Positions 1-64,000 of a stretch of DNA of 64,000 nt are shown piece after piece. The translations under genes were made by a program, and so were the position numbers. This stretch comes from Octopus vulgaris (taxonomy: Eukaryota). Under the pieces are notes generated by a model. That model made no database searches. It saw only the letters and a list, made by a program, of their open reading frames with translations, and was not told where the DNA came from. The stretch's first letter is position 1. Each line of letters opens with the position of its first letter. The DNA is taken from positions 16,058,001 through 16,122,000 of the forward strand of contig OX597826.1 of the NCBI GenBank assembly GCA_951406725.2. The letters run 5' to 3'.

Positions 1-1761
1 TTGCCAATTAATTTTACTTCCTTAATATATTTTACGATGACATTTGGTTCTTATAAACATATTTTTGGTAATATATATTCGCATTATTCAGTCTAATTGT
101 GTATTCTCAGTTATTCCTGTTCATCTCTATATTTCTTTATTTAATACAATATACATCCTTAATCTCTTGATTTAATATAATTTCTAACCAATCTGCTTTA
201 AACAAAAATAAATCTGAAGAGAACGAAAAGAGGTATGAAGTTATATAATGCAACTTGAGACGGATGTTTTTCTTTCTTTATTGAATTGAAAGCAGATTTG
301 AACGGCAATGTTGGGAAATTTGTATTCCATTAACTATATTAATTTTTATATATTTTATTATATGCTCTATTCGCTGTTTAACATACGCACGAAGAAAAAC
401 GAAAATGTACACTCGATTCACAATCAAATCAATGTTGATATTCTGTTGCAGATGCAGAGATACAAGAACACAGACAGACATAATCAAATCTAATCATGTT
501 TTGTTTGGAATACTAGCAAATATTTCTCAAAATATTATTGAAAATATTGATATGAACGTGATATATCAGAGAAAAAATGTGGAACATGCAATAAGATCTG
601 CCTTTTTATCAGAAAGAAACATATTTTAGCTGTTCGATAAATGTTTTATTTCACGTTGTCTCTAAATGAATATATCTTTAACGAGGTTCCAGTTCTCATT
701 TATTCTGTTAATGACTAACATGCACCTTAAAATGGTGCACACACGCCCACACAGGCACTCACACACAGGCACTCACACACACATACACACACACAAACAC
801 AAACACACACACACAAACACAAACACACACATACACACATATGGTGGTTGTCTTCTCCTTCTGCAGAGTTTCACCACCCCCTGTACCATCATGGTATATG
901 CAGTGGCTTTTAAAACCAGACAATGTTTTGAAAGAACACCCATATAGATTACAAACCGATTTGGACCAGCAAGAGCTGCAGTTAAGTTCTTATATTTGTG
1001 GATCTTAAATGTCAGCTGGTATGGTTGCATTCTTCTGATTTTATGAAGATTTGTTTTTCTATATATGCTTGACGTCGCTCTGATCATATAATAGCTATTG
1101 ATTTTTCTCAATATTACATTCGATTTCTAAATTAACCATACTTTCTAACACTCGGTCAAGGAATTTGAACTTCGCACATCCCCAACGTGCCCCAGATACA
1201 CAATACCAATAACACACTCAATGTGGGACGTTTCACGGAACGCCTTCACATGCCAAAAGAGAAAAAAACTCCTGCCTAACCGCTCTTACTACGTAAATAG
1301 ATGGTAGTCGGAAGATGGGGCATTTACTACTAGTCAGTTCTAGCGACACCGGTTCACGAATTGCTTTCAGGACAATGTTATGTATTGCAGGACTTATACT
1401 ATTTAGAAAAAGCACACTAAAATCCGCCGCTTAATATCCCCCTGCAAGCAGATCTCTGATTTGTTTTAGAGAATTTGTTGCAATTGGTTTCTACAGAGTC
1501 ATATCCCAATGATGACCATATTCGTTCTAAAAGAAAAAAAAATCATGTAAAAAAATCGCCAAACACAATCGTAGTAAAACATAGGAATCCAACATTTCAA
1601 GATTGCAGGTCCGGATTCAGTCTGGGACGTTTTTAATTAACTCATGGAGTCAACCTGGAACCAGAATGCTATGATATATTGGTCTACGGCCTCTAAGAGT
1701 AAAAGATGAAAAAGTGGGACATACTGACACACCGAAATTCACATTTGATATATTATATATA

Positions 1762-2153
1762 GGCGTAGAAGTGGCTGTGTGGTAAGTAGTTACCGACCAC
1801 ATGGTTCCGGTTTCAGTCCCACTGCATGGCACCTTGGGCAAATGTCTTCTACTATAGCCTCGGGCCGATCAAAGCCTTGTAAGTGGATTTTGGTAGACAT
1901 AAACTGAAAGAAGCTCGTCGTATATATGTATATGTATTTGTGTGTGCATGTGTTTGTGTGTGTGTGTTTGTCCCCCCAACATCTCTTGACAACCGATGCT
2001 GGTGTGTTTACGTCCCCGTAACTTAGCGGTTCGGCAAAAGAGACTGATAGAACAAGTACTAAGCCTACAAAGAATAAATCCTGAGGTCGATTTGCTCGAC
2101 TAAAAGTCGGTGTTCCAGCATGGTCACAGTCAAATGATTGAAACAAGTAAAAG
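1762..2153 (+). mobile_element. tRNA-derived SINE, family A
   Basis: A-box-like GTGGCTGTGTGGTAAG and B-box-like GGTTTCAGTCCC head, with an internal (TA/TG)n tract. Homologous pieces lie at ~27600-27775, ~34460-34680, 39375-39538 (-) and ~45470-45625. Confidence 0.8.
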
Positions 2154-2183
2154 GGTGAAGAGTATATTATTATAGTATATCAA

Positions 2184-2357
2184 GGCGGTAAGCTGACAGA
2201 ATCGTTAGCACGGTGGGCGAAAGGCTTAGCAGTATTTCGTCCGCCGTTGGGTTTTGAATTCGTATTCCGCTGTGGTCGACTTTGCACTTCATCCTTACGG
2301 GGTCGATGAAATTAGTTCCGGTTACGTACTGGGGTCGATGTAATAGACTTAATCCTT
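2184..2357 (+). mobile_element. tRNA-derived SINE, family B
   Basis: GGCGGTAAGCTGACAGAATCGTTAGC head and GGTCGACTTTGC..CATCC..GGGGTCGAT core. Reverse-complement homologues lie at 28404-28626 and 58600-58910. Confidence 0.75.
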
Positions 2358-2530
2358 TTCCTCAAAATTTGAGGTCTACTGAAAGGATCTATTAAAGTTG
2401 AAAAAATGTGACATTGACATTCTCATTTATTACATTAAATATGTTTCATTTTGAGGAAACTATTTCAATTAAAGTGTATTTTATATGTATATGCGTCGTG
2501 AACAGATTTTAATCTTCTCTCTTCGCTCCT

Positions 2531-3300
2531 TTGACCCACATGGGCTCAACTCTCCTCTCTTCTTCCTCTAACCTTCTCCCCTCTCCTCTCCTCTCTCCCT
2601 CTCACACCTACTTCTTACCACCCACCTCTCCTGTCTTGCTCCGACTCCTGCTTCTTCTCTTCACTCCTACTTTCTTTTCTCTTCTCTTCCTTCCTACCTA
2701 CATGCTCCCTTCCCTCTCTCCCCTCAGCATCACCCTTCACTTGTAAACCACCCTTAAATAATCCAACCCCACCTTCCCTATACATCCCAGCCAACCCCAT
2801 CACTTACACCCGCTACAATATACCCCACCTCTACCCCCACCTCTACCCCACCCTCAGCCTACCCACATACTCCACCTCTACACCTTCCTGCAGCCTAACC
2901 CATACCTACTTTGTTTCCCTACTCTCACCTCCCCTACCTCCCAACACTATCAAACCACACCACATCACACACCACTACGCTATACACCACCATACCACAC
3001 AAAAGCACATAACATGACACCACCACGCGCACCTTCGTTTTGGAATCACTACTACTTTATTATCTCCCCTTCTTCCCAGCTCTCCTGTGTGAACCATCTG
3101 TCTGGCATTCGCCATGATATATCACTAGCCACTACACATTTTTTTTTTATTTTCTCTCCTTGGTTCTTTCTGTGTTCCTTTCTGTGGAAGAGCGTAGGCT
3201 CGAAACGTTAAAGACTTTTTCACTTCCCGAGCATTAAACTAATACATCTGTTTTTTTACTATACCACCTGTCTTCGTCTTTGTTTTTTTTTTTTTTGAAT
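2531..3300 (+). mobile_element. Probable PLE 3' remnant: C/T-rich tract followed by an HHR-like motif
   Basis: Low-complexity pyrimidine tract, then CTTT-CTGTGGA-AGAGC-GTAG-GCTC-GAAA-CG-TT-AAAG at 3178-3213. Confidence 0.4.
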
Positions 3301-3391
3301 TCTCCCCTTATATGTGTGTGTGAGTGTATGTGTGTGTATAAAAATAAGACTTACTTGGAAATGGATGCGTAGCGCTCAATCAATTAATATA

Positions 3392-3440
<49 letters not shown>

Positions 3441-3444
<4 letters not shown>

Positions 3445-3980
3445 TAAAAAGAATTCCAACCTTGTCTGATTTTCACGTTTTATTTACAATCTTATAATGA
3501 TATATTATAAGATAATATATTATAATTGAATAAAATAAAGTGAAATAGTAGAATGTTAAATATTCATTCTGATTGAACTAGTACTTTCATGCATTGAATT
3601 CTGCAATCTTCGGGTTCATGTAGTAGTGTTGACAGTCATGCTTCACAATTTTTGACTGTAGCAAGATGAGTGATTCTGTGCTATAAATACAGCTGGGTAG
3701 GCTCCAGAGTGCTAGGTTTTGCAAACTGTATTCTGACCAATCAGTGTGTAGTATCACTCAATTACTTAAGCTGATTGGTTGGTTGAGCTGATTGGTTTAG
3801 GCATCAAGCTTTGTTGGACAGGTCAAGAGTCCTGTATCTTGACCCTGGCCGAAGCAGCAATTGTTGGGTTATTTTTAGAAATGTTGTAAATATCCTTTGT
3901 CAGAGATTTTTATATTTTTATATTTCAATTGTCATCATCATCATTGTCAGCACCTTAATTATTGTTGCTAGTGGTGATGG
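3441..3980 (-). repeat. pLTR copy 1 (3' end of element)
   Basis: Apparently identical to 7714-8253. Confidence 0.92.
3574..3618 (-). ncRNA. Minimal type I hammerhead ribozyme (pLTR copy 1)
   Basis: TGAAC-CCGAAGA-TTGCAGAATTCAATGCAT-GAAA-GTAC-TA-GTTCA. Confidence 0.8.
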
Positions 3981-4112
3981 TGGTGGCAATAGAACTTTTA
4001 ACCCTAAATAAGATAATTTTCCTGCTATCTTCGTCTTGATCACCTTTAGTATTGTTGTTGTTGTTAGTGGTCATGGTCGTAGCAGTGGAAGTAATACCTC
4101 TAAGTATTATTA

Positions 4113-6442
4113 TTATTGCTTATTTAGCTTGGGTTCGAATTTATCAATAAAATTCTTTTCTCTGATTTTCCTCTCGATTTCACTTGGGCTGTGTAATTTG
4201 TAGAATGGAAATATTATATATATTTTTTCCGACCACATGTTGCTAGGTGGTTACTCAAAGGTATCTGACGGACCTCTGGGTCTCTAATCTGTTGCCGGTG
4301 TACACGTGAGCGTTCTAATAGTGCGTTTCCCGTCTGACCTACATATATTTCTTCACAATTTGGGCATTTGATGCAGTAAATTAAATTTCTGCTTTTGCAG
4401 TTCATATTCGCGTTTGTGAATATTTTCCCGGTTTTTGTGTTTATATATTGACCGGTATGTATGAATTGGCATGTGCCACATCGGCTATCATTGCATTTAG
4501 ATACCGTGAATGTTTGGTCTTTGTTGCTGAGGTCAAATTTTGCCTTTGTTAGTAATGTTTTCAAGTTTTTAGGCTGTCTTTTACTAAGCACCATAGCTCG
4601 ATCCTTGATTATGTCTTTTAATTAATTACTTTGGGCAATGATTGGTAGGTTTGCTTTGGCAATGTTGAAGATATTCTGGTGACATGGGTTGTGTGTCACT
4701 ATGAATGGTATGACTTGTTCTTGTTTTCCTCTTCCTTGGGTTGTCCTAAGTTGTTGTATAGGTATTTTTATAGCCCGCTGTATGCCATTTTCTATAAGTA
4801 GAGATGGGTATTTTTGTTTGAGCAAAAATTCTCTTAGTTCTATTAGGCGTTTGTTCCTGATATTTGCATCTTCTACAATAGTACAAATTCTTCTGGCTAG
4901 GCAGTATGGGATGTTACGTTTTGTATGTGGTGGATGGCACGACTTAAAATTTAGGTATTGATGTGTGTCTGTGTGTTTATAGTATATATCTGTGGTGATG
5001 GTGGTGTCTTTTTTAATTACCATTATATCCAGGAATGGTAATTTGGTACTACTCATCTCCTTTGTAAATTTGAGAGATGGGTGTAGGTTGTTCAGGAGGA
5101 TATTGAACTCTTCCAGAGTATTTAGAGATTCTGTCCAGATTATGAAACAGTCGTCTAGGTATCTCTTCCATGCCTTTTCAATATACTTTCTAAATCCAGT
5201 GCCATAGTTTACCTCCACCTCTTGGTAGAGTTGTTCTTCTAAGTATCCCATTACAGAGTTGGCGTAAACGGGAGCAAACCTCGTTCCCATCGCCGTGCCT
5301 CTAATTTGGATGTAATTCTTTCCATTGAAGAAGAATGTGTTATTTTCTAGAATAAGTTTGACTGTGTCTAATATAAATGGCACTGTGAATCTGCTGGGAA
5401 TCACTTCTCTATGTTTTTCTAACCAGTATTTAATCGCCTTTATTCCTAAATCGTGTGGAATATTGGTGTAGAGGCTTACCACATCAAAACTTAGCAAAAC
5501 TGAATTTGTTTCTGTTGTTTTGGAAAGATGGGACAGGAAGTCGATGTCATCCCTGATGAAACTTGGTATGTAAGTACATAGTGGTTTCAAAACAATGTCA
5601 ATAAAATTGCTTAGACGGTGTGTAGGGCATGCTGGACCAGCTATAATAGGTCTAAGTTTTAGGTCTTTTGGATGTAATAATTTTATGTACTCACTTTCTT
5701 GTTCTTTTACTGCCTGTTGAATGTTTTTTGATTTGTGTATTTTTGGTAAGCCGTAGAAGTTGCTGGGTTTTGGTTCAAAATTGGTGATGTAGTCTTTTTC
5801 ATTATCCGTAAGTGAGTTGTGGTGTGTTGAAATCAGGTTGTTGATCTTTTTCATGATGTGGTGGTCTATATTTGCGGGTATTTCACAATAGAAGGTTGTA
5901 TCCTTCAGTTGGTCTTCAACCAAATCCTTATAGTATTCGGTATCCATAATAACAATTGCACCACCTTTATCTGCTTGTTTAATTATTATTGTTTGATCGT
6001 TTTGTATACGTTTACATGCAGACATCTCTGATTTGCTAATGTTTGGCCTAACATTGGTATTGCGTCTAAGGGGAAATTTAGACAGGATATCAATGTATTG
6101 GTCAAGGTAGTTATTTCTTCCTTTTGGTGGGGTGAAATTTGATTTATTCCTTACTAGGGATTCATGAATCTCATTACTTTTGTTAGCGAAGAATTCTACA
6201 AGTCGTAATTTTCGACAGAATTTTTGGATATCCTCCTTTAATTCTTGGTGGTTGGCTGTTGGTGTAGGTGTGAATTTCAGTCCTTTTGACAGAAGTTGGA
6301 TTTCATCATTGTCAAGATCTCTTTTTGATAAATTAATTATTTTAGGATCTATACGTTCAGTTGTTTGGGGTATGTTTCCTCTTGGATTTTTTCTTTCTCC
6401 GGTGTTTGTTGTCCTGACGTAAAAAAATGGATTTTTTTCTGG
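4113..6442 (-). pseudogene. PLE RT + GIY-YIG endonuclease ORF with two lesions
   Basis: Motifs IINLS..LLSKGLKFTPTP, ADKGGAIV, FYGLPKIHK, FDVVSLYTNI, GTAMG, RYLDD, CNDSRCGTC and LIYCIKC..YVGQT. Relative to the inverted copy it has GAA>TAA at 4622-4624 and 2 extra A near 4225. Confidence 0.92.
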
Positions 6443-7641
6443 TTATGATTTATATTCCTGTTGATGTTTGCTTGATGAATTTTGCGTTTTGGTTGTGGTA
6501 CTTTACTTGGTTTCGTTATGTTTTCTGTCTTGTTTTTGGTATTATGTATGCTACTTTTCAATTTCTTGTTAGCATTGTTTTTAACCACCTGGAGAAATGA
6601 TCTGGGTTTACTTCTAGATCTAGATCGGTTTTTTGTCCAGTTTCTTGTGGGTAATCTCTGTTGAGGTCTTGAAAATGATCTCCTGTTATTTCTACTGCTA
6701 ATGGTCTGTTCAAAGCAATATCTATTTTGTTTGTGCTTTTTGTTCATGTTGTGTGCATTAGGGTGTTTGCATACAAAATGGGAAGAGTTCTTACCGTAGT
6801 TCGTCTTCGATTCGTGGTGAAACGGGTGTTCATGTTGCCACGTGTTCTGGTGTATGTTGCGTTGGTGAGGTTGTCCACTTTTAATGCTATTTCTCGGAGT
6901 TCTGGTGTCTTTACCGTAATTTGTAGCATATTTGTCGAGAAATAATTGTTTCCGCTGCCAAAACTTTCTTGATCTGCTTTCTTCTTTTGAGATATCTCTG
7001 ATCCATAGTTCTCGCATTTTTTCTGCTATATTGCCGGTCGTTAGTTTGGATATTTCATCTCTGATTTGATCATCGATAGCTTCGTATTTGGCTTTGTAGC
7101 GGGATTGTTTAGACAGGGTAATGGAGATGTCGGTCCTGAATTTTATCAAACTAAGGTCCCATCGAAGTTTAGTTTCTTCCTCTGGTTCTCCTGCAATTTC
7201 TTTAATTAGGTACTTCCGAGGAAGTATGGGTGCCGCTAAAGATATCCATTTCGAATGTATTTCAGCATATTTTTCGCATTTATATGCCTTCCAGAAGTTT
7301 TGTTTTCTTATGTTAAGGAGTTTTTTCCATGTCTTCTGTATCTCTTCTCTTTTTCGGTGTGCCTCTTTTTCCAGATTTCTTTCGTTTATTTCTGACATCC
7401 AAGGAGGTTGTGGTAGGCTTTCTCTTGTAGATTTTATAATTGTTGGTATCATTTCAGCTAAATTCTTAATTTCAGAGTTTATGTGTTCATTTCCAAGTTT
7501 TCCGTCTGTAGACTGTTTTTCTATTTCCTTTAAAATAGAGGATTGTGTGTCAATCATCGTGATGAGTGTTGATAATTTCGATGAAATTTCCATTAGAATT
7601 CTTTCGGATTCTGTTAATTTTGTTTGTTGCTTTCCAGACAT
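6349..7641 (-). CDS. PLE ORF1, 430 aa, with a coiled-coil-like N-terminus and a basic R/S/K-rich C-terminus
   Basis: Long intact ORF in AT-rich DNA. The ATG lies just downstream of the upstream pLTR, and the ORF overlaps the RT frame. Confidence 0.75.
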   Translation of the reverse strand: MSGKQQTKLTESERILMEISSKLSTLITMIDTQSSILKEIEKQSTDGKLGNEHINSEIKNLAEMIPTIIKSTRESLPQPPWMSEINERNLEKEAHRKREEIQKTWKKLLNIRKQNFWKAYKCEKYAEIHSKWISLAAPILPRKYLIKEIAGEPEEETKLRWDLSLIKFRTDISITLSKQSRYKAKYEAIDDQIRDEISKLTTGNIAEKMRELWIRDISKEESRSRKFWQRKQLFLDKYATNYGKDTRTPRNSIKSGQPHQRNIHQNTWQHEHPFHHESKTNYGKNSSHFVCKHPNAHNMNKKHKQNRYCFEQTISSRNNRRSFSRPQQRLPTRNWTKNRSRSRSKPRSFLQVVKNNANKKLKSSIHNTKNKTENITKPSKVPQPKRKIHQANINRNINHNQKKIHFFTSGQQTPEKEKIQEETYPKQLNV

Positions 7642-7681
7642 GTTGGCATATACACAATAGGAATATAGATATATATATATA

Positions 7682-8253
7682 TGGGTGTGTGTGATTGTGT
7701 ATAGAAGAATATATTAATAAAAAGAATTCCAACCTTGTCTGATTTTCACGTTTTATTTACAATCTTATAATGATATATTATAAGATAATATATTATAATT
7801 GAATAAAATAAAGTGAAATAGTAGAATGTTAAATATTCATTCTGATTGAACTAGTACTTTCATGCATTGAATTCTGCAATCTTCGGGTTCATGTAGTAGT
7901 GTTGACAGTCATGCTTCACAATTTTTGACTGTAGCAAGATGAGTGATTCTGTGCTATAAATACAGCTGGGTAGGCTCCAGAGTGCTAGGTTTTGCAAACT
8001 GTATTCTGACCAATCAGTGTGTAGTATCACTCAATTACTTAAGCTGATTGGTTGGTTGAGCTGATTGGTTTAGGCATCAAGCTTTGTTGGACAGGTCAAG
8101 AGTCCTGTATCTTGACCCTGGCCGAAGCAGCAATTGTTGGGTTATTTTTAGAAATGTTGTAAATATCCTTTGTCAGAGATTTTTATATTTTTATATTTCA
8201 ATTGTCATCATCATCATTGTCAGCACCTTAATTATTGTTGCTAGTGGTGATGG
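7682..8253 (-). repeat. pLTR copy 2 (upstream of ORF1)
   Basis: Direct repeat of copy 1, plus a ~30 nt extension shared with the end of the inverted copy (9831-9862). Confidence 0.92.
7847..7891 (-). ncRNA. Minimal type I hammerhead ribozyme (pLTR copy 2)
   Basis: Same motif as 3574-3618. Confidence 0.8.
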
Positions 8254-8279
8254 CAACAGATATATACTATATATATACT

Positions 8280-9158
8280 ACAGATATATACTATAAACAC
8301 ACAGACACACATCAATACCTAAATTTTAAGTCGTGCCATCCACCACATACAAAACGTAACATCCCATACTGCCTAGCCAGAAGAATTTGTACTATTGTAG
8401 AAGATGCAAATATCAGGAACAAACGCCTAATAGAACTAAGAGAATTTTTGCTCAAACAAAAATACCCATCTCTACTTATAGAAAATGGCATACAGCGGGC
8501 TATAAAAATACCTATACAACAACTTAGGACAACCCAAGGAAGAGGAAAACAAGAACAAGTCATACCATTCATAGTGACACACAACCCATGTCACCAGAAT
8601 ATCTTCAACATTGCCAAAGCAAACCTACCAATCATTGCCCAAAGTAATGAATTAAAAGACATAATCAAGGATCGAGCTATGGTGCTTAGTAAAAGACAGC
8701 CTAAAAACTTGAAAACATTACTAACAAAGGCAAAATTTGACCTCAGCAACAAAGACCAAACATTCACGGTATCTAAATGCAATGATAGCCGATGTGGCAC
8801 ATGCCAATTCATACATACCGGTCAATATATAAACACAAAAACCGGGAAAATATTCACAAACGCGAATATGAACTGCAAAAGCAGAAATTTAATTTACTGC
8901 ATCAAATGCCCAAATTGTGAAGAAATATATGTAGGTCAGACGGGAAACGCACTATTAGAACGCTCACGTGTACACCGGCAACAGATTAGAGACCCAGAGG
9001 TCCGTCAGATACCTTTGAGTAACCACCTAGCAACATGTGGTCGGAAAATATATATAATATTTCCATTCTACAAATTACACAGCCCAAGTGAAATCGAGAG
9101 GAAAATCAGAGAAAAGAATTTTATTGATAAATTCGAACCCAAGCTAAATAAGCAATAA
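8280..9158 (+). CDS. Inverted partial PLE ORF (RT thumb, Cys linker, intact GIY-YIG); 5'-truncated
   Basis: Open reading frame from TDIYYKHTDTHQYL to FEPKLNKQ*; mirror image of 4113-4992. Confidence 0.85.
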   Translation, partial: TDIYYKHTDTHQYLNFKSCHPPHTKRNIPYCLARRICTIVEDANIRNKRLIELREFLLKQKYPSLLIENGIQRAIKIPIQQLRTTQGRGKQEQVIPFIVTHNPCHQNIFNIAKANLPIIAQSNELKDIIKDRAMVLSKRQPKNLKTLLTKAKFDLSNKDQTFTVSKCNDSRCGTCQFIHTGQYINTKTGKIFTNANMNCKSRNLIYCIKCPNCEEIYVGQTGNALLERSRVHRQQIRDPEVRQIPLSNHLATCGRKIYIIFPFYKLHSPSEIERKIREKNFIDKFEPKLNKQ

Positions 9159-9475
9159 TAATAATACTTAGAGGTATTACTTCCACTGCTACGACCATGA
9201 CCACTAACAACAACAACAATACTAAAGGTGATCAAGACGAAGATAGCAGGAAAATTATCTTATTTAGGGTTAAAAGTTCTATTGCCACCACCATCACCAC
9301 TAGCAACAATAATTAAGGTGCTGACAATGATGATGATGACAATTGAAATATAAAAATATAAAAATCTCTGACAAAGGATATTTACAACATTTCTAAAAAT
9401 AACCCAACAATTGCTGCTTCGGCCAGGGTCAAGATACAGGACTCTTGACCTGTCCAACAAAGCTTGATGCCTAAA

Positions 9476-9590
9476 CCAATCAGCTCAACCAACCAATCAG
9501 CTTAAGTAATTGAGTGATACTACACACTGATTGGTCAGAATACAGTTTGCAAAACCTAGCACTCTGGAGCCTACCCAGCTGTATTTATAG
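9476..9590 (+). promoter_or_regulatory. Putative pLTR promoter: CCAAT boxes plus a TATA-like element (also in the other two pLTRs)
   Basis: ACCAATCAGC twice (CCAAT at 9476 and 9493), inverted CTGATTGG (~9530), and TATTTATA (9582-9589) upstream of the HHR. Confidence 0.45.
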
Positions 9591-9652
9591 CACAGAATCA
9601 CTCATCTTGCTACAGTCAAAAATTGTGAAGCATGACTGTCAACACTACTACA

Positions 9653-9697
9653 TGAACCCGAAGATTGCAGAATTCAATGCATGAAAGTACTAGTTCA
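9653..9697 (+). ncRNA. Minimal type I hammerhead ribozyme (inverted pLTR)
   Basis: Stem I TGAAC/GTTCA, core CCGAAGA...GAAA, stem II TGCA/TGCA, palindromic stem III AGTACT, UA cleavage site. Confidence 0.8.
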
Positions 9698-9859
9698 ATC
9701 AGAATGAATATTTAACATTCTACTATTTCACTTTATTTTATTCAATTATAATATATTATCTTATAATATATCATTATAAGATTGTAAATAAAACGTGAAA
9801 ATCAGACAAGGTTGGAATTCTTTTTATTAATATATTCTTCTATACACAATCACACACAC

Positions 9860-9913
<54 letters not shown>

Positions 9914-10589
9914 GTGTATATATATATATATATATATATATATGCATATATACACACGCATATATACCTAGATATGTATGTATATAGGTATGCATATATG
10001 GGCACAGGATGTCACAAAACGTAAACAACATGAAATAAGAAAATAACGTTGGATATGCAAAGAACGAGAGAAAGAAATGGATAACAAACAAGTAAAATAA
10101 AAAAGCGACCCTTCATCAGTTGTCGGCTGTCCTTCTACTCCTTTGCCCGAAATAAGTTTTAATTTTTTGGTGAGATTTTGAGTGTCCTTGAAAATATATG
10201 TCCTTCGAAATATTTTTCGAACTTTTGTGTACCTTATGAACTTTAAGAAAATGCTGTAAAAGCTGATTTCCTATTTCCCTGAGCCATTGGGAACATTTTG
10301 ACAAAAATTTACTTTAATATATGAGTATTCCTTTTTACTTTCTGGACAAATGTTATGCGATAAACTTATTGACGTCGGGCTGGAAATCGTAGCTGAAACT
10401 TTTCCAGAAATTCCAGTACAACCAACCATTTTTTTCTCACACGGAATTTCTAAGATACAACCCACACCGCACGCTGTTCATTCATCACACTAGGAACAAT
10501 CATCTTGTTTTGTCGATCAATTTTTTTCGGAGATGTTTATATTTATGACAGTTTGAACATACCAATTTCGCAGGAACTAATGGCACAAA

Positions 10590-10810
10590 TAACAAAGTTG
10601 TACTCAACACAAACATTATTCCTAAAATTCAACAATTTCTTATAATTAATCCCAAGTTGACGCATATGATTGTGGCCCTTTTGCCCTGCATTTGCGTATG
10701 CATTTGACCTGGAAATTGGAAACGCTCCAGACAACTTTCTATTTGATCAGTCACAAATATGAGCACATTTAAATTTTGCTTCGAAAATAATAAATTTGTT
10801 CCTTTTCCGA
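10590..10810 (+). pseudogene. Decayed Ulp1/C48-like cysteine protease fragment
   Basis: Across frameshifts it reads DAYDCGPFA..AFAYAFDL...LFDQSQI*AHL...FVPFP. Confidence 0.4.
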
Positions 10811-11069
10811 AAATAAAGGTTTTTCAAATGTCTACAAACACCACAGAAGTCACTCACTTTCTATCACCCACCCAGAAATGGATTACCCCTGGAAAACGAC
10901 TAAAAATTATAACTTCTCACATGAACATTCACAACAAATGTTTTCACCCAATAAGTTCCGTGTTTTAAGTAAATATTTCTAACAAAGCCCAAAAGTAGTC
11001 CGAAATCTAATGAGATGAAGACTCTTAAAACCCCTTGCCCGGGAAAAACCATCACACAAGAGAATAAGT

Positions 11070-12960
11070 CGGTCATAAATTTATCTAAACTAAAACTTTC
11101 ACCCGATGATGTCAGCTCAAGGGCTATTTCAGTTTGTCCGCCGTCATAAGTTGAAGGAATATGTTTTCGAAAAAAATGGCTAATTAGGAGCTGAAAATAA
11201 AAAATGACGATGTTCGATTCTGGCATAATTGGATTGAAAAGATTCCCAGATGGTATCCTGATAAAGTTCGGAATTGACGTTCACAAGTACTACTGGCATT
11301 TCTTGAATCTTGTCAGGCAGGCGACAAATGGAAAGAAATCCTAGAATACACTCACAAATCAGCAACGTTACGTACTCCGACGTCTAGCTAATAACGATTG
11401 TAATGTTATTGAGGTGGCGGATAATGGAGGCGCTATCGTAATTATGGACGAAAGTAAGTATGTTTCGGCTTCTGAGGAAGTTTTAAATAGCAAAACTTCA
11501 TATGAAGAATTACCTGTCGATGCAAGACCCAATTACGGAAAGGATTTTTACAAAATAATTCTCGAAATGGAGGAAAAGCAATTTCATGAATAGGTACGAA
11601 TCCAGAATTTTACTGTCAGAAATACACCTGTATTTTATGGTCTCCGTAAAATACACAATTTAAAGCGGATATGAATGTTGTACGGCCAAAATTTCGGAAT
11701 GTGTGGATAGCTTTTTACTCACAGTTGCAAAAAGATCAAGTTCCTATATTCGGGATACTTTTGATTTCGTGTCTATGATCGACAACTTTTTTAAGCACCG
11801 AGGCCGTGTCGAGAACAGTTTTTTGGTAACCATGGATGTTTCTTCCTGATATCACAATGCTGACTACGATGAAGGAGTAGAAGCATGCATGAGTGCCTTC
11901 GAAAAGCGGTCAAACAAAGGTATTCCATCAAATTACTGGAAATAAACAAATGCTTTTGTACATCCTTATGTCAAGCGCAGTTACAGTGAATCACAATTAA
12001 AGGACATAGCAAATAAAATAGCTAAAATTAGCAAAGATAGTGAAACTTTCACGCATAATTTTAGCAAACACAATACAATAGAACACAGAATTCCTTCAGT
12101 GATTAATTGACACCTAAATCTCGCTGGCATTTCAATAAGTCTTGCATGAAAGTTACCAGCATGTGATGAAAAGATATCCACGTTTGAAACAGTTATTACC
12201 TCAGCCGCCTATCGACAAAATGAGAGTATGAGAGAATTATCGACTTCTTTTTCTGACTCCAAGAAAACAAACATTGGAGTATCCTCATGGCCACAAGAAA
12301 GGTAAGCCGTGTTAATTGTGCAACAACCTGAGTCAAGTGAATTCCATTAGGATTTATACACCATTTGGTGTACGCGGCAAAATCCACAAAACACAACTTA
12401 ATTTATGCTGGTTGTACAACAGAATAATTAAACAAAAGGTTTAATGGGCACAGGTTCGACGTCAGGCACAATAACAGTAGTTCGAAAGAACTTGCCGAAC
12501 ATTTCGTTTCAAACGGCTGCAATTTTGAAAAAGACTTGTAAATTCATATTCTCAGTAAATATTCTGAATCTGCTTCACTTTCACTTTCAGAATGCATGAG
12601 TAGAAATATATTTGCGGGTTACTAACATCACGCCTTAGAGGAATGAATAAAATGACAGGAGAATATAATCAGATTTATGCCAAATTGGATAAATTGAATA
12701 TTCTTCCTTTTCCTTTCCTTTCCTTCTTTACTCATTTTTTTCTGTCTTCTTATTTTGTAGTTTTCATTTCGCCTGTTATAAAATTGAAACTTATAGACAT
12801 AATGTCATTCCATCAACATGTGGACGCTGGTTGCTCTCGTTCACAATTTAAATTTAAATTTCTGTAACTTAGAATTTTTATCACTTCCTATTTTGAACTT
12901 GACGAAGACAGATTTACTGTTGAAATATCGTTCAACCAATAAAATATATAATAAATCGAA
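11070..12960 (+). mobile_element. Decayed PLE with internal deletions
   Basis: VINLSK, VADNGGAIVIMD, FYGLRKIH, LVTMDVSS*YHN, YAGCTT..KRFNGHRFDV and ELAEHF remnants, with a terminal HHR. Confidence 0.8.
12893..12935 (+). ncRNA. Hammerhead-like motif at the 3' end of the decayed PLE
   Basis: TTGAAC-TTGACGA-AGACAG-ATTTA-CTGTT-GAAA-TA-TC-GTTCAA. Confidence 0.6.
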
Positions 12961-13019
12961 TCGCACTCTTCATTTTGACAGTTTACCATTGTGAAGAGTT
13001 ACGTCAATCCTTTCAAAAA

Positions 13020-16165
<3,146 letters not shown>

Positions 16166-16169
16166 TGTT

Positions 16170-16380
16170 GAGTGCTCGACAATCTAGATGGTTCATATAA
16201 ATGATGGCTGGTAGGCCCGAGAGACTGGATCCCATGGAGAGACCTGTTGTCTGTTTGTATGTTTGGTCCTGGAAAGAGGATATCTGAAGAAAGAATATTA
16301 TTCCGTAATATCATAGACTATGGATGACTAAATTACAACAGGTATATAGCCCATTGTCTGTATTATGGTGCATTGTTGTA
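16170..16380 (-). mobile_element. Penelope-type RT fragment
   Basis: FQDQTYKQTTGLSMGSSLSGLPAIIYMNHL (G.xMGS motif). Confidence 0.6.
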
Positions 16381-17443
16381 ACATTCAAAACATTTTATTC
16401 TTCATAAATATATATATATATATATGCATGTATGTATGTATGCATGTATGTATGTATTACCTGCAGTGTATAATTTTAGCGGCCATAATATATTTACTTC
16501 CTTGTTTCTAAAAACAATTCAGCTGTTATTCTTATCCTTGTAAAAGTTAGGCTGCAAAACAAAGCTCGATAATTGCTTCTGCAGAAGATGAATGAGGCTA
16601 CAGCATTGATTATTGCCAGTCAGCGTGCACGTTTGTAATAAGTCTTCTACTGTAAAAAAAATATATATATGTAAACGAAACGACGGTGACTAGCATTTTA
16701 ATCACATCCCCATACAATAGATATTAGAGACAGAGATGTTTTCTTGACAAAACTGCTAACTTACACTTTTATTTCGGCACTCGTCTGAATAGAAAAAATA
16801 ATAGTTCTATCTTGACATCATGGCTTCGATATTTCTTCATTTCTTATTGCCGCTTTGAATATTTGTAGGTGTTCCAGATTTGTGTTTTAGCCTATAGGTT
16901 CTTCAGAAACTTTTGATAAGGCTGTAGATATGCAGCGTTGGTCATGAATTCAATCCCATATTCAATGAATAATTTCACCAAACAAAATTCTTTTCATTTA
17001 TTAGATTTCATCCTCAAGCATAGGTTTATTTACAAGTTAAACACATTATTTTACCACTTCAATCTTTTATCTCATTTGTTTTTTTTTATAACAGAAGTAT
17101 CGTGCGGGATATCACATTGTGTTTTTCTCATTTTCGTAAAACTTTCGAGTAACATATCATCATTGTCCAATGTTTGTTTATCATTTTTTTTTTTATATAA
17201 ACGATATTCAACTTCATGATACACAATAACATATCTCAAACTTTTCAATAAAATGTTATGTCATGAATATTAATAACTTAATATCATAAGAGGAAGGTAC
17301 ATTTGTGTCCATTTGATAAGGAAATAAAACGCGTTCTGTAACACAAATATGAGTTTACTTTATTCTACCTACTACCATGTATTTCATTAACGTTAGCTCT
17401 CATAATATTACAATGACACACACAGAGGCGATCACACACACAA

Positions 17444-17492
<49 letters not shown>

Positions 17493-17536
17493 GGGTGAAT
17501 ACTTGATAAATGTAAGCACATGTATAGGTGATAGGA

Positions 17537-17692
17537 TATGTGTATCAAAAGAAAAACAGGACGCAAAGGATTTTGCGGTACATATGTTTCGGGCTTTGAT
17601 ATAAGAATTGATATAAGAATAAGTTGTTCAATAAAGCCCGAAACATATGTACCGCAAAATCCTTTGCGTCCCATGCTTCTTTTGATACATAC
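17537..17692. repeat. Inverted repeat carrying the 3' half of an HHR
   Basis: Perfect 39-bp arms at 17559-17597 and 17633-17671, containing GCCC-GAAA-CATATG-TA. Confidence 0.85.
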
Positions 17693-17751
<59 letters not shown>

Positions 17752-17757
<6 letters not shown>

Positions 17758-18455
17758 GCCTTGGTTTTGTTGTCTCATTTTATTTAACATAGACATGCTC
17801 CCACAAGAACCATATTAGACCCCTAACTAATATTATCAAACACAGTCTAACTACGGTCTTCCCGTTGCACTTACATAGCCTTACCTGTCATCTTGGTTTT
17901 TCTAGATACCAATACCTCTTATATATATAGACTGTGTTTGATAATATTAAGAGTTAGGGGTCTAATATGGTTCTTGTGGGAGCATGTCTATGTTAAATAA
18001 AATGAGACAACAAAACCAAGGCTGTGTGGAATTTACAGGACATTTATAAAGATAAAGGTAGTCTTATATTCAAAGCACATGGAATTTATGTTTCCACACT
18101 ATCCTTTTGTAATGACAAAATATGAACTTTAATCGGAATCTACATACCATGGACAAGAAGCATTTCAGTCTATTCTACACTGCACTTCCCTTGAATAATA
18201 GAACTGCAACTGTAATATCATACATATTCATTTTTATTTTTATTCGCTTATTACCTTTTATAATTCCTATATCCATTATTTTCCAAAATAACCCCTTATA
18301 TTGAACTCGACCACTTCCGTCTAGTTAACTCTCACATATCGTCTCTAATGAAGGGATATCCCTAATATGCCCGAATCAACTGTAAGACTACTTTTCTTTT
18401 TATAAATGGCCTATAAATTTCACACAGCATTGGCTTTCTTTTCTCATTTCATTTA
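17752..18455. repeat. Cluster of PLE-type 3'-end fragments in inverted arrangement
   Basis: 17752-17849 is inverted to 17928-18028. 17997-18068 is inverted-homologous to 18383-18454. Decayed HHR at 18341-18388. Confidence 0.7.
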
Positions 18456-18522
18456 GCACACAGCCACGCGCGCGTGCGTACACACACGCGCGCACGCATG
18501 CCCACACACAGACACACACACA

Positions 18523-18563
<41 letters not shown>

Positions 18564-18714
18564 GCATTCATGTACAGGATAATTCTTTAATTTACTAGAA
18601 AGAATAACATTCCAGAAATAGAAAATATTTCTGAGGACATTATAGCATTTCTAAAAACTCTATAGAACACACTCCAAACAAGTCACCGAGGTTAATAGAG
18701 TTACTATTAACTGT

Positions 18715-19117
18715 ATTATCCATACTGATAGACAGATAAATGCCAATAGACATGATATTATCAAATATCGTCGACGGAATGTCTACTACACAATAGATAT
18801 GACAATACCAACTGATCGAAATATCTCAGTCAAAGAAATCGGAAATACAAGAACCAAAAGATAGATATCAGCAGACAGGAGAAACCATACACAGTTACTG
18901 TACCAGTAATTGTAAAGAGCGCTAAATGAGGGTCTTTAAAATTCATTGACAAAATATCTTGAAAATCAAATATAGCTGGTATCCAAGAGATTTCTCTAAC
19001 ATCAGCAGCCCATCTATTGAGGAAACTTTTATCTTTATAATGCAGTTTGTAGCCTTAGGTCTCAGGTAGAGATCCGGCTAGTAGCTAAATCGCACCGAAA
19101 TCAAGCGAAAATATTAA
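18715..19117 (+). mobile_element. Decayed R4/Dong 3' fragment
   Basis: IHTDRQINANRHDI, IDMTIPTDRNISVKE and SAAHLLRKLLSL*, followed by (AAT)n. Confidence 0.65.
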
Positions 19118-19147
19118 AATAATAATAGTAATAATAATAATAATAAC

Positions 19148-19236
<89 letters not shown>

Positions 19237-19251
19237 TAATAATAATAATAA

Positions 19252-19733
19252 TGTTTTGTCTTGGTATAAAAGATGGGCTACAGCAAATATTCTGCTCAAT
19301 ACCACAGATTTGCTTGTCAGTTGTTTGACCTTAACCAGTTGAGCATGTCCCTTAGTGGCTGACGATATGTGCATCTCTGATCACGAGCAGAAGTAGTGGG
19401 GGAGCATCATAGCCATGTGTTGAGAGGGATTCTTTGGGGTTTGAATAATTCACCTCTGGAAACATGGGTGTTTCGTTCAACGTCCTTAAACAACCCTTAT
19501 TCAGGGACCTTTTGAGCGGGATGGGTTACTCGATCTGAAGAAAATTCTAACTGGGCTCCACCTGCAAGGTCATGTGCTGTTTATCTTGATATGAGATCAC
19601 CATGTCGCGCACATATGGTTGTGATGCATGTGCCTGGTGTACCCTTATCAGACGGGTAGTCGTGATAGGTATACTGGGCTTCGTATATTTTACCCCAGTG
19701 TCACTTTGATGGCATGCTCTGCTCGCTCACTCA
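19252..19733. repeat. ~470-bp non-coding repeat, copy 1, bounded by (AAT)n
   Basis: Highly similar to ~19880-20346. Confidence 0.85.
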
Positions 19734-19754
19734 ATAATAATAATAATAATAATG

Positions 19755-19820
<66 letters not shown>

Positions 19821-19879
19821 GACTCTCATGGATTCTGATCTCATCTGATTTGTCATCATGTACATTGATTTTTCTTGTT

Positions 19880-20346
19880 ATAAATGATAGGCAACAGCAA
19901 ATATTCTGCTCAATACCACAGATTTGCTTGTCAGTAGCTTGACCTTAACCGGTTGAGTATGTCCCTTAGTGGCTGACGATATGTGCATCTCTGATCATGA
20001 GCAGAAGTAGTGGGGGAGCATCATAGCCATGTGTTGATAGGGATTCTTTGGGGTTTGAATAATGCACCTCTGGAAACATGGGTGTTTCGTTCAACATCCT
20101 TAAACAACCCTTACTCAGGGACCTTTTGATCGGTATGGGCTACTCGACCAGAAGGAAATTCTAACTCGGCCTCACCAGCAAGGTCATGTGCTGTTTATCT
20201 TGATATGAGATCACCATGTCGCGTACATATTGTTGTGATACATGTGCCTAGTGTACCCTTATTAGACGGGTTGTCATGATGGCTATACTGGGCTAGTATA
20301 TTTTACCCCAGTGTCACTTTGATGACATGCACTGCTCTCTCACTCA
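19880..20346. repeat. ~470-bp non-coding repeat, copy 2, followed by (GAT/AAT)n
   Basis: Diverged direct copy of 19252-19733. Confidence 0.85.
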
Positions 20347-20393
20347 ACGACAACGACGATGATGATGATGATAATAATAATAATAATAATAAC

Positions 20394-20440
<47 letters not shown>

Positions 20441-20469
20441 CAACAACAATAATAATAACAACCACATAC

Positions 20470-21370
20470 TCAGCAACAAAACAGGCTAGGGCAGATGTAA
20501 GTGGATTCTTAATACTGCAAACCAAAAAGTTAGATGTACTGGAAAGAAACAAAGAAAAAGCAAAACGTATGAAAACACTTACTAAAAATACTGCCATCGA
20601 TATTCTCACAGATAAATTGTAAGTAAAACTTCTCAATGTCAAATATCAAAACAGATCTTATAATGCTGATGTTCATAAACATTTACCCATCAACGATTGG
20701 CCTCTAATGTCTCAAAATCAAAGGCAGAATGGTTTGGCGCAGGATAAATGCCTACCCACAAAAAGCTATCAGGCCAAAACCCTAAACAACGGCAGTAACC
20801 CAACATGTCGTTTATGTAAATAACAAGCAGAAGCCATTGATCATATTGCCTCTATGTTCAGCTTTCTTTCGCCCACAGTTTATTTCAACAGGCATGATAG
20901 AGCGGCACATTCTGTTCACTGTGTAATCTGCAAGGACCTGGACCTGCCACATAAAAAAAAACAGCTGGCAACACAAACCAAATCTAGTGCTTGGAAATGA
21001 TCGCATCACACGCTTTTGGAACTTTACTGTTCAAACTGACAGAAAGATAGATGCATGTAGGCCAGGCATTATACTGAAGGATTTCAGACAAATATCATGC
21101 CTCCATATCGATAAATGTGTCCCCATCCACATCAATATATCTGTGAAGCCCTACCAAAAACTGAAGAAATATAAAGATCACGAAAGCGAAAATGGTGGAA
21201 CTTGAAGTATAGAACAATATCTGTTGTCATAGGCGCCGTAGGGATGATAGAAAAAGGGACTGATTGTTTCCTGTCTCAGCTACCAAGACATATAAAAATG
21301 GAAGAAATTTTCAGAAAATAGTCTTCATGAGAACTCTTCATGTTCTAAGAAGAATATTGCCTATATAATT
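20470..21370 (+). mobile_element. Decayed R4/Dong fragment (CCHC and RLE)
   Basis: LAQDKCLPTKSY, CRLCK*QAEAIDHI, RHDRAA, WNFTVQTDRKIDACRPGII and KLKKYKD..VIGAVG. Confidence 0.8.
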
Positions 21371-21619
21371 TCAAAAACATGTCATTTTAAGATCACACTA
21401 TCATCTCATCATGAAAATACTTTTAAAACAAACTTTTAATTTTAGGGTTTTGAGAAATTCTCTCTTGAACCGAAAATAGGGTACCTAGTCATAATACTGA
21501 CTTGAAATTCTAACTTCTTGTCTCTTGAGGTCTCTGGACGAGGCTGGGAGTCAACTTGTTCAAATACAAAGCAAAGGCCAAACATATAATAATAATTGTA
21601 ATCGATGGCAGAGTATCTG

Positions 21620-21840
21620 ACATGAGAGCGAGGCAGGCACAAAAAACTGCTCTATTAGGGACAGCTAAGATTTTGAGATCGGTGCATGGGTGTTGAGTGT
21701 CTTCCAAGATAATTTAACATCCAGGTACCAAAACTAATAATTTGCGGAAAGAGACCCTGTGAGACCTTTGACAACAGATTTCTGTCCACTTATACGGAAT
21801 CAACCAGAGAAAGACCGAGATTTTTCAGAAGTAAAATAAT
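21620..21840 (+). mobile_element. Extreme 3' end of an R4-clade element
   Basis: QAQKTALLGTAKILRSV, matching the Dong C-terminus QKIALLGTAHILRR. Confidence 0.55.
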
Positions 21841-23274
21841 TAGAAGAACATAAATTTATATAATTTATGCGCAAGGCCGACAAGTTTATGGAGACAGTGT
21901 AAGTCGATAGCATTGATATCAGTACTTCACTGGTATGCTATTTCATCGAGTCTTGAAGAATGAAAAGTTAAGTTAAGCTCGACCGTATTTAATCTCAGAA
22001 AATAATTAACCGAAACAAATCCCGAATATTAGATATTTCCCAGGCTGCAATGATACTCAAACCCAACAGTCAAAATTTTGCACAGAATTAGTCGCTTGTA
22101 TAAAAACACACGGTGTAACATTGTTGCCAAATGAAATGAAGCAAATTTCAGAACAAAGTCTCTACATCAACACCGGATATCAGTAAACCTTACGTACAGT
22201 ATAACACAAAGCATGTAACAAGATTTTTCACATAAACGAAAATAGACGAATCAGTACAGTAACGTCAAAACAAGAAACAAGCAATCAAACAAGAGATAAA
22301 CCGGTGTAGTATATAAAAATAATTGTTTCCAGTGTGATGAAAGCGTTATTTTTATGTTCATATTTTATATAAGAGTGGCTGTTGTAGATTAATATGGTAC
22401 GAAACAGACTTACAACAATTTAGCTGCATTCTCACTTGCACAAATACACACATACCTTTGTGTGCGTTTTCAATAACATGTCTGTGTGTGTGCGCGGGTG
22501 TGTGTTGACATAATGGAACAGGTACCTAACGATTTACAGGAATTTTCAGACATGTTGTGAACAGCAACGATTACCAAATGCAAGCAACCTCTGCCAACAA
22601 TTCCTTACAGTACATAAACGAATGAGCTCTTGTCAAGGAAAGTCATGCTCTCATTTCTATACCTTTCCTTTAACAGGCTCCTTCAAAGCAAAGGAAAACG
22701 TTTTGTCCGGGACCTCACTGATATGGTTCGATACTAACTACATGTAAACATTATCTATTTTGTTGCATGTATGGACAAGACGCCAGAGTCCCGGCATTTT
22801 AGTTACTCATATATAATGTATAACCCTAACAGACCAACTTTCCAAACACTTATATACCTGGATAGGTTCGCTCGCTCCAATATTTCCAGTATTATTGAAG
22901 ATTTGATAAACAATTTTACCAGAAATATTTTAAATTTATATACACGTCCTCTATAGATTTATATTTCAATCGTCTTGAAACTCCTAAGTATTTATACTGG
23001 AAATAACTTTAAGAAACATGATTCATTGTTTCGCCATTCTTCTCCTCTTAACCAAAACAACTACACATGAATAGCATAACATACTGTTAATGGTATTTTG
23101 AATGGTATATTGTAAATGTGCTTTTGAACGGTTAAAATAACACATTCACATAAAGTGACTTTTCATATTGAAGACAGCCACACATCCATAGACATATACA
23201 ATAAATTAAATAGATGAATGAGAAATGATATTTGTAGCGATTAAGACGACTACTTCTGTGTGTATGTATGCATG

Positions 23275-23340
<66 letters not shown>

Positions 23341-26199
23341 TGTTTGTGTGTGTATGTGTGTGTTTGTGTGTGTGTTTGTGTGCGTGCGTGTAAACACATA
23401 TATACATCCCCAAGATATGTATACGCACGAACATGCACATAAGGGTGTGTATGTATTTTATGGGAAGTGATTCCTTCTAAGCTGAAACAGATAAATTTGA
23501 CGGAATATATTATATAGTTCCTAAATATATACAGCTTTGTAATTTAGTAATCATTAGAAAAACACAAGCGACGGCACACACACAGACACACACACGCACA
23601 CGCACATACACACAGATTAATTCCTTTATACATATACATACGCATGGCAAACACCATTGAACCACATAAATCTTCAGTATAGAATATAGAGATTAGTAGC
23701 TTTAGTGGACATAATCAGCTGCAGACGGCATTGAAATTTTATATACTGTATATAGTTGTTATTTATTAATATTTTTGCACTGAAAAGCTTTGAACTATCG
23801 AACAGAGTTCGATATTTATTGGTAAATTGTATACATTATTGTTTTCCCTTGATACATTACATGCCCCTAATTTTGCCTTACTTTTGGTCTTCCTCGTTTA
23901 TTTATCATTTACTTGTGTTCTGCATCTCAAAACATTTTTCTGTATCTATTAGTTTATACGTTAACCGACTTTTATCATTTTTACGTACCCCAAATTAAAT
24001 CCCCTGTTTTCTGTTTGCCGTTTCCTCAAGTATTTTATTTCTATTTTTATATATTTATTGTTTTTTCTTTGTTATTTTCCTTTAATATTTTATTGCAGAT
24101 ATTGTTCTATTTGTGAGCGTTTTATCCTTTCACTTTTTGTTTTACTTCGCTTTATATTTCACAATGTATACCGCATTTTATTCATATTTCTCTTTTTTGC
24201 AATATTCTGAATAAAAATACACAGAATTCTAAAGAGTTCAATCAATTTATTACATAGGAAAATTGATCACTTTTAGATCCTCTGATTTCAGTTAGGCAGA
24301 TATGGTAATCTTTTCTAGGAGATGAAAGAAAATTCTTCAAAGTAATAATGAATTATTGGAGTATATTTGTTTTATTGGGGATAACTGATTTTGTTAGATT
24401 ATTTTCATATAAACATAATGATTTCTTTCAGAAAATAGAAAATATCATATATAAGGGATACGCTGTTTCACTTAAAGTGTTGCTATATTCACCAAATAAT
24501 ATATAATTTACATTCTTCGTGACTAAACTTCTCTTTCACATTCTTACTCGCATCAATACCTTTTCATAACTCGGAGGCAGATGTTTAGTTGCACGATTGT
24601 AAAATAAATTTAAGTAGTATTTTTGTACTTAGAAGTACAAAAACGTTTCTAAATTATATTCGCAACACATATGTACATTTTTTCACCTCGACAACTTAAG
24701 GAATCCTAGCAAAAATACCGTCTCCTGTTACTTCTAAAAGTAAAAATAGGAAATAATTCAACTTCCTTTCTTGAGGGTGTTTTCCGTTCTAAATATTTTG
24801 TAATTTTCATTTTATTTTTTAACCATATTTCACAGAAATGCCTCTTTTTACTTAATGACATTTTAAATAATTCTCTATAATAAATTGGTTTCTGTGAGGG
24901 AGGTTAATTATCAGACGCATCAATTAGAACGGCTAGATGAAGGATAATTACTGTCAGAAACAATCGGATATTTCTTTTCTTCAGAAACTATTAATTGGTT
25001 TCAATACTGAAAACAAATTTCCTTGGATCTTATTATTTATTTAATTAGTGTCTACACTTAAATTATAAAGAAATTTAGATTTCCGATATTAAAAGGTTCA
25101 ATAATGATTGTTGAATGCTTGTTATTTCGTAATAACCTCAATACCTACAAGTATTATAAACAATAAATATACTATATTATAAACACTATAAACAGAGAAC
25201 ATCATGGAGTACATTGATATTATTCGTACCATTTCATACATTTTTCATTGAGAATTAAAAGAGAGTTGACTAAGTATTGCTTTAACATCTGCCGTCTAAG
25301 AACGAGGACACAATCCTTATTCATATTTTTGCTGAAGCATACTCGTTATGCATGTTAAACGACCTTCATTTTCCCTTCTTTAGTGGTTTCGTGTAAGTAA
25401 TATCATATCCACCCAGAGATGTTACTCGATTCTGGATGCACACTTTGTAGATATTTTTTCGGCACACCCTTTCGTCATTCTGATGGCGCAACTCCTTTCT
25501 AAAATATGATGTAAGGCAATATGAATATGAAGAAAATAATGTTGGAAGCTGCACGACTACTTACAGACCACTAATTAACATTCAGTGAGAGAAAGCCATG
25601 CGTTTCTTTTCTGTGCCATTGAAATCCAACATTTTGCAGCACGGTCTCTGAATGACTGTATCACGTCACTTAGACCTTTATTGTGAACTTTTAAACTTTC
25701 ACGGACGCTTGTTCCACCACAAAGGTTCGCCACCATTGTGCCAAAAGGTTTAAGATTCCTGCAAAGTGTGAATATAAAACTACAAACGTCAATGAAAGAG
25801 TAACGTTGTTGTTGAGGTGGATTTAACTAGAATACAATATACTCATGGGTGACCTTCTTTTCATTAAAGATTCCACAGCCTCGGTATAACATCTAGTACT
25901 AGCTGACTGAGTAATAGCGTTATTTATTCGAATTGCTATTTATTATGCATTATTGCAGCACAGAAATTTGCCAATGCAGCACCACGTCTGCTGATAGACT
26001 TGCTATCTTCATTCAGGAGTCTCAGTCGAATCATGGAAGCTGAAACCGAAGTAAGCCGAGTGTACATCATGTCCCCTTGATAATTACGAGATGGATATAA
26101 TTAGAAGTTAATTTTAAGGTGGTGTCTGGCGGGTGCTTCATGCATTCACAAATATAGATAGTTAAAAGAAAAGACATAATACTGGACAACAAATTTTTG

Positions 26200-27566
26200 C
26201 TAATGGTGTAAAAAGCATGTGTTTTAGAATAAATCGTGAGTGCTGATTCCGAACCGCACTCAGAATTGTTCTAGCGCGTCAGGATTTTGAGTTATGCGCA
26301 TGCGCAAGATTATAACTATAATTTCTCATCGGTATTTTTGCTAGGCATATCTGGGTTTTTTTTTTTTTCAAGTTAGAAAATAATGATTGTTTCTGTACTG
26401 ATGCTAATGCACTCATGCAAAAACTAAGACAGCTGCATGTGACCTACGAATGGAGAATGTTTATAAACTCGAGATAGTGTAGCCTGAAAACTGTGTTGTT
26501 ACATAATGGTAATGAAAAACCCTTCCGTTCCTGTAGCTCATGTTGTCGCTATGGAAGAAAATTATGAATCGATGGACATCATCCTGAAAGAAATTAATTA
26601 CTCAGTTCAGAAGTGAAATATTTGTAGTGATTTAAAGGTCACTTTTCCTCCTAGGACTGCAGCTGGGATATACCAAATATATGTGCTTTTTGTGTGTTTG
26701 GAACAGCCGCGACGATAGCAATCATTACACTGTAAAAACTGGCCTAAAAGAGATGAGAGAATAGTTGGTACACACAATGTGCACCATATGCTACTGGTAC
26801 ACCCGCAATAAATCTTCCTTCCACCCTTTCACATCAAACTCGGCATCATGAAAAAGTTTGTAAAAGCAATGGCACACGATAGTTCTGATGTCCAGTACCA
26901 AAATGTAAAATTTGGTGCAGAAAAAAGTGAAGCAACACAAATAACAAGCATTTTCATTGGCTCCGAAATCAGAGAATTGATATCTGATAGCAAATTCAGA
27001 GGTAAACTGAATCCTGTTGAGCCGACGGCATAGGAGCCATTCGTATTAATTGTACAGAACTTTCTTGGAAATCATAGAGCTTAAAACTATGCTGATTTAA
27101 TAAACAACATGGTAATAACATATGAAAGAATGGGATGCCGAATGTTCATTAAAATGCACTTCTTACATTCTCATCTCGATTCTTTCCTACGAATCTTGGT
27201 GCCGTTAGTGATGAACTTGGTGAGAGATTCCACCAAGACATATGTGAGATGGAAACGAGGTATCAAGGCCGGTTCAATCTACGCATGATGGGAGACTACC
27301 GCTGGTTCCTACAACGGGAGACCAGTACGAATGCATATGCGTAAGAGCAAATGTCTCGAACATTTTAGAGCTGAGCATAACAAAAATAATGTATTCCCTT
27401 AACATAAATATACTATGTACCATTATATTATAATACAGATTTCCTTGAACATAAATTTACTCTATACAGTACTAATATACTATTATAATAGTTATTTACC
27501 GTGAACTTAACTAGTCCTGATTCTAATAAAGTATTAAAATATAATTATGCGCATAACTCAAACTCC

Positions 27567-27567
<1 letters not shown>
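26200..27567 (+). mobile_element. Decayed DNA transposon, CMC/Chapaev3-like transposase
   Basis: ICSDLKV, LQLGYTKYMCFLCVWNSR, FHIKLGIMKKFVKAM, KMHFLHSHLD and AVSDELGERFHQDI. Inverted subterminal repeat at 26281-26301 / 27547-27567 (one mismatch). The family name is recalled, not searched. Confidence 0.7.
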
Positions 27568-27611
<44 letters not shown>

Positions 27612-28403
27612 CTTTGTACTTGTTTGTCGCCCCACCATTGCTTGAAAGCTGATGTCGGTGTGTTTATATCTCCGTAACATAGCGTTTCGGAAAAAGTGAC
27701 CGATAGAATAAGTAATAGGCTTACAAAGAATAAGTTCTGAGGTCGATTTCTTCGACTAAATTCCCCTTAAAGACCCACTGATGGAGGAAGCGGGTCAAGA
27801 GGAGGGTCGAAAACTTTGAGAGAGCACGTATTCTGCATGAAGAACTGAAGCGTGCTGCTCGAAATCGCACTGTTTGTGTAGTGAATGGGGAAAGCTTGGT
27901 TTGCAATGTTTGCAGTCGTGTATTCTTGTCAAGAGCAGGGCTCATTAGCCACCAAAGGAGCCGAAAATGCAAAATATAGGTTACTACTAGAGCGTACAAT
28001 GTTCCTGAAGCTCAGCAATGGTCTTCCTCGATCACGAGTGGTCAGCCATGTATGTACGTATGTGTGTATTATGTATGTATGTATGTATGTATGTATGTAT
28101 GTATGTATGTATGTACAATTTAATATAAACAGCTTGGCACAATGTAATATAAACAAAGGAATTAATTAACACAGCGATACATACACACGGACTGGGAATT
28201 TAACCACCCGATGACCCGATGACCGTCTATTCAGTAGTTTTGCTTACTCCGTAGCCATCGTCAATGGTGACTGCTGAAACGGTCGATGATTTGGTTAATT
28301 TCGCCTGAAATTATATGTTTTTAGCATAAATATTTATGTCTTAACTAACTACGTGCTAATGCGTATACTAAAAATTAAAATAAACAGCTAGCCACAATAA
28401 ATA

Positions 28404-28626
28404 TTTCCTTACTACCCACAAGGGGCTAAACACAGAGAGGACAATCAAGGACAGACAAACGGATTAAGTCGATTATTTCCACCCCAGTGCGTAACTGGTA
28501 CTTATTTAATCGACCCCGGAAGGAAGAAAGGCAAAGTCGACCTCGGCGGAATTTGAACTCAGAACGTAACGGCAGACGAAATACCGCTAAGCATTTCACC
28601 CGGCGTACTAACGTTTCTGCCAGGTC
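28404..28626 (-). mobile_element. SINE family B with a LINE-like 3' tail
   Basis: Homologous to 2184-2357; the tail matches the Tx1-like 3' end. Confidence 0.8.
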
Positions 28627-29000
28627 ACCACAGTACCATGAAGGAAAACATCAATCGTCGCTAAGTATAAGTAAGGCTGCAGAAGCACCTACATTGCTAG
28701 ACATAGGAGTTATTAACATTTGGCTAAAGGAGACAAATTTTTATGTTAAAAATATTTGTACTGGCAGACGAAATTAGCCGAGCCTTCGACCGTTTGAGTA
28801 TTCACTACTGACGGTTCCTACGGAATAGGTGAAACGAGGCCTAGTCTGCGGTTTCTGGAGACGTGCATTGGGTGGTCAACTTCCCGGTCAGTGTATATAT
28901 ATTGCTCTTCTGTTTTAAGAGTTTCTTTTTAACTCTTACCTCAAGTAATGTATGCGCTTTAGCACCCTTAGTCACATTTGATGGCAATTTAATTTTTCCC

Positions 29001-29151
29001 TACACACACACACACACACAAACACACACATACAAATACACACACATACAAACACACACACACAAACACACACACACACACACACGCACACATATATATA
29101 TACTGAGATATATAGACAGACAGATAGACAGATGGATAAATAGATAGATAA

Positions 29152-29201
<50 letters not shown>

Positions 29202-29285
29202 TGATGGAGGGATAGATGGATGAATAGATAGATAGGGAGAGAGAGAGAGAGACATAGAAATACAGATAGATAGACAGATAGATAT

Positions 29286-29331
<46 letters not shown>

Positions 29332-29349
29332 GGAGGGATAGATGGATGA

Positions 29350-29405
<56 letters not shown>

Positions 29406-29423
29406 ATAGATATATAGGTAGAT
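29001..29423. repeat. (CA)n plus (GATA)n compound microsatellite
   Basis: Read directly from the sequence. Confidence 0.95.
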
Positions 29424-31730
29424 ATGTTTCTTTATTAGCCACACAGGGCTGCACACAGATAGAACAAATTACAAGGTAGAGCTTTTCTTTTGAAGGTTTA
29501 AAAAAAAAAAAAAAAAGGAAGGGGGAGTTTCGATCAAAAGGGATCGTAAAAGGAGAGAAAGAGGACAAAAAAAAGGAGGGTTAAAAAAAAGGGGGAGAGG
29601 GAAAAAAAAATTGATCAATAGGGATCGTTATCACAGAAATGTCAATATGAAGTGTAAAGGGGAGGACAGGTGAGGTTTACCCGTGGAAAGAAAAGCCTAC
29701 GGAAAAGACCACGGTAACCTCGGTCAATGGGGTCACATGTTATATTTCTTTTTTTTTTTTTTTTTGCAAATAAGCAACTCTCTGTTTTCAATTTTTGGGT
29801 TCATAGGATCATGCTCAAGGTGGCTTCGTCATTCATACGTGCCATTCTTGCTACATTCACCCATCTTTTTTTAAAACATTCGCTAGACAAAACTTGCCTC
29901 TCTACTCTCACTTTCCTTTTCAAGTGGTACTTGAAGAAGTTGATGAGAGATTGACCAGAGAGGAAAGTGTTTGTCTCCAATCCTTTCAGACGCGTCCACC
30001 AGATACATTCTTTCGCCATAGCCACAAGGATGATGAAAATAGCTCTTCCTTCCCGTTTGAAGGAGGGAGGCGTGACAATATTAACGATAGACTCAGCTGA
30101 TAAACCGACTCGTCCCACACGTGACAGCAGTTGTTCGACACAAGCCCACAGGTCGGAAATTGTTGGACACTGCACGAGTGCGTGCAGAACGGTTTCGTCG
30201 CTCTGACCGCATCTCGGGCAGGTCGGCCCCGTGTTTCTCGAGCCGTGTCTGTAGAGCTTATCCCGAACGGGTAGCGCTTCTCGGTAGCACTGCCAGGCCA
30301 GGGATCTCTGGAAGTTGTCCATGGGCCCTGGCCCGAAAGTCGTCCTGAACAGGCGGTTCAGGTACTCCTCGTCGACGTCCAGGTTCGCCCCGAGCTCCTC
30401 GTCGTACCTCCCCTCCACTAAACCCCTATAGAATGCTTTGGTTGTGTTGAAGTCACTCAAGGTCGACCCAGGACGGCAGAGTTGCTTGAGAGCAACGCGA
30501 CACTCGCGGTGCCACTCGCCCTTCTTCGGCCTCTTTTTGATCCACGACTGCAGTTCGGTCATGGAGACGAGCTGCGGGAAAGCGTGCCTCACAAACGGCG
30601 ACCACACCTGTTCACCGTCGTCTACGTAGAGCCAGAGATGTTGCAGTCTCAGCGCGTGTCTGCGCATCATCAACCACGGCATGCCCAGCCCTCATTTTAA
30701 CGGGTGTTGACAGCAAATGGATCGTCTGACCATCGGGACGCATCCTTTCCACAAGAAGCGAAAGAGAATGCGTTGTAGTTTGATGATGGTAGGCTCGGGA
30801 CAAGGTACGACGGGCAGGCGGTAGTAGATGACGGACGCGATGTACGTGTTCGCCACCTCCGCCCGACCTTTTAGGGACAGTTTCCTCTCGGCCCATTGCC
30901 GGGCGAGAGTGACCACCCTACTCGTTATCTCGTTCCAGTTCTTCTCCACTTGGAGGTCCGGACCAAACCAGACCCCGAGCAACTCAACCGGGCCGTCGGT
31001 CCAGCGTCCCACGACGGAGGCGCTGGTGGACGGTATGGGCTTGCTTCTCCAGGTGCCTAGTCGCAAGCCCACTGACTTTTCCCGGTTGATTTTCGCTCCT
31101 GTCACCGCTTCGTAGTTTTTCAGTGTCTCGCCGACCTGCTCGATGTGCTCGTGGCTAGACACTATGACGGTGACGTCGTCCGCGTATGCAGACACGCTCG
31201 TCCCGCATCCCAGTTCTCGCGGGATGCCTCTCAAGGTTGCCAGCTTCCGCAATAATGGCTCGAGAGTCAATACGTATAGAAGCGACGAGAGGGGGCATCC
31301 CTGACGGACCGAACGTGCGATGTCGAAGGGTCTCGATAGATGTCCATTCACGCGAATTACCGAACGGATACCTCCGCGGAAGACGGGACCGAAGCCACCC
31401 GCTCCGAGGACCGCCTCTAAGTATCGATGGTCCACCCTATCGAAAGCTTTCGATTGATCCAAATTGATCAGCGCCCCACCCATGCCAGGTTCGTTAACTA
31501 CCCTGTCTATGATGTAGCGCATCAGGTGGAGGTTGTCATGGATGGTCCGGCCTGGCACGGCGCATGTTTGCGCCCTGTCGACCAGTTTCTCGATGACAAG
31601 CGCCAACCTCTTGGCTAGCACCTTGGCCAAAATTTCCAAGTCTGCATTAAGCAGAGTGATGGGCCTAAAGTTATCTATTACATTTCCCTTGTTTAGATCT
31701 TTCTTCAGCAGTGTTACGGCTCCTCGGCTC
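29424..31730 (-). mobile_element. 5'-truncated L1/Tx1-clade LINE (ORF2 RT and CCHC)
   Basis: NFRPITLLNAD, LDQSKAFDRVDH, SVRQGCPLS, AYADD and CPRCGQSDETVLHALVQC. Frameshift at ~30690; 3' UTR with AATAAA; (GATA)n on both sides; GC-rich. Confidence 0.92.
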
Positions 31731-31748
31731 ATAGATAGATAGATAGAT

Positions 31749-31795
<47 letters not shown>

Positions 31796-31860
31796 GAGAT
31801 AGATAGATAGATAGATAGACAGATAGATGGATAGATAGATAGGTAGGTAGATAGATAGAT
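31731..31860. repeat. (GATA)n microsatellite
   Basis: Read directly from the sequence. Confidence 0.95.
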
Positions 31861-33217
31861 ATTATATCCAAACAGCCAGCCATATAGTTATGAAACATGT
31901 TCAACTAGATGATATTTAGATAGATAAAATATCCTTTTTCCTCTTACATTATTTTTTACCTAGCTCCTAATCATTATTTAAATTAACATATTTTCGTAAT
32001 TGGAAGCCATTTTAATGACATTTCTGTTTTATTCATTACGACTCCAGTATATTATGCTGACGCTTAAAGAAAGCACTATTGTCACACTGTTACAGCTATC
32101 TTGACATGTAATAGTGTTACGTTGGTATGCTTTGCATCGCTTCTGCATAGTGACTCCTTTGTTCCCTTGAGCATGGTGGCTATCAGCTATTCTATGACAA
32201 TAACATCAAGGGAGTAGATATATAATATTCCTGACATGATAGAAATTACTCATTGAAAACTGATGCGCCACAAATGGATATGCTGAATCAATAATAGCGC
32301 ATAGCTTTTATTGATACAGATCCAAACAAGGATATGGCCACTTGGAATGGAAACAATATAAGAGCCTTAGATCTATGTGTCTTAATGAAAGTAAAATATC
32401 ACTGTGAGGAAAATTAAACAATGCTGAGTTTACAGACTACTTTCATTTCTCAGATGAATACAGTTCTTTTCATAACGAAACCCACTACTATAGATTTATA
32501 CAATAGATACCAATGTTCCATGTGTTGTGTTTCACGAAAATATATCTGGCATTTTAACATCCCAAGTAAAACAATATGCAATATTAATAAGTTGCGTGCA
32601 CTGTATTGTAACATTATGACGTGCTATGCGTGAAACAAAAGATAGTACGTAAAAAGTAATATTGAAAGCATGCCCAGATGAATTAGTCTATCACTTTCGA
32701 CACACTCATCTCTAAATGTTATTTCAAATCCTTTCAAATTAATTCTTGAACTGGAAATTAAGAGTGTATGCAAGGTTTATGACTTTTCAAGTGTGCACTG
32801 TACGTCAATGCAAAGTTTATGATAGTTACAGCTTAAGTCCCAATCACTTCGTGATCTTATAAACAAATTGTAAATTGTGTACATATTTTGGTAGTGATAC
32901 TCCGTTTCTCAATGTTATTATGTATTTCTACAACACTGTACAAAGGCAATGTTATGCAAATTCTGGGCAAAGTTATGAAATACGAATGTGTGGAGTGATT
33001 TCACTGAGTACAGAAAACTTCATTCAGAAGAAATAAAATCAAAATTCCAATTTGTACTTTTACATTGTGAACTGATTGCATTCCAGTCCCAGTATATTAG
33101 AACAATAGTATTGCATTGTACAAACATTCATACACAACCACGCATTCACATACATCGCTATCTACCTACCGACATATATTCGTACATACATAAATATATA
33201 CATACATACATGCATAA

Positions 33218-33266
<49 letters not shown>

Positions 33267-33554
33267 TAAGAAAGAGAAGAAAATGGAGAAATTGACATTT
33301 AGACATCAAATTATTCAAAGATATTCAAATTAATATATGGATTTTTATCCCTAAAGCCGTCGATTCAATTATAGAAATAAAGTTAAATTAAACTACTTTG
33401 AAATTTTCATATCGAAACTCGTTAATTGGCTATTTCATCTGGGAGTAATTTATTCTAACGTGTTGATCGAGCCCTTCACGAACTCTGATGTCAGTGTTTT
33501 GGCAATATATGTATTTAAAAAACCATTATAAGTATGTATATATATATATATATA

Positions 33555-33949
33555 CTAACAGTATCGCCCGGCGTTGCTCGGGTTTGTAAGGGAAATAATT
33601 ATATAAGCATTTTTAGAGATGTAAAGTATAATAGCCATCTCAATATGGCTAACCACAAAGGGGGAGGGGTGTTACTGTAGCTTTTTACGTTCTGAGATTT
33701 AATAATAAATTTTAGAGAGTTACTTCCCTTATATATGTCAAAAATGGATTAAAAATGGGAAAAATTGATGGTAATTTTTTTTTTTAATCGTAGACTCATC
33801 GTAGACGCGCGCTAATACCCAGACGGTCTCGATATGAATCACGACTATAAGATACCCGGTTTTGGTTAAACTGCACCGCAAAATGTGGGAGTAGTTAGGA
33901 ATCTAAATCGTAGGAGGCAGACACACAACCTCACTTTTATATATAAAGA
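33555..33949 (-). mobile_element. Non-autonomous Helitron
   Basis: 5' TCTTTATATATAAAA, 3' hairpin CCCGAGCAACGCCGGG followed by TTAG (a CTAG variant), inserted between A and T. Confidence 0.75.
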
Positions 33950-34111
33950 TTTCCTCTATTTACATAATATTGAGGTCTCTTTCTTTCTTTTGTTATCTTA
34001 CTGTTTTTACCAATATACATATATATATATATATAAATATATATATAGTTACAGAGATGTACTTGCATAGCAAGTGACTTGATCTGAGATCGTGTGCTGG
34101 AACGAAAACAG

Positions 34112-34370
34112 TTGCAGCGTTGAAGGTGTTTATAAGCCATTTAAGAAACACACAAAAACCGTTAGATTCACTTCAACATTTAAATTAAATTTGTCAAAAT
34201 ATTTTCGTCGCTTTGAGACCGCGACCTGTTAGCACGATATTTTTGTCAGTGAACAGGTCGCGGTCTCAAAGCGACGAAAATATTTTGGCAAATTAAATTT
34301 AAATATTGAAGTGAATCTAACGGTTTTTGTGTGTTTCTTAAATGGCTTACAAACACCTTCCACGCTGCAA
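34112..34370. repeat. 119-bp-arm inverted repeat with a 21-nt spacer, inside TA microsatellites
   Basis: 34112-34230 pairs with 34252-34370 with few mismatches. Confidence 0.92.
34242..34292 (+). ncRNA. Minimal hammerhead ribozyme candidate with a G3-C8 swapped core
   Basis: TTTGTCA-GTGAACA-G-GTCGC-GGTCTCAAA-GCGAC-GAAA-ATAT-TT-TGGCAAA. Confidence 0.65.
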
Positions 34371-34385
34371 TATATATATACACAC

Positions 34386-34429
<44 letters not shown>

Positions 34430-34686
34430 GTGTATATGTGTATGCATGTATGTGTGTGTGTGTGCGTGTCTGTGCTTGTGATTGTCTTCCACCACTGCTT
34501 GACAACGAATGTTGGTTTGTTTACATCCCTGTCACCTAGTGGTTTGACAAAGGAAACAGATAGAATAAGTACAATGCTTACAAAAATAAAACTGGAGTTG
34601 ATTCATTAAACTACAATTCTTCAAGGCATTGCCCCAGCATGGCCACAGAGCAATGGCTGGAAAAAGCAGAAGAATAAAAGAATTGA

Positions 34687-34872
34687 GGGGGACCTCTACA
34701 TGGTAGCTAGACCTGGTAGAAATAGCAGCAAAATTTCCCCCAAATCACACCTTACTGTCTTATCTATGTATATATGTATGTATGAGCCTATGAGGGAGAC
34801 CCCTACATGGCAGCTAGACATGGTAGAAATAGCAGCCAAATCTCCCTCAAATCACACCTTACTGTCTTATCT
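34687..34872 (+). repeat. Two diverged ~80-bp direct repeats
   Basis: ..ACATGG.AGCTAGAC.TGGTAGAAATAGCAGC..CAAATCACACCTTACTGTCTTATCT occurs twice; a related reverse copy lies at ~39040-39100. Confidence 0.7.
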
Positions 34873-35745
34873 TTCTGCTACTTGGATATAGGTGTTATAT
34901 TCGTCTAAAAAACTTTCCTGTCACACACTCACGCACACGCACACACACACACACACACACACGCACCGTCACACGCACACACACGCGCACGTACACACAC
35001 ACACACGCACGTTAGCTTACAATTTTATTTATATATTTGCGTGTGTATGTGTGGAAAGAGGAAGTGGGAGGCAGAGTGAAAGAATCACTCACCACAGTAA
35101 GTGAATTAGTTTCATTTTATTCGTTGCCCACTGTGTGTGTGCGTTTGCGTGTGGTATAAACCAGACTAAGAAAAGCATTTGACACACACACCAGAATGTG
35201 AGTTTTCTGTAAATTTTGCTTAATTGGAGTTTAAATTTTAAAAACTGGACCTGGCATGACGCGATGCATTGTACTCTTAAAAATGCCAGGTAAATTGTAA
35301 TTGAAGAAATCCTATATTGTAGATTTGTATAACTCCCAAAGGGAGGCAGATAAAATCTGCCTTTTATAATAAGAGATATATATATATATTACCATTAAAT
35401 ATATTATAAATATTATAAATATGTATTCTTGAGAATGTATTAATTATATATTAAAGCTACTAGTATTTTCAACCGCTCGGTATTTCATGTTTAATACACT
35501 GACATCTATAACTATATAAATAATTAAGAATTCTTGGCAGGTATCATATAAATATTAAATATAATATTAAAATATTAATATTGTAATATTAATAGTTGAT
35601 GTTGTATACGAGGAAAAGGACTAATTTCTCATGTATTAACGCATGTTTATGGACGTTGAAAAATCGATCATCTGATATATTGTTATTATTATCATCATCA
35701 TCTTCATCATCATCATCATCACCCTCCTCCTCCTCATCATCATCA

Positions 35746-35816
<71 letters not shown>

Positions 35817-36348
35817 CGTTTGACTATTGTAACTCCTTTGTGGAAAATTCTTTTTGGTATAATACTCAATTAGCCAATTTCAATATGAATAATTTGAATT
35901 TATTTAATTTAATTTCACTAAGTGAATCAATTGGATATGGAAATATGGAAACGGCTGTAGGAAGAGGAATTGCATGTCACATGGATTTGAATATCTTGAA
36001 AAACCTGATGCCTATATGTCAATTTCTCCACTTTCTTTTTATTATTCATAAATATTTTAAATACCCATATCGATCAAGGCAAGACCCACGTATTTAGTTT
36101 TTTAACTGAACACTGGTATAAACTGGAGAACTAGAATGCAAACATCTCTTAAAGGATTATATGCACTTGGCATGATTATATATACACATACGTATGTATA
36201 CATATATATGTATATATATATATATATTGTTATATTTCGGAATGGTCATATTACCAGTTTAGCCAATAAAAAATCTTGCACAACAAATATTTAAACGTAT
36301 ATATATATATATATACATATATATGTATATTACATACATATACATATA

Positions 36349-36450
<102 letters not shown>

Positions 36451-37047
36451 TATGTATATATAGATTTGCATATATATATATATATATTCAGGAAACTTTG
36501 CTTATATGTTACACTAGCATCCACTTGAATAATAGGCTAATTGAATTTCCATGGAGATCTATAATGTGCTCCCCAAACGTGTTGGTAGAATTATATGATA
36601 AAATGAGATGGTTGCAAAAAGTGAGGGAAGGGTAGTAACAGAGAGAGGGTGGCTTATATTAGTGAAGGCAATGGGATATTAACGTTACTACATCTGTCGT
36701 ATACACGCGACGTTGCATAAATACTTTCGTAAATACATAGATATAACACACACACAAAAGCACACGCACACACAAAGGGGGTATGAGGAATATGTAAGTT
36801 TAAGGAGAGGGGAGGTAGGTGGTTTTCTGCTGTCAATCGCAAAGAGGCACTCACACACAGATACATCAACACACACATACAGACATACATCCATATATAT
36901 ACATACATACATGCATACATACATATGCCTAATATTCACCATTTTAAACTCCTGATTACCTCCGTGTATGTTTGTAAATGTGTGTGCGTGTGTATATGTG
37001 TGCGTGTGTGAGTGCATGCGGGTAGGTGTGTGTGTGTTTGTGTGTGT

Positions 37048-37097
<50 letters not shown>

Positions 37098-37659
37098 CGT
37101 CTTAGAACTCTCTGTCTCTAGTTTTGTAGGGCCTTCCCTGTTGCCGTCAGATATTGTGAGAATTTCAAATTGCTTCAAAATTTCCAAATTTGATACATTG
37201 AAATAATTTTCCATGTTAAATCCGATTGTGTTATTTATTTGTTCCAGAAAAGCTGCAGAAAATTTTACTGAGATTTAAATTGTAGTCAGTTTTATTTCAT
37301 CAGCAAACAAGATTTGGAAGGTGGCATTTACTGCATGATATGAAATGAAAGCAAAATCATTAGGTTCAGGAATTTCTATTAAACAAACGGAAGCAAAGCA
37401 TTATGACGACCAAAGTTGTAAAATCTTCTGAAGTTTTGATCAAAAATGTTATGCGGAACCGTCAAACAGACCAGTAAATTATTTTAAAAGGCCCAAAAAT
37501 CTTCAGCGCTGAAGTTTGACGAGAAATTGCGCAAATCTGTCCTGATTAAGAGGCCTATCTGACGGGGAATACATACGCTGACAAGAAATAAATAAACATG
37601 TATATAAGACATCGTATTGTAAAAAATTATCGTCAACGACGGGCTATTTGGCTAGTATG

Positions 37660-37696
<37 letters not shown>

Positions 37697-38051
37697 TTAT
37701 TTCGGTCAGAGTTCTTTCGTCACACTCCTGTGAACGCATCAGTGGTCCTTTGTTTTCTTCTTTCTTATTTGTGTCTCTCTTTACTAACCGTCAGCCATTT
37801 TGTATTTTTATTGTATTTCTTCATTTGCGCATGCTTATATCTCTATGTACGTCTATGTTTATTTAGTGTGTGTGTGTGGGGGGGTGCCTGCAATATTTGT
37901 ATCTTCTGTTTATATACATTCATGTAATTTTTTGTTGTTGTTGCTGTTTTTGTTTATTCGTATTTTGTTTATGTGTTTACATCCACTTATTATTATTATT
38001 ATTATTATTATTATGTATGCTTGTATGTATGTAAGTATAACAACACTACTA

Positions 38052-38131
<80 letters not shown>

Positions 38132-39374
38132 AATAACATTTAAAATCTGATATAGTTATTTATTTCTACAGATTAAAGATTTGCTAGGGTTGCCTGGCTT
38201 TTCAACAACCTTATCAAATCTTTAATCGGTAGAACCTAATAGAAATGAATAACTATATAAGGTTTTAGTTTTAGCTACAATATTCTAAGTAAGCATTTCT
38301 TCTTCTTTACTACAAGGAATAGCTTGTCCTATACTTTTACAGCTGTAATATTTTATCCTGTAATTTTCCAGGTTTATAATATTAAGAATATTACTTTTCA
38401 TGCTCGCATTTTTCCATGTAATCCATGATTTTTCCAGGCATTGCTGCTATAAGATAATTAATAGTGTGTCAATTAATAATTTAAGATTTTACCTTATAAA
38501 ATACTAAAAGATGATATTTCAATTTTTCCGTATAAGTGATGGTAATATTTTAATTTTTTCCGTGTTTAATTTAAATATATGTTCTGATTGCATTATTTGA
38601 TACAACCTATCCATACCAAATTAATGCCAGAGATTTTTACCATGTTGTTGGTTGCACCATGGTTCACCAAAAGTTACAAACGACAAGGCCCCAAAACCAT
38701 CAGTTACCAGGCTCAAACCATCCGTTCACAGGTATTTATTCAATGGAAAAATTTGAATGATTACGGGATTGGCTGGGAACCCCCATACAATTTTTTCCGA
38801 ACCAAAATAAGGGATTTGCAGCATATTAGGAGGACAGGGTACTTGACTCAACGCTAATAATCTTTTATTCTTCTTAGTGAAAATCGTGCGGGTGTTAATA
38901 TAGAAATTGACCATAATGTTTTTGTTATTTAGCCTCAAATAAAGCCTGATTCTGCAAACGTATCATGAAAGATATTCCAGCTTTCAGCAAACCGTCTTTT
39001 TAGGAATAATCTGGAACATTACGTACAATGGGCGTGTGTTTCAGATTAGGGAATATTTTGGCTGCTATTTTTAGCGTGTCGAGCGACCAGGTAGAGGCTC
39101 TTAGATTGGTTCGATTGCGTGATGAGATTTTGTTTTACACATATATGTAATATGTATATATATCATCGGCAGCATTTTGAGAGTAAGTCAAAAGATGAAA
39201 GTTTCGTGTATTGGCACTTCTCAAACAAGAATGTGTCCACTGCCACTCTGTAACATCTGACGAAATAACTTCTAACATACAAAATTTATAAAAATATATT
39301 ATTTTTTTTAAATATATAACTTATAACTAGATCTCAAAAGTATAAAATGAATGATAGATATATAATATAATAAA

Positions 39375-39536
39375 TGCGACGGGCCTCTTTCAGTTTCCCA
39401 CTTCCAAATCCACTCACAAGGCTTTGGTCGGCCGGAGGCTATAGCAGGAGATACATGCCCAGGGTTCCATGCAGTGGGACTGAACCAGGAACCATGTAGT
39501 GGGAAGCAAGCTCCTACCACACAGCCACGTCTGGCG

Positions 39537-39538
<2 letters not shown>
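39375..39538 (-). mobile_element. SINE family A, 5' half
   Basis: Reverse-complement homologue of 1762-1920. Confidence 0.8.
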
Positions 39539-39574
<36 letters not shown>

Positions 39575-39588
39575 AGCAATGTACTTAA

Positions 39589-39654
<66 letters not shown>

Positions 39655-39692
39655 AGCAATGTACTTAATTCTAAAATCTCCATAAGAGATGC

Positions 39693-40198
39693 AAGTAGTA
39701 ATTCTACTTCAACATGGCTGCTCCGTACGGAACAACGTTGCTATTCTTTTTTAACCCTAGAGGAACACCTTCTCCAGCTGTTTAACAAGACACCCTGTGT
39801 CCAATAGATTGCTAGCAGGGGATCGAATCCCTACCATCTATCGATTTGACAGGGCCAGTAGATCAATATGGTTTCAGATTATATGCCTTTCCTCAGTATT
39901 GGACACCTGCCTGCTACATATGGCAATCGATGCCCTAACTAGTAATATAGAGAAAAATAAGCGCTGATCTTGCAACAAAGAAAGCAGCCAGTTCTAAAAC
40001 GTCAATAAGGGACGCAAGTAATAACTATACTGATAAGTAGTGTTTGTTGCCTCATCAACGTGGCTGTTCCGTATGGAATGACGTTACTACTCTTATTTAA
40101 CTCCAGGAGAGTGTGCGATATATTGCGACGTGTGTAGTGAATCCTTACCATCTAGCGAGTTGACAGCCTGGTTTCAAGTTATTTGCCCTTCCTCAGTT
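39693..40198. repeat. Two diverged copies of a ~170-200-bp interspersed repeat
   Basis: TCAAC.TGGCTG.TCCGTA.GGAA...GAATCC.TACCATCTA...TTCCTCAGT at ~39693-39898 and ~40035-40198. Confidence 0.6.
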
Positions 40199-43100
40199 TG
40201 TGGGCAGAATCTTGAATGGAAAAAAATTCCCGATCAAAAATTGCTATGCACTTCTGGCATACATCATTCTCTCCGTAAATAGTACACTTACTGCGGGTTT
40301 TCGCGGCTTTTCATTTTTCAAATAAAAAGGCATGATTTGTCAAAATCATTTTAAGCGCACAAGCACTATCTATCTCAACACAAATTCGCATCTAACTACG
40401 TTAGTATGTCAGCTATCTAATGAGTATGCATCTGCATAAGATAAAATGTGAACGCTGTGTTTGGCGAACCCAATATTCAAGAAAAATATTTCATTCTGAG
40501 ATAAAAAGAACAAACGTTATTATATAATAATTTAATGCACGTCTTTACTTTACATCTCATTTTATATATATTCTGCGTGAAACAATTTTTCATATATTAG
40601 TCAATGGCGTCATATTTAATTTTATACACAATCTTACATAACAACCCGTTCATGCTAAATAGTTGTATGACAACCGTAATTATTCATAAAATAACTGAGC
40701 ACACAATATGCCATAAATATTAATTTACTTTAATACATATTTATTGATTGCTTGATTCTTTGTTATATATATATATATATAACTTGAACACATGTTATGA
40801 CATGATGAAAATATCCAAACCGAAATTTATTTAAATGTTCCAATACATTTTCTTTATCTATTAAAATCATTTTGAAAAGTTCAATGATATATAATCGATA
40901 GACGTACACATTTCAGTGAGTAAATACTGTCTTTGTTTGTTGCTTTGCCGAGGTCTATTTTGCTTTTAATAATTTCTGTGTCCATGAAATATGCACTAGT
41001 TTGGTACCAGGTACCAGTAATCGACTATTTCCTTCTCTCCAAGTTCAGAACTTATAAATTCTAAAACATATTCAGAACACTTTTTCAGAAAAAAAATATC
41101 CGTTCAGTTGGAACAGCGAAGACAAATTTATGTTGGGCAAAATAAGTGAGAAATATTAAGGTAATTCTGCCGCTTCAGATTATAAGAATTGCTTTTTCAA
41201 AAACTAATCATAAGCATAAAGTCAATATGATAAGAAATGCAGTAAAACATTTTAAATTACTAAGGTAAATGAAAGCGGTTCATGGAAAAATGCCCTGTGA
41301 TATGAAATGAACGAAACTCGACTAGGTCTATGATCTCAACGTAAAGTTGAGATCTATAGCTTCCTCGGGATCTGCTAGATTTGCTCTCTTTGTGATATAT
41401 TTACATGTCATACAATTAGAGAAGAAATTATCCAAGTATTTAATTACCAATTTCAATTACAATCGAGTTGCGTTTGAGGAAATATTTCTCACTTTGTACC
41501 TGTCACCTGAATCTTTCAAACTCCACATCAACAACCATAACTATGCCGACCAATTTTTACTCTGTAAGACAATGGAACAGTTCAAAATTATGATACAACC
41601 CTTGCAATGTAACGGTTTCAAACAAGTACAGAAAAATTAACGAAAAATAAGAAATTACTCATGCTACTCCACTTACGCATTTTACCCCGCACCCTATACA
41701 TTGTAAGCGAGTTGATGATATTTTGTAACCTATCTAACAGACTTCACCACATTTTCCATCTATCCAAATTTTATGAAATCGTTTTAGTCCCCGTGACAAT
41801 AAATAAGCCAGTCATGTTAATTTACTCCCAAACCTCATGATTGCATAGCGAATGTCTTAGTCCGTTTGTGATGCTTCAGATCTTAGGCACACATACAAAT
41901 CGCAACACTTCATACAAAGACAAATTAGGATATGGTTTTTGTGGAAATCGAAATAGGGTGAGAAATAAAGAGTATTTTTTATTGTTTAGTAGATTTAATT
42001 TGTGGGAGAAAAAAGACTTTTCGTGTTTGTGTTGGAGAATCCTAGCAGAGCTGTTAATTGGAGAATATTACTATGTGACCACATGAGTGACCAAACAAAA
42101 TAGTGCCGGATTACATCGGCGTTGCTGAAAATGTCCATATGCTCAAAGGAATATTTTCTTAAAACCAAACATTTTACCTGTCTACAATCTAGTGGAGAAT
42201 TGGTAAAAGTGTCTACAAAAAGTGCATGTCCAAATTTGAACTGGATCGGGGTGAGTAGCTGTACAGGAGGAAAGTAAGTCATCGAAATTAGAAATATTGA
42301 GCATTCAAGGATAGGTGGGCTGAACCTGGTTGAATTATCTCTCATGAGATCTATCGCACCTGGGAAAAGCCATTGACAAGCTTTTCCTCTAAGTATCAAA
42401 ATTAATTATTTCAGTGTGAACATACCTGCATCGATATCATCAGCTAAATATCATAGAGAAGTTTGATGAACATATTTACTTTGAACGGTTTGTCGATAAT
42501 GACGCCATGCCATATATCAACGCCGGAAAGGCATACATTGGTCTTTGACACACAGCAGATACATGTGCATTTACGACAGTATCTTTATCATGTGAGAATG
42601 TGATAATCAAATGAAGAATCTTTAATTATATGCATAGATTCTGCAGCAGTTGTTAATTATCACTGCAATTGCAAACGTAATCTTATATGATGTTATGTCT
42701 TAATAAAGGCACGTCAAATCAACCTTAGATAAAAGGTGTTAAATCTTAGATATTTATAGTGAGGATCAGATAAAACGTAGAGCTTAGATTGTAGGTGATC
42801 CCACATTCTGTTTTGATTCACAGTTATCCATATATCATGTTGTCAACAGAGTTAATCGCCTTTTGAATAGTATAATTTTTATTACATCAATTCCAATTAA
42901 TCCCAAATGCTTTATCATTTATCACCAAACATATTTTTTAAAAGATTTCGCGTTCGTTGATTATCAATGGGAAGTAGTTGGCGAAAGTAATATGCAAAAT
43001 GCAATATGCGCTCGCTGATGAATTAATGCTCATTGACATTTGGCACAAAATATGCAAATTAAATTCATACAAGCCATACATTAAGAACGATTCCAAATCG

Positions 43101-43274
43101 CCATTTCTTTATGGTAATTATGAGATGTAGTACGGTTAATAAAATGATATAAGAGGTTGAAGATGATGAAGTGGATGCAGAGTATGGGGATTACCATATG
43201 AGTAGAGGAGGCATTGGCAGGGATGATGACGATGACTACCATCAGCCCGTTGATGATGACGACGACGACGATGC

Positions 43275-43317
<43 letters not shown>

Positions 43318-43974
43318 CAGGAGGAGGAGGAGGAAATGGAGGATTGTCTAACAAAACGGCAATACAGAAAGAAAGAAAGAAATGTTGCGAAATATGAATA
43401 ATATAAACTAAAATAATAGAAACAGAAATCATGTCTTCATAAAAAGGAGTTAAAAGTATAAATACAGAAATATAATTAGAAAGAATAAGCCAGAACTATT
43501 ATAAATTCGAAATACATTACGAAGAGGGAAGGAGAGAATAACGTTGAAACTGTGAGAGAGATGCAGAGATGAAAAATAAGAATAGCTCATTCAAGTGATT
43601 TAAAATATTGACAGATCAACTCTTGCGTGAGGAAAATTGCAAGAAATTTGCATGAATCAGTGAAAAGGAGGTCGTTATGGAATGTAACATTTTGTTATGT
43701 TTTTTGTAATTTTGGTGCTAAATCTCAAGTGCGGAAACAAAAAATACTAAACCTTAACATTTTAGCGTCATTTATGCTAATTAGTAAGTTTTCATATGAG
43801 TGTTCTCTATCCTTCTTTCGGTGGTGGGTCATATATAACGGTAAAATATACCAAACTCTAAATTTGTTTGGCATTGGTGTTGGGATTCCTCATTATTAGG
43901 ATAATGTAAAGTAACTTAACGCTTAAACTAGTTTATAGTTCTTAACTGCTTCTCGTTCGCGAGTGATTTTTACT

Positions 43975-44525
43975 AGAAGTTCTTGGGAGTGTCCATGGGA
44001 ACAAGAATGTCCCCAACTATGCGAACCAGTTCGTTGACTACGTTGAGGCCCAAATATTCTCAAGTTTCACTTGTTCCATTCCCGAACTATACGGTCGTTA
44101 TATTGACGACTGTAGCGATGCGACCTCACTCTCCCGCGAATTTCTAGATTCTTTTCTCTCTTTTATCAAATCCTTCCATCCTGCACTCAACTCTCCAGCA
44201 CTATTTCTGACACTTTCTCAACCTTTCGGTCAGTAGTCATTACTTCATTCTCACCACTTCCATCCACTACAAGCACACAGATTCACATTCATACCTCAAC
44301 TTCCCCTCCTCCCACCTAAACACACCAAGCTCTCCATCCCCTATTCCCAATTCATCCGTCTACTCAGGCTCTGAAGTGATGGCCATAACTCTGAGACTCA
44401 TAGCTCGCCACTTCATCCGACGTGGATATCCCCTCACCACCTTCCACACCTCGCTTGCCGGAACACGTTCCATGGACCGTGCAGCTGCTCTCTCCCCACG
44501 CACCTGCCCCGGAACTGCTCCTGGT
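43975..44525 (+). mobile_element. Decayed PLE RT fragment
   Basis: GVSMGTRM.PNYAN, YGRYIDDC, HYKHTDSHSYLNFPSSH, SIPYSQFIRL and FIRRGYP. Confidence 0.75.
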
Positions 44526-44954
44526 TACCTGAAAAGCCGAAGTTCAAGTCACTTTAGAATTATTGAAAGATTAATGTAAAAGAGCAGCCACTATAATAGT
44601 GAAAATAATCCGATATATTTCCATGGTCTCTTCAACGGCACGTTGCAAATATAACCCCTAGGCGTAAGAGATTTTCTATCTCTTTTGATTTCATTACATC
44701 GATCATTATTCATCTGACGTTATGTAGATGCCCACAATACAGAATTCCATACCTGCTGTAACACATTTAACTTACAAATCAAAGACTTCTAGTTACCAGT
44801 TATGAGCTTTCCTAATTAAAAATTTGTCTTCAGAAACAACTGGACATAAATGAACTGAACAATTTGGGAGTATGGTCAAAGCTCCTTGGGATTTTACCAT
44901 CGGTCCTGTACTAAATATTTAGGCATACATATAAATATATATCTATAGGTACAT

Positions 44955-45393
44955 AAGGAGGTATCCACTCACCACATGTCCTTCGAAGAAAGGCTGAGGA
45001 CGCTCGACCTTTATTCTCTTGAAAAACGCCGCCGCCGTGGTGATCTCATTCTCGCCCACAACATCATAAGCGGGAAGTGTAACCTCTCGAAAGAGCTGTT
45101 CTTCACTCCTGCTCCGGAGCGTCGGCTGCGGGGTCATTCCGAAAAGCTCTACCTGCGACGATTTCATCTCAATCGAAGGAGAGGAGCTTTCTCCGTCCGG
45201 GTTGCGGATCCGTGGAACAAGCTGCCAGACGAGATGGTGAAGATGCCGACGACCGCTTTGTTCAAAGCCTCCCTGGACCTCAAGTGGCCTGAACTCGTTA
45301 CATGAACACCACCCTGTACTTAACTCCATGTCCCCCTACATGGCCTTGCTATTTGCTTTTGAGCCAAATTAACTAACTAACTAACTAACTAAC
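44955..45393 (+). mobile_element. CR1-clade LINE 3' end with a (TAAC)n tail
   Basis: SFEERLRTLDLYSLEKRRRRGDLI..RGHSEKL..FSVRVADPWNKLP, then a short 3' UTR and (AACT)n. Confidence 0.88.
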
Positions 45394-45629
45394 ATATGTT
45401 CACCTATATACACACATACATACACTCACACCCACATATGCATGTATGTATGTATGTATGTATTCATATGCAGGTGCAGGTGTGGCTGTGTGCTAAGAAA
45501 ATTGCTTCGTTTTGGGTTCAGCTGCATAGCATGGCTTCCTGGACAGATGTGTTTTACTATAACCTCGGGCCGACCGAAGGCTTATGATCGGATTTGGTAG
45601 ACGGGAACTGAAAGAAGCCTGTTGTGTAT

Positions 45630-45658
45630 GTGTGTGTGTGTGTGTGTAAATTAGATAA

Positions 45659-45716
<58 letters not shown>

Positions 45717-45728
45717 GGATGGATGGAT

Positions 45729-45801
<73 letters not shown>

Positions 45802-45858
45802 CATACATACATACATACATACATACATACATACATACATACATACGTACATACATAG
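45630..45858. repeat. Compound TG/GATA/GGAT/TA/TACA microsatellite
   Basis: Read directly from the sequence. Confidence 0.95.
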
Positions 45859-48227
45859 ATTGTTAGAATTTAGCTATAATTGGAGGCATAATTGTTGATT
45901 TCAACATTTCACCTTTCCACATTTCCTTCCTTGTCATTCACCAAATTCACTATGATATATACCTGCATGAATAATACAGAGTTACCTTTAAATATATGTT
46001 AATGCATTAAGACTGCAGATCTTCAGAGAGGTGTAAATATTAGCGAGTATCGCGCGGAGATGATTCATATAAAATTTATTATTTCAAACCAAGTTGAATC
46101 AGTAAATGGTTAAACTTGATAAGAAGAGGAAAATTAAGACAGTGAATCAATGCAAATATATAAATATGAGCGCCCAGACAAACTCACTTATACACACACA
46201 GATATCACAGATAATGTGGACACGACGAACATTTTAATGCATACATGTGTATTTCAATGTATGTATGTAAATATATATATGAATATATTTGCGCGCGCAG
46301 ATGTGTGTACGTGTGTCACAAAACATTTACATAGTGAGTTTATTGTATTACCGATGAAAAGTACAGCCAAAATTGATATAAGATCTATCACAGTTTTCAA
46401 TTAATTTGCTATTCTAATCACATTCGTTGACACAATCTTTTAATCATCATGACTCTAATGTTCGTCTCCGACCTGAATTGACCACGGCGTGATTTGCAAC
46501 AATTATTATGAATGGATATGACAATAACCAGTTAAATAACATCCCTGAAATTAAAGACAACCATATTAGTTGTAATGAGAGAATTATTCCGAAAACTTAA
46601 GTATTTCTCGGATTTACAAATTCAGTAATACAATATTTCACTGATTTAAATTTGCAATGGGACATGTCTTCTTTGCTCTATTATGAGCTTTGTTACATGA
46701 GAAGGGGAATTTTATCGCGAGCTAAATTATATTTCGATGCAAATACACCAAAAAGCACTTTTAACCCAATAAGAATCGTATAACATTCATAAAATCCAAC
46801 GCGTATAATCTCTTGCATATGATGGCCGTAAATCGAATGGAATATTACAAAGGAAGAGAATCTTTTTGCTAATACTATGCACCCCAACCGAACGTCCCTT
46901 TTGGCAGTGACTCATGGTATAATAAGTGCCATAATCTAAAAGGTTTAATACTATGCAATCAACGAAATGCACTCATCGTATATTATGAGAAAAAAATTGC
47001 CATTATTAAAAGTCACCTGACAAGACAGAACCTATGTGGAGAAAATCTATTTTTTCCTATATTAATTATTTATACGTTTTTGTTGCTATTTCATCTTAGA
47101 GTTGAAAGATACTTTTTTCATCTTAGAACTGAAAGATACTTTTTCTGTTTTTTTCTCGAATAGGAAAATAAATTTATACGAATACCACAAGTACTTTCAG
47201 TAGCATAAGAATGAAAGCTTCACTCGCTGTACATATGAATAAAAGTGCAGTAGAGGAGTGCATCAGTGGCGTATGGACATGAAGTGATTCCATTACACTA
47301 CACTGGATATGAGAGCATGGAAGAATATTTTGGTCATAAAGTCTGAAAGTGTCAAGGATCAAAGATCCTTCTCGAGCTTCGTAAGGCCGGTTCCAGAATT
47401 TTGTGTCATGTATAATACCCTCTTGCAGAGATGCTGCTTTTTACGACATGAGTGGACTGGAGCAACAAGACAGGAAGTATTTTGCTTAAGAACACAACGT
47501 ATAGCTTGGTCCATTAATCGGAACAAATGTGTATGATTATGCGTGCAGCATCCTTACAACTAAACCACGCATCTCCATAACAATTATTAAAAGATAATGA
47601 TCCATGCAGGAAAGAGCATTTTCCCATATTCAAACGAAAAGCAGTCTGAGAATAGAATAGCTGTTGCTGTTCTATTTTTGTTGGTTTCATTAAAGCTATG
47701 ATATGAGCCGAATTCCATTTCTACAGTTATTTGAAATAACGCCTACAGCAGCGTCCACTTTCTTTGAAAAAAAACCCAGATGCTTCCATACACAGACTGA
47801 CACGCACAGGCATGTCAGTCCTGAGCTGTTTCCATTCTGAGAAATGAACAGAACACAAACAGGTTTGAAGAAGAAAACGACGAAGGTATGCAGTAATAAC
47901 ATTAAATGCTAAAAGTTTGTGAAAACCATAAAGAGCCCACAAAGTGCCTATCGCCAACAAGTAAATCAAGCAGCTAGTTAACCCGTGCACACGACTACCA
48001 CCAAGAAAGACAAAAAAGAAAAGATATTGGTAATCCACAATATAAAACCCATAACCATACTAAAAACAAAATAAGAACAAAAATAATAAGAGCAAAAAAT
48101 GAACAGCAATACAGGCGGTGTCCCTTTCAACATCACTGAACTCGAAATGAAATGCAATGCCTCGTTAGTGCAATAATCAAAGGAAGAAGATCACGCAATT
48201 TATCTTGCAAGCGATAACGAGGAGTAG

Positions 48228-48322
48228 TCAAGTACGGCCCGAAAGAGAAGTTTCTGAAGTATATAGGCTGAGCTGTTCTTCTGGCTGCAGCTGACTGCTC
48301 TTAACTGGATCCTCCATTTCAT
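48228..48322 (-). CDS. Candidate terminal coding exon of an unidentified host gene
   Basis: A long poly-T then CAG acceptor, followed by EMEDPVKSSQLQPEEQLSLYTSETSLSGRT*. The downstream sequence is non-repetitive and UTR-like. Confidence 0.3.
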
Positions 48323-48451
48323 CTGAAAAAAAAAAAAATACAATTCGTATTTCTGTACTTATTATCCGACCAACAAACTGGAAATGTGATGGGGTTCCGT
48401 GGGATACACTAAGAAACTAACAACAAAAACAAAACAAGAGCAACAACAACG

Positions 48452-48482
<31 letters not shown>

Positions 48483-49057
48483 ATACTACTACTACTGTTC
48501 AGTTTCTTAGAATCAATATTGGTGAATCAATATTACGAGATATCTAACTTCCAGCATCAATAACCATGTAACGTAATTCAATTTTGGAATTGTCAAGGGA
48601 CAGCCAAAATATGCATTTTGTGTCTCAAGTGTTATGGTACATATTTCCTCTGTTTTTCTATAGGAAAACCAAGAAAAAATGTTCAAATGAATTATTTGTG
48701 GAAGAGATTTATTGGCAATTTCATTTCGAGTACTTTCCTTCGCAAGAAGTTTTTTTATTAATACAACTACTTATATTAAAATATCTAGAAACGACACCTC
48801 TAAGAAACAACGTTACAGACAAAACCGAGTTTAAATTTAGGAGGCTTTTCTTAAATATTTCAGTCTTAGACTATGGAGCTTCGGGGATGTTCAACTCTCC
48901 AAGATTTTTCACCTTTCCTTCGTCTGGAGAGAGCCACAACCATAGTGGGGTTAATGCTACACATCCTTCCCCTACTCTTTTCCACCACTCCTCCCCTCCC
49001 GCGTGCACTACTTTCACTCCTTCCTCTACATCATTCATATCTCTTTTTATTCATATA

Positions 49058-49125
<68 letters not shown>

Positions 49126-49302
49126 TTGCAACTACTACTAGTACTAATACTACTAATACTAGAAGTAGTAGTAGTAGTAGTAGTAGTAGAGCTGCAGCTG
49201 CAGGTGCCGCTGCTGGTGCTGCCGCTGCTTCTGCTGGGGCTGTTGCTGCTACCACTACTACTACTGCTGCCGCTAGTGCTGCTGCTGCTACCGCTGTCGC
49301 CG
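49058..49302. repeat. Compound triplet repeat (TAC)n/(TAG)n/(GCT)n
   Basis: Read directly from the sequence. Confidence 0.9.
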
Positions 49303-50759
49303 CGTCTCTTTACGTCTTTCGGGTAGAGATCTATATATTTTTTTGTTTTTTTGTTTTTCCTTCAACCTGAGCATTTACAGACAAATAAATAAATGAACGA
49401 AACTGGTATTTCCGAGAAGACATCAGTAATAGAAGAGCGCTTGAAACGTTAATTTGGTGAGCAAATCAACTGCACCAAAAAACCCCACCATCACGAAATG
49501 GTAACTGTAAAGACAACTACAACAACGACAAAAAAATGTCAAAATAAACTAAAAAAATAGACGGTGACTGTAATAGAACCAAGAGCAGGGTCATCGCCAG
49601 CCACGCCCTATGACATATATCCGATGATGGAATCGGCAGTAAAAGCATGTCTACAGTGAACCGCAAAAGTAATTATGAGCTTAGGAATCTACATCATTAG
49701 CTATATCTTTGATACGAAGCTTTGAAGTTCTTTTTCCCAAATACTGTAGTAACAGAGTATTGACATGTGTGTCAGGCAATATTTGGAATCATGATTTTCC
49801 CGCTTGCACTCTTTTATGTACAGTACATAGGAGACCATACGCTACAAATAAAATTATTTATCTCAGGGTTTCTGTAAGTGTTGCCACCGAATTTTCTTTA
49901 GATGATGGAACTGAAACACCATGGTATTTACAAGGAACAGGTATATTAATCTTTTGTGAATCTGGTTGATAAATTCTTGTGGGAAGAAACAATACATACG
50001 ACCGAAATTTTAAATAGATATTCCATTCAGTGAAATGCATCGTATCAAGAATTCCTTGTAGAAATATAGACTTATCTTTCTATATATATATATATATTTT
50101 ATGGCATAATTTTATCCGCGCTTTTATTTGTTATTCTTTGTTACGCACGAGTATATGCATTAATTATTTTATTATGGTTCTCTTAAAAGTCGTTATTTTT
50201 ATCATTTCCTTTTCTCTTTTTCTTTATCATTTATGTTTGTCTTTAAATATGTATAAGATTTTAGTGTTTTGCCATGTTTCAGGTAACTTTTCAAAAGGCA
50301 GACTCTATATCTGAGACATGGTTTGAATAGAAATATTATGCTATATCAGAAAACAGAGAATTAGTTAATAGCAAAGCTTTGTTGCTAGGCACCGCTCAGG
50401 AGTACACTTCCAAACTTATCAAAAGTTTTGTTTGAAATAAATCAAACCATATTAGGTTATTACTGTAGAAGCCAGTTGGGATCCGGAGACCCAAGAAAGG
50501 ATTTGGAAGTGTATTTGAATAGCTCTGAACGAAATATTAAATAATGATGATGATGATGATGGTGATGATGATATTTACCACCAGGGCAGAGGATGAGGTA
50601 GATAATACGAAAGATATATAAAGCGTGCGTGTGTTGGGGAAGTGCATATAATGAAATGATAAAATAAAATGAATAATAATAAAAACAAAGTATCCACGGT
50701 ATACAGTGGAAATGAAAGGAAACTTACTTTACTATACAAAGGTTAATGAAAAAAGTGGG

Positions 50760-51120
50760 AGGTTGATAGAGCGATGCTAAACGATTCTGATAGGTGGCCA
50801 CTTACATTGGCCACCGAACAGCTGTTGCTGTAAGAAGTCGCTGTACATTGCAACGATTCAGCCCCTGAAAATGGGACCCAAACCAGCTGCCGCGAGAACA
50901 GCCTCCAGGTGTTGGTGGTCGACCCTATCAACAGTTCGATTACTCCAAGTTGATCAGGGCCTCACCTATAACAGGATCATTACCAACCCTCTATATGATG
51001 TAGCGCTTAAGGTGGAGGTCATGGATAATTCTGTTTGAAACAGCGCAACCCTGCGTATCACCATTCAGCTTATCGACGACAAGCACCAACCTCTAGGCTA
51101 ACACCTTGGCTAAAATTTTA
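50760..51120 (-). mobile_element. Old Tx1-like RT fragment
   Basis: Colinear homology to 31310-31640 (KILAKVLA, HLKRYII, ALINL, DRVDH). Confidence 0.7.
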
Positions 51121-52888
51121 ATAATATATGAACATCATTTTCTTTTGTATAACTGTTGTAGGCCCCTGTTTTTACTTAGTAATTTTTTTTATATATGTGT
51201 GAATGTTTTCGTTTATGCTGATGCCTCACGTTAGACTTATCCTGGTGTATCTATGATTTTTGTGTTGATGTGAGTTTTTTTAATTATTTTTATGAGAGAT
51301 TTCGTGTTGCTGCGCCTTCGTATGCAGCTATCAGTTTGTTGACGTTCTGGTCGATAGAAATCGTGACAGTTCTTTTAATATACTGGCGTAATCATGAATG
51401 AAATCTTTTTCTTTTGAGTTTGCTATTGTCAGGTTGCCCTCTTTTTTCCACGTATATAGACTTATGTATAATTGTAAATATTGGTTCAAATGATTTACCG
51501 AGAAATATTGTACTTTGGCCGAAAAACAATGCTCATTCATACAGAGAAATTGAATGTGAATTTTAGTATTACACATTATATTTTATGTAGGCATACGAAA
51601 CTTTATTTTTAGGATCGTTCAACTGTTGATATGACATTAATTGAAATTCTGAAACTCACAGTAAGTGGACGTGGACCAAAATATCAATCCGGGCATCATT
51701 ATAAAAAAAGAATTGAATTATAATTACCATGAAAGTACCTGGAGATTTTTTACACGCTGACAAAGTATCATTAGCTTTTGCTAATTCTGAGAAAATGTAA
51801 CACATAGAACCAACGGCAGTTGTGTATTCTATTATTTATCGACGTAGTAACGATGAAAATAAAATGTTAAGTCGGTGTCAGTTGAAAGCGGAAAGCCGCA
51901 GAGGAAATAGCGCTGGAAGCACTCCTGTCTGGTGTTTCAATAATGCTGGTCATCCACTGTCTTTTGTAATTAACAATTACAATGATATACTAATCATAAT
52001 TTGTGTACGGAATTTTATTATACGAATATAATAGCCAGTGATGTCATACTGGACGTAGACGACAGAATTATAGTATAATTAAAAACTGACTATGGCAACA
52101 AAACAACAATAATGATAATTTGAATCTATTTGTTTTTAAAGACGATATATCATATTTTTATATGAGATATTTGTAAATATTTTCAAACGTCACTTTCAGA
52201 ATCAATAATCCACATTGATTAATATTTACTGGAATAAGATTTGAATTCTGAAACATAAGACGCTAAATTAAATATCAGTAACCATTTAACAGGATGCTGT
52301 CAGGAAATTTCGAATATACCGTATTTAATCGAGAATCAAGAAAAAAAAAAGTATCAGTTATACGTTAGTATTAGAGAATGCGGTTGGTGTTGCAGAGGAA
52401 CATATGCGCCTCTAGCGAAGGAAACGTAAGTAGGTCTAGTTATTATAATGGTGATGATTTTCTTCAAGTTGAATTGGTGTTAATGACGATGGGTTTATCA
52501 TATACATGATGATAATGATGCTGAAAATGATAATGATAATTTTCATGCTAATAGCAATAATGAGAAATTTGCGTGGGATTTTAATGATAGGAAATGATGA
52601 GGGAGATAGCAATAAAATCTTGATAACCGTAGTCTTGATTTTCCAGTTCATGTTCATGTATGCAATTATGCTTCTGTTGAAGATGAACAGGCGTGGTGTG
52701 GAATTTACTAGCAGTTAAAAGGATTCAAAATATATAATTCAAATGGAAGTGCATTTAAAGAAAGCTATGTTAAAATGCTTAGTCTCCTCTAAAGAAAATT
52801 AATAATTAAAGGTTGTCAGTGTCATGCGCACATCATCAATAATCATAAATTCCAGAAATTTCAGAGTTATAACACTCTTGTCAGAATA

Positions 52889-55800
52889 CTAGCGGGACCC
52901 GCAGAATTTCCACGAACCGATTAATAGAATGTTGAGTAAATAATAAACATTTTCTATATGTATGTATGCATAACAATAACGCATTGAAGAAAGGAGTAAA
53001 TAAAATGTCTATAAATATATAATAGAATGAGATACTTAGGCAGCAAATACTAGAATTGCATATGATTGTACAGTTCTATTTACAAATACATAAAGTTTAG
53101 CTACTAATTCTAGCCTTTTTTTAACATATAATATTCAGAGGCTGGGAAAATAAAGAACACATTGAAAAACTTGGGAGTGTTCATGATGTGTGCAAAGATT
53201 GCCAATGCCAATCAGTCAATGGTACCTACCCCCCCCCCCCCCCCAACATAGAGCCATGCCGGTTTCCTCCGATATAAATACAGAAAACAATAGATCTACA
53301 CATGTACAAAATTATACAATACATGCCACATATAAATAGTTTCCTCTTTTGAATGATATTCCTTTGTGTGTGTGCGTGTGTGTGTATTGTGTGTATGTGT
53401 GTGTGTGTGTGTGTGTGTATGTGTGTGTGTGTGTGTGCATATAAACCAAGGACACATACCTAATGCAATCAAGAGTCTCCAGAATTTCTGAAAACACTCG
53501 GCAGACGATGTTCTTAGTAACAGTGCGTCCTCTTCTCCTTCCTTGTCTGTCTGTCTCCATCACCTTAACTCTTACAACTGAGAGTCTGTGAGTTCTAAAG
53601 TATGCCACATACAACGGCCCGTGACCGAACACTGGCTGAAGTAAGAACAATCCCACCTTCTCAAATGACCTCTCAACAGTCATGTCATATGACAAACGGA
53701 CAGGTAACTGGGTTTTCTCCATGGTGAATGGCAAGTTACGGTCGCTGGGAGCCAAAAATATTCTAGGGATGAGGACACGTCTGCCAATTAGTAAGCCGCT
53801 AAATAAGAAAGCCTCGATTTTGATGCACGCCGCCACTTTAATTTTCGTACCATTGTAGATTCTGGATAGAAATGTTGCGGAGAAACATTACTATTGAGTC
53901 AGGTTTTAAGCTCAATTTATCAGGAAGCATTCCTGAAGGTGTCAAAGAGTTTAGAAATTCAAGGGGATAGCGTTCAGCCTCAGCAGGATCATCTGTCAAA
54001 ACTTTATCTGTACTATAATAGGTGCGGCAGTCACCTGGAAGCAGTCTCAAAACTTCTTCATTGATCAGGAGGCAGTCTGAGTTCTTTGGCAAAAGAATTA
54101 CTTCTCTCTTGCTCATATGTATTGTTGAAGATATCATCCATCAACACATGGAATTTGAGATACTTCTGTGTCATCAAAAGCAAGGTTGAATCTTTTGGAG
54201 CTGCATATGTTGCGCTGCCAAGATGCAAGCGCCATGTTGCAAATTGCCTTTGATCTGTTGTCCTCATGTTTTTAGGCTTAGATGAAATTCAGCCATAGAG
54301 GAGAATTTTTGATACAGACTTCAATAATTGCCTCAAGAGTTCCTCTTGGAAACATGAGTACTACTTGCCTAAATTTTCCCCCGAGAGCACAACTTTACCA
54401 CCAAAAACAGCAGCAAGGCTTTATCAATAGCATGCAGTGAAAATGAAGGGATCATAGAAGCCTCATCCAAGATGATTGAATCCAGGTTTCGTAAATGATT
54501 TGCATGGTCTGAAATGGCTGGTACATTACACACACTGGTCTCTGACTGTAACAGGCAACTTAAACAAACTATTGATATTCTTTCCACCTGACAGTATTGT
54601 AGAGGCATTGCCTATGCAAGCACCACTGCACACATTGCAGTTGTTCCCTCGCATATAAGAATTTTATGGTAGTAAATATATAAGTTTTACCACAACCTCT
54701 TGGTGCATCTACATAGAAACAGGAGTGCTTGGGCACCTCACCTCTCCTCTTTTCTACATATTCAAGCACAGCATTAGCAATGAGTCTCTGTTCATCAGTA
54801 AGTGTTGCAATGCCTGGGTGATCGAGGTCTTCCTGATGGTCAAGCTGCGGAGCTCCAATAGGTCCAGGCAGCCCATTTGCTAAACAATTAATGCCATTCT
54901 CTATCAGGATTGCATCAATTGAATACAGTGCGATTTTTTATGCGTGTTTTGAATCAAAACCTTGGTGCAAGAAATCTTCAATCATGGATTCCTTTTGAGT
55001 GGTCCAGAGGTGAAGAGCATTTGCAGGGTTCATATACGTGCACAGGGCAGCAAAGATAACACGCAATTGTAAGAGCAACCGACAGGCAGCAGCTTCTAGC
55101 AATGCATGTTCCAGTATGTCACCGTTTCAGAGAAGACCATATCTCAAACATGCTGCTTTAAATGTTGGCAAGATTTCTCATTCTACAGAGCGTAAATCCT
55201 GGAAGTGTGCGCCGCCTGAAACATGCAGTAACATTTGTGAGTGAAATTTTTCTGTCTCTCTAGCATTCACGGTATATGTTGCCTTGGTGTCCATGTTTTT
55301 GTGCGCTCATTAAACACATAATGCAGCGGAATGTTAGGGTACAAATGGTTCCTTGCATCATCATGATGCTTATTCAGTTTGAACCATGCAGTGAGGGTAG
55401 TGTCACGGTCCCTCTGTGCTTGTTGAGCATTGCCTCTGTGAAAATAAACTGGTATTGCAAAGCGGGGTATCATTTTCTCCAACAAACACTGCTACTATTT
55501 CAATGCTGGTTGGAAAATTGTAACGCCTGATACCGGATCTTCTCCTGGAGCGTAACTCACATCTCCATATTTGTACATTGTCTCTTCCGGTTCTCTCCTC
55601 TTCTTGTTATTCAACTGCATGCATGTTCTTGTACAATTCTACATAAGGATTAATTTGGTGGATAACTTCACTTATTTTTCTCATGGTTACAAGGGAACAC
55701 TCAGAATTTGAGGTGCATTCATCCTGTGCTGCATGGCTTCATCCGCATCAATGATGTATAACTGGCCGTATTGTGGTTGATCATTAGCAGGATGCCGGGT

Positions 55801-56685
55801 TGTCGTCGTGTAGTAGGTTCGGCCCTGAACACGGAAGCAATATGGACCCTTTCCTTGAGGTGCTGCCCGTTTGAATCCAAATGACGCAATGGAGAAGATA
55901 TAATTGTAATTTCTGTTTGTTTCTATGGAATGAAACGTACTCTTGATCGTTTCCCTCAAATTTTTTAGTGTCTCTGGATATAGTTGCAATGCAGACACGT
56001 TCACTTTTCTATCAACAACTCTTATTTTCATTTCTAAACCTAAGTGCACCACACTATATTCCTCCTATGTTAAATTGTTCAAATTCATTTACAATATTTC
56101 TATTCAGCACTGGCCTATGTCGTCTCACACGCTGTCACTGAATCTGATGCCTACTTAAATTTTCAATTTCATCAACATTCATAATTTCAACTCTTTCTCC
56201 ATATCTTCCCCTTTTGGTGATAAATAACCCTGTCATATTGATTCATGTTTTCTATCCTTTGCCGTAATAAGTTTCTCTGCTGCTCGTGGTATTCTGCACC
56301 CTATTCCTCAATTATATTTTCTCTTCTTTGCTGAGATAAGGTTCTCTGCTGCTCGTGGTACTGAGCACACTGTTTCTCATTTATTTTCCATCCCCTGTTG
56401 AAATAAGTTTCTCTACTGTCCATGGTACTGTGCACACTGTTCCTCATTCATATTTTCTCGTCTTATTTGTTGTCTCCTCCTATCTTGGTGCAGGTTTTCC
56501 ACGCGTTGTTCACCATCTCTGTCCCTCCTCTGTATCGGAAATTAAAACTAACATTGAAAATTTACTGTGCTTAATTTGTCTTTGATTTAACAATATGTCG
56601 ATGTATTTTTCTGTGTACTTCTCTTCCGTTATATATATCTGTCTACTCTGAAAATACTGATAAACCTTTAAAAAAACAGTCTCTC

Positions 56686-56720
<35 letters not shown>

Positions 56721-57050
56721 ACTCTATCTCTCTCTTCCTTTCTCTCTTTCTCGTTTTCTCTCTCTCTTACTCTCTTTCTCTTTTTCTTTCTCTCTCTCCC
56801 TCTCCTTTCAAGTCTTTGATCTATTTTTTACCTCTTCATACGTAGCTATTAGCATATTAGCATCATTTTATCATATACATTATATGAAGAGCGTAACGGA
56901 CGGATGAACTAAATAAATAAGGAAGGAACAAGCGGAAATATAATATGATCATAAATTTCAACCGTTCTAATGTGTTTACTAGTCCTGAGCTTTTAATGGA
57001 ATGTGTAAATAGCAGGCAAAAAACAGATACATTTTAGCTATAATGTATAA
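52889..57050 (-). mobile_element. Decayed autonomous-type Helitron (RepHel pseudogene)
   Basis: N-terminal YNYIFSIASFG..PYCFRVQG..YGQLYIID, TTLTAWFKLN, Walker A DAPRGCGKTY, Walker B IILDEASM, LNSLTPSG and PIF1 C-terminal PVFGHGPLYVA. Imperfect 3' hairpin plus CTAG at 52889-52920. The 5' end is approximate. Confidence 0.88.
56265..56460. repeat. Three ~67-bp tandem units in the Helitron 5' region
   Basis: ATAAG.TTCTCT.CTG.....GGTA.T..GCAC.CT occurs three times. Confidence 0.7.
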
Positions 57051-58599
57051 AAATTATATAGCTAAAACAGGCATATAGCCACGGATGGGGGCTCTGGAAT
57101 GCATAGCCTACCCACCCAAGTAAGAATTTCAGCTCTACCAGTGTGAGAATCTATGTTATTCACTCTTGGAAGAATGCATTATCTCAACCGCTGAAAGCAA
57201 TCATATACACAAAAAATAAAAACTTCTTCACATAGCTTTTGCGGACAATTTTATTAAATTTTAGACATATTAGCGACAGCAGATTACTTTCAACAGCTAA
57301 AAGGGCCATAACTTTAATTTCCTTTTTTAGTGGTATGCGAAAACATGTGAGTAATTTACAAACGCATATGTGAATATGTGTGTGTGCGCCACTGTGCGTG
57401 TGTGCGCCACTGTGCGTGTGTGCGTGCGCGCGTGTGTACTGTATAACGGTCAGCAAAGTGGATGTTGTAGCTGTAATTGTTGCTGTGATTCCTGTTGCTA
57501 AGGTAAATTAAAATTTTGAAGTTACGATTTTTGCCAACTTTTTTTTCAGAATCGGAATATCCACAGCCGAAAACGTGGGTTTCCCTAATAAATAAATAAA
57601 TAAATAAATAAATAAATTGGGAGAGTGTGGGTTGCGTCTCTGCCATTTGCGCCCAATCGCAGAAATTCATTTTCACGAGTAAATGCTCTAAGCAGTATTT
57701 ACCTATAATCACAATTTAGGTTAGCTGAAATATGCTTGTGGCATATAGCAGTTGAAATATGTGACAAACATATCAACTAACCTAAATAGTTAATTTTAAA
57801 TTTATGTTGTTCCGTATCTACTCAAACAACATGAAATATGAGAAGAAAACATTTCCGATTACTATATTCAGGTTGGATCAAAGAGCAATCTGTTTAAAAA
57901 TAAAATTTCAGAAATTCCTGAATGTACTGAAATAAATACATGAAAACAAAATATTTTATTTTTGCCATCAAACATAAAATACATTTTGTGTATGTTAAAA
58001 TATGCAACTGCCCGAAGGCGTTTTTGCGCTTATGTGCTGATATTATTTAGTCACAGGTTAGTTTTGATACACCTCATGTACGATCAGAGCCGTTGCCCTT
58101 CATCTTAACTCCTATTTTCGTATATATAAAAGACTATAGTGTATTCCATTTGCGACTGTAGCATTATTTCATGGCTTGCTTACTTTTCCCCGAAGTGGGA
58201 ACTTCATTGCGAGCTCAAAATAATGTAGCTAATGGGGCTGATGTTTCCACATGTGGTGGACATAGCAATTGGGCAATTAAATTCACTGCATTCAATATAA
58301 GAGGAAGGATGCTCACGCTGAAAGGTTGGTAATTTCGGATTATGACACAGAAAGTTCGGATCAGTATATCGTTACATGCATAGAAAACAGTGACGATTAA
58401 AACAATCACATACTGATTAGATGTATGCTAATTGCTGTTGTATGTTTTACTCTACTTAGGTTAATGTATCGTGTATGCAAGTGTATTGCGTACACACATT
58501 GTCTCAAAGACAATCGACCGCAATTGAAATTTATGTCATTAATTTGATTATCGCTCTTTTATAATGACCATGGAAATATATAAAATGCCTGGCAAATGA

Positions 58600-58910
58600 C
58601 TTTTCTACTATAGGAACAAGGCCTGAATTTTTGTGGGGAGAGACATTCGAATACATCATCCCCGGTACTTGGCTGGTACTAAATTTATCAACCACAGTGG
58701 CATTTGAACTCACAACGTAACGGCAGACGAAGTACCTATTTCGTTACTACCCACAAGGAGCTAAACACAGTGAGGACAAACAAGGACAGAAAAACGGATT
58801 AAGTCGATTATATCGACCCCAGTGCGTAGCTGGTACTTATTTAATCGATCCCGAAAGGATGAAAGGCAAAGTCGACCTCGGCGGAATTTGAACTCAGAAC
58901 GTAACGGCAG
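58600..58910 (-). mobile_element. Nested or adjacent SINE family B pieces
   Basis: 58739-58909 is a near copy of 28404-28576. Confidence 0.8.
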
Positions 58911-59125
58911 AATGTGTGCTGTTGTGTTTGTATTTGATCCCTACTACAACTTAACAACCACTAGAATAAGTACCAAAAACTGGGTCCACTTGTGAACTAA
59001 ATCCCTTTCAAAGTGGTGTCACAGAATGGCCGGAAGTGAATAACTGAAACATGCGAAAGATAAAAGATTATACTAAGTTGTCAAAAAATCTAAAATAAGA
59101 CACCTATTAGTTATTACAGCGATGA

Positions 59126-59186
<61 letters not shown>

Positions 59187-60148
59187 CCTGTTATATAAAG
59201 TATAAACCTGAGACCCACGTCTCTTATGATCAATATATCCAAAATTTTAATCAGATATGTAACTTCAAAGTTTTCTATTGTTCATAAAATGCCATCGAGT
59301 AAATAAAATGTTAGAACATTTTATTTCCTCGATAGCATTTTATGAACAATTTCCCATAATTTCAAAAATATATTCCTAGATTTCGTATTCACTCAGCAAC
59401 AATTCCTAAAAACGTCGACCCAGTCTTTGAAAATGATTATAGTTATTGTAGAGCAGGTCATTGAATCTGGTGATAATGTTAAAGATGTTACTGCTCAAAG
59501 ATTGATGGTCAGAATCACATTATTGTTGAGAGAATTGAGCACATTAATAACGGTAGCTGCGTATTTCTACATATTTAGCATGTAATAGAAACGGGTGTAC
59601 AATCATGATAAAAAGTTTGTGAAGGGTGTTTCATGAATACGGGAACTGGTAATTATAATGGTATACTGGTGAGGCTGATATTGTCAATGACGATACAATG
59701 ACGATACCATTGTTCTTTATAGCCATAGTGAACACCGTGGTGTCATTGGTGGGGTTATTTATGGTACTAATAACACGATAGTTGTGTTTCACATTGTCAT
59801 TAATTAGAGTGTTTACCAGTAGTATAAGTCATGCTAGAACCTAAAAAAGATAATTGGCGAAATAGTAATTACGTACCTACATTCCGTACAACAATTTAAA
59901 TTTCAACGCTAGGTTTTTTTTTTTACATGACATTATAATGTTAAGAATAGTTAAGAATACAATCAACAATAAATAACATGAATTATAGCTAAAAGGTAAA
60001 TTTAGCCTAAGAAAAGAGTGAACATATATAGCAAATTTGTATCAAAATCTAATATATGAGAGGTTGTGACTCATTTTTTTATTCTGTAATTTTATATATA
60101 TATATATATATACATAGTTATATACATAGTTATATATATAATATGTGT

Positions 60149-60207
<59 letters not shown>

Positions 60208-63200
60208 AGACAATTCTTTACAGTGTAGTAGTTTCGAAATATTCCTGATTAAGCTGTATATTTTCAAAAGCTACTCGATGTCTTACTTGTTAAATAAATG
60301 GAATTTTTCTCTAAGTTTTATTGATTATCTAACATCATTATATTCACTTTTCACAAAGTTATTTTTAGATTTATTTCTTTTTGCGTATGAGTGGTTTATG
60401 ATTTCTGGCAGCTCAGAGTGACCTTAACTTTTAAATTTATCAGTATTGCATCACAGGTGTTAAATTATGGAATGCAAAATTGCCTCTCTTTTTTTATCCC
60501 TTACTTGTAGATTTATCGTTTAGTATACTAATGCAAGTCTAACACAAGCAGTATATAAAACATGTAAAGAAAACTCATCAGTACATTTATTAAGGACAAC
60601 AAATATAATGTATCACGCAATATTATTATATTTTACATTTGAATTTACCACGACTTGTATAAACCTCTCAAGTTTTAATCACATTCTAGTTTCTGATAGA
60701 TTTGTTTGGTATACAGCAAGAAAATATAATCCTGTAAAGCGTTGAATTGGAAATGCAATTAAAACTGGAAAACCAGTCAAGAAAGCAATACAAAAATTAA
60801 ATAATAAAAGCAAGAGAAATAGATTAAACACTGACAAATATATAAAACATATATAAGCGCTTTCCTCGTCTATTTGAAAGGCAGGTGTCAGAATCATGCG
60901 GCGCCAATTGAAAAGAAATGAAAAGAAATGGTAGCGTTCAATGACGTCAGCTTAGGTTGCTAGTAAAGTAATAATATGAATATTAGGCTTGAATCAATGA
61001 AAGTAGTTGCAAGCCATTTTTCAAATTAGGAGTGTTCAAATAGGACAGAAAGAGGGTGTAGGCATTAGTAATGCACTCAGTTATGTTCGATTGTATTTCA
61101 ATATAAAATTGGATAAATAAATTGGACAATTGACAAAGAAGAAAAATTAAAATACAAAGAAGTTAACTTTGCATTAATATATAAATGTTCTTTTTCTAGA
61201 CTTCCTAAAATGAGAATTTCTTTTTATATACGTATTTATAATTGCCAAGGCATTTCGATAATTGAAATTTCTTTTAAATTATTTTCTTTTCTTTATTCAT
61301 TCATTAATCATGTTTTAGTTTTATTTTGTGTGAAAAGAAATCAATCTTCCATATAAGAGAAATGTTATATAGTCATGTCTGGAGATAATTATAAATATAA
61401 ATAATGAAACAGTAAAATATCAATTACTACAATACCTGCCTTGAATTTCGTTCAATGAGACAATGGACTGTTTTTAATAAGTTAATCTGCGAAAATCTTT
61501 GGGCAAAAGAAATAGCTATTGTATTGTTTAAAATCGATAAAAGATGATAATATATTTACGACTTGAATAATCGCCTCTTTTTAGTTGATATTACTGATAG
61601 CAAGTAGAAAGACGAGTTTATTCACTGTTCAAATAAATGGCGATTATGAAAAATATGGTTAATAATTTATTGAAATTCATCTCCACGATATTGACCCAAC
61701 ACAATACAGAGGCTTGGAGTTGATGCTATAATAAAGGACGAATTCGATATTAACTGCTGCTAACTTCAAATAGCTCTGTACGTTGTCCAGAGAATATGGA
61801 GTCAGTTATTCAGAAAAAAATGTATTTTCTTAAAGACAACAATGTATTGAGTATTATCATATTTATATTTATATTGTTTATTAAATCGATTGGCTTAAAT
61901 TACTGGTGCTAAATATCGCTTCGTAGCACCAGTAATATAGAAATGTTTGATTCGAAGACAAGGGGGGGGCTCAAATAATTCAGTACATACTTCCAGTTGG
62001 ATTTGCATGAAATATATTCTATGATGCTCAGATGTTTCTGTCATCTATGTAAATCTATCTCTATAAAGTAATACAATACGAAATATGTAAATTATTCTTT
62101 ATTCATTGTTGGTAATACAACAACCTTTTGCATTGTGATTAGCTGTAGTGAGCATATAAGTTACAAATTTCACTCGTCATAATGTTACAATATTAATGTC
62201 TAAGCACAATAATGATAGTGATAATACAGACCTCGGGGTTGTTTTAATTAATGCGGAAAGCACCCATATCAAAGATCAATGAAAAGTAATGCAATACACA
62301 CAATAATCCACGAGGGACATAATTATATGGCAAATAGGTAAACAGCGTTTTGCACCAAAATGCTCTTTATTTTTATCCGTCATGCAGAGAATATATACAA
62401 GGTATCTTCTTAATTCATTGCACTGCAGGCCATTCTGTTTTGTTTCAGCAATAGTGTATCTACGACATGAATGCCCAATTATTTGTGCATTTCCTATTTC
62501 TTTGCTCATAGATCAGAGGAGGTCCCGTCCAGAAACATACTTCATGGTAGACATCATTTAAATTTTTCAATATCTATACACTAAGAATTATAAATAATTG
62601 GATACACGCAAATCGATCCTAGAACACAACGTATGGTACGGTGATGCAGCATACCGCATTAAATTGAATGCTTCCTCATAGATCTGTTAAGTATTCTGGA
62701 ATCACAACTGCAATATTATCAGCATTCCTATAGGCCAACACTGACAAATAAAGTATTATTTTAAAACAAAAAATATAACGTACATTGTGTATGTATATCC
62801 GTATAATGCGTATATAATAGATATTTCCAATGCTCTACACATTCTGGTCCCTTGGCTACTACACTCTCGAAATGGAACAGTGAAAATAGCAGATAGATCA
62901 GTGGTGCAATAATACCAGGTTTATCATTGGTAAAAGCAAAATATGAGTTTTACGAAGAGTATCATAAAACCCAGTTACAACTGTTTTGAAATATTCCATT
63001 GCACTAAAGTATTTCAAGCAAAATGTTACGCAGTATTTGCTGTTGATTACAGAAGTGAGGCACATCATCAAACTGGTAACAAGAACTATTCTTATATATT
63101 GTACAACGGAGAAATGTTCTACGTTTGTTATTAGAGGGAGGAAATAATGTATAATACAAGCTTAAATTGGCAAAATAAAATAAAAACAAAGACGGTAACT

Positions 63201-63294
63201 GAGTGAGAATATGAAGAGCAAGAGACATAGAGAAGTATATTCGTCTATCATTAGTAAATCCCAGATATAAGTAGTGGCTGAACAATAGCAACAT

Positions 63295-63560
63295 GTAAAG
63301 TCGCTCTTGGTTTACCCCTAAGTTTCTTGCCAGCTGGATTGTCTTGAAGAACCCTTCTTAAGAATTTTCCATCTGACTTTGTAATTGGATTTTCTCGTTA
63401 CAGATGATGTGACTAATTAGCGCGAAAAAGTAGCGGCTTGACCTGGAAAGACTCCCTGATCTCCGAGCTATGCGGCCTGTCGAGTAGTTTTATTCTTGAT
63501 ATCGTTCCGAGTAACCCCATTTCGGCCGCTTGTATTCGCGAATATATTCGTTTTGTCGTT
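63295..63560 (-). mobile_element. Possible old RTE-type LINE 3' fragment
   Basis: Only a weak KKLRGKPRAT-like C-terminal motif. Confidence 0.25.
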
Positions 63561-64000
63561 AGCAAGCTTTCATGTAAACGGGTGAGGGCAAGAACAAAAA
63601 ATTGAACTTAAGATAGATTTTAAAAAAATTTTATATTCGACCTCTCATTTTCTAACGGTGTTATGTGGAGGCTACGCATCACTGTGTCAACACGATCAAT
63701 TCTAGCATCCAATTCAGTGTCCTAATTCAAATCACTTGTAAATACAACTCCGAGACACACTTCTCTACTTGCTTCTCATAAAAGAAAACACCTCTATCAA
63801 AAGGTCACTCTCTACATTAAGACCACTCTAAATAAGGGGTTGTCAGTTAGGTTGTATCCTTTTGTAACCTCTTTAGTTCTAATACCGGAATCGATTGATT
63901 GTCCGATAAATTTTGTAGCGGTACAATACACTATATAAGTGCTACCAACTCAGCAAGTTCCAAGGTTTCCCACTCAGCAAACCAAGTGAAAGGAGAAAAG

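Follow-up and report, generated by a model that had tools for sequence, protein, structure and literature searches.

A Penelope-like element of Octopus vulgaris carries a family-wide hammerhead motif with G3-C8 in place of the C3-G8 pair

Introduction

A stretch of 64,000 nucleotides of the Octopus vulgaris genome (assembly GCA_951406725.2, contig OX597826.1, forward-strand positions 16,058,001 to 16,122,000; the whole stretch is referred to below as the window) contains a small fold-back, one arm of which resembles a type I hammerhead ribozyme with the core GUGAACA instead of CUGANGA. The two departures fall on positions 3 and 8, which form a tertiary Watson-Crick pair. This raises the question of whether the double change is a compensatory swap maintained by a family of sequences or an accident of one copy, and of what kind of element has spread it. 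A preliminary description, made from the letters of the window, favoured selection on the pair and a non-autonomous, retrozyme-like family.

Hammerheads with low, dimer-dependent activity have been described in the pLTRs of Penelope-like elements (PLEs), where U3-A8 was reported as a natural covariation of the 3-8 pair (Cervera and de la Pena, 2014; PMC4209133). In the anole PLE Poseidon, two internal reverse transcriptase (RT) starts yield a one-sided tail, the template used is mainly unprocessed RNA, and the hammerhead requires the protein; an engineered C3G/G8C double mutant partly restores cleavage (Frangieh et al., 2024; PMC11167929). As far as the portions of the sources that we drew on extend, PMC3088659 gives U3-A8 as the only natural variant, PMC3884650 mentions G3-C8 as a tested variant, and neither PMC6765202 nor PMC13282606 adds a G3-C8 case, the latter making no mention of hammerheads or ribozymes in that portion. 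Our literature search, an incomplete one to which specialist papers on variants could add, did not turn up a naturally occurring hammerhead with G3-C8. In the literature surveyed, G3-C8 is thus known as an engineered rescue mutant, and natural covariation at the pair is reported as U3-A8 only.

Results

The motif occupies 34242..34292 of the window on the plus strand, with a predicted cut after U17 at 34285. Stem I joins 34242-34248 to 34286-34292 (TTTGTCA and TGGCAAA), the core GTGAACA lies at 34249-34255 (G3 at 34249, C8 at 34254, A9 at 34255), and stem II pairs 34257-34261 with 34271-34275 (GTCGC and GCGAC), followed by GAAA at 34276-34279 and the palindromic AATATT at 34279-34284. The type I topology first proposed for this sequence stands, every element being found where it had been placed and the fold being borne out by covariation among relatives (below), with the addition of an extra G at 34256, directly after A9, that the initial account had passed over. 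Compared with the consensus core (C3 U4 G5 A6 N7 G8 A9 / G12 A13 A14 / A15 U16 H17), the motif has G3 and C8 instead; the remaining core positions (U4, G5, A6, A9, G12-A15 and U16.1) agree with the consensus given in PMC3088659. Two of the 11 conserved core positions therefore differ from the published consensus, exactly the paired 3 and 8, and by our own arithmetic the chance of both differences landing on paired, complementary positions is about 1/55 x 1/3. U17 gives the cleavage triplet UUU.

Folded alone, the window motif forms stems I and II (MFE -13.9 kcal/mol, z -2.27, a value equalled by 4 of 200 shuffles), and stem III, which has 2 bp, is not formed in this predicted fold (P=0.0); the palindrome duplex is worth only -0.2 kcal/mol. 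A co-fold of two copies gave no dimeric ribozyme, to which we attach little weight since nearest-neighbour folding ignores the core. Adopting the hammerhead fold within the window fold-back costs 66.4 kcal/mol relative to the long hairpin, against 5.8 kcal/mol in a solo unit or in the autonomous pLTR described below. Even at an E threshold of 10, no Rfam hammerhead family matched 30000-38000 or 34232-34330, in keeping with the earlier expectation that searches based on CUGANGA would miss the motif. Because a loose descriptor of the core alone yields 0.145 matches per shuffled 64-kb window, a single copy is weak evidence, and it is the family, together with its relatives, that makes the case for a hammerhead.

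The fold-back itself is an inverted repeat of 34112-34230 and 34252-34370, with 119-nt arms that are 96% complementary (5 mismatches) and spaced by 21 nt. Its arms are two unequal pLTR copies. The main arm, at 34049..34230 on the minus strand (unit positions 31-212), is 5'-truncated within the hammerhead core, where it begins at A6, and runs to an outer 3' end; this left arm consequently lacks the 5' strand of stem I and G3-U4-G5. The inverted arm, at 34231..34370 on the plus strand (unit positions 11-150), has a near-complete 5' end, holds the entire motif and halts at an inner 3' end. The stretch of about 60 nt by which the outer 3' end extends past the inner one, at 34049..34111 on the minus strand, is present on one arm only and constitutes a PLE 'tail'. 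A 31-codon open frame at 34048..34140 on the minus strand starts with ATG, continues through the tail and is likely to represent the N-terminus of the PLE ORF: the ORF of a sister family (below) begins at the equivalent place within its own pLTR, and the two N-termini show a weak similarity (9/25 identical, E 0.009 in a single comparison).

Other repeats lie near the fold-back. Pieces of the sister pLTR are found in the window at 37692-37788 (minus strand) and 36224-36310, one being a C3-G8 motif with C9 and the other a short head-to-head pair. An unrelated, truncated, GC-rich ORF at 29801-31732 on the minus strand, split between frames of 346 and 293 aa, was read by eye as a LINE-type reverse transcriptase.

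The surroundings of the window copy turned out to belong to a larger repeat. In the 30 sequences that match the right arm best, of which the window copy is one, similarity continues far past the (TA)n runs and spans about 33554 to 35377. Median identities for four segments within this span are 97.8-98.8%, each segment being present in 28 or 29 of the other 29 copies, none of which matches the sequence flanking the span. Helitrons start with TC, end with a hairpin followed by CTRR or CTAG, and insert between A and T. The 1.8-kb composite at 33555..35376 on the minus strand starts with TC after an A at 35377 and has a hairpin at 33567-33582 and a terminal TTAG before a T at 33554. TC after A is found in 19 of 26 matched copies on the minus strand, and a GC-rich hairpin followed by CTAG and T in 28 of 29. 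By these end motifs the carrier is likely a Helitron, a non-autonomous one with the fold-back as cargo. A shorter Helitron-like unit at 33555..33949 on the minus strand, recognised from its end motifs, would supply the 3' end and has its own TC-type start at 33949. The boundaries first drawn for a small element must accordingly be revised: the fold-back is real, but its ends are internal to the likely Helitron, and the (TA)n runs that had been compared with PLE ends are internal as well; all 29 other best-matching copies share the sequence on either side as far as 33555 and 35376. Since the window copy was multiplied as cargo, the carrier copies, which account for 9 of the 71 distinct loci examined below, are uninformative on selection for the motif; an unrelated carrier of this kind can inflate the copy counts of a motif. 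Also within the carrier are a presumably SINE-like fragment at 34460-34680 and, at 34684/34791, a direct repeat of 82 nt that varies in number among carrier copies.

A scan of the genome (2.8 Gb, 227 contigs) with one loose pattern, split three ways, gave 6253 matches, which count arms and not loci: 5732 G3-C8 (92%), 345 with G3 and another base at position 8, and 176 without G3. When 8 core letters were left free, a second pattern had 1497 exact matches, and among the first 100 listed 84 were GTGAACAG and none was CTGANGA. GTGAACA is thus the family consensus, and the predicted Watson-Crick pairing of positions 3 and 8 and of the stems holds for the family. Subfamilies vary in loop II (9-nt and 8-nt forms, a 1-nt indel) with core and stems constant, and a subfamily change from A to G in stem I keeps a U-G pair.

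To describe locus architecture we fetched 90 loci in chromosome order from three pattern searches, and removal of duplicates left 71 distinct ones. Head-to-head pairs make up 43 (9 in the Helitron, 34 independent), solo copies 28 and direct tandems none; at L305 two copies in direct orientation, 4.3 kb from each other, enclose an ORF. A truncated inverted copy had been put forward as a PLE trait, and the independent pairs bear this out: 31 of 34 combine one arm that reaches the outer 3' end with one that stops about 60 nt earlier, and the same two 3' ends occur as loose ends in runs under other species labels. At the 5' side, 54 of 98 arms from independent loci begin within the first 10 unit positions. 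This fixed 5' end, reached by most arms, lies about 20 nt upstream of stem I and precedes the cleavage site by about 60 nt. Only 1 of the 98 starts exactly at the predicted cut, in a set that is biased to long 5' ends because two of the three locus sets demanded an intact motif in one arm; no 5'-end pile-up was seen at the cut site in the less biased match lists either.

Among arms that start at AG-ATGCAGC and lack the sequence upstream of it, 20 of 28 are preceded by a G where the long copies have C. We infer that this G is a copied cap at a start site within the pLTR; the alternative is an intron acceptor at that place. A branch-point-like, pyrimidine-rich stretch upstream of the unit (L250-L279) ends in AG exactly where the short copies start, and could be either a splice acceptor or an initiator.

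The source of the unit was found in the same genome. The unit extends upstream in 422 copies, and tracing such copies led across a (TACA)n-rich stretch to the C-terminal end of an ORF. Searching at the protein level yielded 134 matches; the family's longest open frame (1025 aa, locus L300) has a GIY-YIG domain (PF01541) at residues 915-1005 (25.4 bits against a cut-off of 22.6) and RT motifs read by eye, with no RVT_1 Pfam match at E 0.1. Of 22 distinct ORF ends examined, 19 are followed by the pLTR 962-1108 nt downstream, all 19 with GTGAACAG; of the other three, two are without downstream DNA and one is disrupted. The unit of about 205 nt is therefore the pLTR of an autonomous Penelope-like element with RT and GIY-YIG domains. 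A single RT and GIY-YIG ORF, a downstream pLTR with a hammerhead, an inverted 5'-truncated copy and a tail together place the element among the EN+ PLEs with a C-terminal endonuclease. The linker before the L300 endonuclease is short (C-x3-CxxC-x7-C), like the CX2-5CxxC linker of the Nematis clade, with which we compared it by eye (Craig et al., 2021; PMC8557442, rows of Fig. S2), and unlike the long linker of Neptune/Naiad in the same source; the C-terminal GIY-YIG, the inverted 5'-truncated copy and the tail are also described there for Nematis PLEs. By motif resemblance the octopus PLE probably belongs to this clade. No copy joining the pLTR to the ORF at the 5' end was found.

Two other candidates for an autonomous or tandem source were rejected. 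The dominant 781-aa GIY-YIG family has no DNA in common with the unit and a different, U3-A8 motif, and a 3.4-kb triplication on contig C2 contains no ORF. The 781-aa PLE (L077-L099, L105) has a long Neptune-like linker and many intact frames and terminates in its own hammerhead motif, with a U3-A8 core and a palindromic stem III; two further small U3-A8 motifs were noted at L109 and L113.

The discovery of this parent bears directly on the retrozyme-like, non-autonomous family proposed at the outset, which would spread through self-cleaved monomers and circular RNA. The length of the unit and its type I motif fit metazoan retrozymes (PMC7229834), short copies far outnumber those linked to an ORF (422 upstream-extended copies against 6253 motif matches, from different patterns), and an origin of retrozymes from pLTRs has been proposed (bioRxiv 10.64898/2026.07.22.740005). 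However, none of the 71 loci is a direct tandem, the boundaries of the unit do not fall at the cut site, the unit matches the 3' repeat of the autonomous element at 91-96%, and no tail-to-head joint was present among the joints listed in contigs of 8 sequencing runs. We consider this account very improbable: an autonomous PLE parent, the lack of tandems among these loci and 5' ends upstream of the cut do not support it.

Whether G3-C8 is a compensatory change can be judged from the relatives. The hammerhead frame is shared by a sister PLE, whose 1312-aa protein is 54% identical to the family ORF across 814 aa, and by three more related repeats; these four pLTR families among the fetched loci all have C3, and three also G8, in a gap-free alignment of the core. 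Covariation was scored on an alignment of 9 rows (4 of them from this family, 5 from relatives), of which four pair positions 3 and 8 as G-C, four as C-G, and one leaves them unpaired. Eight of 15 pairs changed on both sides, a number attained in 0 of 500 shuffles and compared with at most 3 in slid controls; the shuffle result is not a probability, as the 9 sequences are related and kinship inflates covariation. The claim that both paired positions changed together is upheld, the change being compensatory with respect to C3-G8 relatives in the same frame. Canonical CTGANGA occurs in two rows, L237 and L269, each a single copy damaged elsewhere. The sister family has C9 in all covering copies except one that is rearranged, and another related family has A8-C9, from which it appears that the clade tolerates non-canonical cores.

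These comparisons also tell against reading the window sequence as a MITE-like DNA fold-back that inserted into (TA)n and resembles a hammerhead by chance. Such an element would have the long terminal inverted repeat and the TA runs on both sides that are seen in the window, and the shuffled-window rate given above shows that a loose core can arise fortuitously. Arm lengths, however, vary from locus to locus, 28 of the 71 loci are solo, the unit is tied to a PLE ORF, and it covaries with C3-G8 relatives. This reading is largely refuted, and we hold it to be the least probable of those considered.

Within the family, several origins of the variant copies were ruled out. There is no C3-G8 subfamily among the first 100 of the 176 non-G3 matches, 12 of which have C3 and none G8; a lone C3-G8 copy (L037), retrieved with a pattern demanding CTGANGA, has a G3-C8 core in its other arm and was treated as sporadic. 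G8 is found in 39 of the first 100 listed matches with G3 and a base other than C at position 8, about 2% of all copies. Such G3-G8 copies (e.g. L180-L219) occur on every subfamily background, some on both arms, which excludes an ancestral subfamily. Mutation bias in an ACA context is likewise excluded, C>G changes numbering 4/890 at ACA and 13/2997 at other non-CpG C (105 arms), both below the approximately 2% at C8. A copy with a broken 3-8 pair may thus still be copied.

In contigs from 8 runs, which carry 5 different species labels, 97-99% of the depth at position 8 is C, and the swap is therefore older than those species. Among these contigs, A>G and T>C changes are much more frequent in those of RNA type than in DNA-type runs with the matching species label (L064:1420-1525; X2/X16 and X13/X19), in a comparison where the RNA label was guessed, individuals differ and copies are pooled. 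At position 1461 of L064 the values are 15.5% against 0.26% and 9.6% against 0.03% (RNA type against DNA type), and at position 1478 one pair gives 14.0% against 0.06% and the second 2.3% against 0.5%. This suggests that fold-back RNA is edited A-to-I on both strands.

Discussion

We consider it reasonably probable that the window fold-back is a head-to-head insertion of a PLE pLTR, later carried as Helitron cargo, and that its family has a compensatory G3-C8 type I hammerhead whose cleavage is predicted to be slow and to depend on dimers or on protein. According to a model of how such copies would form, a capped short RNA starts inside the pLTR and, uncleaved, would be reverse-transcribed by the family's own protein at AT-rich insertion sites, with RT starting at either of two internal sites to give the tail and the inverted arm. 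In source elements selection would keep the hammerhead fold, which may process tandem or read-through transcripts. The U17/UUU triplet and the 2-bp stem III point to low ribozyme activity. The window copy is an ordinary passenger and probably never adopts the catalytic fold: its 119-bp hairpin would preclude that fold and turn its RNA into a substrate for editing instead.

The same pLTR could instead retain the hammerhead fold as a non-cleaving structure that serves protein binding, promoter function or RNA stability. The weak cleavage site and stem III just mentioned would be expected of such a structure, as would the uncleaved state of integrated copies, the C9 and A8-C9 cores of the sister families and the approximately 2% of G3-G8 copies; insertion of the anole PLE in vitro is unaffected by hammerhead mutants (PMC11167929), and functions beyond self-cleavage are allowed for in PMC4209133. 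Against this, the 3-8 pair forms solely in the active conformation (PMC3884650), and since pairing needs that conformation, the preservation of the pair through a double transversion is best explained by the active conformation. U4, G5, A6, A9, G12-A15 and U16.1 are moreover all retained, and in a PLE hammerhead the C3G/G8C change does recover part of the cleavage (PMC11167929). We regard a purely structural role as the less probable reading, and prefer a hammerhead that would act as a slow ribozyme.

We put forward more tentatively, at somewhat short of even chances, that a naturally active G3-C8 hammerhead was fixed in a PLE lineage across related species, alongside C3-G8 and U3-A8 hammerheads, with capped pLTR RNAs and edited fold-backs. 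If so, one genome would hold, side by side, three of the four possible Watson-Crick versions of this tertiary pair, and thousands of hammerheads would be invisible to CUGANGA descriptors and to Rfam. Censuses of hammerheads, and claims of PLE families without them, can overlook whole families in this way. A family of thousands with close C3-G8 sisters also provides natural wild-type and control constructs for asking whether, and why, PLE hammerheads cleave.

Several known systems resemble parts of what is seen here. The carrier of the window copy, though not the PLE family, is like non-autonomous Helitrons in its captured internal fragments and in a second, internal 5' end. Metazoan non-LTR retrozymes (Cervera and de la Pena, 2020; PMC7229834) are likewise short, AT-rich and type I, with non-coding copies moved by a partner RT, and the octopus family differs from them in having no tandems among the 71 loci, boundaries that are not set by the cut and an autonomous parent. 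The hammerheads of PMC4209133 are closer: they too are of type I and lie in the pLTR, with an extra base between positions 9 and 10.1, G10.1-C11.1 and a short palindromic stem III, and most copies are dispersed, some on opposite strands, as in the octopus. The octopus motif is distinguished from these by G3-C8 and U17, where they have C3-G8 or U3-A8 at the pair, and by a stem I of 7 bp and a stem II of 5 bp, compared with stems of 4-5 and 7-8 there.

The anole Poseidon element (PMC11167929) shares with the octopus PLE a hammerhead in the pLTR, an ORF start within the repeat, a one-sided tail, AT-rich targets and the insertion of uncleaved RNA. The tail is about 60 nt in the octopus and 30-40 bp in Poseidon, and the octopus element is unlike Poseidon in that its ATG lies downstream of the motif and its endonuclease has a zinc-finger-like linker. 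The G3-C8 pair that was engineered in Poseidon is the natural state of the octopus family.
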